DNA of 64,000 nt from the NCBI GenBank assembly GCA_047495785.1, contig JBLDXI010000033.1, positions 1,860,001-1,924,000 on the forward strand. The letters run 5' to 3'. The stretch's first letter is position 1; each line of letters opens with the position of its first letter. The DNA is from Lepidodermella squamata (taxonomy: Eukaryota; Animalia; Gastrotricha). Positions 1 to 64,000 of the stretch are shown one piece after another. The position numbers were made by a program, and so were the translations under genes. The notes beneath the pieces are model-generated. The model was not told the DNA's origin. It worked only from the letters and a program-made list of their open reading frames with translations, and ran no database searches.

Positions 1-919
1 TGTTATTTTGAAAGCCTCTGACATGCAAACTTTGATGATTGCCTATACTGTGCCAGCTGCTGTTGCATTGTTGGTCACTTTAGTTTCATTGACAAGTTCG
101 AAACCACCCATCCCACCATCAGAAAGTGCCGAGCAGGAATCCGAACCGTTTGTTCAAGGTTTCAAAGCCGTTGTTCGTAACAAACAGTTTTTACTTCTGA
201 TGGTTTGTTTCGGGACTGGAATGGCTATTTTCACTGCATTGACAGCATTAATTCTCCAAATTCTGTGCCCTAGTGGATATGACGAGAATTTTGCCGGTAT
301 TGTGACGGGAGTCATGGTCGGGTCAGGTTTAGTTGGTGCTGCAATCACTGGCGTGCTAGCTGATATTACGAAAAAGTTTGCCGAAGTGGCTAAAATCTCT
401 CTCAGTCTAGCAGGAATTTTCTTCTGCCTCTTTACTGTTGTTAACGTTTTCCCGCAAGAATACGTATTGGTTGCAATTGTAGTTGGCCTATTCGGATTTT
501 TCGGTTTCGGCCAATATGCAATTTGTTTGGAAATGGCAGTAGAAACTACGTTTCCCGTCGCCGAAGCTACGGCGACTGGCCTTCTCGTAATATGTGGCCA
601 AGTTCAGTCAGCTATTGTTGTGCTAGTAATGCAGCCTCTTGGTATTCAGACCGAGGACAGGTTCGGTACCTGCTCGGCAAACGCCCTTCAAGGCTCATCC
701 GTTCTCAGCTATATTTATGGAAATATGCTACTTGCTATCATGGCCACCGCGGCAGGTGTTTCACTCATTTGCTTCTACGATTGCCCGTACAAGAGATTAG
801 CTTTTGAAAAGAATAAATCGAAAAAGGCAGAATCCCACGTGAATCCACTCCCTTCTCCAGCTGACGCTGCCTACGATGATGCTTATGCCTACGCCAAAGC
901 CAATCCAATTGTTGAGTAA
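1..919 (+). CDS. MFS transporter, SLC49 family (MFSD7/SLC49A3- or DIRC2-like), 5'-partial
   Basis: Multiple hydrophobic helices; motifs QILCPSGY, LEMAVETTFPVAE and CPYKRL resemble the SLC49 C-terminal half; ORF is open at the window edge. Confidence 0.8.
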   Translation, partial: VILKASDMQTLMIAYTVPAAVALLVTLVSLTSSKPPIPPSESAEQESEPFVQGFKAVVRNKQFLLLMVCFGTGMAIFTALTALILQILCPSGYDENFAGIVTGVMVGSGLVGAAITGVLADITKKFAEVAKISLSLAGIFFCLFTVVNVFPQEYVLVAIVVGLFGFFGFGQYAICLEMAVETTFPVAEATATGLLVICGQVQSAIVVLVMQPLGIQTEDRFGTCSANALQGSSVLSYIYGNMLLAIMATAAGVSLICFYDCPYKRLAFEKNKSKKAESHVNPLPSPADAAYDDAYAYAKANPIVE

Positions 920-1080
920 TTATCAGCCGGTTCAATGTTAATTTATAACAAATCATTCTTAATTGATTTTTAAACTTGCATTTTAATTGTTTTCTCTAAC
1001 TATTTTACCGCGCTTGCTCATGATTACTTTTGAAAATGAAACAGACTATTTTTAATTAATAATTTGTCTTTATAGAAGTT

Positions 1081-2803
1081 ATGATAACTTGGCTGAGTGT
1101 TATATTTACTGCCTTTGCATGTGTCTATGCGAAGCAAAGCGTTGAGGAATTTCTGTCGAGTGGCGACCACACAAATAATTGGGCGGTAATTGTCGATACC
1201 AGTCGATTTTGGTTTAATTACCGCCACGAGGCGAATGCCCTCTCAATTTACCGCTCAGTAAAACGACTCGGCATTCCCGATAGTCACATTATCCTCATGT
1301 TGGCGGATGACATGGCGTGTGATCCTCGTAACTCTCGACCGGCTGCAATTTTCAACAACGCCCGGCAACAAATCGACGTTTATGGCTTGGATGTCGAGGT
1401 AGATTACCGCGGATATGAAGTTACTGCTGAAAATTTCGTTCGAGTCCTCACCGGCCGGCTTGCTCACGAAACTCCGCGTTCTAAACGCCTGTTATCTGAT
1501 GATTCTAGCAACGTTTTACTTTACATGACTGGCCATGGTGGTAATGGATTCATCAAATTTCAAGATTCTGAGGAAATCAGCTCGGACGAGTAAGTTTCAG
1601 TCGGTATTACTTGATGTTTTTAGTTTTTAATATCATTACATTAATTTGGGCGCCAGGAGATATTCCCAGAACGAATTATTTAAAGCAGGTTAAATTTAGG
1701 TTGCGACTTTCCGGACTGGACCACAAATGATAAAATTGTGGATAAGTGGGTATCAAGTCAAGTTATAACAATTACATTGAGTGGGCGAAGATAAGGCGGA
1801 TGTTCCAGGCGCAGGCATAATATCAGTTTTCTCGTAGACTACTTTTTTCATGATATTAAAATGGGTACAAAGGGCTGAACTCGTCAACTCAAAATGTTAC
1901 AGAAGTTTCAGGGCCTTTGAAGGATAAATTAAAAGATCATTTTTTTGTTCCTGGTGAAGACAGAAAAACTGCTCATATTACGGTATGAGCAAAGCTACGC
2001 GAGAAGACGAGCTTTTGGGCAATTGAAATAGTCTTTTTGATTGAGTGCCGAATTTCCTCTCTTGGTAAGAGGGTCCATGAATCTCCCTCAAGTTCCCGTC
2101 TCTCTGAGTTTAATTTTTCGAGGAATTATTTAACACTTCGGTTTATACGATCATAACGGTTAAATGAGGAGTACATTGGAATCGATTTTTTTTCAGATTG
2201 GTCGATGTTTTCGAGCAAATGCGTCGCAAAAAGCGTTATAAGGAACTGCTATTCATGGTTGATACATGCCAGGCTGAATCTCTCTTCCTACCTGCCTATT
2301 CAATGGGCTTAGCCGCTGTAGGCAGCAGCCGAGTCGGGGAAGATTCTCTTTCCCACCACACGGACCCTTCAATCGGAGTTTACGTAATCGATCGATTCAC
2401 GTATTACCTCCTCGAATTTCTCGAACGTGTCCGACCTGCCCCAGCTTCGTCAACCGCAGTTTCATCCTCGTCGTCGGGCCAGCGCAAAATAATTGGACCA
2501 GTGCTGTGGGACATGTTTAACGCATGCCCGGCGCACCTGTGTGTGTCTCACGTGACTGTGCGAACAGATCTCTACACGCGTAACCCGCGTGAAGTACCGG
2601 TGCTAGACTTTTTCGGCGCATCGCATCGCGTTGTTTTGACGGAAAAACCGGCGAAAAACGTGCTCACAAAGCAGCAACAGGAGCAAGTAGTTGCGAAGAA
2701 TGAAAGCGGCAAAACTGCGCAACAAACTGCATACGCTCGACAATCGTCATTTTTAACGGCTGAGGCCTTCATTCCCGGCGCCACGGCTTCATACTCGTTT
2801 TAG
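1081..2803 (+). CDS. PIGK: GPI-anchor transamidase catalytic subunit (GPI8), 2 exons: 1081-1589, 2198-2803
   Basis: Signal peptide; [16 protein letters not shown], catalytic GHG and DTCQA; GT..AG intron 1590-2197 joins in frame (SDE-LVDVF). Confidence 0.97.
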
Positions 2804-3044
2804 TCAAAAATGTTGCAATACATGAAAAAAACACATCCATCTCCCTGCTGAGTTTTTCCTTTGTCACTCAATTTTTGCTTTAATATCATATTATATGACT
2901 GTGTTAATACAACGAGACGAGTTTTCGCTGCGGCAAAACAAACAAAAACAAAAATATCCGTTTTCTACAAGGCACGCGTCTTATTTTTTTGAACCGATTT
3001 AACATAGTGGCACAGACTTGGCCAGATTTAATCAGTAATATAAA

Positions 3045-4582
3045 ATGGCCAACTCGAGCAATATCACGCTCAGCTTTGTGCCCGGTACGGTCGACCTACT
3101 TATCAGCAGCTCGCAGGCCGTAAATTTGACCGCAAGGTAAATTCCACCTTGAAACGATATTTGCTCATCAATTTTTTTTTTAATTTCTGTTACAGCCAGC
3201 CGTTGTTTGAAGATGCATACATCAATTTTACATATGAAGGAAGCGGCGGGGGTTCAGATGGTGGCCGCAGTCTAGTCAACCCTGTACCTGCGTTACTTTG
3301 GCAGGCCAATTTGACCTTCATTACTTTCACGTTGTCTGCAATCAGTGGCGGTCACATGTTTTTGGGCGTCAATTCCACATCGGCCCAATTTGCCGAGTAA
3401 TTTGAATATTTTTCTCCAAATTTCCAACATTCAATTTTTATTTGTTTAGTTTGTCGAAGACTTATTTGACCATTAACACATTCCATGTTTCGTGGTTGCA
3501 AACCTTGAGCGATGTAATCGGCTGGATATATTTTGTAGCCTGGACAGTATCGTTCTGGCCCCAAGTTTTACTCAATTTTTACCGCCGCAGTGTCGTCGGC
3601 CTTAATTTCGACTTTCTAACCTATAATATTATTGGATTTTCGTGCTACACGGCTTACAATTGCGTCCTCTATTTTTCGCCAGTCGTACAAGTTTGTTGCG
3701 AGAATGAAATGAAAGATGCGAATTTTATTGAAATTTTCCGGAATAGAAAGAATATTTGGATGCGAACCCTCGGGGAGGTCTTCCAGTCACCCTTCAAGAC
3801 GTCTGCTTTGCTATTCACGCAGTTGCTGTAATTCTGCTGACTATTGTTCAGACGCTGATATTCGAGGTAAGCCAGTCAAAAATAAAATCCTCAAAAAATG
3901 TAAAATGTCCTTTTTCTATTTTAGCGAGGAAATCAACGCGTTTCATGGACTTGTCGGGGTATTTCGGCCGCAGCTATTGTTTTTATTATCATCTCGCTAT
4001 CAATCGGAGCCGGTGGTGTTATCACGTGGCTAATGGTCATTCAATTTTTGAGCTACGTCAAACTGGGAAGCACCTTGATTAAATACATCCCACAAGCCTA
4101 TATGAATTTCCGCCGAAAATCAACTGTTGGCTGGTCGATTTGGAATGTTTTGCTCGATTTTACCGGCGGCATCTCCAGCATTTTACAAATGTTTATTCTG
4201 GCCTACAATTACGGTAAATAAGCTCGTCTCCTTCAAAAACACGCGTTAATATTCTTCGTTGTTTTTTTCAGATGATTGGGTATCTATCATGGGCAACCCG
4301 ACTAAATTTGCTCTCGGCGCTTTTTCAGTGCTTTTCGACATTCTTTTCATTGTACAACACTATTGCCTTTACCGGCATGCCGTGGATGATGGATGCGCGG
4401 TTGATTCTCAGAGTTTCAGCGACGATCAACGTGAAGGGGCTGTCATCGTTAAAATGTTCAAATGCTGCTGCCCTGGCGAGTCTGTCTACCCGCCCCTGGT
4501 TCCTCACGCCGCGTCGCAGGCCTCAATTGGAACAAACTACACCCAAATCGTAGCCGACGACACACAGCAGATTAATGGATAA
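3045..4582 (+). CDS. CTNS: Cystinosin (PQ-loop lysosomal cystine transporter), exons 3045-3136, 3196-3396, 3450-3690, 3747-3866, 3925-4213, 4272-4582 (~417 aa)
   Basis: GWIYFVAWTVSFWPQ and KYIPQAYMNFRRKSTVGWSI PQ loops; GNPTKF; five 53-59 nt GT-AG introns keep frame; C-terminal YxxPhi (YTQI). Confidence 0.95.
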
Positions 4583-5236
4583 CACTTTTCTACGCGATTT
4601 CTCATCATTTCGCTTTCCCTTGATCAATTTTAATCAGTATACAAATCGCGATTGTTTAATTTTGTGTTACAACAGCATTTAAGGTATAATCATGGAATAA
4701 AACCGAGAACTGATATCTGCGATTGAGCCTTTTATTTCGACGTATCTTTTTCATATTATTATTATTATTATTATCATAATATCACCACTTTACTTTCATA
4801 GCAAAACTTTCAACCATAAAGTAGAAGTATGCACACACATGCCTAGAAGTGCAGCGGATAGCCGAGATGTTATTTGTAGATCGGATAGGTAAACGAATAT
4901 TCAGGTCAGAACCACCACTTGATTTGTTTCAGTGTCGAAGTCACATATACACTGCGGAATATATAGCCAACAGTAGTTGATAATTTTTCATTTATTTTTT
5001 TGTTTTTGAAGATAAGCAATTATTTTTTTATAATCCGAGTGAGCGTTGACAACGATACTCATCAACTCGCGGTGGTGAACAGCAGTAGCAGCACCATTAT
5101 TTACAAATAACATCTGGGCGTAAAACATCTAGTACAATAGTGTATACATATTCATTTATAGAAGATTTTGAAATTGATTTCGGTCAGCTGACTCATGGAA
5201 AGGATCTTGGCCATATGATGTTGTTTAAAAACTATA

Positions 5237-6952
5237 CTACACTTCACTTTGAGTTGGCGCGGACGTCGTCGCTGCTTCTTCTTCCGCAGTGCCTAACACC
5301 AGCTCCGGCTCGTCTGGTATGTCGACGAAAGGAAGGATAAACACGGGACGTTGATCAGGATCGGCCGATAACATCGTCACGCAGTCTTCCCACCGTGTCC
5401 AGGCGTCCTCGGCAGTTGAAAGAACGGCGTCAGACACGTCTGGCTCTGATATTACGCATCGAGAAACAATGCCAGTCACTCCTGGAAATCGACTGTTTGG
5501 CAGTCGAATAGTGTCGACGTCGATTTCAGTTTTGCAAACTTCCATTTTGTCGTCTTCGACCTCATCAATTTCGTCATCTGCTATGGTAGCCTGACGAAAC
5601 GAGGCTGAAAGAAATCTGTACAAGTCGCCGGTTGACAGGCGCGCGTAGTCTAAAGAAATAACAAGGTTATTGAAATACAATAACTTCAATCACGTAACTA
5701 ACCGCCTGGAAATACAAATTTTGAGTCTGTTGGAGGTCCCGAAGTATCCGGTTCAGGTGTAAGAGATTGATGAGCTGAAGCCGGTGTTAATGGCATATCT
5801 GAAGGAGTCACAGAAGAATCAAGGAAACGTTTCACCATTTCACTCTTCTCAGCCGATAGCAATTTTGCACCGCTAGGAGCCGAGCGAGAATCTTCTGCGA
5901 TATCAATGCCTTCCTTGGCAGCAGCTTGCACTGATGCCATCATGACCATCGTTCGTGGTGAAGGCGAGTTATCATAATCGATTGTCGAATTGGAAGCGCG
6001 TTTTTTGCCTCGTTTGCCTCGCTCGTGGCCGAACATTACAGGAGCGGGTATGGGTTCAGCTGTAGGCGGCAGCGGCTGTTTTTCGAGCTGCCTCTCCATT
6101 TTTTCTTTGATCTCAGAGCTGAGACTGAGCTGCGTTTTTTGTTGCAACTCCATGGCAATTTCAGCAGTCGTTTTGATGCGCCTCTTTTGTGGCTCGGGCT
6201 GTGAAGGCACAGGGGAAGGAGCAATCTGAGGCACAGGTCCGTTCCTAATAACAATCGGCAACGCGGGTGACAATGAGGATTCATTTGTATCGAGAGGCTT
6301 CGCCCCGAGTTTAATTCTTAGAGAAAGGCCAGGTTTTGCTTGTATTGTGGTGGTAGTAGTTGTTGTTGTTGATGGAGGAGGTACCACTGTTACTGGCGCA
6401 GCAATTTTGGCGACTAAATTTTGCCCGTTGCCGACAGAAGAAGAAACAGGGCTGTTACTATCACAGTTACTATTTGCAACGCTTTCGTTGTCATCGGGTT
6501 TCCGCTTGTGATTACTGATGTGTGAGGATGGAACTCCCGGATTAGATTGAGTTCCCGATACTACCGAGGTGGCAGTCACGGCTTGCTCAACAACAGCTTG
6601 CCATTTCTTGATTAGAGATTTTGACAGTTTTGCGATTGCGTTATCATTCGTACGCTTTCGCATACTATTAACATATCGGCCGATACGAGTCTCCTATAAT
6701 TGGCCAATGTTTAAGTATACAGGAATGAATAATCATTCATATCCTCTAGTACCTCAAGATCATCCTTTGAAAGTTCGAAGTTTTCGAGTATTTTTAAAAC
6801 GTCCCGCACGACTCCCATGTCGATAATCTAGATGCAAGGTGAAGAATAGAACCTGAATGAAGTCAATCAACTTGAATGAAACTCACATTTCCGTCTGAGT
6901 CGATTCCCTTCAGCAATTTCTCTTTGAGGGAGTTAGCAGTATAAACTGACAT
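5237..6952 (-). CDS. MED26: Mediator subunit 26, exons 6952-6887, 6827-6753, 6693-5703, 5649-5237 (~514 aa)
   Basis: N-terminal TFIIS-N-like domain (LEETRIGRYVNSMRK...KSLIKKWQ), long low-complexity middle, Med26 C-terminal ILPFV motif; spliced frame is continuous. Confidence 0.85.
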
Positions 6953-8113
6953 CGGCGCAATGGTCATTGGACCATAACATGAGATGCAACGACTATCATG
7001 CAATTTTAAAATAATTCTCTAACTAGGTGCTGGCTGCGTGGCCACTGCTTGGGTGTAACAATTGCTCGTTTATCTGTCGTTTAATTAAATTGGCTTCTAT
7101 TCAATTTCAAAATTGTAAATCAGAACCTGCTGGTTGACTTCCACAAGTTACACACAGGACTAGGGCTCAACAGCAGACTGAATAAACCCCTGCCGAAATA
7201 AGTCATTTTGCGCACCCAGCTATTTTCAAATTTTCATAAACATATGTCAAGGACTTTTAGCATATATATTGGCAAAATAATAATCCATTTTATTTGTTAA
7301 GTAAAACTCCAATTTTTATAAAAATTTTGCCGCAGCTCATTTTTCCCCGCCTACGCAGCCACGTTTCACGTTCGTCTGGAGACCCTTCCGTTGAGCCTTG
7401 AGCCCTTAGCCCATAGCACCCTTGGTCCAGGGCTCTGCTTACCTTATGCGCTCAGGTACCTGTTGATCTAGTGAATCTTGTGTGATAGTCCGGGTTGCAT
7501 TGATTAACACTAGTTTATGGATACCTTATTTTTGTTAGTTTTTGAACTTCCTTATTCCTTGCGTTATTCCTCACCTCCTTTTGCTTGATGTAAATTGTAT
7601 GTCGCAGCTTTCTACAAACCACGAATTTAGGTTGTTCATGGTTGCGATTTGCTGACTGCTGATTTCTTGGGTTAATATCCAAAGCTAGATAACATGTATT
7701 TCGTTTGCTGTCAATTTTGAATGCATTCGAGTTATCTTGACCAGCGGTCGAACTGGAGTAACCTACGAAGTAAGGGCGAATCGAGTCGTCCAAACTTAGT
7801 TGGAATGTGATTCTCTTTTTTTAAAATACTCATTTTATTTGGTTTCAGGCCGCGATTTTTTACATCCATAGACATATACAATCGCAAGATTATGTTTTCA
7901 GTCGAATTGCGTGGTTCCTTTAAGTGGCCTTTCATAAAAATGTGCGGGTGCTATGTGATTCTTCCTGTTGCATTTTGCAGTCTTGGTTGCGTCGTTTTAT
8001 TTTACTAAAATTATTTTCCTCTGTCATTTCTTTCCCTTACTGACTATTAGTTTATACATCAGGAGCGTTAGACCTCGTTATCATGAATCCTCACATTGCA
8101 AGTTTTGATTAAT
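6953..8113. promoter_or_regulatory. Probable bidirectional promoter region between MED26 and the ATG13 gene cluster
   Basis: Divergent gene heads; repeated TGAGCC/TAGCCC motifs at ~7161-7171 (-) and ~7390-7412 (+); candidate 5'UTR donor CTCAG|GTACC at ~7455. Confidence 0.45.
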
Positions 8114-8115
8114 TA

Positions 8116-8964
8116 CTGTAGGCGCGAAAATTTTCGCGGGGCTAATATTTTCGCGGACGGCTCATTTTGGGGGTTGGTAAAATTTTCGCGCGTTTAATTT
8201 TCGCGGATGATAGGTTCCTGAGCGCTTTTCTGGGTTTCACGGCAGAAATTTTGCCTTGGGTTTTTTCGCGTTTTAGGAAGTTTTCTGAGAGCCCATCTGT
8301 AACTGCCGGATGGGTGACGACTTTGCGACTTAGCATCATCGTCGGCGTCATCATCTTGATCGTATTAAACTTGTTGAAGCTATTGCTTGCAAATCGTGTC
8401 CTCCTGCACATACCGTCAACTGGGGTGACTTGGTGGGGCGACTTTAGCATAGCAAATCTCGAATTTAGCCAGGCTGATACCCCTTGAGTGGGGTACCGTT
8501 GGATAGCTGGCATGAAAGGCAGCCCAAATATGATAGATTTTAATCATTTCGATCCCACCTGCTTAACTGCGGAGTCATCGAAATTTTGTCATAAACCGAA
8601 TTTTCCCATGAGCTTTACCTGTTACATGTCTTGAATCATGAGGCAAGGCAATCGATTGACGTCTAGTATAGACATCTATGCATGCCTTTACTAGGGCTAT
8701 CTAACAGTACCCCACTACCTTCGAGATTTGCTATGCTAAAGTCGCCCCACCAGCTTAAGTCTCCCCAGTTGACGGTAATTCTTCGATCTTGGCGATTTTT
8801 TGTGTTGCGCGTTGCGGTTATGTGTGTGTTAAAACTGCCTTTATTTTTCGCGAGTTCTAAATTTTCGCGTGGTTAAAATTATCGCGGGTAAAATTTCGCG
8901 GAAAAAATTTTGCCCTCGCGAAAAACGCGAAAATTTTACACAGCGAAAATTTTCGCTTCTACAG
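8116..8964. mobile_element. Non-autonomous TIR DNA element (MITE), TA target duplication, Tc1/mariner-type; interrupted by a second MITE
   Basis: Ends CTGTAGGCGCGAAAATTTTCGC / GCGAAAATTTTCGCTTCTACAG; TA at 8114-15 and 8965-66; many subterminal AATTTTCGCG repeats. Confidence 0.9.
8413..8775. mobile_element. MITE (CCGTCAACTGGGG family) nested in the 8116-8964 element
   Basis: TIRs CCGTCAACTGGGG.GACTT..GGTGGGGCGACTTTAGCATAGCAAATCTCGA; TA TSD; internal sequence matches 20135-20560. Confidence 0.92.
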
Positions 8965-9003
8965 TAATCTTGATCTACTTATTTTGTATAGGCAAAACTG
9001 TTT

Positions 9004-10470
9004 ATGGCAGGTTTCTCAAATTTTGAGCAAGATTCGCGGTTGAAGGAATTGGACAAGTATGCTAAGTTCTTCGTTAGCAAATGTGTCTGCGCTATTTCGA
9101 CTTCGAGAATAACAAACAAGGCGATAAGTACGCCGTCTCGTCAACCGTCCGAGAAAAATGAATGGTTCTCTATCACTCTGCCTCAAGAGCCTGCACCTGC
9201 TAAACAGCAGTCTGCCTCCTCCATTTCCTTTCGAAATGTCTCACCCTCGCCTGATGGCACATCCTGCTGTTGTCACTGTTCTGTAGATGTGTTTGTTGAA
9301 ACGACTTCTGGAGAAAAACTGATCGTGGAGACTTGGTGCATCGTCTTGGAACGGATCGACGGATTCGGTTATCGTTCAGCTTCATCCGCTCCCAGACAGG
9401 AGCCATTCAAAATTTACGCTCGTCTGGGCTTGTTATTAAAATCAGTTGTTGCGACGGCTAGATTATTACCGGCCAACCGCTTAGCACGAACACAATCGGC
9501 TACTTCCTATACCATAAGCTGCCGTGTAGAATCTGGGGCGGGATCTGGTCCATTAGAACATACTAGTCTGCGTCTTCGCCACAGCATTGGCAGTGTAGAC
9601 GTGGAACCGATAGGTCGGGTATCAGTCAGAGTTGCTTATTGCTCTGAGGCTGTGTTAACAGATTGTGCGATGGGCGCCTCTTCCCTCGGAATATCTATTC
9701 AGAACGAGCAACAGCAAAGGAAAGCTTCTGTCAGCTCGGTGACAAGAACAGAGAGCTACACAATTTTACCTTCATCAGCTTCGAAAAACATGCCGCGTGA
9801 CAGCTCTATAATATCGTTAGCAAATATGTCTGAAAGGGCACCATCGACTATACCCGTTTCTGAGGTGATCACGCCAACGTGCAACACACCCACTCAGATG
9901 TCGATGGTTAAACCTCCCGTGCCGCATACTGTAATCCCGGCGTTTTCTGCTGTATCCCCTGGTTTACCTCTTCCATCCCTCGATTCTTCGTTCACGTCGT
10001 CGGTTGATTCACTAGAACTAAATGGCAGCCCAACGAAAAAACAGCAACAATCGTCGTATGATTTGTCATTAGCGGATGAAATTTTAGCTGACTTTGCATT
10101 GGTTCAATCTACATCGTTCCCGTTCGCTAACCTCGAGGAACCTCTAGCGACGTTTGTTTCGTTGTTGGGTGCCACTGAAGAAAAAGTTCAAGTCAAGACC
10201 ACCTACGAACAACGGCAGTCATTTTTACAGTTTTCAACGCAGCAACAGCCAGCTGATTTAGGGGCGATTATTCCGCCCCCGGCGTTGCCAAACCTAGAAG
10301 ATCAAGTTCAACTGAACTCTCATCTGACCGAAATGCAAAACGTCCAAAGTGCTTTCGACGCACTTGTGGCCAGTTTATGTGATGATGGAAGTGGCAGTAT
10401 TGGCAATAGTAACAACAAGTTAGCTTCAGCTACCAACAAAATCGCCTTCCAGCTGGGCGTTGATTCCTGA
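9004..10470 (+). CDS. ATG13: Autophagy-related protein 13, single exon
   Basis: N-terminal HORMA-like region (ELDKYAKFF..., NEWFSI, VETW, IYARLGLLLKS..ARLLPA.RLAR) followed by an S/P-rich disordered region. Confidence 0.9.
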   Translation: MAGFSNFEQDSRLKELDKYAKFFVSKCVCAISTSRITNKAISTPSRQPSEKNEWFSITLPQEPAPAKQQSASSISFRNVSPSPDGTSCCCHCSVDVFVETTSGEKLIVETWCIVLERIDGFGYRSASSAPRQEPFKIYARLGLLLKSVVATARLLPANRLARTQSATSYTISCRVESGAGSGPLEHTSLRLRHSIGSVDVEPIGRVSVRVAYCSEAVLTDCAMGASSLGISIQNEQQQRKASVSSVTRTESYTILPSSASKNMPRDSSIISLANMSERAPSTIPVSEVITPTCNTPTQMSMVKPPVPHTVIPAFSAVSPGLPLPSLDSSFTSSVDSLELNGSPTKKQQQSSYDLSLADEILADFALVQSTSFPFANLEEPLATFVSLLGATEEKVQVKTTYEQRQSFLQFSTQQQPADLGAIIPPPALPNLEDQVQLNSHLTEMQNVQSAFDALVASLCDDGSGSIGNSNNKLASATNKIAFQLGVDS

Positions 10471-10690
10471 TGACCTCAATTATCCGCAAATATGATTCAT
10501 TTATATAGACCCAGTTATCCGCCTTTATTCTTACTGTTACTATATTATTTCAAACAAATGATGATTGCTAAATTTTGCTATTCAAGTTTTACTTGAGCAT
10601 GAGGGAAACGATTGTTTGCAACAAATAAACCGAAATAAGTTATAAATGACTAACCATTTTTTGTTTGCTAACTGTAGATAGTATTTAAAA

Positions 10691-11263
10691 ATGCGGGTTC
10701 CTACTGAATGGAAGGAGCTGAAGAAGGTGCTGCCCGTTGGCTCTGTCGCGATTGGTAAATACCGCGACAAGCAGTTTCGGGGTGCTAAGCTTGAGTACTA
10801 CAAAAAGCTGCTGAACACCACCACCCTTTACATTGGTAATTTGTCGTTTTACACGACTGAAGAACAGATCTACGAGCTGTTCAGTAAATGCGGTGGGGTC
10901 AGGCGTGTAATTATGGGACTGGATCGCTACCAGAAAACACCATGCGGTTTCTGCTTTGTGGAGTATTACTCGCGACAGGTTTTTACTTGAAAAGCTTCAA
11001 AATAAGGAAACCTCCTTAATAACCAATTTCAGGGCTGCGAAGGAGCGCTTCGCTATATCAACGGATTGCGCCTTGACGACCGCGTAATTCGAGTTGATTG
11101 GGACGCCGGGTTCGAGGAAGGCCGTCAATTCGGCCGAGGACGTTCGGGCGGTCAGGTCCGCGACGAAGTTCGCAACGATTTCGACTCTGGCCGTGGCGGC
11201 TGGGGTAAACTCATCCAGCAGCGTCTTGAAAAGGACGACAAACCCGGTGACGCTATGGAATAG
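10691..11263 (+). CDS. NCBP2: Nuclear cap-binding protein subunit 2 (CBP20), exons 10691-10978, 11033-11263
   Basis: [66 protein letters not shown]; 54-nt intron. Confidence 0.98.
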
Positions 11264-11370
11264 TCTCATGCGCATTTTTTTTACAGTCGCACTTTCATTG
11301 TAGTCTCTCATTAAACTTCAGTTTGGCTCATTTAATTTTCATAGTTTTCTATAGATTTTATCACGTAAAA

Positions 11371-11889
11371 ATGACCGACCGTTTGATAGTTGTCGTTGAA
11401 ATCAAAGAAGGATACCCGTCACCCCTTGCGGTGTTTGGTTACCAAGTAAAATCGCCTAATGGAACTCAATCTTATGAAATTGGAGACCTGGTCGAGGTCG
11501 ATCTTTTAAATGGCACGACGAGTCGTGCCCGCGTGAAGGAAATTTTCAAGCAGGATCTGACCTCATTTTGCATGAAGCGGTTTGTGAAGGTCGAAAACGG
11601 TGAAGGGGTGCCGTACGATCGAAGTCTCGGCCTCGAAATCGGCTCGTCAGAAACACGCGTCAGGTCTTCGCTACTGAGTTGCGCAGGCCGGCTGAATCTC
11701 GGTTCTTCCGATTCGAAATCTACATTGGCTCAATGTGTTGAGTCGATGCGGCAGCGTCAGACTGCGCCAGCGAGAAATAGCGGCCAATCATCATCATCAT
11801 CATCGGCAATATCGATAACTCAGCCGCCGCCGCCTCCGTTAAACGAATCAGTTCGTTCGCTGTTGCGAGAGCCAAACAACAGGCGATAA
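11371..11889 (+). CDS. Hypothetical protein (~172 aa), beta-rich N-terminus and S/P-rich tail
   Basis: AAAAATG start after a TATAG acceptor, coding-like composition, AATAAA at ~11943; fills the gap between NCBP2 and HLCS; no family recognised. Confidence 0.7.
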   Translation: MTDRLIVVVEIKEGYPSPLAVFGYQVKSPNGTQSYEIGDLVEVDLLNGTTSRARVKEIFKQDLTSFCMKRFVKVENGEGVPYDRSLGLEIGSSETRVRSSLLSCAGRLNLGSSDSKSTLAQCVESMRQRQTAPARNSGQSSSSSSAISITQPPPPPLNESVRSLLREPNNRR

Positions 11890-12028
11890 TATAATCAATC
11901 ACGCATCTTTTTTGCTCACCTTCCATTTTTTCTACTCAAGGAAATAAATCTGTTTATAGTAATTGGAAACACAAGCAGATTTTTCATATTTTTTCTCACA
12001 TCGTTTTTTATTAGACTGTTATCAGTTA

Positions 12029-14121
12029 ATGTCTTTGATGGCCTGTGTTATCATTTCCAGGCTTACCAACTATGCCGCGAAGGGACTGGTGTCTTCTTTC
12101 TACGTCGGCTCAACTCGTCATTTCGCAACCTCGAATGCTTCGCCGCCGAACGTTGTGATTTACGCGTCTGATAACGAGGCGAAACAATTTAAAATCAGCG
12201 CGTTACTGCAACGAGTTTTCTCCCCAGATTCGCTGGCGATTTACCCGCTGAATCGCGAGTCTTTACTCAAACAAGACGCAGCGTGGTTGCAGAATGTCCG
12301 CGGCCTCGTTCTTGACGACTGCGAACGACTCAGCCGAGAGGAAGCTGCCCGTATTCTCGCGTTTTTCAAACAAGGTGGCCGAATTTTGGACCTCGGCTCT
12401 AATCTGTGCAAACACCTCGGAATTGGCCGAGGCGATGCTGTTTTGGAAAAAGAAGCCGAACGTCCGGTGACTAAACTGAACAACGAAATTGTCGTTCGAG
12501 CGAAAGGCTTCTTCTCTCCGCAAATTTTGAAGCTGAAACCAGAGGAAATGGTGCTTAGACCTGTCCTGAAAGATTCGCAGAACAAAATTTTAGCCGTCGA
12601 AGTTGCGCATAATCCGTCGAAAGGCAGGGCTGTGCTGAGCAGAATTCAGTTCCACCTTAATGCAGAGGATCTTCAACTTCAAGATCGCGAACAATTCGAG
12701 GCTCAAACTTCAAACCGAGACGGGGTTATTTTAGACCTGTTCAAACGACTTGAATTCGTCCCGAAAAATTATTCGAAAACCGCAACTCAGGCGAAACCGG
12801 TGAAAAGTAACGTCGAAATCGGTCCTGATTCGATTGTTGTGTTTGGCAAACAAGCCTCTCGAGTTGTTGGCGCGTTGCAATCTGTCGATAAATATAAAGG
12901 AATTTCAGCCGGTGATGATAAATCGACTGGTTTTGATCAGAAGTCGTACTTTTCGGCATTGAAGACTCGTTTAGTTGGCAATACTGTGATTTACCAGCAG
13001 ACATGTTCAACTACGATGGATCTGGTTAAGGCGGCTCGTAATCACGTTGAGGCGAAAGAAATTAATTTGATTGGTATAACTGATCGGCAAACTAGCGGTC
13101 TAGGCCGGGGTGGGAATAAATGGCTGAGCCCTCCCGGTTGCGCTATGTTCACGTATAATTTCACGGTTGATCCAAATTCAGGTCTAGGCCGTCGGTTACC
13201 CCTAGTCCAATCAATCGCAGCTCTCAGTTGCGTTCAAGCGATCAAGGATCATATCAAGAAAAATTCGAAGACTGCCGAAATTGATGTTCGTATTAAATGG
13301 CCGAACGATATTTACGTTGACGGTAAGACCAAGATTGGCGGAATTCTTGTCAATAGCACGATTCTTGGCTCATTGATGCATTGCTCGATCGGTATCGGTT
13401 TGAATTTGTCGAATGACGAGCCGACGGTTTGCTTGAATCGCATTTTCGCGGCTAATGGCGTTCCGGCGATGTCTCGCGAGCAGCTTATCGCGTCGATTTT
13501 GAACAATTTCGAAGTTAACGCTGATGCTGTGAATGCGTTTAGGCTCAATGAGGTGATTGAGAATTACTGCAGCAATTGGTTACATACCGATCAACGTGTT
13601 GTTGTGCGAGATGAATGTCAAACTGATTACTGCACCGTACCTCTTAGGAGAGTGCCTCAGCCTATCAATGTTAAAGGTGAGCTTTCAGTCGGATTTATTG
13701 CGAAAAAATGGAAATTAAGGAGGACTTTTTAATTTTATTTAAATCTATGCATTAATATTTGAATAATTAATTTCCAACCATTTTTGCGTGATCGAGAATT
13801 CAAGTTTCCATCCTAATTCCGAGTTTTTCAAATTTCAACTGATTTAATTTTGATGAAATTTCAGCTGAACCGCCGAGTTCTCTGCGGTCTGGCTACGTCC
13901 GTCGAATCGACGAATTCGGTTATTTGGTCGTTGAATTTCAAGACCGCAGCCTTGCCTCGTTGCACCCAGATGGCAACTCATTCGATGCTATGAACGGTCT
14001 CATCTTGCCAAAGCTTACTCAACCACCGACCGAGTCAACCGCTGACCAGGTGCCAAAACTCGGCGATAATGACTACCCGAGGACGAACAACGTTCGAGGC
14101 ATGGTCTACCAAGTTCGCTAA
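12029..14121 (+). CDS. HLCS: Holocarboxylase synthetase / biotin-protein ligase, exons 12029-13676, 13866-14121
   Basis: QTSGLGRGGNKWLSPPGCAMF, KWPNDIY, KIGGILV, IDEFGYLVV, LHPDGNSFD; mitochondrial-presequence-like N-terminus. Confidence 0.96.
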
Positions 14122-14245
14122 AATAACTCGATAAATTCGACCTCAGAAAATATGATAATAAAAGTGCTAGTATAATAGCGTAATAAATTTTATACAAATT
14201 TCCTCAATTTTGCTTCAAAATCCTGTAGAATTTAGTAGAGCAAAA

Positions 14246-17199
14246 ATGTCCGGCAGATATGGGTTGCGGTCTAGTAATATTGGCGCAGCGTCGACTCCTG
14301 GTGTGTTCAAATCACCGAGTAAAATTTTGGCTGATCAACTCTCGTCATTCTCACTCGGTGGCAGCGAGGAGCCAGCAGCCGCTGAAGATGCGACTGATAA
14401 GAAGTTGCGATCTGCGTTCAGAAATGGCCGCAAAAGCATAATGAAGGAAAATAATCTGTCGGCTCCATTTGGCGGAACTCCAACGGTTACTGCGACTAAT
14501 TTCAATAAAACACCGTCTCCACCGAAGGAGGATGTAGCCCCAAAAGCGCCCTCTTCAGCTAGCACTAGAGGCGCAGCTCGATCGGCCAAACCAGCTGCAG
14601 TCAAAACCCTAGCGGCTCTTCATACTAGGCCGGACCCGGTACCTGTCAAGGCTCGAAAATCCGTTTCTCCCATCCCGGCTGAAAAGCCGGTTGTGAAGGA
14701 AATTCCGGTTAAGGAGGCTAAAGTTGAAGACATCGACCCGCGTTATCGCGACGCTATGTTACCTTCTTTCACGTCATTCGGCCGGAAGAAAACAGCTGCT
14801 CCTTCTGCGAAGCGGCGTGGTAGGAAACAAACTCTCGATGCTGTCGCTAGGGAGGGCGAAGAACCGATTGAAAATGAAGAAGATGCGAAAGCGAAACCCG
14901 TTAAGCTGCCGCCCGTAGACTTGTCCTGGTTGAATATCGACGATTTGGCTGATCTCATCGTGCCTGAATTGGAAAATCGGCGTCTAGTTGCCGATCAACT
15001 GATGCGTCGCTATCGCAGCGAATTTGGCAAGTGGGTCGTCCAATTACTGGCTGGTTTCAACATTCTTTGCCATGGTTTGGGGTCGAAACGGGCGTTGCTA
15101 ACTGAATTTTGTGACACCAAGCTGGTTCCAGGCGGGTTCAATGTTATCGAGTTGGACGGCTGGCGGCCTGATTTCAACTTCTCGGATTTTATTAAGGAAT
15201 TATTTTTCGGATATTGCCGACAAACTGAAGAATTGAAGCTTTCAGATGCTGAAATGGTAAGTTTTTCTAGTCATTTTTTGGTGATTTTTCATGCTTTGAG
15301 TGTCTTTTAAGTAAAGTAGCCAGAGAAAGTAGAGAGAACAGTAGTCGCATACCTAAATAACAGGGGCGATTTCCATTTCATAGTCTCAATATGTCATGCT
15401 GGCATAAAACTTGTCAATCTGAATGAAAAAATCGGAAGAAATTCTGTGAAATCAGGTAAAATACGGATAAATACCGAAAGATTCCCATCGGTTTTTTTCC
15501 GCCGAAATGCAAATAACCGAAAAAATTAAGCTTAGTAGGAAATTCACGAAAAATAATTCCAAGAAGAACTAGCGTATGAGGTGATGAGCTCGTGGCTCAG
15601 ATATTCCGAAATCGTGGATATAGAAAACGTCACTGCAAATTAGACGCAGACGCGTGGTAGCAAGCATCGTTTGATAATTCTCGGTCTCTGACATTCATCA
15701 GATACTCAGTATATTTCGGCAGCCAACGCCGAGGTCGCCCGGAATGCGACTTTCGATCGGTTCTACGAAACGAGCTGACTACTTCGGAAGCAAATGAAGG
15801 ATGGACACTTCGCGCTGACCATTTATCAACCATTTAAATCGGAAGTCGTAAATCGAGAGCTATAACAAAGAGACTCTCATTGCTCAATGATTTGGGTTAA
15901 TCTAGTTTTTAGAGCCTAGAAACTAGGAACTAGGTAGGTAGAAAGGCCTGCGCTTCCCGTTCGGCGAAGCAGGACGCAGAATTTCTTCGAAACTGTTCGA
16001 TTTCGATCGATCGAGTGTTGATCAAAGAAAAGCGCAGTTTTTCCAATCGCCCGAGAGATCCGAGCACAATCTTTGCCCCAAACGGTGGCTTTAATGAGAA
16101 TCGAGCCGTCAGTAACAAAATGTCCCGCATTCTCGAGTGGAGAAAAACTTATTTATTGAGGATTTCTGATACGCCAAAATTCGAACCCACATAATGAGAT
16201 TCAGCAGGATTTCGTGGTTCCGATACTTTGACTGCAGCGTTGTAAATGATGGTTTCTAAGGCGAAAGAAACAGTTCGATTGCAGCCGCCCGTTCAAGACG
16301 CTCAGATAAAAACAACCACAAACAAATTAATTACCTCGAAGCCAAATTTTTCAAAAAAGTTGGAAAAAAATCAAGATGTATTTTCGCAACTTATGATAAC
16401 CTGTATTTATTTGTAGATCAGCCGCGTCGAGAGTTACCTGGACACAAACCCGGCTCACCTGGTCATTTTAGTGCACAGCATTGACGGGGTGGAGATTCGC
16501 GGTAATCGGAAATTCCACACCACCCTAGCAAATTTGGCGAAACTCGACCGAGTTCACATAATCGCAAGTGCCGATCACGTTAATTTCCCCCTTATGTGGG
16601 ACACGGCTACGGTGGAAAATTTCAATTGGATCTACGCTGAAACGCCGACTTTCGAACCTCCGGTCGCAGAATCTCGAGCTAACGAGTGCTCATTGCTCAG
16701 GTCGATTTTACGTGCTCATTCGACAACTGGAGCTCATGTTACACTGACCTCGGTTCGCCACGTCGTATTCAGTTTAACGCCAAATGCGATCAAAATGTTC
16801 ATCCTTCTGTGTTACTGTTTCGTCGAAAAACAAGCGCGAAGAACTGCGGCGAAAAAAGCGAAAAAGGGCCGTAAAAAGGGCGCTGATGCTATGGATGACG
16901 ATGCTGCGGTTGCTAATGACGACGAAAACATGCAAGCCTCAGATTTGCTACTGCCATTATCTGATTTGTACAAGCACTGCCGTGATCAGTTCATTGTTTC
17001 AAGTTACGAATTGATGTTGAAGCACTTGCGTGAGTTGTTCGACCACACGCTGGCTAAACAGGTGAAGCACCCGGATGATGGGGCTGATTGCCTGCAGATG
17101 AACATGAGCGGCGAGTTGGCCGGTTCCTTCCTCGAAGAATGCCGCGCCGGTGAATATGCTCAATTTTTGGACTCGCTTTCTACGGATATTGAACTCTGA
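14246..17199 (+). CDS. ORC2: Origin recognition complex subunit 2, exons 14246-15256, 16417-17199
   Basis: W..QLLAGFNILCHGLGSKR, HSIDG, IIASADHVNFPLMWD, SLTPNA, LRELFDH. Confidence 0.95.
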
Positions 17200-17380
17200 A
17201 ATCGTATCTCCTCTCTCTTCCTTTCATCGTTTGCATGCTTTCATTCAATTTTCTGAGTTTTAATCAACGTTCTGTCTTGACGCCGAATTACATAATTGCC
17301 AACTGATTTGATCAATTTTTTCTAAGGCCTTAGGTTATTAATATCCTTTATTGGATCACCCTGCGTTCGGTGACTTGAAA

Positions 17381-19039
17381 ATGGTGAGTCAAATGATTTT
17401 AAGGTGGATTTTTTTAGTTTTATTAATTTATTAATTGTTCTTTCAGCGTCCTATAAAATTGAACGGGCATCGTCGTGAAATTACGCGTGTGCGTTACAAC
17501 GCAGATGGTGATCTGCTGTTCTCGGCCTCGGCCGATCCGCCCATTTGCGTGTGGTACACGAATACGGGCGAGCGTCTTGGAACTTATGAAATCAGTGGTG
17601 CCGTTTTCGATCTTGACACGACATGTAAGCTCATTTCCAGTTATATTTTAGAATTTAGAATTTCAAGTTTAAGGCGGAATTGTTATTTTACACGGATTTT
17701 TTAGTTTAATATCTTGAATTGAACAAGTACAGTAGTTTAATCTGGTTGGTGTTGCTGTTGAGGTTGCTGCTGAGGCTCTGAATTAAAAAAGTTCAAGCTC
17801 TGAAGTTTAAGAAACAAAATCAATAATAGTTATGTATAGCCTCCGAAAAGCGCCGGGCGAAATTCTAGGGATTCTCGTGGTGACGAATGTCCCACGAGCG
17901 CATAAGGACGTTGAGTTTCGACGTGGGATCACAGTCCGTAAAATAGGCACTCAACGTATCCCAACGTGATTTAGAAGTCGTGCAGCCGGGGAGCAATTGG
18001 CAGAGCGAGTCGTCGATATGCGACATGATCCACAGAGACGAGTGAGCATTTTTACACTTCACGCCTGTTCTTGGACAGGATCAGGATCAGTTACATGTGC
18101 AGTACTGACGACGGCACTCAATATTTCTTTGTAAAAATAGAGGCTCGTTACGCGTTACGACAGTTGAATTTGCTATATTCCTGATTTTTTTCTTATATTT
18201 TTTATTTTTTATTTTAAGATGATACCAAAATGCTTTGCGCTGCCGGCTATCAGAACGTGACAGTTTTCGACTGCGAAACCGGTGCTCAGCTGGGAAAACT
18301 CTCGACGGGCAGTGCCATCAACAAAGCGTGCGGTTTCTCCATGTCCGGCAAAATGGTCATGGCGTGCCGGAAGCCGCAGCGCAGCGAAAAAAGCAAACTG
18401 TTCATTTTCGACATCCGCGACGGCTCGCAACTCGGCGAAAACCCGAACCCGTCCTTCTCAGTCGAACTGACCCAGGGCGACTCGGGCGACGAGTGCAGCG
18501 TCGCGTCCTGGGCCGGCCTCGACACGCAGGTCCTCGTCGGCATGGGCAACGGCGACCTGCAAATGTGGGACATCCGAACGGCCCAGTCGCGCCCAGAACC
18601 CGTTATCAGCGTGAAACGCGCGCACGACGCGTCGATTTCCGACCTGCAGCTGTCCCGCGACCAGACGATGGTGGTCACGTGCGCGCCCGACGGCACGGCG
18701 AAGATGTGGGGCGCGTTCCAGCTCGACCCGTTCCGGTCGTTCAAGGCCGACCGTCCGCTCAACTCGATCGCGATTTCGCCGACGAAGCCGCACATTTTGA
18801 CGGGCGGCGGTCAGCTGGCGCGTGATGTCGCCTTAACGGGTGGCATGGGCCAGTTCGAGGCGCTGTTCTACCACCTGATTTTCGAGGACATGTTCGCTAA
18901 GGTGAAGGACCATTTCGGTCCGATCCGGTCGCTGGCGTTCCAGCCGGACGGCACCGGCTACGCCTCCGGGGCCCACGACGGTATGATCTTCCTGCACAAA
19001 TTCGACGCAAGCTACGACAAGTACGAACTCGAGTATTAA
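17381..19039 (+). CDS. EIF3I: Translation initiation factor 3 subunit I (WD40), exons 17381-17383 (ATG only), 17447-17624, 18219-19039
   Basis: MRPIKLNGH..ITRVRYNADGDLLFS, GERLGTY, GGGQLARDV, VKDHFGPIRSLAFQPDG. Confidence 0.95.
17820..18110 (-). mobile_element. Probable Ty1/copia gag remnant in eIF3i intron 2, antisense to host
   Basis: Translation LWIMSHIDDSLCQLLPGCTTSKSRWDTLSAYF resembles the copia gag (UBN2-type) 'I..SIDD....CTTAK..WD.L' motif; flanked by stops. Confidence 0.5.
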
Positions 19040-19483
19040 ACATATAGAAAAGCGGTTGTCAATATTCAAAAATAAAATGATAAATGCCAAGAAAATTCCA
19101 GGGTGCGCAATAAAGCTCTATAATAAATTCAGCATGTGTCGGGCTGGTCTTCTTGTCTTATTTCGTGCCTCTCATATTCTGTTCTGCTCTGCTCTACTCT
19201 TCACTGAGACGCGTGGTGGTTGTAAGGTGAAAATGAAAAAAATGTTGTAATAAAATGACGTTTTATTCGACAGCGCTTCGCTCTATTTTTCGCGGAAAAA
19301 TGAAGTATTTAGGTTGGACTCCGAAAACGGCAATGCAGAGAAAACCCGCACTGATAACCGACTGAAATAAATTCTCAAAGTTGAGCTGGACCATTACATT
19401 CGCCACTCGATTTCGTTTTCCTCTCAAAAGGTTTTGGCATTGGTTTGGATTTTTCGAAATAAATTCTCCCGAAGACGCATAGC

Positions 19484-19525
19484 GTAAATTGGGGTGACTT
19501 TGCACAGTAGGGTGACATTGGCATA
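19484..19525 (+). repeat. Isolated terminal fragment related to the GGGGTGACTTTG MITE family
   Basis: CGTAAATTGGGGTGACTTTGCACAGTAGGGTGACATTGGCATA resembles the TIR at 20135; no matching other end found. Confidence 0.5.
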
Positions 19526-20134
19526 TCAAAAATCGAAGGTGGAAAGGTAAAGACCCCGTGTGTGGCAGAGAAAGGGTTTGCTTCATACGAGTTTGTGTTA
19601 GGACCTGCTTGGAGACCCAAAAATGTGTTTGCGTTTGGAGTTGAGAAAAAATTTACGCAAGTGACGCAAATGAGCTCTATGTAACTGATTGTTGTATGCA
19701 AATATCAACTCATTTCATTAACAGGAAATCAAGGTAAATAGATGTAAAAATTTGGAAAATTCATACAGGTAGCCAGATAGCCGGGCCACAGGTTTGCCAC
19801 TTGGCACTTTCCCCCATTTCATTCCCACAAACGCCGAGAATTCTTCGATCGTTTGGTGTCCGAAGTTAAAACGGTTCACTCTATTTGAGCCCATCCACAG
19901 CCGACCCCGAGGTTTGAAATCCCAAGTTTCTAACCTCGTTTTACTCAGAATTTCATGTTGTACTCGATGGTACCAATATTTTGCAGATATTCGAAAATTG
20001 ATTTCCCATTGTGAACATCCGAATTTCATAAAAGAAATATGGACTGCGCAAAGACTTAGCGAAGTGGAATACGACCGTACAGTTTGAAATTAACTTATCG
20101 CTTTATAAATGATTTGAAATTAACTTATAAGCTA

Positions 20135-20560
20135 CCGTCAACTGGGGTGACTTTGACGGTGGGGTCACTTTGCCATGCGAAAATGGGGTGACTTTGGCAT
20201 AGCAATTCTCGACGGTAGCCAGGCTGAGACCCCTTGAGTGGGATACCGTTGGATAGCCCGCATAGAAGGCACCTCAATTATGACGGAGTACACTCATTTT
20301 GATCTCATCTGCTTTACTGCGAAGTCATCGAAATTTGGCCAAAAACAAAATTGTTCATAAACTTCACCTGTCTTTAATCATCAGGTAAGGCAGCCGATTG
20401 ACGTCTAGTATAGACATCAATGCTTGCCTTTTCTAGGGCTATCCAACGGTACCCCACTCAAGGGGTCTCAGCATGGCTACCGTCGAGAATTGCTATGCCA
20501 AAGTCACCCCATTTTCGCATGGCAAAGTGACCCCACCGTCAAAGTCACCCCAGTTGACGG
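20135..20560. mobile_element. MITE with ~125-bp near-perfect TIRs, TA TSD (pogo/Tc1-mariner-like)
   Basis: CCGTCAACTGGGGTGACTTTGACGG...GGATAGCCC and its inverse; TA at 20133-34 and 20561-62. Confidence 0.95.
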
Positions 20561-21744
20561 TATATCACCACTTCTATGATGTCTATTTTGACGTATGAGT
20601 TTTCCAAATCAAATTACGCTTGCGAACACCGACTAAGACCTTCCAAGTGTAAACGTGATTGCAAGAATATATTTTTTTAACAGAAGAACAATTAATTATT
20701 GGAACAAACTACCTCTAAATGCTTCTCTAAATGTTTAAAAAAAAATATGTTAATGATGATTTTAATCTGGAAAAACACCTATTATCCTCAGTGAGGCGCC
20801 GAGCTGGCTAAATTGCATCCGCATGAATGACGTGCACTTGCGAAAACGAATAAATAAAAAAATAAGTAAACAGTACGGTCGAATTCCACTTCTGATAATT
20901 ATTTAAACCACTTCGGTGCTTTTCTGATCGTAACAGCTTTACGGCTAGATTAACAACCAAAACGCGTTCCAAATCGGTATTCGCTTGACATATTTGCTCA
21001 TATCGGGCATTCTTTAGAGTATTATGTCACTCAGTTGTTGAGGGCTGGTACATTCACGAAGCCACAGCCTATTGGAACAGACTGATTTTTAGCTCGAGAA
21101 TGGTGCTGAGTTTACGGCCAAACATGGCAAAGATTTCCAAAAGAGTTGGTCTTTGAAAATTTCCCAGCCTGCAAAATGCCTAAGCAACATTACGACCTGG
21201 TGGCAAAAATCAATAAATCGGCATCGAATTCTCGGTCGCTTCTACTAGATTAATCGAATGAAAAGAATATTTGTATTATATTTCTAAATGTTTTTGGTCA
21301 CGTTAGGGTTTTAAAAGCCATTTCATTTAACATGCACCTTGACCTTTAGTAAACCAAAAAACGATGCAATGTCTTTTATTTCTTCTCAAAAATACATACA
21401 TTTTATTCACGTCCAGAATACCACGGTCGGTATAGATTTCAGGAAATTGGATAAAAGCAAGCTCAATTTTAACAAAAAATCATTCGAAAAATTCGTTGCC
21501 TTTCATTTCATTTTGGCAGCAGGCATGAAAAACATCACGTCCAGCAGTCGATGCAATAATTATGATGAAGAATGAAGGCAAAGAAAGTCTTAGCAGAATG
21601 GAAGAGAAGGTGTATACGTCGTATATATATATAGAAACAGCAGAAGAAAAAAATCAGCAGAAAGCGTCAGGAAGAAACAACTTCAGCAAATATCATCAAC
21701 GGTCGAAATTCGGTGAAAAATATACGGAAACATTTCACAACCGA

Positions 21745-24700
21745 TTACTTTTGTTGCGCTAATATCCGAGCCATAGTTTGGTGGTCCAGCGCCTCGCCAG
21801 GTCGCGTTCTTGACCTCGATCGCTCACGTTTCACATTAGCGCCTCGCGTGGCGCCGCCTTGCCGCCGATTATTGCCATCGGCCGTCAAAATTCCGGCATT
21901 ACCCGCGGCTAATGAAGATTTCTTCACACGCCTTTGAGGCGAAGTTGTCACGAAAACTTCGGCAGAAGACAGTTTACTCAAAATATCATCCAGCTCGCCG
22001 ACCTAAAAAGCGAAAAATTAATAAATATTGATAAAATTAATAAAAAAAATTAAATTAAATTGATTCAATTTTGAATTATTGAAATTTACAAAAAAATTGC
22101 AAAAAATTACCTTATCATCTTTCGTGTCTTTAATGTTGATCATGTAACCAGAATTTCCAGTATTGCGACCCGCTGAAACAGCTTGGCTACTTCTGACGTC
22201 ATTTTTCGTCCGCCGCTCAGCGTATTCGCTCGTCCGCTGGCGTTCACGCTCCAGCTTGTCCTTTTTCGCGGCTAAATCATTCTGGGCATTTCTGAATTTG
22301 TCGACGAAAGTCGCCAAATCTTGAAAAAATTGCAACACAGAATAGTCTTTTTGCTTGTTGAACGCGAAGTAAATGGATATCTGCGTGAAGGCCGTGGTCA
22401 TTTTCTCCTGCATGACCTTCAAAATCGACAGCTGATCTCGAGCAGCCGCCGCAAAAGGCGTCATAACCACAACAAATCGATCTCGAGGATCAGAGGACCT
22501 GGCTGTTTTCAGGCTATTTTCGATTCTAGTCAGCTGGCTCTCGGCCGCGTTGATTTGTTTAGCGATTTCCTGACCATTTACCCGCTTAGCTCGTTCTAAG
22601 CTGAGTAGATCCTGCGGGAATGACGCGCTGTCTGGACTGTATTTTTCTAGGGTTTCGACCAGAAAATGTAGGAATGTCTCCTCGCCGTTTGTCTTGACTT
22701 CATCAAGCTGAAAAATAAGGAAAATTAAATTGTTTAACTATTGAATTTGAAGAATGCTGCTTACCCGAGGTAAAAAACTCATCTGAAAGCCGAAAACCAG
22801 GTTATTGTAACTGGAGTTGAGAATATTGCCCGCGCATAATATAGTTCGAAGTGTTTCGCGGAAACGTTTGCTGTTGATGACATCGCCGCATGCAGCAGTC
22901 GCAGCCGTAATATCGCCGCGAAGTTCTTGGAACATCTCCGGGAAGTGGAATTTGAAGATTGTCGCGTCGATTCGTTCGCGAGCCTAATAAAATCAAATTT
23001 GAGGCATGGCATTGAATTGAAAGCAGCAAGGAAAAATAATATTTTTTCGAGATCCTTTAATAATGAGTAAATTTTACAAGAATTATTAATTAATATAAAA
23101 TTTTAGATTTAGCAATTATCGAGCCTGAATCAATAATTATTAGTTATTTTAAAGTTTTTTGAATCATTGGCATCGAACTGAAACTTCAGGCCAAGCTACC
23201 GGTTCAAACTTTAGTTAAGCCCAAAGCTCCGTATTCCAGTTTCCACGGAAAAATTAAGAAAAAAAAGCGAAAATGTTCTCAAACTAAGGATTTTTCACAG
23301 GCTCGCAGTGAAAAGCGAATGTGTGGAAAAAGTTTGCAGTCAACAAATGAGTTTCAAACTTCTGATTTTAAGACGGCAGGCTGGACTGATTTTTGTGCTC
23401 ATAATGGAAAAGCTTGCTCTTTGCTGAACACCTCATCTAAGATATACTCTTATTACCAAGATTACCAATCTTGCGCTGAAATGGTTTTGAATGCTCAGTG
23501 CATCTGTACGACTTGGTGTTGGAAACATTTGGTAACAACTGTCCGAAATGGTAAACTTTCTTCGCAAAAATTGAGGCAATTCGAAAGGAATTCGAAAAGC
23601 AGAAGTCTCAGGAGTTTTTGGATCAAAGCTCGAGTACAGAGTAATTCCAATGTCTTTGAGAAAAAGCTATGTGAGTTATCTGGCATCGTTTCTAGTACAT
23701 AGAACGTCTGTTTTCAGCTTACGGCTTCGTGTGGACCAAAATCCGCAATCGCATCTCGATAAGGTCTACAGCTTTCAAATTAGTCAACGACGACCACGAG
23801 ACGGAATTTTACCCAAAAGCGAAAAGGGCACGATTCTTAGATCCACCGCAAGATGATAATTTAGAGTCAGTGCCAAGTGAACACCCTAATTTTAGGGTTT
23901 CAGCACTAAATTTGAGATCGCGTTTTATTGTCACTCTCCCATTCTTTATAACGCCGACGTCGAGTTTCTTGGAAATTTCCAACTAATGTTGTTGGTACTT
24001 GTGGAGTGGATTCGTTGCAAACGAAATTTCATCACCTCGTCCATTATAATGCTACTCAGGTCATCGAGTATGGACCTCTGCAATTTCATGCCAATTTCAA
24101 ATTCGAGCGAGCTCTTGCCAGATTCAAATCCCACGTTAAAGGTTTAAATAATCCTGCGAAGCAAGTGACTGTTGTGTTCAAGTTGTAATTTTTTTCAACT
24201 TTGAAAGTAAGCTGACCGCCTCTACGGCTTATTCTCCTCGTTTAGTCGATTTGCTTGCTGGGGGCTTGAATGTTGTAACAACTCGGAGTTTTCCGCATAT
24301 CGTTGATTGCTTCACCTCCCTTTGGCGACGCAGACTGTTTTAGATGACAGACCCGACGTTTTCGACACGAAGCTAACTCAACTACTCGAACAACTCGTAG
24401 CTTTAAACGCCAGCAATCAAGCAGTAATTCGAGAACAAGGAGAAGCAATACAAAAACCGATCGCCGAAAACGAATCGAAAACATCTCGTGATTTCGCTGC
24501 TTTCAATCCATCCGTCGAACTATGGGACGATTACAAGGAGCGATTCGATACATATACCCGAGCCCATGGCAAAACAAATACAAAAAAAGCAGCCTATTTT
24601 CTTTCATGTCAATCCAATGGGTGTTGAAACTAGCCTTATTGACGCGATTAAGAGTCTATATAAAGTAAATAAAGTTGCGGTAAAAGTTAAAAGTGGATTC

Positions 24701-27700
24701 TGAGGTCTCCGATTTTTTCTATGTAACTAGGGGTCTAAGGCAAGGCTGCCCGCTGTCCCCTCTGCTTTTCATTGCTACTTTTAACAAAATTTGCGAAAAA
24801 TTATACGACACAAAATTTGGTTTCCCTATGAACAACGGTGATTATCTAAATTTATTAGCTTTCGCCGATGATGGAACTCTCCTAGGCATGAACCATGACG
24901 AAATTAAGCGCCTTCTAGAAATTTTTGACATGGCATGCGAAGAATTAGGATTGAAAATTAACGTGGCAAAAACTCAATACATGATCATTTCCAGGGACGA
25001 TGCTGCAGAAAGAAATTATGAACTAGAGCTGCGCGGATCGAAACTGGAAAAGGTTTCCAAATTCAAATACTTAGGTAGCATTATAACCAGCGACGGTCGC
25101 ATTGACGAAGAATTAAATTATAGAATTTCAAAGGCTGGCAGCGTATTTGGTGCGATGAATAAATTCATGTGCAGTAGGAATCATGTGTCATCACAAACCA
25201 AATTGAAAGTACTCACTTGCGTCATCGTACCTACCATCATCTACGCCTGCGAATCCTGGAATATTTCTTTAAGCCAGGAAAATAGGTTGAATGTTATAGA
25301 ATATCGTTGGCTACGAGCGATTTTAGGTATACACCTGATGGATTATATTCCTAACATTGACATTAGATTGGCATTGTGCGGAGGTCTGATCGAAGTCAGC
25401 CGCATCATTGAAAAACAGCGTTTAAGATATCTAGGACACATCATTAGATCTCGTGATTACGATGAGGACGGCCTTCTGAACTTGATTTATACGTGGACAC
25501 CTCCGTTCGGGTGGTTCGCACCGAGAGGCAGACCTCAAACTAGGTGGATAAACGGCATAAACAGAAGTCTACACAAGGTTGGCATTGTTAAGGAAGTTCG
25601 CCGGAAGAAAAGACAACCCAAAAATCAGAAAGGCAAAAAGCCAGCTAAAAATAAAAAATCCGGCGAAAAAGAAAATAAATTTGAAATTAAAATTATTCCT
25701 GATCTGCAATTGACTGAATTACTATCTTTTGATAAAATCGAATGGCGCAACATTGTTGACTCAATGAATGATTATGAATTTTTTGGAAAAAGTAGAATCT
25801 TCAACTGTGGGGGTGGGTGATTTCCATCTTTCGCCTGCCTTCGCCCTCCTCAAAACCGTTTTTACGGTATAGATGCTTAATCGAGAGGAGGACTAAATAA
25901 AACCATTATTATTATTATTATTATTCAATCCGACGTGATCTACAAAGAGATGGAATATTCATCTAGGATCTAGGCTAAGTATTTCAAACTCCAAAATATA
26001 AGATAGTGCGATGGCTCACGTAAAAATGGTCGTTATAAATGGATAAAATATTTGTGAGTAAATGAATTACCGGTGGTAGCGTTATTTGGCCGAGAGCAAC
26101 TAGAAACTCCTCCTCGTCGAGAAGCTCCTGCTCTTTCCGAATTTCCGCCAACTCTTTCATCGCCTTGTTGATTTCCTCCATTCGATCAGCCGGTAAACAG
26201 CGCATAATGCTATCGGCAGCATCGACGTTGATCACCTGCTCGTCGTGGCGCAGAATCGCCGAACATATCTCATTAGCTGACAGCTTCAAGTGATGAAGCG
26301 CGATGCCGATTGATTTCGCCATTTTAGCGTCAATGACATGCATTTTCAGCTTTTGCTTTTTCAACGTCATAGTGTCAGTGCTAGGCGTGTCGGCCACGTC
26401 GATTTGTTTCAACAAGAACGTGTTCTCGATTTGCTTGATGAAGCTGTCACTCGCCAACAGCTCTTCGTTGGCCGTAACCCAGAAAGATTCCTTCTCCAAA
26501 TCGGTCGGTAATACCTTCGGCCAGTTGATGCGCTTCAGCTTCGCCGTTTTCACCGGCTTTTTCGGCTTCAAGCCGTGAGGCAGTGACGGGGGCGGCGGAG
26601 GACCGGCGCCTGGCGGTGGAGGCGGGCCAGGTGGACCTTTTCCGCCGGGTGGGGGCGGCGGAGGAGGTGGCGGTGCACCTATCACAAAAAGGTTTCATTT
26701 ATTCAAAATCTCAGGTTTGGGACTGGAAATTTGTTAACATACCTCCTGGAGGCGGTGGCGGAGGCGGGGGCGGGGGAGCGCCACCTGAAAAATACCAAAA
26801 TAAATGATCGAAACAGAGTTGTAATTCCAAAGCTTTCTCATTGCAATAAATTCCACTCCAAAAAGCGCAAAGCAATTTATAAATTCAGTGGCTTCTCGAC
26901 ATAGCAAAGAATAGACATTTTCTACTTCGGATTGTTTCAAACAAATCCTCATCGTAGCATTAAATTGATCCCATAAATTGAAAAATTCAACATTTGTTCC
27001 CTTGTTGGAAACTTGTAGGTTATGATGTAAAACTTAAAACCTAGTCGTACAGATTCTGTGTCCGGTCTATCTACGAATTTTTGGTTTTTCAGATTTCGGG
27101 TCTGTATATTTCGGTGTTTTATTCCGTTATTTATTTGCATAAACACCGAATTCACGGACCAAACCGAAACTTAGAAGATAATATACAATACGTACTTATA
27201 CCAATCGAAAAACTTCGAGTAACAAAGCCCCCCGCACTACTTGGTAATCGCTTCGAATGATGATCAAATGAATTGGTTTATCTTAAAAGTTCTGCAGCTC
27301 CACGCTTTGTTCGAACAACGCATGGCCGCTATTAATTTACCAACCAAAATCGACTGTACGAGTAGCCAAATTTCAAAACTATTAAACTGTGGTATGGTGA
27401 AGTGATCCAAATTTGCAAAGAAAATGTTGACGCAGTTTTTGAATTTATGGAAAATTGTGAGATTTTCCAAAATTTCCTTTTGGGGCCATTCAGTTCGAGG
27501 GTCAAGACACCCTACTGGCTAAAGAATGGCCTCCCACAAGCTTCGGCCTTCGATAAATTTCACGTCAAAAGTCAGTCTTTTGCAAATTTGGGGCACTTCA
27601 CCCTATTTTCGAATAATTCTGCAAAATCACGATTTAGAATTCTGTTTGTGCGAATTTCCCTGATCAAAAATTGGTTCGGCTAACTGAAATCCATAGTTTT

Positions 27701-29556
27701 ACATTTTTTTATCAATATTTCAATATTTTTGGTATATTTATGGAGTGCCTTTTGAAATGAGAAACATAAATCAAGCCAGCTTATTATAAGAGTAGGTGAC
27801 TATCTACCTGGAAGAGGCGGAGGAGGGGGAGGGGGTGGAGGTGGAGGAGCACCTACGAAAGATAAGAAGAAAAAAATATATGAAAAAAATATTGAGGAAA
27901 GCGGAAGTTATTATCAAATATTTGCAAACCTCCGGGAATCGGCGGCGGTGGAGGGGGTGGAGGTCCGGTGGCTTTTGCTCCGGATTTAGCAGCCTGTTCC
28001 AATCTAGCCTCCAACTCTTGCTTCTCAGCCAGGGTTCTTTCGTATTTCTCCTTCAACTCCGCATACTCTTTCGACTCAGTAACACGAGTCGAGACCTCAG
28101 AAAGCCGTTTAACAACATTATCCAACACCTCATTCACCTTAATATCAAGCCGCTTCAGAGAAAAATCCGGGTCAAAACCGTCGCGTTGAATGACCAGTTG
28201 CGAAATGACTTGCTCGATCAGCGTCATATATTCGAGTCTAACGTCCGGATCTTCGCGCACAAACAACAGGCTTTGAACTATAGAAAATACGATTTCTTCC
28301 GACGGCGTTCCAGCGACTGATTTTATTAGATAATCCACCGCTTTTGTTATATCATCGAAATCGAACGAACCAGCCAGTTCGAGGCGACTAGTCAATTCTT
28401 CGATATCGTTATCCCGCATTTGGGCAAACGCATCGATTTGACTCTTCAGCTTTTGAAACTCGAGCGTTGACGATTGATTTATGGTTAAAAACAGTTTTTT
28501 CAAGCCACATCGCCCCAGCTCACGGCGTAGGTGAATTCGAAAATTCAAGTTTTGACCAGTTTGAGTTAGCATGGTGTTGATGAACATCATCGTAGCGGTT
28601 TTCAACTCGAGCAGTTGCTGAGTTTCCTCCTTAGGCGTCCATAACATGACATCGACTAGCGGTTTCAAGCGAGGGGTATTATGCGAATCGCCGCAAATTG
28701 TCAGCGCTTTCAACACCTTTTTATGCGTATCCGAGTTTACGATGGTAAAAACGGCTAGGAGGCGGAAAACTTCGGCGAGCAGCCCCATCAAACAATCAGC
28801 AGATTCGGTTTGATTCGTAAACTGTTGCCGAATGTCGAGAAAATGAAGGCAATTCGCCAGGAGGAAAATCGCCTCCTTATTCTCGGTCAACACGCAAATA
28901 CCGTATTTACTGTTCGAAAACGACCTGATACATTTGATGGCCTCGTAAACGCCAACAGCATCCTTGTCTAATACCGCGTTGTTCAAAACATCGAGGAGTA
29001 GGGTTAGACCAGTCCTTGCTCCGAACTCTTTAACCCACGATAACGGCTGGGTTGTCAACAAAATTCGAACTTCTGACAGCACTTTTCGACGAAAAGCACT
29101 GGTTTTACTACTGGCGAGATTCCCAGCGATGTTGCCTTGGTCCCTTGGGCAGAGGGACCGTAACGCTTCGATGAGGTAAGGATCGTTAGCCAGGTCGATA
29201 TCGGTGTTACCCCGCATCGCAGTTTTGCCGTGCATGGTCAGTAACAACCGGCGTTTTTGCATGTCAAACGTTTTCTGCTTCTCCTCAGGCACGTTCATGT
29301 CCTGTAGCATTTGGTCGCTGAGCTTCATGACTTCATCATCGCTCAGCTTTTCGATGGTTTCTGCAGACACGCCGCTTGAACTTGACGAGAAAGCCGACCC
29401 GGTCGGTGACATGATGTTAGGTGGCGGGACTGACGTAGCGCTGGCTGAGGTTTGGACGGCCGGGGTCGGCGAGGCGGCTAGCGAGCCTGAACTGCCGCCG
29501 GCGTGGAACAACTGAGATAGGAAGTTGTTTTTCTTTTTCTTCTTCGAGCCATCCAT
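21745..29556 (-). CDS. dia: Diaphanous-related formin (GBD-FH3-FH1-FH2-DAD), exons 29556-27930, 27852-27808, 26784-26743, 26678-26071, 22983-22765, 22707-22111, 22002-21745
   Basis: LTTQPLSWVKEFG, FRIHLRRE, DGFDPDF, polyproline FH1, KLKRINW.K..FW, ILCAGNILN, DAD-like LDDILSKL followed by a basic patch; all junctions GT-AG and in frame. Confidence 0.95.
23480..24190 (+). mobile_element. Degraded CACTA/EnSpm-like transposase fragment in the formin intron
   Basis: KFHHLVHY...IEYGPL....FKFER.L..FKSHVKGLNNPAKQV matches the C-terminal motif of animal EnSpm transposases; frames are broken; 5' boundary uncertain. Confidence 0.6.
24323..24615 (+). mobile_element. Ty3/gypsy remnant: PBS-like TGGCGACG plus gag N-terminus (resumes briefly after 25931)
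   Basis: FNPSVELWDDYKERFDTY.....KKAAYFLSCQS|DVIYK is typical of Mag-like gypsy gag; interrupted by the LINE. Confidence 0.75.
24616..25924 (+). mobile_element. 5'-truncated RTE-clade LINE (RT C-terminal part)
   Basis: GLRQGCPLSPLLF, FADD, GLKINVAKT, FKYLGS, RLRYLGHIIR, RGRPQTRW; AATAAA then (ATT)n tail; 7-bp TSD TCAATCC at 24609-15 and 25925-31. Confidence 0.95.
27395..27603. mobile_element. Degenerate small MITE, TA TSD, in a formin FH1 intron
   Basis: Imperfect inverted ends GGTGAAGTG(at/cc)CCAAATTTGCAAA; TA on both flanks. Confidence 0.65.
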
Positions 29557-31578
29557 TAGCAGGAGGTCTCGTTTTTGAGAACAATTTTTATAATGTAATA
29601 AATAAACTAGTTGAAAAATGTGGAAACGTAGAACTTAGAGAACTACATGTTTATGAGCTATTTATGAGCCTGCAGGTAGATATTACGCTCAAGCGGAGAA
29701 AATGTAGTACTATTTGCTATGCAAAAAATAACATCAGTCTGCAGTGTCCAAAAGAGCGCATGTGCACGCATCGTAGGAATGTTAATCAGATAAATGTGGT
29801 CTATGTTAGGCAGAAACCAACAGCAGTATCGCCATGGTAAAAGAGAATATTGGCAGTTTAAAAACATGAAAAATACTGTTTGGAAAAGGAAATCATTAAA
29901 ACCATAAGTCAGCCTTAAAAAGTATGTTTCAATCAATTTTAAGCAGGGTTTACAAATTGATGATAGGCCTTGTGTACAGAAATTTCCGCAAAACTTCATC
30001 GTAATTTTCTCCATTTCTGATGATTGATCATAAAATCCCCGAACGTCATGTTAATTTTTCGAAATTTTGCTTTCCTTTCGGGACATTTTTATTGCAAATT
30101 ATTTTGATTTTTTTGAACTTTGAAAGCATAACACCTTGAGGATCATTTAAAAATGAATTGGAAATTCAATTCAGCAGAATTTATAAACTAGTAACTAGTA
30201 ATTTTCCTGTCTATTTTTGGACGTAAGCAACAGGTTAAAAAATTAATAATTTTCATTGAAATTAATAGCCATATTGCGCCTCAAGTCAATCCCTTTAAAA
30301 TGTCGTTTAATTAAGTTATTGCATATCAATAAATCAAAAGCATTTCAAACTTGAATAATTAGTTGCTACCCCGCATTATACAAAATAATTGTTTCCCAAC
30401 AGACAATAAAATCGATAAAATCGGCTTAATTAATAGAATTTTTAAATTACTACGGGGTAAGGAAGACGCCTGCATGTCTCTAGTGTCTCGGCATTATAAA
30501 ACGGCATTACAAAGCATCCTGTTGAGTCGTTTTAGAAGTTACTCTCAGCCTATTTGTATTTCGCAGCAGCAAATAAAATTTAAAGGAGCGTGCTTTCACG
30601 CGGACCTCCCACCTTAATAACGCGGTTATTTCATCAGGCAGTAGCCGCTGCCTCATTAGTAAACACAAGAAATGCATGAGATCGTCAAGTTTGGTCGCGC
30701 CTTTTGATGAGCTAACGTGTGCTAGAAAACAGGAACAGCGGTGAAAAGCAGCAAGCAGAGTCCTGCAAATTTGTTGCATTATGTTAATCAGCAAGATGTT
30801 GGCTATATACCTGAGGTTAGTAACTCTCGTGTTTAAAGAGCTATTTTGAGTGAAATACAGCTCACTACCTTCCCACGTCGCAACGTGTGTACCAACCAAC
30901 TGACCAGCTCGAGCCGCCACTTTTCACCACTTGAGCACCAAAAACCAACAACAACAACATCACGAGTGCTTAAAATACATATCGACTAAAAATGAAAACA
31001 AAAATTCAGCAATAATTTTATTATTTTTCATGTCCTTTCTTTCAACCACAAAATCGCTTCATGCAACAACGAAACGAGCTTTACATATTATGTATAAACT
31101 ACACGGAAAATCTCCATAAATCATATTTAATATGGTCGCATTTCAACATTAAGTAAAGCCAATTAACTTGTAAAAAAACGAGTGCAAAGGAAAATTTAAT
31201 TGGTAGCCACCCTACGGAACAGGTAAAGGAGAGGATAATACGTTAAACAAAAGAATAAACACTGGGAGGAATATTTTTTCAAGCAAGTATATGCAAAACG
31301 ATTGAGTGATTGCAATTTCATTGAGTGCACCGAATAAAGCTACGCTAATTGCACATCGAGGTCGAAGTAGCATCGGCACAATTTAACACTTCGTTACCAC
31401 CGCAGACACTTTTATTCAGTTCAATTTTGAAGATTAGAGAAGCATCATTAAAGCAGTGATTTCAACAACACTGGTGAGCGAGAGAATGAAAAGAATGCAT
31501 TTCTTTGAACCGAACTTATGTTCAATTATATCATTTTATTGAAAGACCTTGAAGGAAAAACGCTTCAAAATGACTAGA

Positions 31579-32787
31579 TCACAACTGCACGGTCGGCTTG
31601 CCGAAAACAGCTTGGTAAACCTCTTCCTCGGTGAATTCAACCACCACCCGGGTGTAGGTAGGTAGATCTTCTCGCTTGACCAGCTTGTACTTTAGCGAAT
31701 TCAGCCCATCCGTGTGCATTCTTTGTACAGTTTTCCGCAATAAAGCCATTCGATTTTCATTGGCAGCGTTTTCCTTTTCATGTTCATGCTTGAACATTTT
31801 GTACCGTAAAATCTCCTTCTCGTAACGCATAATCGGCAGTTTTAGGTGGACGAGACGGTCGTGGAAATCATCGTCTTCCCCACCCCAGCCGAAAAATACG
31901 TTGGAGTAACCGTTTATCAGCTCGAAGTGTTGTTTTGGGACAGCAGAAGCGCCGCCGAAAATCGCGGCATACGGGATTTTATAGTCGAAAACGTTGATAT
32001 ATCCGCTAAGGTGAATAGATTTGTCACTGCAGGTGTAAATTCCTCGGTCATCTTCTGGCAAGAGGTCGACGTCATGGAAAATGTAGCACTGAAACTGACG
32101 GCCGTTATCCAAGAGCTTTAGCGATTCCTTGTAACCAATATTCATCAGCATCGCTCGATTGAACTTATTCGTCCCCGCCTGGTCGACAATGATAATGACG
32201 TATTCCAGTAGCTGGCGTTGTAAAATTGGATGCATGTGGTGTAAAAAGCCGCGTAATTGGCCTTCGCGGTTACGATAAGGCACTATTATCGCAGTTGGGC
32301 CGTTCCGAGGGTTGCAATCTGGCGGTCGGTACCGCCCACCTGGTTTGAGCAAAGGGTTCTCTTTCGCTATTTCATCAAAGGTCGGTTGCTCAAAATTGAC
32401 AGCCAGTGCGCCGACCAATTTCGGTGGCGATTCAGGGCACATCGGTAATTCTTCCACAGATACAGTTGTTACAGGTAAAGAAGACGTTGTCTCATAATTC
32501 TTCGTAGTATTAATGATTTCAGCAGCTTTTGTGATTAGTTCAGACGATTTCTCTTGAAAAACCGGTGCTATGGTGATTACTGGCCCAGATGTTCTAAGCC
32601 GAACAGTACTTGGGACTTCGCTCCATTCGTCCGTAAAGCTTTGCCGCAAAAATGCGACAGACGCTTCGTTGAACCAACTAGACCAGTTTACGAAGAAAAG
32701 CACCCAGATAATCGCAATAATAACCGTAGCAGCTAATCCAGTTCTTAATAGATAAAATGTGCCTCCAAATTTACCGGTCACTTGCAT
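31579..32787 (-). CDS. GT7 beta-1,4-N-acetylgalactosaminyltransferase (bre-4 / beta4GalNAcTA-like), single exon, type II membrane
   Basis: N-terminal TM; IIVPYRNR, FNRAMLMN, FHDVD, PYAAIFGG, FGWGGEDDD; Ile at the donor-specificity position (Tyr289 of bovine beta4GalT1). Confidence 0.92.
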   Translation of the reverse strand: MQVTGKFGGTFYLLRTGLAATVIIAIIWVLFFVNWSSWFNEASVAFLRQSFTDEWSEVPSTVRLRTSGPVITIAPVFQEKSSELITKAAEIINTTKNYETTSSLPVTTVSVEELPMCPESPPKLVGALAVNFEQPTFDEIAKENPLLKPGGRYRPPDCNPRNGPTAIIVPYRNREGQLRGFLHHMHPILQRQLLEYVIIIVDQAGTNKFNRAMLMNIGYKESLKLLDNGRQFQCYIFHDVDLLPEDDRGIYTCSDKSIHLSGYINVFDYKIPYAAIFGGASAVPKQHFELINGYSNVFFGWGGEDDDFHDRLVHLKLPIMRYEKEILRYKMFKHEHEKENAANENRMALLRKTVQRMHTDGLNSLKYKLVKREDLPTYTRVVVEFTEEEVYQAVFGKPTVQL

Positions 32788-32845
32788 TAAAGTAAAATTA
32801 TCTATAAAACGAAAAAACGTGGCAATGAGTAAAATGATGGAAAGT

Positions 32846-34135
32846 TTATCGTCTTTTGCCGCCGCGCTTGAGCACACCCTTTAGACCCTGTGCTGAATCT
32901 TCCAAAGCTTGAAGTGCCAAATCTAAATCGTCGTAGGTATGACTAACAGAAATGTCGACCCTCAAACGACCGCCGTTAAACGGAACCAGGGGAGGAAGGG
33001 GGCACCCGACTTCAATGCCTCTCTGTAGTAGACGTTTATGCATCAATCTAGCGTGATTAGCAGTATCAGTCAAATTCTTGTGAAGTCTTTCGTGCTTCTC
33101 AGGATCGGCAACTGGGTGGTGGAGCAGAATGTTGATTGCCGGGTGTTCGCGGACATCGCCGATTGTGTGAAAGCCAATCGCAGTCAACGCGGAGCGGAAA
33201 TATTCAACCTTTTGGCGTAAATCTGTCAACAATTTACTGTTGATGTCCGGTTGGGCGAAATGCTGTAAAGCTTTAGAAGCATTCACAGCGATGCCAGGGC
33301 AAACTGACTGCGAGCGAGAGTAAGCTATCGATGAATATCGAACGCATGAAAGAAGTGAGCTGGACGAAGATGTAACGTAACCACAGGGAGGTTGACCGAA
33401 AGTCTGCTCAAAGCCTCCTATAATAACATCGGCCAGATCTTCGACATTGTTGTAGTTTTCCAAGCCGCGACCTTCTTTGCCCAGCAATCCTAGGTTATTC
33501 GCGTCAATTAAAACTAAACAAGCGGGGTCATACAAAGATATCAGCTTCCCGATCTCAACCAAAGGTGGCACATTGGAACCAAGCTCGAAAAAACCATCGG
33601 TGAATACGAATTTCAAGCGGCAATGAGCTGTATCAACGTTCAGCTTTCTCTCAAGATCTAGCAAATCACAGTTGTTGTATGTCAAAACGCATTTGGCTCG
33701 GCTGGCTCGAGCTGCGATAGCGCTGATTGGCCGACTAAATGCATCGATCAAAACAGCGTCATCTGCGGTGATAAGGGCAGTGAACACCGACCAAATAGCG
33801 TGGTCGAACGACTGAGTAACAATAGATTCTTGACGGCCATAAAATTGGGCAACATCATTCTCCAGATTTGATACAGCTAACCCAGGAGGACCTAAGGCAG
33901 GCTGTCGGCTGGAAGTTGATATGTTTTCTTTTGACCAGTCAGTTTTATGACTAAATCCCAAGTAGTCATTGGTGCAAAATGATAACAATGATTTAGGATT
34001 GGTAAGATGATTGATAGCATAATCTGATCGACCGCAGTCAGGAACTTTCCTTTGATTGCGCAGGACAGCAGCTGAGCTATCAAAGATTCTTTCGACATGT
34101 TCGGCCAGGCGATATAGTGGCCTAGTAACTTTCAT
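32846..34135 (-). CDS. Divergent GCAT/KBL-like alpha-oxoamine synthase family protein lacking the PLP lysine
   Basis: FCTNDYLG, DDAVLID, RLKFVFTDG, LGKEGRG, PLVP..GRLRVDIS..H follow GCAT; TLGKA is replaced by GFEQT; intact ~429-aa ORF. Confidence 0.8.
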   Translation of the reverse strand: MKVTRPLYRLAEHVERIFDSSAAVLRNQRKVPDCGRSDYAINHLTNPKSLLSFCTNDYLGFSHKTDWSKENISTSSRQPALGPPGLAVSNLENDVAQFYGRQESIVTQSFDHAIWSVFTALITADDAVLIDAFSRPISAIAARASRAKCVLTYNNCDLLDLERKLNVDTAHCRLKFVFTDGFFELGSNVPPLVEIGKLISLYDPACLVLIDANNLGLLGKEGRGLENYNNVEDLADVIIGGFEQTFGQPPCGYVTSSSSSLLSCVRYSSIAYSRSQSVCPGIAVNASKALQHFAQPDINSKLLTDLRQKVEYFRSALTAIGFHTIGDVREHPAINILLHHPVADPEKHERLHKNLTDTANHARLMHKRLLQRGIEVGCPLPPLVPFNGGRLRVDISVSHTYDDLDLALQALEDSAQGLKGVLKRGGKRR

Positions 34136-34299
34136 TTCCGCGAGCAAGTCCTACAATACCTTCAATTTCAAATTAATAATGGCTACATTATATCACAGAG
34201 AAAAGAAAATTGCGCCATTTGCCACCGGTGGCGTTAGTGTGCGAGGAGCAAGTCGTCGATAGCCGAAAGGTCGACACAAATGACATGAATAACGACCAG

Positions 34300-34530
34300 C
34301 TACTAACATGACTCACAGCTCAGGAAATGTTAGAATAAGGGGTAAACCAGCAGCAACTAACAGCAAGATTGGGATGATAACATGAGTCATCAGCGGCTTG
34401 AGTAATAGCTTGAGTAATACGCAAACTATGCCCTCGGCAGAAGACAGATGACAGATTATCAATCATATCGAAAGGCTCAGGCTAAAGATGGCGTCGGAGC
34501 TAAGCTTTGGGCTTTGGGGACGCCTCGGAT
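34300..34530. promoter_or_regulatory. Candidate promoter of the GCAT-like/GalNAcT pair
   Basis: AP-1-like TGACTCA/TGAGTCA (~34309, ~34383), tandem GCTTGAGTAATA x2, YY1-like AAGATGGCG (~34485), GGCTCA/GGCTAA motifs. Confidence 0.35.
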
Positions 34531-35325
34531 TTGAGTTCTAACTCCAGAGGTGATTCGACACATGAACTGACTGAACATCCAGCATCCTGGAAACGTAGGA
34601 ATCAGTCTGCGGTCTACTTAACCGTAAAGAATGACGGAAAAGCTGACGAAAGACGAAAAAAAACGGCGAAACGAAAACGTTGAAGCAAAATGCAGACACA
34701 CCGATGAGAGACTAAATGGAAAAAAACAAATTGTGGCGGCGGAATCTATTTAGCATTATTGCGACTATGTCTTTGCAAAATTATAGTATTTATTTTCTGT
34801 GAAAATAAAAAATGGAGAAGGCGGGTAAATTGAAATTCGTCGGCCAGCATATATTTCGACGACGAGTGCATCGAATGGGCAGCTAAAATAGATGGAGTTC
34901 CACTGGGAAGGCGCTAACCAGAGGAACAAAGTCGGACTCGGAAAGTCTTTGGGAGTGTTGTCCCGTCAATACAGGAAACTAAATGAAGTTTACTGTCCCC
35001 CTTCTAATCAGTCAATGGTCAACTTTATTGAGCTAAATTGAGCCGCAATGGTTTTCTGCTTGGGGCTGCAGTCAAATATATGAATCAAAATCCTACAATA
35101 TATATAAAAATCAATCATATATCTGTGCTTTATTTGCTTCTTTTTCTTCGATACCCTGTGATCATTTCGACAAATTGTAGATTCTGAGAATCACAATAAA
35201 ATTTCTGTATCTGTATCTGTATATTTCGACGACCTCCACCCTGCGGTTGGCGGAGTTCGTGACGGGGGGAACCTATGCGGTGTTTGGGTTCATGTGATCG
35301 GAATGATCAGACTATCTGTCTATTA

Positions 35326-36604
35326 TTTATTATTTATTTAGAAGCCGTATCGCCCAGAAGAGGGCAGCCTAGCAAGTTGAATGAAAGAGAAACATATAAT
35401 TGTAGGACAGAGTGCAGAGGTATTGGACAAATCAGATGACATTAAATATTCGAAAGTGCGATGTAATTGTATAAAGTCCAACAACAGAATCAGACACAAC
35501 AAATTGAGCAAAAATACAAAATATAATTATTGACTATGGTTGTGTGGCTTTTCGGCGTAAAAATGTGCGTAGGCAGCTTCGCGACACGCCTTTGCAGACT
35601 GCGCGTCGTGAACGACCGAGGGCATTTCATTCCACAAATGTGGGCCTCTGTAAGACAGGCTCAGTTGGCCGCGCTCGGTCGTGAAGGTCGGTTTGAGCAT
35701 TGGCTCGAGATTGCGACAGTTATAGCCGTGGCTGCGATCGTTCAGTTTGAACATCGACTTGACGTCGTCCGGCGCCACCTCGTGGAGGCTCTTCCATATG
35801 AATGTGCATAGGTGTACCGCATGTTTCTGGTTGACAGTAAGCCATCCGAGTCGATGCCGAAGAGGGGCCGGATCCGCCAAAGGATGAGCGCCGTAGATGA
35901 TTTTGATGGCTCGATCTTGGGACGATTGCAGCTTGTCGCGGGTTGATTTTGAGGCTTGCCCAAGGGTAATGTCCCCATAATTCAGGTGACTGACAACGAG
36001 ACCATTGGTCATCATGACGGCAGTTTTGCGATAAACTCCAGCATCGACAGCTTGTTTGAGAGCGAATAAGCCCTTTCGAGCCTTGCCCTTCGCCATCTCG
36101 ACGTGTTCGTCGAATAAGAGCTCATTGTCAATACGGAAGCCGAGCGTGTTCATAGATTCAGACGGCCTAATCGCAACGCCCCCGATGGTGACCGTGAAGT
36201 CGGGCGCCGTCGAAAGGTGCGGCTTGAGCAGCATAAACTGCGATTTTTTACCATTTACCGCCAGGCTGTTCTGCTTCAGCCATGCGCACAACCTGTTGAG
36301 TTCCAGTTGTAGAAGAGCCTGCAGTTCGTTGATGTTTTTCGAACCAAAGAAAATGGTAACGTCGTCAGCGTATTGAGCTATGCCGCATCGGCTCAAGATC
36401 AGTGGAGGATCGTTGACATAGATCGTGAACATAAGAGGCCCCAAGACTGATCTTTGTGGCACACCGCATACAACCGATTCGAACGGGGATATTCGCTATT
36501 GATTTTGGTGGTTTGGCGGCGGTTGCTTAAATAACTCATCATCAAGCGAATAGAGTGTTCTGTAAGGCCAGCGCATCGAAGCGACTCTAGGATACTCTCG
36601 TGAA
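35326..36604 (-). mobile_element. 5'-truncated CR1/L2-group LINE
   Basis: VPQRSVLGPLMFTIYVND, YADD, LAVNGKKSQFM, LGFRID, GPHLWN; (TAAA)n tail; candidate TSD TCTATTA at 35319-25 and 36605-11; frameshift near 36470-36500. Confidence 0.92.
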
Positions 36605-36925
36605 TCTATTAGATTCTATCTATCCATCCAAGGTCAGTCATGAGGTCAGTGAGCAATTTCGAGTTAAAAGTTACAAGAGTTAAGGGTGTATAGATAATCC
36701 GGGCAAAGATAGCAAGATAATTTGGGGGTCATTTGTTGTTCGTCATTTGTCCGGTGAAAACTGTTAAGTCACTTGAACCTGACTGAAAACTTGCCTGGCC
36801 TATATACCGAAAATAACTTGAATCCAATTGGAAGACTCAAGGTTAGTGTTAGTAGCGGCGATAAGAGTCGAGAGTCGCCAGGGCAACTGGCCGTCAAAAC
36901 AGTGATATGCAAGTATGCCAAACTA

Positions 36926-37138
36926 CCCAGACCGGCACGGGCAATTTTGGCTCATTCGAACAACTCCGAACAATTCGATTTGACCCCTTTGTTCGCCTGT
37001 TTTTGAGCATTTTCCAGCCGAACAACTCCGAACAAATCCTAAAACAGGCGAACAGGCTCAAAAACAGACGAACAAAGGGGTCAAATCGAATTGTTCGGAG
37101 TTGTTCGAATGAGCCAAAATTGCCCGTGCCGGTCTGGG
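36926..37138. mobile_element. Palindromic MITE with ~83-bp TIRs, CCCAG termini, TA flanks
   Basis: CCCAGACCGGCACGGGCAATTTTGGCTCATTCGAAC... is mirrored with one mismatch at the right end. Confidence 0.93.
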
Positions 37139-37599
37139 TAAGAGCGCAGTTGCATTGAATCATAATAATACTTAGTCGAAAGTCGAAACAGAGCGCAATC
37201 GATGCCAATTTTAGTTGTTTCAACTATGCACATGCGAGCACAACGAGCAACAACCCTTCATCGCCTCCCACTCACAGGAAACAGCAGTAAATATTCTTTA
37301 CGATCAAGTCATTTTAAAGCAACAGCTGATGATAGCACTACTCTTATTGCCTCGTTTAACGTCGAACAAGGGTATGAGACCTCGAAATTCTCCATGTTCT
37401 GATCAAGCAATGATCTTAGAGTGGCTTACGAAGCAACTTCGCGGTATTCCTCTGCGACAGAGTCCATCAAGGATGACAGATTCCCCGAAGAATAGTAGCA
37501 GAACTTTTGACTCACTATACGAGGTGCTGTTTTTGTGACATTACCTCACTCATCATTAGGTACTTGTTTTTCAATGTAAAATGGCGCTGCTTTCCTCGT

Positions 37600-37981
37600 C
37601 TGAAGATGAAATGCAAAATAAGATTATCGACACTAAATTTCAAAGGATTGGGAGCTTTAGACCTCGGAAAAACAAGGCGTCCAATTTCTCACATCTGCAC
37701 AATCGATACTGCACAATCGATTGCAAAGGCTAACGAATTTAATTCCTATTTCGCAAGCTTATCGAACGTAGGATACCAAATGCTTGGAAAACCGCTATAG
37801 CTATATAATATATTACTCTCTGTTACGGCTAAAATGAATCCGGTCTATATAACTTTGTTGTCTTCTACTACACCTTTCCTGTCCTAACTGAATCTGTCCT
37901 ACAATTATATGTTGTTTTCATTAACGTTGTCGAGCTGTCCTCTCTTGGGTTTAACAGCTTTAAAATAAATAAATAAATAAA
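37600..37981 (+). mobile_element. Short decayed CR1-like LINE remnant
   Basis: AKANEFNSYFAS motif from the EN-RT linker and a (TAAA)n tail at 37961-37981. Confidence 0.45.
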
Positions 37982-40262
37982 CGGTTTGGCACACTTTTAG
38001 ATGACCTTCTAAAGACCCCAATTCCGAACAGACATTCGTGTAACTCAGGCAAATTTTGACCAAATTACACTGGGGTCGCGCGGGCGATTCATCTGTATCA
38101 ATTCACTCAACTGCGAGTTAACTCAACTGGTCACAAGTTTACTCATGCACCCATTGTTTTTCGATATTATTTTTACTTTGTTTTCGGTCGAGGAAACAAA
38201 TAATCTAAGACATGATGCGCACCCAGGGCGTGGCAGTTGCATCTTCAACTAAAAGCTTTTAATATGTCACGTCAAATCCACCAAGCTTTTTCGACAACCC
38301 CACTGACCGCGGGGAAATTAAGTTTGAGCTACATGTCAAGCTTCATAAGATTTATTGTTAACTTGTTTTTGGATAGTCTCATATTAAAAAATAGCGCGAA
38401 AACGCCGTTTTTCTTCAATATAAGATTGGACTAAAATCTGACAGTTTTACAGGAACAGTCGCCATTAAATTAGCACCATTTCATTTTGTGACACGATCGA
38501 TTTTCCTCTGGTCAAATCTTGGCCCGCTCGGCAAGGGTATTATTGCATCAACATTGATTGAAAAAAGCGAAATAATATTAGAGCGAGGAAACGCAATATC
38601 CCAATTGACTTGAATAGCCGCTATCGATCACAGGCCGTTAATATGCTAGAGTTAAATTCGAGCCGCACACGATTCTCCGTTTTTCTACATTGGCCAGATC
38701 GTAAAAGAAATAAAACAGCGTATCCTGCTCTCGCTAAGGATACAAAATCTAGCGCGGCCGGTCACATGAGGATGCAAGAAGTATAGCCGTACTTATATGC
38801 ATCGACGCAGGGAGCAAAATTCATTAGCTCCGGCATTGGGCAGTGTAAGCAGCTCACAGGATCTAGCCGGCCGCACTCGAATTATAGCCGAGGACAGAAA
38901 GCGGCACAGTCAAGCGTGAAATGCCTTTTTTTAATTGACTTAATGGCTATGAGTCGCAGCAGGCGAGCGGCCAGATTTATTATTGCATATTCAGTGCTGT
39001 TTACTTACTAATTTTTTGTCGAACTTTCAGCACACCGATTTCCAATATATGAGTAGAACCAAGGCCACATTACCCCGCAAATCGGCAATATTAGGCGCCT
39101 TGCGCGCAACTATACTGACCATTGCTAATAAATTTCGAGGGCGCCGCTTGTGATGAGTCATGCATTTGTAGAGCCTCTCATACTATAATTTGAAAATACA
39201 TGCATATTTCTGTTTCAGCTGATTTTCGCGCTCGATCGCGTGATATTTAATATTTCACCCCACCCCGCATTTTTGAGCGGTCATTCAAACGCTCCATATG
39301 CCTGTTTGCGAGGCGAAACAGCTGGGAAGCCGTATAAAAATAGCCGCATTCGATGACGATGACCTACACATTCACCTGATTTTATCGCTGACGTTGGCGT
39401 GTTATTATCGAGCAACTTTCTGCGAAGCAAAGCGATAATATGTCCCGCCGCTATATTTTGCAATTACTTATTAATTATTCTAGTTTCCGTTTTGAAACGC
39501 CGGGAGATAGGTACGTGATATTCCATAAGATCTATTCTGGTCATCGGGGGATGCGAGGTGGTGCGTAAAATAATTACGCACACAGCGCGTTGTGAACCCC
39601 GCACTATTTTGATAGTAAGCGTTTTATAGCCCTCGTGACTCATCGATTTACGCCTCTAACTGCGGCTTTACGCTGGCGCGGCAGTGAATTTTTGCGAAAA
39701 TACGAGAGCGTCGGGCGGAGCGATAGATATCTGCAGTCAGCAGTATCACAACAAATAGTGTAATATGATTAAATATTGTGATTATTATTTACAAAAATTT
39801 ATATTGCCGATAAAAAAACAGGAACAAGCGGCACGCACACATTTTATTCGTCATGTTTGTAAAAATAACACGCCTCGCTAACATAATATTTCGGTCATCG
39901 ATGGCCGATTCACGAGCCGGGGGCGAGGCGAGCGAACTAGTCGCCGATAGACGCAGCTTGCGTAAAAAGACTCATCCTTCCTTGTTTTTTTCAAGCTGAA
40001 TAGCGATGAGTAAGAAAAATCCATAACAAAATCTCATCTCCACCCTAATTATCACCTTTAAGCTTGCCTAGTCCAGAAAACAACGATAGCCCTCGATGAA
40101 AGAGGAAGCGGATTTTTTTAATCCCTGTACATCCGCGTGCACGCCCTAAACTGTTCCACTATATCAACTAGGCCCTACGGGCTATCGCCTTCACTTTTTC
40201 GTCTTTTTTAATTTTAAATATCAACCATGTTTTCGAAGTATTTTAGATTATATGATAACGCA

Positions 40263-40924
40263 ATGAGCGGCGAGCAAGGCGCCCTCATACCACCAGTAGG
40301 GTCGAAGACTTCGATGAAGAAGAAGCCTTCGTTCTACGGCATTAGGTCTCATTTAAACAAATTCTACGAGCTTTCATTCAGTTCAGGTATATTTTATTAA
40401 AAGTCTGATTGGACTTATCTTAATTTTATGCTTTTTTCAGATGTTTCCGAACAAACCAGTCCCTCTCCTTTTCATGATACATCGAAACCTAAAACTTCAT
40501 CTTGGGTCCCCAGTAGCATGGTCAAAGGCATATGCCGGCTATGTATTCTCACAGGATCGATTGCGATTCTCGTCGGTGTATGTTTACTGATAGCTGTCTT
40601 TTCATCTCCCATCGAATCTCCTATAGTGGTAAGGAATAAATTATCTATTATTCACCTCGATTTACCACCAATTTATTTCTGCACTTTTAGAGCGGTCCGA
40701 ATTCCACAGTAGAGCGAATCGATATGGTCAAACTTCGGCATAATACCCAGCTAGAGACCCTACAGACTGTAGGCGTGTATTTACTGCTAAGCGGTTCAGT
40801 TATGCTGCTCATTTCGACCATGATAGCGATAGTTTACCTAATAGGTGTGTCATGCATGGGCGATGACAAAAATGGAGGTCCAAACGGTAAAAAGCCTTAC
40901 GTTTACGAAAGGGGCGACTACTGA
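40263..40924 (+). CDS. Neurensin-family membrane protein, exons 40263-40386, 40441-40628, 40691-40924 (~181 aa)
   Basis: FYGIRSHLNKFYE matches the neurensin GVRSYLHxFYE motif; two hydrophobic blocks; HNTQLE precedes the last TM. Confidence 0.8.
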
Positions 40925-41091
40925 ATGAATACCAGCCAGTTTCTAATTTTATTCCAAATAGTAATAGTAACATTAGAAACATGGAACAAATTAGATTTCA
41001 CAAACGACTGATTTTTGTAAAAAATCGAATTGCGAAATGTGCAATAAATAAAAGAAAAGATTGCTTCAACATTAACATTATTTTAATTGCT

Positions 41092-41824
41092 CTAATTCTC
41101 GGTTGTGGCTTCCACTTTGGCCGAAGGGTTGTTCGGCTTGATCGGATCAACAGCGACAGGTTTGGCTCGACCAACAGTGCAGTATTTTATGAAGATTCGG
41201 TACAATACCGCGAGAATGATTCCAGTAATCAATATTCCGATTCCTAACGAGGTTATACGTATAGCTGCAGTCTTCAAATTATGGTCATATTTTGGCGGTG
41301 AAACTGTATTGACATGCTGCAAAACGCCCTCTCTAATCCAATCATTCTGAAACCAAAAGGGTATAGTTCGAAAGTGTTTGAATCGTTAATTTAACTCACT
41401 GTTGGCAAAGGTTGCGGTGGCGCGAGAAATACAGCGAGTAGCAGACCGATTCCAGCGATAAGGGTCAAGGTTCCAAGAACCATGAACACAACGCAAAAGT
41501 ACTTAATGGCTAAGAGAATGGCTCTTGGAATTCGAGGCTTCTGCCGCTGCGATTTCGCACTATCAGTCACCGGTTGGCTTAATTCATCTTACAAAAAATA
41601 ATGACTGATATTCCAATGTTTCACAAATTTATAAGGATCATACCTTCAGAATCTCCTTTTTCGATAGTTCCAGCCAAATGCATGGAGGAGATCATTTGGT
41701 TGCTGAGCTTACTGATTGATGACCAACTGAGATCAGACGAGGCCTTGATTTCTTTCACCTTGCTACCACTGTTAGATAGCAAACCCATCCGTTCTTGAGT
41801 TGCGCTTTTGTCCGCCTGAGTCAT
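41092..41824 (-). CDS. Divergent neurensin-like membrane protein, exons 41824-41644, 41587-41400, 41346-41092 (~207 aa)
   Basis: Same phase-1/phase-0 three-exon structure and TM layout as the 40263 gene; paralogous to the 42728-43516 gene (WSSIS.L..Q.I.SM.L; LGTLT.I.GI). Confidence 0.7.
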
Positions 41825-42727
41825 TTTGAACGAAAGTAAGGAAATATTGTTGAAGAAATTGCGCGAATTCAAATATGCGCTGTTGCTTTTTTAGGTTGGC
41901 GAGTTCGATCGGATACGGTGGCGCGAGAATCAATCAGCGCCGCAGCGCGTCAAGGAAAAGGGTTTTTAATCAAATGAGAAACGATTTTTGCCGGGACGCA
42001 CTCTAGCGAAATTAAACCGCGCATTAATTTCACGTAGCATGCGGTTGTATATATGTTTAGCTCGACAAATTCAACCTGCTATTTCGTGAGCGAGAACACA
42101 CGGATAAAATTAGACGAGGCGGATCCAGGCGATTTCGTTGTAATGCCTTTTGCGCACCAAATCACAGTGTTTGCGCTGATGAAAAGCTATACTGAGCTTA
42201 TAAATTGCGTGGTTTGATACACAGCTGATCTCAATGAAGGCTGGAGACATTGTAGCAGTTGAACCAAAAGACATACCCAGCTTGTGAAGTAGTGACAATT
42301 TTTATTCGTTTATTTTAACAACTTGAGAAAAATACGGGCGGGTCAACTTCCAATTAATTTATATAGAAACATTTTCGCACCGCAAGTTGACAGTAAATAT
42401 TTAAATTCGAAAATCTTTTTGGTTTGCTAATTGAAGCAAATCAGATTATAAGAGCCATTAATTTTCCGCAGAGCCAGAAGTAAAAAAACATTTTGGTAAC
42501 ATAGAAATCTCTGATATTGGAAACTATGATATATCAGCCATTCTTAAGTACACATTTCTATCAAATGTTGATCGGATTCTCTGGTTGAAGGAGTCATGTA
42601 CCTTCTCGCCTGCCTGTGTATCGTGCTTTGCTCTTTGCATGGGTAGGTGTCTATGTCAAAGCCAATCGAAGTGTGTTGGAGAGGCGATGATCAAAAGCTA
42701 TCGAATCGGATGTACCCACAGCAGGCG

Positions 42728-43516
42728 CTAAAGGGTGTAAACGTGGCCTGCCGTATCGCCAGCGGTCGGTAGCTCTGATATTCCTCCTCTCCTCACACTG
42801 AGTGCGGCGGCCAAATTCTTCGGAATGGACAAGCCCAACTCTTTCCTCTCAATGATCGGATGAACGCTTGCAGATGGACCCAGGTTGCAATGCTTTTGCG
42901 CTGAGTGACAAATGAGCGCTAATATTACGCCGCCGAAGAATGTAACAGCGCCAAGAGTTATCACATGAAGGGAGGCTGTTCTCATGTTTTCGTAGTAGTT
43001 CGGAAGTACCTTGTTTGAACCAATTTGTTCAGACGCCTACATGTTCAGAGAAAGAAATGACTGATAATAGTAGCGGCTATGAATATGTCACCTTCTGAGG
43101 GGGTTGCGACGACGCAAGGAGAACAGCAATAATGACAACAATTCCAGAAATAATTGTCAATGTTCCGAGAATCAAACAGGCAATAACGAGAATTTTCAGG
43201 GTACTGAGAAAAGTTTTCTGGATGAAGCAAGACCGCTGATTGGCTGCAGAGGTCATGCTGATGAGTGAAGGGTCATTTGATTCATCTAACACATTATTAA
43301 AAAATATGCTTAAATTTAACAATGAAACAGACCATCAGAATGAAGGCTTTGAATATCACACATGAGCTGCATTGAAGCAATATTTTGGCTGATTAGCTGA
43401 CTAATTGACGACCAGTTGATACCAGAGGACGAATTCTTAATTTCAGCTTTCCCACCTGCATCATTTGGGACCAGGCTAATTCGAACATTAACGATGCTTT
43501 TTCCAAATGCAGACAT
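42728..43516 (-). CDS. Divergent neurensin-like membrane protein, exons 43516-43333, 43285-43092, 43036-42728 (~228 aa)
   Basis: Same exon phases; shared motifs with the 41824 gene (WSSISQL, N.RTA.....TLG). Confidence 0.7.
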
Positions 43517-43904
43517 ATTTATTCGGTGCTCGTTTTGATCTTTAAGGTCGTTTGATCACTTAAAAACAAAATTTGAAGATGCGCTTTTACCGCACATTAA
43601 TTTATTTCTTTGTCATCTTTACATATATGCATGGGCTCTCGAGATTTCTGGCGAAACGATTACACAGAAAGCAATGATAATTCTTTACACGCGCCGACGT
43701 GAAAAAGCGTGAGATTTTATGCGAAAATTGATCTAAAATACCAAAATTTAACTAGAGATGTTTTGTCTGACTGTCAGTGTCATGAGAATTAGGATTACCG
43801 ATAAGAAGGTTCAATTACCTTACTTCACCCGTAATCTTATTTTTCATGATAATTCCGAACATTAGAAAATTCTACCGCTGATTAAGTTATTTTCACGCAG
43901 GAAA

Positions 43905-45822
43905 TCACAAAGACGAGGTGGTTCCGTTGCTGAAGTCTTGCAAGTCATGGTTATCAGGCGTCACCATCTCACCAGATGAATATTTGTTATTTTCCTCGTT
44001 ATGCTGCTTATTAGTATCAGTGTTTCCTTCCTCCTTAAGCTTAGCTTCTAGTACTTTTCGGTAGAAAAAGTAGCCGAGTGTGTTGTAGCTGGGCACGCAG
44101 TAGTTCATCGACTTGAGCAGGCAGCGTGGCTCGACGTCGGTTCTGCCAGTGAACGAAAAGCCGAGGCACCGGCTGCCATACTGTTCGCGCGAGGTTGAAC
44201 CGTCGTCACGCTGCGCATCGTTCGCTTCAAATTTGGAACACAGCTGTTTGCACTCCTCGAGTGAACAGCCCTGACAACCGACTCTCAGGCCATTTCTGAA
44301 CAAAAAGTTGCCACCGCAGTTGCCGTCCAGCTGCTCGTATCTGTCGTCGAAAACTGCTGGAATGATCAAAGATCCGGCTGAGGCTCCGCCTGGGCCAGGC
44401 AAAGAGATTATTCGAGGCGGAACTCTAGTCCTAAAAATTAAGATCGGTCAACTTTTTCGTCGGATATTTATGACAGTTAGACATACCGAGACGATGCCAT
44501 CATTTGAGAAGTTGTTGTCTGCCAGCGAGGTCTTCTCGTTGTGAACTGGGCCCAGTTTAACGCTCGACTGTCATCGTCATCGCCGGCATCGCCCCTGCCT
44601 CGTCGCCGATCGTCGTCATCATCGTTGTTGCCATCATTTCTAGACTGGCGCATCGGCGTCGTTTGCGGAATGATGACCGGTCCAGGGGTTGAAGCGCCAT
44701 GGCGGCCACTTTTCGCGAAGTAAGAATACGGCAACTCCGCAACTGGGGCTGAACACGTTCCCTGTTTCAACTGTAAAACGTATTCTTTCAGGTTGGAAAA
44801 ACTAGAAATCTATCATTTCTAACGTAGCACTGGTAGTTTTCTGGGTAGTCGAAGAAAGTAGAGCCGCCGCTAGACGCGCCGGTGGCGTATGAAAAGCCGT
44901 CGCAATTCGAGAAAGAATCGCACATGACGGCGCATTCTTCCAAAGAACACCGGCGGCAACCAGCTGGTTCACCTATTGAAAAGCTAAATTAAACCGTAAT
45001 GCTTTACTTCCAAACTTACCCCAATCCATTATAAAGTTTCCGCGACAGTTGCCAGGCCACATGGTGTAACTGCTGTGAAGCCCAGCGTCGCAGCGAGCTT
45101 GGAACGCTACGTTGTCAATTGCGACGTAGCCAGCAACGACCCGACGCGGAATTTCGACCTCGAGCATGATCCGATAATGATTTTTCACTGCTGGGATCGA
45201 CAGCTCTCGAAATTGCCATCGATCACCATCGATCGAACCAGGTTGTAGTGGCAACGTGTACAGCAACGTGGTATCCGACTCGACCCCAGGGCCCTCGTTA
45301 CCACCGACGACTTTCAGCCGAAAAGTCGGCCAAGGAGCTGTGGTTGCACTGCTTGGATTAGGCGCAACTACCGGGCCAGAAAATGGCGAAGCATTCGCTC
45401 GGTACCAAAACGTCAAACACCGCAGAAATGGCGATACCGAGGTGGACAGAAGCGTTGCTCGGCCTTTGGTTGCGTTGAATAGAACGCCGAATCTGAGTAA
45501 GGCGTATTTTGTCAATAAACTGGACGGCGACCGGCTACTGGCGCCTGTTGCAGACGGCAGATCATTTGGGTCTGGATCACTCGAAATTGTTGATTCATCG
45601 AAAACTTGCCATTGAAGACCGGTAGATGCATCGTCACTTCTAGACGCTTGCCATTGACAATCGGATATGTGAAGGTCGGAAAAATCGCAATCTATCGGCG
45701 TTGGATTAAATCAAAGTTGATGGGTATTTTAGGATAATGTTGGACTTACTTTGGGCGTGATTGTCTCTACAGAAAAAACAGATGACCACCAGAGCAACAA
45801 GGTAGGGCCTTGTTGCGTTCAT
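43905..45822 (-). CDS. Secreted MAM + two PAN/Apple-like domain protein, exons 45822-45750, 45691-45020, 44972-44824, 44770-44487, 44430-43905 (~567 aa)
   Basis: Signal peptide MNATRPYLVALVVICFFC; MAM motifs CDF..CQW, CLTFWY, GYVAIDNV; two repeats GNC.GNF...CSLEEC...C...C.GFS....C.LK. Confidence 0.8.
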
Positions 45823-47652
45823 TGTTACTCGCCGCTACAAAGATTCGGTGATGGTTTTCCTTCGTGTTTGTGCAGTTTTTACCTGAACAAAACGCACATT
45901 TGTTTTGCTTTGAATTGTTTTGAATGCTATCGCAAGTTGTTTTGTTTATTGCCGAAGCGAACGCCACAACGCATCGGCAAAAAGAGGCGCGCGATGATGC
46001 CGGCTATACGACCACGGAGCTTTGGCGCTCCTGTTTTCGGCGGCAAAAGCGGCACAGTCACGCGATGCAGAATCGCCTGCTGGCGAGTTTTTCAGCCCGT
46101 TATTGTTGTATGCGAAATGACATTAATAACCAGGTAGTTGCAACTGACCGATCGCGTCCTGCCTTCCGTGTCATTTAATTGTGGTACATGGCAATAAACG
46201 CCTCGCCAACGCTCATTTGTTGCCGAAAATAGCTCAAAACAAAGCGAAACGAACATTACTCAAAAAATGTAGGCCTTTTCGCGCAGTTTCACCGGCAAAC
46301 ATATAATCAAAATCAGTGAACCCGATCAAATTATCACAAGCTGGATCTAATTATTTGTTTCCTTTTATGTCGGCTCCAATTTGTTCGTGAAATTCAGCTT
46401 TCAGCCCATCCCACGCCTTTGAACATAAGTCAAGAAAACTTTGATCATCGTCAAAATTTATTTTATTTCGCTTTTATAAATTCCCAACTGCTGACAGTTC
46501 AAAAATTTAGTTTTAAATAATACATTATCATCATCATCACCATCGTTATCATCATCATGAAATACAAATACACGCCTTCCATAGCATTGAATAGTTTGAA
46601 TTGCGACGTTTCAACAGCTAAAATTTTGTTACGCGGCTCGGTAAAAAGGAGTGAGAAAAAACCTGGCAGTCCGATTTTTTTAATCATCAATTTGAAACAG
46701 TATATGACGGGCTATTGAAAATTCTCATATTGAGGGCTAAAAAATTGCGACAGTTAGAAAAGGGCTGCAGTATAACAAGAATGATAGCAACAAACGGCCG
46801 GCTGACTACGCTCAACTGACTGTGACGATTGAATGATCGCTGCGTATATACAATCAATTATTTTATTCAAAATTAATTAGCTTTCACGACCATCGAACGA
46901 GTTTCCATCGTAATTCTATATTTTTTAATTATAACAAATGCATGGAAGAGAGAATCGAGAGGAGGAAATACCGATTTAGGGCGATTCAACTCCCGCAGAA
47001 GTAGAACATTTCGTGCATATTTTTTCGTAAAATATAACAACAATCGACTCAACAGGCGGCGGCGCGTGAGGTGTTACCGCCATCACTTAGTTTCTTTTTG
47101 GTATTGGTTGCGTCAATAAATTAAGGAGGCGATTTATTTTGAGGAGGTTGATCGAAATCTTTCGGTCTATCAAGTCGGAATATAATACGTAGTTTACAGC
47201 TATCGCGCATGTAAATAGTACGAAATCAATTATAGTCGTGAAATAGAAAAATGAGAAATAAAATATCTGTGGTAAGAATAAAAGCTCATAGAATTAATCA
47301 TTGTAGTAAAAAGCTGACGTGTGACGATGACGGGAGGGAGCTCAGCTATTTCGAAATATTTCAACTATCGTTTCCAACACGAAGGAAGCACCGCGTCACG
47401 TTTTGAAATACTTATTCATGATACGAGTCCCTCCCCCGCCTGCACGCCTCCTTACATTATAAGGTGGATCATACGAATCGCCTGTACACATTCATTCCGG
47501 GAGTCAACGGGAAAGTACACAGCATCGACGCCTGCGACAATAGATACACGCAACGTGGTCCTGGGTCACTTCGTTACACAATAGACACGAGAAGTAGATA
47601 AAGAAACAAGCATCAGCAGCAGCACGATGAGACTCGCGAGTACTCATCCTCA

Positions 47653-50600
47653 TCAAGAAATGACGGTCAGTGTCACTTGACCTTTGGCCTGTTTTAGGAT
47701 CTGCACAGCCTGCTCGTGCGTGGCACCGTCAAGAGATGTGCCGTTCACGGCGATCAGCTGGTCACCGCGCTTCAGCCGGCCATCGCGAGCCGCTGCGCCG
47801 TTCGGAAACACCGTCTTAACGTAGATTGGCAGGTCGCCGTGCTGCGAGCCGAAACCGCCCACGATCGAAAAGCCCAGGCCCTCGGGTCCGCGAACTAGCG
47901 AGATTTCTTTCAGTTCTGGGGGCCTGTGAGAAAAATTATCATGAGAATTTATTTAAAAAAATCCACCTTAATATTAATCATTTTTAAAATATTGCAAGCA
48001 AATTATTATTGAAGCAATTGGCGTAAAAATAATATTTTTACAAGTCGAGATATGGAAATAGGGCGTTATCCTAAGGGGCGGCAACGTACCTTGGTTGCAT
48101 AGCACTAGCCTCCGACGGTTTGACCTGTTCTTGGTTGGCTTGTTGAGTTGCGATAACTTGAGGCGGTTGAACCTGCTGCGGCTGAACCTGAGCTGGTTGC
48201 GATTGCTGTTGTTGCTGTTGCTGGTTAGCAGTTATTCCAGTTCGAAGCAGGACTATGCCTTCGTCTTAAGGAGGAGCAAGCAAGCGCGATAGAAGAAGAG
48301 AAAGAAAGAAAAAATTAACCGTCAAGATAGCTATATTTCAAGGATTAATAGTCCCAAGTAAAATTAGAGCAAGCTGCGCAGTTTATTTGCGCTAAAAGTT
48401 TTAGTTTTAACCTCTAAGATTTTTCTTAAAACTTACTCGAAGCCAACTCCAGAACAAGAGGCTCGGGCAATGTTTTCAGTAGCCGAATAGCCTCGGAGTG
48501 AGACATGGTGACAGTCTCATGGCCGTTGATTGCCAAGATCTGCTCGCCAGGGTGGACGAGGCCAAATGAAGGCCCAGACGGATCGACATCAGCAATAACG
48601 ACCGGAATCGCCCGACCAGCCAGATCTCTACCACCCGCCACCGATAACCCGAGGCTACCCTTAGAGTCGCGGTACAGCTGCTCACGACGAAGCGGCCGGT
48701 TGACTGGTTGAGGCGCAGCCGGCTCTGGAGCAGCGATAGGGGCAGCTACAGGGGGTTTAGGCGGAGGGACCACGGCCTGAGCTGGCGGTGTGGTTTGTTG
48801 ATGGTGAACAGGCGCCACTGTCTTAACAACAGTTGTGCCCTTGAACCGCGCCAGGGTGAGGACGATCGTGCCCTGGAGAGTTCGCAGCAAGGCAGCCGCT
48901 TCCTCCTGGGTCGCCTCTCGCAAATCCTGGTCATTCACGTACAGAATCTGGTCACCCTTATGCAACCGGCCGTCTTGCTCAGCGATACTGCCTGGCACGA
49001 TGTCGGAGATGAAAACGCCGCGAGCATTGCGGCGAACAGCGATAGACAGCCCCAACGCTCGGCCGGGTCGTTTTATCAACTCGACATCGACTACTTCGTA
49101 CTGACGACCTGAGCTGGTGCTGGTCACGCCGCCGTCGTTGAGGCTAACCGAATGGGCCCCGCCGTTGCTGCTATTCGTCGGCGTTTCGTCCGGAATGTCT
49201 GGTTCTCGGTAGACGAGTAGCCGGACGACAGGCGGGGTGTGTCGCAGCACGTGGATAGCCTGGGCGTGCGTGGCCATGCGAAGGTCCTCGCCGTTGACCT
49301 CGAGGATCTGATCGCCGGGCGCGAGACGGCCATCAGCCGCAGCTGCGCCCTCTTCGATGACCTCATGGATGTACACGCCACCGACCGCAGTGTCCACCCC
49401 GCCGACGATCGACAGGCCGAGGCCTAGCCGACCGCGGTCAATTTCAATAAGGCACTCCTCGCCTGGAACAATCAAAGGCTTGCCATCGAGCATTTGCACA
49501 GCTGGCTCGGCGGCAGGCTCCGGGGCTCGGATTTGCTGACTTGACACACTAACAGGAATTTCAACTCCCTTCGGGGCGGGTTGAGGCACGGGTGGCGGGG
49601 GCTGCGATGGCGCCTGGGTGTGCGATTGCTGTTGAAGCGATGACCGCCGAGTTTCCGCCGTGGAAGATACTGAAGCCTAGAGGAAAAAAATACACCAATC
49701 GATATAAAATGCCTGGTTTTATAGCGCGTATTTTAGTACAACTGCGAGCCAGAAAATGTATCAATAAAAATGCTTGGGGCGAAAGTAATAGGAACAAGAA
49801 CGCTATGAATTTTTTCAATTCCTGCCAAAAAACATTATGAGCTTAAAAACGCATTGATTTCAAGCAATGAAAGAGAATAGAACTGCTAAAAAATCGATGA
49901 AAAGAAGCAGCGCAACACGTTCTTTTCTAATTAGCTTTACTGCCAAATTTAGAAAAAAATCTTTACAACTTACTTGAGCAATATTAGCAGACGAAGATGA
50001 AGGCAGTTGCGCAGCTGTGGTTTCCACATGAGTAGTCGACGACGAAGCAGAGGTGGGCAAAACCGAGGACGAGGACGCGGGGGACAGCTTCAGCAGGACG
50101 AATGTGAGAGTGGGAGCTGAAAGACTTCGAAGGTGCGCCGCTGCAACCAGCGGGCTCTTGCCGACCATCGACTGGCCGTTGATTTCGAGCAACTCATCGC
50201 CCGCCTGCAGCACGGGGCAGCCAGGCGGCACGTAACGCAGAACCAAACCGCCGTATCGGCCCAGTTCTAACATCGAGGCAAGATCACTACTTCCTATGAG
50301 TGACCGTGGAGCACGGACGATTCGAACTCCCGCATCGCCCGCAGAGGCTAGCAAATCGCGGTAACGATCTCTAGCGCGACGGGTGTCTTCGTCGTCCGAG
50401 GACATAGCGTCCTCGACATACGGGATCGACTCGCTGGATGCGAGGAGATTCCTCGGCTGTTGTTGTGGCACTGGCGCTGGCGCTGGTTGCGGGGTGGTTT
50501 TCGGGCGGGGCGCGGGTGGTTGTGGCTTTTCAGGGCTCTCTGACCGCTGGTTCGACGAGGGCGAGGCGGTTGACGTAGAACCAGCCAGTGGCCGGTCGAC

Positions 50601-53600
50601 GTACCGCACCTCGGGCTGGTCGCGCAGGCTCTGGACGATGAGCGAGACAATGACACCAGTTTTGCGGATGACATCGACTGCGTAGTCGTGCGTGGCCGAG
50701 CGCAGGTCGACACCGTCGACTTCGAGTATCCGGTCGCCAGTTTTCAGCTGGCCGCACCGCTCAGCCACGCTTTTCGGCAGGATTTGTTTGATGAAAATGC
50801 CAGGAATGCCGTCCTTCACGCCTGATATCGACACCTTACCCCCGACTATGCTGATGCCCAACGGCTGGCCCGGCTGGCCGCGGTCTAGCACCACGGTTTT
50901 CGGGTCCGTCCACCGGATTTCGCCCTCGGACGACTCGTGCCTCGAAACTTCGTTAGACGTCAACGGCGAAGCATCCATGTGGCCTTCGTTACTCGTCACA
51001 GTCACAGCAGTTGCACTTTCATCCGCCGGTTCGGGCGCCGGCGCAGCAGGTACCGGAGCTGGTGTAGGCTCAGCAGATTGAACTGGTTGGATTCTGCCGG
51101 CCGACTCGCGGCGAGGCGGTAGCGGCTGCTCAGCGGCGGCGGGGGTTGTGGTGGCTTCGGGAAGCCTGAAGTGCGGGCTGCAAACAAAACAGAGATGAGA
51201 CATTGTCACGCAGGGTAAATAATATTATGACAACAATTTGTTAAATAATACAAGGTATATATTAGTGATGATTATCAGGACAATACAACATTAAAAGCAA
51301 CGTTTTCAACATTATTTAAAAACACAAACATGTGAGCGCCACATCAAAAGTATTAAAAATCTTAGTGATTTTCCGGATTGAAAGGTGGTTAATTCGTGAC
51401 CCATTTCAGGACCCCCACTTCTTCAGGAATGATAATGATGACCAGGTAAAAAAACCGGCGAAAATTCATCTACGTGAAAAATCTAAGAACCAAATTTTGA
51501 TAGTTATTCATTGAACATAACGCAACGAATTAATTAGCGTGCAAGGCCCGACGTTTTCTCTCGCCAAAAACTCATATAGGAATGTAATATTTAAGAACAG
51601 CTGTCGTTGAGTAACGACAAAACAACGATATAAAGCAAGATTTTTGCTGCCATGAATGAAATAATGATATAGCTTCTACCAAACAAAAGCTCGGTGATCG
51701 TAATAGTTCAGATTTTTCGATAGCACCATTTTATAGGGCAGCAAACCAGAAGGTAAAAGATTCAGTATATAACGACATAGTTACTCTTTTCATCAAAACA
51801 ACTTGTTAGACACATTACAAGCTTACCGATAAAATTTAGGGAACGTCCTAGAAGGAACAAATTATTGCGATGAAGGAATTGTTTGAACAGTATATTATAA
51901 TAATTGACTTCTGCTGTTTGCTTCCGATTTTTTGCATCTCAGCGTTAATAAAAGCCGATTATGTAAATGAGGGCGTTGTTTACTGAACTTACTTGGGTGA
52001 CAACCGGCTGGGGAAGGCGGAGGCCGGCGAAACCGGCATATCTTGAATCGCCATCAGCACCGAGTGAATGTGCACTTGCGCATCGGCCGCCGGCACGTAC
52101 GTGATGCTGATGTCCTGCGACAGCAGCGACGCACGCCGCAAGATGGCCCGCGCCTGGTTTTCGGTCACATTCCGCAGCGATTCGTGATTGATCGATAGGA
52201 TGCAGTCGCCAACAGCTATCCTGCCATCTTTATTCACGGCCGACCCGTGGCGAATCGATTTGACAATGCAGCCGTTGACGCTGCAGTCAGGCCCAGCCTC
52301 GACTGTCAGACCGAGCTCGTCCAATACGTGCTTAGCTACCTTAATAGTTCTTTCTAGCGCCGTAGGAAGCAGAGGCACGCCGGTCGATGGCGAAATTGTG
52401 CCGCGGGGTAGCATTGGCGAGCCCATCGATCGCATCGACCAGGAAGTGGGCGAGGCTTCGCGTTTCCGGGGGATGACAGGGCTCGGTTCGCAGGACCGGC
52501 CTACGAAAGACGTAGCCGCGAACAACGAGGTAGACGTCGTGATTTGGCCGGTTGTTGTTGTCTCTGAAAGCGCCGTAAACTGAGTCAGAGATGTCGTAAC
52601 TCCAGTTTTCACGATATCGTCATTAGACGACGCGCCGCTGATATACCCGCCTCGTTTCTGAATAAAACATTTAGAAATATTAGGAGATATTCATCATAAA
52701 AAGGTAACTATTATAAACAGAAACAAAAAATAAACGAAAAGCAATACATTTTCGTGGGACACTGAAAAAGACATGGGTGGCAGTGGAGGTAATCCGCGGC
52801 ATTTCGACGCCATGTTTTCGGAAGCGGGAAAATATACAGTTTGAGCTCTACTTCTTTAATAATGACGAGCAATGATAGCATGGAAATAATAATAACAACG
52901 GTGATTTGCTCACTCATACGTGAAGGCAGCGTAGCGAAGTTACGAGGGCCCGTTCTGCTCAGCAGTAATAGCGCCATAATTCAACTAAAGCCCGGTTTTA
53001 TATCGCTGGTGCGGCATCCTAATGTACGCGAAATCAATAGCCACTGAAAATGAATCCAAGAAACCAGGTACGAAACTAGCTACAAATATCAAAGCAAAAC
53101 AAGTGCATTGTGATCTTACTCTAGTCATCGCCGTCATTCCGGTCGAGAAGACATCGATAACATCGGATCATTGTCTGAGGCTGCTGCTACTGCTGCTTCT
53201 TCGCAAATGCGAAATATATCTCATGTCATCAGCGGTTCTACTGCACGAAATTCTAGCGCTATTTCCAATTTGCCGCTATATATCTCATTCTAGTAGTCGC
53301 ACAACAACAGAAGCGCGGAAATTTCATTGTCGATCGATTTTTCAGAGTCGCTGGCTTTCATTTTTTTCTTAAATATGCTTCAATAGTCGCAAGTGAATTT
53401 ATTACACGGCGTCACAAGTGAACACGTTGCCGTGACTCTGCGGCGCACACGCTCGGCTGAAGTAATAGCAATAACTACAGAGCAATAATGCAAATGATAG
53501 AAAAAACGGAAGATGGGAGCTGACGAGCTTCATGGACTGGCTTCAAATACTTTTACGACTCGATTTTTGCAGAAATAATATAATTTCAGACGTTGCCGCA

Positions 53601-56600
53601 ATAACTATTCAGCAATACGCGCTGCAAAACCACGATTGGCTTAATCATCCAAAACAACTCATTTCTTGCACGGCTCTTCACCGCGTATGAGATAGGCAGC
53701 CGTCATCATATCAATGACCGGCGCGCTGAGTTAGTTAAGTGGACGGCTGGGAGAATGAAAGGAAGACGTTGACAAGACGTCATTTTTTGTGTATGAGCTC
53801 ATCTTGTCAGCCGAAAATATCATAAAAAACTCGAGGGGGAGAAAAATGAACTGTCAAAATAGCCCAATCGATATCTAGGACTTGATACAAGACATCTCTA
53901 GAGTAGGACATGCGGAACAAAGCTGGGGTGTCGCAGGCCGGCTCAAGACTTACCTTTCGAGATTCATCAATATAACGGCGCTGTTCATCTGATAGAACAG
54001 GCTTCGGTGGGACAGCGGGTTTAGGCTGAGAAGCGCTATCCGCTGCCGGGCTGTGGATGGTGGCGTGGGAAACGGCTGGGCCAGCCACTAGAAGCGCTTC
54101 TTCGGTGTTGTGACGAGGTGATGCGAACTGCGTGATGGTTGTTACATAGCAGCAGCAGCAAGCGGTGCGTGAGGTGGTGGCACAGACAAAAATAACAAAA
54201 CACGAACGTAAATTTCCGGGTGCAACATTTAATAAAGAATTGTATAAGGGAGGTGAACAAGCAGGTGCAAGCTACGGTATTATGCTATGAAATATATAAA
54301 TCACTAACCTTTTCTTCGAATTTCTCCTCGACTTTAGGCGCCGGTGGAGTTACTGACGTGACCGGCACCATGGCTTGGTGTTCAGTGCTCTTAGGCCGCG
54401 GGATGTCGCTGAAAGCAGGCCGGGGCAACGTTTCCGCGGCTTGAATTCGCTCGGAGTCGAGGGCGTGATGGACCGTTAACACCACAATGCCAGGCGGGGC
54501 AGATCGAAGAACCTGCAGCGCGTCGTCGAGCGTCACGCTGTCTAGACGTGTGTCGTTGACAGCGGCTAATAAATCACCAGGGCGCAGGCGACCGTCTGTG
54601 TGCGCGACACCGCCGGGCACCAACGATCTCACGACGATCACAGTCCGAGTTCGGTCGCACGGATCTTCGGCGTCGAAAATGCTGAAACCAAGGCCTCGGT
54701 CGCCTTTCACCAACTGAATCACATCGGCATGCGTGTTCCACCGCCGCAAACTTTCGAGGGGTTCGAGGGAGCGCGATCTTGTAGCCATGTCCAACATTCC
54801 GGACGAAGAATCAGAGCTGGGTAACATGCCGATGCCACTTCCGAGGAGTTCCTCAGACTTGGCCTTGGTCAACGATCCTGATAGCCGTTTCGAATCCCCT
54901 CGCTTGAAGTTGGTTGTTGCTTCTGCCGATAGATCGGCAACAGGCGAGGTGGGGCTGGCGGCATTTGATTTTCGCGCGACAACAAAGCGAATATCATTAG
55001 GAAGACGTTTCAAAATTTGCAGTACTTTTTGATGAGGTACGCCGTAGAGTTGGTGGTTGTTAACCTCGAGCAGCGCGTCGCCGGGTTCGAGGCAGCCCGC
55101 CTGGCCGACCGCCCGCGCTGGGTCGATTGAGCGAATGAAGTGCTGCGGCCGCACTTCGCAGCCGTTTTCGACGTCAACTGTGCCCTCCAGCGTGAGGCCG
55201 AGGCCGAGCGACTGGGGCCGGGAAAACTGACACACAACCACATCCCAGTCCGAGCCGATGTGACGGGACCATTTTTGCCGCAAATAATCACCAACAAGCG
55301 GGTCCAAGGGTCCATCTATCAGCAGATTCATTGAATTATAAAGTTCCAAATGAATGAAATTTGCTTACCAAATTTGTTAATACTGTTAGGAGGAGCTATT
55401 TCAAGTTGATTTGCATCAGAAGCAGTAGAAGGCAAAACTGAGGGAAGAATTGATGGCGATAGCTGTTCGATGACAGTGTTGCTTCGCTCTGTGAAAAAGA
55501 ACACGAAATTAAATGACTTGCCAGGCATAAAAAGGTGATTAGCTACCCACCCTTGCGAGTGTGGCCTTTTTTCGGAAAAACAACTAGCATAGTAGTGTTG
55601 ACAAAAACGCTGTCAAATGATTTCTTCCACCAACACCAGCATTAATAAAGTGGGTCTGAGTGGGCTATTCTGATCGAATGGGCTCATGATGATGATGATA
55701 TCGCGCACATGTTATGAGTCAACGCGCTAAAGCTCGCGGGTGGCTTCGCTTTCATAAACCACCATAAAAATAAATATCGAGTTTGCGCAAACACATTTCA
55801 TGACATTTGACAACACTGGCGTGTTCGCATTGCGATAGGATGAGCCGGATTTTCCACAGGGTGCAGCCAACGTGCTATGATAGTTGACATATCACAATCT
55901 AGTCGCATTGAATGCAGCATTAAAAAGATCGTGATTTTATTTGGGAATCGAAACCCCACTACGAAATTGAAAATGGAGCGAAAACTGAATGGCTGATTAT
56001 ACATACATTATAACGAATAATTGTAGTATCAACGCGCCGGCGACAATAGCCGAGTTGACACTTATACCCATCAGTGGTGAAAGGGGTAATAGTAGTAGTT
56101 GTAGTAGTAGCAGCATGAAAATTGGACTCGCGCTATTTAAAGCCAAGGCGCTGACTGCCCGGCTAAGTTTAGGCGTCGAAAAATCGATAAATTATTGTAT
56201 TATTCAGATTTGGCCATTATGTCAATGTGACTCGCACGTTTTCTATTATGTATCAGCGCACATCATTGAAATCAGAACTAAATAATAGTAATAAGAAAAC
56301 TATAAAATTCAGTTGTTGTTGCTACTGAAATGAGTAACGCGAACGGCAGAGGGACGCGGTCGAACTGGCATAAGTATACATATCATAATAGCCTCCGAGA
56401 TTTCAGTAAAAGAACACTCACTAAATCGGAGTGCGCCAATGCTCATTACAGCCGCGGGTCGCAAATGGCCCGACTAAATGACTACCGAGACCGCCAGAGC
56501 ATCAGGGTTTGACACGCAAAAAACGACGAAATCACGGTCTTTATCAAAATTGGAATTATCGAGTGAAATCGCGGGCTAGCAAAAAATTAACGACGAATTT

Positions 56601-59600
56601 CCAGTGCTAGGACGAGTCTTATTACACGCAGATTACTGGTGTTATCAGGGTAAATACACAACTCAATTCTTGAGCATATAATGATGGAAGAAATCGATAA
56701 CAACGCGTTTTTAAATGAACAACACCCGCTGATGTAGAGCGATTAGGGAATACATACCTGCATATTTACGAAGGCGCTCGTATTGCGGCCCTTTTCGATA
56801 ACGAACCAGCCCTAGCTTGACAGAGCGGCCGGTTTTCCGCAGAATCTCTACGGCTTGTTGATTGGTCAGTCCGTCGAGACGTTGGCCGTCGACCTAAATT
56901 GTGAGATAAACAACGCAATTATTAGACCCAGGAGAGTTGTGATATATATAACATTATACCTCGACGATGCGGTCGTTGACTAAAATGCGGCCATCGACTG
57001 CGGCGGCACTGCCTTCTGCTAAGGATTTAACGAAGATGCCGCTAAGCTCGTCGCCGCCTTTCTCTGAAACATAACCGGCGACTGTAATGCCCAGGCCTAA
57101 CGAGCCTTTCGTGAGGTCCACTTCGAAATACTCGGTATCTGGGGACGCCGGCCGGGCTATCACCTCCGGCTCGGCTGGAATGTGACCGTTCGAGGGCGGC
57201 GTCTGTTGCTGTTGCTGTTGTTGTTGTTGCTGTTGAGGCGCCGGTTCGGGCTGTTGCTGCTGGTTTTGATGCGAGTGTTGCGGGGCATTCGACGCGGCTA
57301 ACGCTGACGATAAAACCGCAGTGGAAGAAGCGCCCGCGCCGCTGCCGCCCGTTAAAAACAAATAAATCTGATGTAAAAAGTCGTCGAGGTTGGCGGTAGG
57401 CAGCAGTTGCGCACGTCCGGACGTGTGCGGCGCCGCAACAACGGCGTCCTTGTAGTCGTGTATCGCCCGCGCGACCACGATTCGCACCGCCGAGCCGCAT
57501 TGACGTAAAACATGAGCAACTTGATCACTTCCGAGGCCACGAATCAGCACGGAGTTGATTTGTATCAGATGATCACCAACTTGCAACCGACCATCCTAAA
57601 AAAGATATGCGAAGTTACAAGATATTTTAAGGTGGATATATTGGCAACTTACGACATCCGCAGCACCTCCAGAAACAATGGTCTTGACAATGACACCGGT
57701 GGAGCGACCGCCTGCAATACCGAATCCTAAACCAGAGCCGTCATTGTACAGGTCGATTATTTCCACTTGGCTCCACTCGGTCGTAAGCTGCGTTGAAAAA
57801 GATTTAAATGAATTACAACTGCTACTGCTGTTGTTTTTGTTGTTATTGCTGTGTGAAGCAGGCGAGGCCATGGGCGACTGAGAGGGGCCCCGTTTCAGAA
57901 CAGCAGCACCGCTGCCGCCTCCACCACCACTACCACCGCAATCATGAGTGCCCTGGTAACCAGGTGCACTAAACATTTACGTGCCGATAATAATCATGTT
58001 ACATCCGAGCGGTCAAATTTCTTTTTGGCATTTATTCACGCCTATACGTAGCGAGAGAAGCGGCGGAAATAAAACAGAACATGGACGTGATAGTTGATAA
58101 GATGTTTGGGAAACAGCTATTAAACGCCGATATAGAGAGAATAATGGGAATTTATTACTGCAGAGCGGCAGACACACACCAGCCCACCTTAAATGCACCA
58201 TTTCAACAAGAAAGAATTGATGATAACATCAAACGCTGGGTATCGCTCTCGCGCGATGAGTATATGAACGGGAGATTATCATGTTATTGGTAAATATAAA
58301 CTCAGAATAAGCAGCAGGCTGTTTGACGCCTTCAGTTTGCGCAGATGTATGCGTGCTGTAGCGTGCCTGGGCGCAAAAATCGTGCTATTTCAATACAAAC
58401 AATAGTTGAAAAAAACTGCGCGAAATGCATATTTCGAGCGAAAAATTGCACGTTATAATGATGATGACGAGCGAAAGGGCATCGACTACTATAGGAGAAT
58501 ATAGACTGTAGTATTAGGCCCGCTTCTGTACATGCAACAATGCGTGAAGTTTTACTTCTAGATGCAGCGGCAATTACGATACGGACCCGTGTGTTGAAGT
58601 TCGCATTAAAAAACGAGCGATCGAAGGAAACCATCTGCGAAATATGATAATAATTCGGCAAGAAAACCGAACAATGATATTACAGCGCAGCGCAGCCGGT
58701 CGGTCGCACGCTGTATGCCCCCAGGGGAGAGTAAAACAGTCGCATATAGAGCCCATCTCGAAAACACGTGGAGCAGTAGAGCTAGGATCTTGTCGCATAC
58801 AGCCGGCCGTCGATAATTCGACTGCACTAGTAAGTGAGCGACGCGTATATCGCTCCTAACCATTGATGATCGGGACGATAAAAACATTTAATGATCGTAG
58901 CCAGGGCAATGTAGTTGGAATCACGCAAAAAATGACCACTAAGTAGCTAGACAAGTTGAAAATAAAACAACGCGCGTGGCAAAAATAACTACAGCAATAT
59001 AAATAGGCCGTTAACAATATTTTTCTCACAACAGCAATCACGGCGCGGCGGCACATAGGGGAAAAAGTCACACGTCGTCGGAAACCAAATATAGTTGAGC
59101 TACTTGTACATTTTTGAGAACAAAAGAAGCGATCGTATGCAAGAACTAATTTTCCTGCAAGGAAAAATCAATCGCAAGGCAACGCAGTGAAAAATGAAGG
59201 CCTTCAAAATACACCGCGCGCGACAGGTAGTAGTTTCCTATTCACGTTTCAGTCGAGGTGAAAGCGAATTACAAACGAGTTAGCACTGGTTAGTGGGAGT
59301 CACACGTCCTTCTGGATTTCAACGATCGATGGGAAGCCCAGTAAAATTATAATTCCGACCAGTAAGCAAGAAGTAAGCCGTAATTCGACGAATACAAATA
59401 GGTTTTTTTCATTGCCGCTATGTTTAATTTAAAAAGTGGTGGCGGTGACGGCAGCTACCTGGTGCTGCTGCTGCTGCTGCTGAAATGAGCGATGTTTTAA
59501 TCGAAAGTCCGGCATAGAACTTACCATGTACGGATCGATATCAGCATGTGCGTGGATTTCAGTTGTTTCGTCGATGTGCTGCTGCTGCTGCTGCTGCGAT

Positions 59601-62600
59601 GATGGCTCTGGCCGTGCTACTACCAGTTCAATCCAACCGGTGGCTGCCTGTAAGAGTGAGACGGCTTCGCGGTGACTAACTATCGCTGCGTCGAGCGCCC
59701 GTCCATTCACGGCACATAACCGATCGTCAGCATGCAGGCGACCGTCCCTTCAACGGCAAAAAAACATTCGTAGCCAGAGGCTCATTTAAAATTTCAGCTT
59801 AGACGTCGCTAATCAATGCAATGATTATGACAACGATAATGATAAAAATTCGGCATAATTTAAAACATGGCACGAGTGCATATGTATTCTTTTCCGTAGC
59901 CGCCTACAACAACATACCAATAACGTGCTGGTGAATGCTTTTACCAGCAATAACTGCCCTTGGCGCAATTTCGAACAAGCGAGCCGGCGTAAAAAATTGA
60001 CCGCATCGAAATGCACTGTCCCATGGGTCAAGGCTTCCGCCAAAAAGATCGTAAAATCGGCACAAGATGCGGAATGAAATAATAATGGTAATAATAATGA
60101 TGATGAACAACAATAGTAAAATAACAAAGGCGGAAACTATGGATAGAATTCACAAGTCGTCGAAATATAACTTGATATATAACATTGGTAATCATGATAA
60201 TAATAAAAGACGGCAAAGGCTCTACTGCGCTTTTCGCTTCGTGACCAAGCAACTGATTCGCAGACTAGCGGAAAAGGATGAGCGTGTATTTGGTTTTGAA
60301 ATGAAGATTACACATTGGTGAAAGCACAGGACGAGACGTCTGTCGCGCTACGCTAGACAAAGTCGCAGCGTGATCATAGAATAATCACGGGATGAAATCG
60401 ATAGGCCAGAAATATCATTATCATTTTTTATCACACGAAAAAAATTACACTGTACTAGCTTGCTTTTAGAGATCACGTAGCTCAGTAGCATTAATAAAAA
60501 GAACTGCTGCTACTGCTTAATCAAACATGCGAATAATGTCCCTAGAAAAGTTGTTCTCAGTTACTAAAGAGAGCGGAAATAGCTCAAGAAAAATGTGAAT
60601 GATTTCGCGAGCGTTTTAATAGATTGAAATAATGTGGGCGATTACTATCCGTATGCATCTACGGTGAATGCATCTACAGTGTAAATGAAACAAGTTTTCA
60701 ATCATCGCAAGTAACTCTGGGGATTTAGCCAAGTATTTAGACATCCCTTGCCTCAGCGATGCGGGACAAATAACAGCAGACTACATATAGGTCGATAATA
60801 AATAAATAATAATCATATTATATCCTATAATGCAGAATTTAGCGAGTGTAGTGGCGATGATGAGCAACAATCAAGAAGTGGCACCGAAGTACTGCGTTTT
60901 GTCAAAACTGTATATACATTTGTAGATTTGTATCGATAATGTGTGTTGATGCAATAACGTGGGTAAAACAATATAAATCGCCGATGAATGAAGCTTAGAC
61001 GCGATACAGCGACGATCGTGGCCCATTAATGAATGGGCACTAATAGTTGTCGTAACGATAGACATGTATATATAAACTATGTTAGCTTTAGCGTAACTGA
61101 ACTGGCTCTGGTCCGCTGCTGCAGAAGAATTCGCCTAGGAATCACGGAGTAGCAATGTTAATTTTTACGATTCGATTTTGCTGCAGCGAATTATGGCCGG
61201 GAATGCAGTACACACATAGCGCGAGGATGATGATGACAAAGTCAGCGCTACAAGCAATATACGTTGGCTTGCGACGCCAGCAATGTCCATCCGGGCTACA
61301 GCGATCGGTCAAAGCGACAAATTGAAAACGCTTATTGCTCTTGTGTGAAAGAACGCATACGTTGCGTATTGCCATTAAAATCACGCCGAACATACAATAA
61401 AGTACGGCAACACTAGCTGAACAAATATTACTGAAGACCGTGTGCCTGCTTTTCATTGATGTCGCAGTTGTCGCGGTAGCGAAATATAAAAATTTATATG
61501 TATAATATAGATTTCTACAGTAGCGGTTGCCGATGCTTCATAAATCGAACACGCTCACATTTTAACAATCGCCATGCAGCAATCTGGCGTCTTCTCATTC
61601 CGCTCAACAAAAATGTATATCGCGAGCATCTACACACACAGTCGTCATCTTGTTATTGTATTTAAGAAGACGAGAAGCGAAAAACCTCCTCTTCGGCCAT
61701 CCTCCTCAATTTATATTAGTAAGACAAATAGGCGGGATACGCGGCAAAATGTGGATCGCCCGACTATTTTACGCGCTCAAAACAAGGAGAGGCGTCTTAC
61801 AACATTAATATTGATATTAATAGTAATAATAAATATAAGATAGCAGTTATTATATGGTATGCTCGCGCGCGACAAGAATACACATTGACTACCGGGGGAA
61901 AGAAGCATATCAATGATATCGCCGACCACGAGACAGTGATGACGAATAGGATATCGAAACAATTGTGGCGATCGGCTCGCCGTCCCGATAAAACACATGC
62001 ATAAACACATGGCAGGAACAATGCAATAATAAAATAATAAATGTTGTTCTAGAGATACGGCCGCATGCAGAAAAAAGATGATGCCTCATCACTACTTGGC
62101 ATGAGATAGCAATATTTTGCACACGAGGCGAACCGGCCGTCCGGCTGGCGACGTATCGAAATGAGCGCGCTCGCGCTAAGGAAAACGAACTTGTGTTTTA
62201 TTAATATATTAAAGCCATGGACACATCATTTTTGCGACAGCCGATTGCGCGCTATGCGATTTCGCCGATCAATCTGAGACGCCCGTTAGATAATAAGGTC
62301 GCTGTGATGATCGCATGCTGATTTTTGGTGCGATGGGCTACAACTTCTACTACTACGACACAACTATTACGTGCATCCTGCGTGCGCCCACCGGGCGGTC
62401 TGCTGTAGAGTAGAAGGCGAGCGGGACTAGCCACTACTACCATCGAAAAAATTATCGACCGGCAGCGCAAAAAATCTATAATTCGCGGAAAAATGACCAT
62501 GCACGTATGGTTGGCGCAGTCATACGGAAATGATGTCGGTATAAAATAATTCGACAACTAACAATCATAGCAAGCAAAAGGGACCCTCTGCAGGGAACCG

Positions 62601-63829
62601 CCACATGCAAGCACATGTCAAATAAAATAAACATAAAATAATGTATTACTTAGTATTAATGGTCATCGCCATCATGAATGTGTATTAATAAATGCACCTA
62701 CACAGAAATCGCGTCAGCCGGGCGATGATATTGTTATTTCAGAAGAGAGTAGGGCGACGGTAAACATATCAGTCGCATCGTTCTCGCTGTCTGCCGTAAT
62801 TATTTCGATTTTTATTTTTAAGATTCAATATTAACGCACACTTTACGCCCTTTCGGCTAAAATGTTGAGCAAATAAGCGCAATACATATGCACGACGTGC
62901 CATGTTTTTTTCAAACCGCCGTAAATATCGAAAATTCGATCCTGTGACAAAGTGTATAGGGAACTTACCGGTCTGCAATGCTTCCGGGCTGAACGGCCTG
63001 AATCCAAATACCGGAGTGCCGGCTCACAACACTAAATCCTAGGCTTATGCCTTCTTCTTTTCGCAACCGCACAGTCTAAAAATAGAAAACAGTCATTAAA
63101 CTCAGACAAATCTTCACTGTCTAAGCCTTACACGATGTATAAAATCTCTTAGCTGGAATAACTTCGTCGATAAAATATTTCTACTTGGCAATACAAAGAC
63201 GGCCCACCCGCGGAGGACATTAAGATGTTAAACTAGAGCGAAGCCATGTCAAATGAAGACGGTCCTTGACTATAATTTGACATATAACAACCTATAAGCT
63301 GAGAGCGCAAGAGCTAGCCGCACGCATCATCTGCTAACCTACATGTAGTGCTTGCTTACAGATCATGTGAAGTGCACAGTAAATCGTAAATAATACACAG
63401 CGACTATCTTAGGAGAAATAGGGTACGCATATACAGGTCATTAGTTCCATGAATTTGACTATCGCCGATAAACTTTTTTAGCCTACTTATTTTTTCCCAC
63501 TGTAAAAAATTGCGTGATTCTTACCTCAAAATCGCAGCCTGGGAATAATCTCTCGAGGGTGACTCGCAGTTCGGAGCTGATACCCGGTTCCGAGTCATCC
63601 GGTTTCCTGGAAGATGGCGATGCTACGCGACTTTTCATGAGTTTCACGTGATCAGGTGACTCGTCGCGAGCGCCAGTCGAATGCGGCTCTTCAGAACCCG
63701 CGACAGCTGCCGCTACTGCCGCGCTCACAGTCTTCAACTTCAGTTCGCCGGATGAGGTTGAAATCTCAAAATCTGCTGCTGTAAGAGGAGTTTCGGAATG
63801 CTGTAGGTTCTGCAGCATTTCCAGAGAGT
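47653..63829 (-). CDS. Multi-PDZ scaffold, MPDZ/PATJ-like, 5'-partial, ~14 exons and ~12 PDZ domains visible
   Basis: Repeated GLGF/GLGI/GLGL PDZ motifs with DGRL..GD; exons near 63829-63525, 63075-62969, 59747-59525, 57966-57654, 57595-56960, 56893-56758, 55488-55369, 55315-54310, 54088-53954, 52657-51994, 51165-49974, 49676-48436, 48264-48090, 47923-47653 (approximate); terminal [27 protein letters not shown] is diagnostic. Confidence 0.93.
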
Positions 63830-64000
63830 CTACACACACAGGGTACAAAAAAAACATAAATTAAATTACAAGGTCGCCGGCATAAGTAACGTGAAGAAAA
63901 AATTAATCATATCTCAAGATTCTTCAAGCGTAATCGATATCGTGCCGTGTGATCGAAAAAACTCACTTTGTATATTAACGAGCTGCTTGAATAGAGGGCT

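Follow-up and report, generated by a model that had tools for sequence, protein, structure and literature searches.

Six same-strand genes from ATG13 to eIF3i most likely form a worm-style spliced-leader operon in a lineage, probably gastrotrich, without any described operon

Within the window analyzed here, a 64-kb stretch of DNA, we find six consecutive, unrelated housekeeping genes on the plus strand whose best reading, and in our judgment a probable one, is that of an operon resolved by spliced-leader (SL) trans-splicing, of the type known from Oikopleura or the chaetognaths. This would most likely be an operon of worm style, and its lineage, probably gastrotrich, has no operon described. 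The gene order proposed in a first-pass annotation, ATG13-NCBP2-orphan-HLCS-ORC2-eIF3i with all genes on the plus strand, was borne out by Pfam matches for five of the genes and by RNA contigs for the orphan, and the stop-to-ATG gaps that it listed (220, 107, 139, 124 and 181 nt) are exact in the sequence. SL operons are recognized by at least two same-strand genes at a very short intercistronic distance; here there are six, and opposite-strand genes flank them on both sides. The coding sequences and the upstream region are as follows.

Start at 6663, minus strand: ORF upstream of the cluster
6664-8989, plus strand: presumed promoter and outron, between the start of the minus-strand ORF and the ATG13 acceptor
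9004-10470, plus strand: ATG13 CDS, a single exon of 488 aa (Pfam PF10033, E = 5.9e-11), with RNA contigs across the CDS
10691-10978 and 11033-11263, plus strand: NCBP2/CBP20 CDS (Pfam RRM_1), with a 54-nt GT..AG intron
11371-11889, plus strand: orphan CDS, a single exon of 172 aa, transcribed
12029-13676 and 13865-14121, plus strand: HLCS (biotin-protein ligase) CDS (Pfam PF03099, BPL_LplA_LipB, E = 1.8e-24), with a 188-nt intron
14246-15256 and 16417-17199, plus strand: ORC2 CDS (Pfam PF04084, RecA-like, in both exons, and PF24882, WHD), with a 1160-nt intron
17381-83, 17447-17624 and 18219-19039, plus strand: eIF3i CDS (Pfam PF24805, EIF3I, E = 3.7e-67), 333 aa

The intron joints of NCBP2 and HLCS are each present in RNA contigs of both X1 and X3, the reading frames of ORC2 close across its two exons, and the start codon of eIF3i (17381-83) forms a mini-exon of its own, with a GTGAGT intron directly after it. 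Transcription of the orphan is seen in RNA contigs at 11539-11922 (X1) and 11668-11846 (X3), and its protein returned no Pfam match, no homologue in a protein search and no match in the ESM atlas. An exact-protein look-up of the two single-exon proteins of the cluster gave no identical record, and the top match in a homologue search with an eIF3i exon (84% identity) was a 951-nt JGI contig without the 5′ part of the gene. On the 3′ side, a minus-strand formin gene converges on the cluster; its FH2 domain at 22 kb was the only Pfam match among the flanking and intronic ORFs.

If our reading is right, the six genes would constitute one transcription unit, starting somewhere in the ~1.5-2.3 kb upstream of 8990 and ending past 19039, and its primary transcript would give rise to six mRNAs. 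Cleavage and polyadenylation of the upstream message would occur at each junction ~15-20 nt past an A(A/T)TAAA signal, and ~22-29 nt after the cleavage site a pyrimidine-rich YAG would take the 26-nt leader ATCTGCGAATTTGATTTGTGTCTAAG. The donor in trans would be a small RNA encoded in the rDNA unit, beside the 5S rRNA. The products would be capped mRNAs with 38-43-nt 5′UTRs. ATG13 would be trans-spliced as well, and its outron, which in the present haplotype holds an 851-bp transposon, would be thrown away. The signals on which this scheme draws are listed below in order along the window.

8990-91, plus strand: ATG13 trans-splice acceptor (context ttattttgtatAG followed by gcaaaactgtttATG), with a 12-nt 5′UTR after the leader
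10624-29 and ~10646, plus strand: AATAAA and poly(A) site of ATG13 (X1 loose end with 20 A behind 10646)
10647-10677, plus strand: intercistronic region 1, 29 nt, CTAAC motif present twice, then AG 10676-77
10676-77, plus strand: acceptor ahead of NCBP2, from the sequence and the start of an X3 RNA contig
11310-15 and 11330, plus strand: ATTAAA and poly(A) site of NCBP2 (X1 loose end with 23 A behind 11330)
11331-11354, plus strand: intercistronic region 2, 22 nt, U-rich, then AG 11353-54
11353-54 (alternative 11343-44), plus strand: predicted acceptor ahead of the orphan, from the sequence and the acceptor test
11943-48, plus strand: AATAAA in the orphan-HLCS gap, where RNA contigs stop short of acceptor 12013-14
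12013-14 (alternative 12024-25), plus strand: predicted acceptor ahead of HLCS
14182-87, ~14203 and 14227-28, plus strand: 3′ end region of HLCS, comprising AATAAA, the 3′ end (X3 contig end at 14203) and, after a 23-nt spacer, the AG
17332-33, plus strand: predicted acceptor ahead of eIF3i, with 47 nt between it and the ATG

The AATAAA at 11943-48 and the acceptors ahead of HLCS and eIF3i are read from the sequence alone. All five downstream AGs named in the first-pass annotation (10676-77, 11353-54, 12013-14, 14227-28 and 17332-33) are in place, as are the AATAAA (10624, 11943, 14182) and ATTAAA (11310) signals that it had seen upstream of some of them. The CTAAC branch-like motif noted before 10676-77 proved to be present in two copies (10650-54 and 10668-72), and the gaps indeed contain no strong donor. 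Measured from the upstream 3′ end to the next acceptor, the distance is 29, 22 and ~23 nt at three junctions (two poly(A) tails and one contig end). A short spacing between 3′ end and acceptor is a mark of operons in all SL trans-splicing animals studied (PMC7986045, PMC2481426, PMC12460157). We regard the 22-29 nt found at three junctions as a layout diagnostic of SL-resolved operons. The single polycistronic transcript claimed at the outset would fit this layout; co-transcription of the six genes from one promoter, like the leader on genes 2-6, is something that we infer.

The alternative that survives best is that the genes are trans-spliced without being co-transcribed, or form a hybrid operon, such that some or all of genes 2-6 are promoted from the preceding 3′ UTR or CDS and the leader does no more than trim their short outrons; many monocistronic SL-accepting genes are known in Hydra, Ciona, rotifers and flatworms. 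This would fit with the leader being found on the first gene too, and therefore not being specific to downstream genes, and with a TATAAA at 10641-46, ~30 nt upstream of the NCBP2 5′ end. In addition, 16 T precede 10548 in one X1 contig, suggesting antisense polyadenylated RNA near gap 1, as from a bidirectional promoter; the ORC2-eIF3i gap (181 nt) is longer and has no canonical poly(A) signal in its sequence, and contig depth, although a poor measure, varies up to ~5-fold among the genes. Nevertheless, no TATA-like or other promoter motif recurs at a constant distance from the acceptors in the cluster sequence, and the 22-29 nt between 3′ ends and acceptors at the three junctions, a spacing that elsewhere marks operons, are filled with branch-point-like and polypyrimidine sequence. 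We therefore consider separate promoters unlikely, and favor the operon.

The acceptors themselves bear on a second alternative, namely that the genes are simply packed tightly, with genomic transcription start sites of genes 2-6 inside the gaps, T-rich AGs that are incidental to the AT-richness of the spacers, and ATG13 as the only trans-spliced gene. Counting the AG at 8990-91 ahead of ATG13, the cluster has six acceptors, the weakest being the one ahead of eIF3i, and in five of the six genes a T-rich YAG lies 12-17 nt ahead of the ATG; additional AGs near the predicted sites (10680-81, 11343-44, 12024-25 and several past 14228) make the exact choice of acceptor ambiguous. With every ATG in the 64-kb window as background (n = 2036) and the YAG allowed 5-25 nt upstream, a pyrimidine-rich YAG precedes 81 ATGs (4.0%), compared with all five ATG-led first exons of the cluster. 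The remaining same-strand runs in the window share this signature (1081, 2219, 4289, 32787). Tight packing is compatible with the full leader being found at none of the internal AGs, the NCBP2 contig showing four unaligned letters; however, that contig begins at the A of the AG, just like the ATG13 contig, and the gaps leave insufficient space for a promoter plus a 5′UTR. Taken together, this makes ordinary packing very improbable.

Direct evidence for trans-splicing comes from the mRNA of ATG13. In an X1 RNA contig, position 8990 is directly preceded by 24 non-genomic letters, ATCTGCGAATTTGATTTGTGTCTA, so that the mRNA has a 5′ sequence foreign to the locus joined at the AG of a 3′ splice site (8990-91). 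Together with the AG common to the acceptor, these letters make up the 26-mer. The leader string is absent from the 64-kb window, even at up to three mismatches, and neither its DNA nor its RNA spelling had a match in the literature searched, the SLIDR paper included. The leaders known from rotifers, Chromadorea (nematodes), Ciona and Oikopleura differ from it, and these taxa were rejected as the source on that ground. Dimorphilus was set aside because its genome paper reportedly found neither operons nor trans-splicing, and Hypsibius because the homologue search with the eIF3i exon should have hit its public proteome. At NCBP2, the alignment of an X3 RNA contig begins at 10676, on the A of the predicted AG, as a leader ending in AG would predict and as is the case at 8990, and the four unaligned letters before it could be a cap or adapter residue instead of the tail of a leader. 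The shared non-genomic leader sought in RNA contigs was hence recovered in full once, at the ATG13 AG, but only as a four-letter stub at the NCBP2 AG. SL trans-splicing is shown for this animal and, on ATG13, for this locus, with an SL-RNA-like gene recovered; among genes 2-6 there is that stub. ATG13 heads the run, and trans-splicing of a gene in that position proves nothing about co-transcription. The RNA contigs derive from poly(A)+ RNA, which makes them informative on presence and silent on absence: none spans a gap, and X1 depth is 0 at 10669, 10689, 11382, 11985 and 12049, values that cannot prove absence. X1 depth is also 0 over 8700-8896, upstream of ATG13. In the present haplotype this upstream region contains an 851-bp TIR element (8114-8964) into which a MITE (8411-8777) is nested, and an X2 DNA contig joins 8113 straight to 8965, without the TIR element.

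A candidate source of the leader is found in two metagenomic rDNA contigs, L002 and L003, both of which contain the 26-mer near 5S rRNA with a GT donor directly after it, as in the 5′ exon of a small RNA gene. In L003, ATCTGCGAATTTGATTTGTGTCTAAG is followed by GTATGT, 210 nt upstream of the 5S rRNA gene, and in L002 the leader lies in the 28S-5S-18S spacer, where four tandem leader-like exons are each followed by GTA(T/C)GT. As the two contigs represent different but related species, the leader exon is conserved. The arrangement in these sequences, a leader plus GTATGT beside 5S, is that of an SL RNA gene, and it is through these metagenomic contigs that the putative gene is assigned to the present genome. 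The intron part of an SL RNA is expected to carry, between its hairpins, an Sm-binding site of consensus RAU4-6GR. The first-pass annotation had suggested looking for an SL RNA gene with such a site; leader-GT genes were indeed present in the metagenomic rDNA contigs, but an Sm-like sequence, GAUUUUUUG, was seen only in L002, 39 nt after the donor of the last copy, with no recognizable Sm site in the L003-type leader gene. Folding of both SL RNA candidates was no better than that of shuffled sequence, and an Rfam search of the 64-kb window gave no SL RNA, rRNA or other RNA family at the gathering threshold. That the ATG13 leader is instead a distant cis 5′UTR exon, or a chimera produced during cDNA synthesis or assembly, is scarcely credible: although a single contig bears the leader and SMART-adapter chimeras occur in the X1 library (loose end at 10725), the join sits precisely at a polypyrimidine-AG acceptor, two independent rDNA contigs from two species have the GTATGT donor starting exactly where the leader stops, and neither the 9 kb upstream nor the 55 kb downstream contains the string, in a window without rRNA.

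Compared with known systems, the proposed operon resembles those of Oikopleura and Ciona in that the first gene and those after it appear to share one leader (downstream SL use being predicted here from the acceptors), in its housekeeping genes and in its very short spacers (22-29 nt here). The SL RNA gene of O. dioica is likewise linked to 5S rRNA. Median intercistronic distances are ~31-33 nt in O. dioica operons and ~1 nt in Ciona (PMC7986045). Unlike in these tunicates, the leader here has another sequence and length (26 nt), the lineage is a different one, and the 45S rDNA unit houses the candidate SL gene. The chaetognath operons of Spadella cephaloptera and Paraspadella gotoi share with ours a poly(A) site that nearly adjoins the next acceptor and the lack of an operon-specific leader; 3 nt are reported from the RPS14 poly(A) site to the PCNA acceptor, and the one chaetognath leader compared has 36 nt and an unrelated sequence (PMC2481426). 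Chaetognath SL genes are said to be often located in rDNA clusters, and the operons are enriched for housekeeping functions (PMC12460157). Chaetognaths use several leaders, whereas one is known here so far.

As in C. elegans operons, we see same-strand housekeeping genes and UUUCAG-like acceptors near the ATG, and 3′-end formation would be coupled to trans-splicing, with the first gene processed via an outron. C. elegans differs in its dedicated SL2 family and its spacers of ~100 nt (99-105 bp median) (PMC7986045), as against 22-29 nt and one known leader class here. An SL2-type nematode operon was rejected on its ~100-nt spacer, on a leader unrelated to SL1/SL2 and on the absence of any Rfam match in the window. 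The flatworms Macrostomum lignano and Schistosoma likewise combine SL trans-splicing with operons, and flatworm SL RNAs are ~100 nt long with the donor right after the leader (PMC8629364). However, the two flatworm leaders compared have 35-36 nt and end in AUG, while the present one has 26 nt and ends in CUAAG. Kinship with the M. lignano leader was discarded, the two having only the 7-mer CTGCGAA in common, which is not significant (p ~0.18).

Nothing in the literature searched ties gastrotrichs to trans-splicing, and the published gastrotrich annotation makes no mention of introns, trans-splicing or operons (PMC11660948). It is possible, if slightly short of probable, that we have here the first molecular evidence of SL trans-splicing and housekeeping operons in a gastrotrich (probably Lepidodermella squamata), with an unreported 26-nt leader whose gene lies in the rDNA unit by the 5S, with conservation in at least one related species. 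SL trans-splicing and operons are patchily distributed (nematodes, tunicates, flatworms, rotifers, chaetognaths, and some cnidarians, ctenophores and crustaceans), and multiple origins versus multiple losses is described as an open question (PMC12460157, PMC2481426). To this, the present locus would add a data point from a new lineage, for which the leader is defined, a candidate SL RNA gene is located and the spacers, at 22-29 nt, are Oikopleura-like; this data point would adjoin the flatworms if the animal is a gastrotrich. Standard gene finders merge or mis-start operonic genes; a known leader makes a whole-genome re-annotation of the SLIDR/SLOPPR type possible. Gastrotrichs are the sister phylum of flatworms within Rouphozoa, and flatworms trans-splice. 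If our reading holds, it would become directly testable whether the rouphozoan ancestor already had SL trans-splicing and operons or whether these had a further independent origin.

The six genes at 9004-19039 all lie on the plus strand, and five were identified by Pfam.

Genes of the cluster (window positions)
9004-10470, plus strand: ATG13, a single exon (Pfam)
10691-10978 and 11033-11263, plus strand: NCBP2/CBP20, cap-binding protein with an RRM (Pfam)
11371-11889, plus strand: third gene, an orphan of 172 aa, with RNA contigs from two runs
12029-13676 and 13865-14121, plus strand: HLCS, biotin-protein ligase (Pfam)
14246-15256 and 16417-17199, plus strand: ORC2 (Pfam)
ATG at 17381-83, then 17447-17624 and 18219-19039, plus strand: eIF3i (Pfam)

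The cluster has as its borders a minus-strand ORF (start at 6663) on the left and a converging minus-strand formin gene on the right. The first-pass annotation had read it as an operon-like unit, in which one polycistronic transcript is resolved by 3'-end formation and spliced leader (SL) addition; the stop-to-ATG gaps it gave (220, 107, 139, 124 and 181 nt) are exact on the sequence, each acceptor AG lies where it had been placed, and a sixth AG is found upstream of ATG13, at 8990-91. Defining the acceptor signature as a YAG after 12 or more pyrimidines (8 or more of them T) in 18 nt, located 5-25 nt upstream of an ATG, we found it at 81 of the 2036 ATGs of the window (4.0%) and at all five cluster genes with an ATG-led first coding exon, at distances of 12, 13, 16, 14 and 17 nt. 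The acceptor site of eIF3i lies 47 nt upstream of its ATG; the first coding exon of this gene is the ATG only, with a 63-nt GTGAGT intron directly behind it. Other same-strand runs carry the signature as well, at ATGs 1081, 2219 and 4289 (plus) and 32787 (minus), so that the acceptor habit is window-wide and not peculiar to the six genes. In these gene pairs the T-rich tAG lies 5-22 nt upstream of the ATG; in one (32787-32850, minus), a GCAT-like gene precedes a GalNAc-transferase across a 58-nt stop-to-ATG gap that contains no AATAAA.

For evidence at the RNA level, we compared 8700-14600 (5.9 kb) with assembled contigs of public sequencing runs, three of which (X1, X2 and X3) match at 95-100% identity. 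X1 and X3 have the character of RNA: their contigs carry poly(A) tails and are joined GT..AG across the NCBP2 and HLCS introns. X2 looks like DNA, showing no joints and a depth of ~81-88. The organism label of X1 differs from that of X2 (dated 2024) and X3 (dated 2014); the data described for L. squamata are one 2024 HiFi set at 83x and one transcriptome from 2014 (PMC11660948). The ATG13 mRNA (an X1 contig, 8990-9306) begins with 24 extra letters, ATCTGCGAATTTGATTTGTGTCTA, which are foreign to the stretch, and it aligns from the A of the AG directly 3' of ttattttgtat. The NCBP2 contig of X3 likewise aligns from the A of its AG (10676), behind 4 unaligned letters. Neither this 24-mer (both strands, up to three mismatches) nor a leader-donor junction occurs in the 64-kb window. 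Toward the 3' ends, poly(A) tails follow 10646 in ATG13, 22 nt after the AATAAA at 10624, and 11330 in NCBP2, 15 nt after the ATTAAA at 11310, and for HLCS an X3 contig stops at 14203, 16 nt beyond the AATAAA at 14182. With the next acceptors at 10676, 11353 and 14227, this leaves an intercistronic RNA of only 29, 22 and ~23 nt, made up of branch-point-like (CTAAC) and U-rich sequence.

Where, then, is the leader encoded? Searching public metagenome contigs for its last 20 letters gave two loci, both on rDNA contigs (L002 and L003). L003 reads ...taacc, ATCTGCGAATTTGATTTGTGTCTAAG, GTATGTATCGGCTCC..., that is, the leader and directly behind it a consensus 5' splice site, and this copy includes the AG whose origin the mRNA alignment leaves ambiguous, giving a 26-mer. 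Downstream, at a distance of 210 nt, comes a 5S rRNA gene of the same orientation, and the 28S 3' end converges on both. The leader gene upstream of the 5S (L003:700-812, minus), whose donor pairs with ACCUUGG in a predicted fold, is by its sequence a candidate SL RNA gene with no recognisable Sm site. In L002, an rDNA unit ordered 28S end, 5S, spacer, 18S, the spacer contains four tandem leader-like exons between 5S and 18S in rRNA-gene orientation (2440-2590, minus), and a GTA(T/C)GT stands behind each. Three of them are variants; the last matches the 26-mer exactly, and it alone has a hairpin and an Sm-like GAUUUUUUG downstream. The series may represent an array in decay or a gene with several leaders. 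Since L002 and L003 are unlike in gene order, in spacer sequence and in the expansion segments of 28S, they represent two related species with the leader exon in common. The ATG13 leader is a spliced leader; the link from the metagenomic gene to the L. squamata genome is indirect. The 26-mer has no significant similarity to the leader of the flatworm Macrostomum and is unlike a published chaetognath leader.

The most economical model, and in our judgement a probable one, is that the six genes form an operon resolved by SL addition. Transcription would start in the 6.7-8.1 kb region, the precursor would be cut by cleavage and polyadenylation with SL addition 22-29 nt further on each time, and one 26-nt leader would serve all six mRNAs, the first included, giving 5'UTRs of ~38-43 nt. 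No contig among those listed for 8700-14600 crosses a gap, and X1 depth is 0 at 10669, 10689, 11382, 11985 and 12049; because the contigs are assembled from steady-state RNA, this is no argument against a short-lived precursor. The main rival, which we consider unlikely, would have some genes driven by promoters of their own inside the preceding gene, with the leader merely trimming outrons, the discarded 5' parts of pre-mRNAs. Several points favour it. A leader on a first gene is uninformative on co-transcription, a TATAAA (10641-46) lies ~30 nt ahead of the NCBP2 5' end, and the 4 unaligned letters at that end may be a cap or adapter residue. The ORC2-eIF3i gap, which lies beyond the RNA-compared stretch, contains no canonical poly(A) signal. 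There is also a hint of antisense polyadenylated RNA near gap 1, in that an X1 contig has 16 non-genomic T ahead of 10548, which would be the poly(A) tail of a minus-strand RNA whose 3' end falls in the ATG13 3'UTR. No minus-strand AATAAA lies near 10548, and the T-run may reflect antisense transcription from gap 1 or an artefact of the library; the unaligned end of a contig at 10725 proved to be SMART adapter, so the X1 library does contain chimeras. As the source of the leader itself, neither a cis exon nor a chimeric assembly can account jointly for the acceptor-exact join, the GT-exact donor boundary and the small, rDNA-linked donor gene.

The ATG13 outron holds an 851-bp element (8114-8964) with ~39-nt terminal inverted repeats (TACTGTAGGCGCGAAAATTTTCGCGG...) and a nested MITE (8411-8777), 25 nt upstream of the trans-splice acceptor. 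X2 has the empty site, 8113 being joined directly to 8965, and the element is an insertion polymorphism, which should do no harm in an outron, since that part of the transcript is removed. Variation here amounts to 0.7-1% differences plus this hemizygous transposon; the genome (122 Mb in 157 contigs, GC 43%, with long-branch proteins) has a heterozygosity of 3% (PMC11660948), and window GC is ~44%.

Among the genes themselves, the orphan matches nothing in Pfam, even at E = 10, has no homologue in a collection of 5.8 billion clustered proteins, and its nearest atlas entries are not convincing; lying under RNA contigs, it is a transcribed lineage-specific gene. ATG13, the orphan and eIF3i gave no self-match in the public protein collections searched, and no L. 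squamata proteome was seen in public databases. Most protein matches to eIF3i reach only 57-59% identity, the closest relative found being encoded on an environmental contig (L001, 951 nt) at 84%, which indicates a related species in JGI sample 3300043795. The ORC2 intron 15257-16416 (1160 nt) and the eIF3i intron 17625-18218 (594 nt) far exceed the other introns (54-188 nt) in length; their short minus-strand ORFs have no Pfam or Rfam match, and they may contain degraded elements.

In its modelled architecture, with very short spacers and one leader, the cluster matches Oikopleura, Ciona and chaetognaths rather than the C. elegans SL2 type, with its ~100-nt spacers and dedicated leader. Median operon spacers are ~31-33 nt in Oikopleura and ~1 nt in Ciona (PMC7986045), a published chaetognath example has 3 nt (PMC2481426), and all three use a single leader class for monocistronic and operonic genes alike (PMC7986045, PMC2481426, PMC12460157). 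The L. squamata genome paper makes no mention of introns, trans-splicing or operons (PMC11660948); among 8.4 million full texts, gastrotrichs and spliced leaders or trans-splicing occur together only in an unrelated Euglenozoa review, and the leader string is found in none. Systems of this kind are well known; new are the leader and its rDNA-embedded gene, and probably the phylum. The present work contributes the sequence of the leader, the gene that encodes it, measurements of the spacers and a statistical test of the acceptor signature, with the six-gene unit as one clear example of a wider habit that leaves the same signature at other loci of the window.
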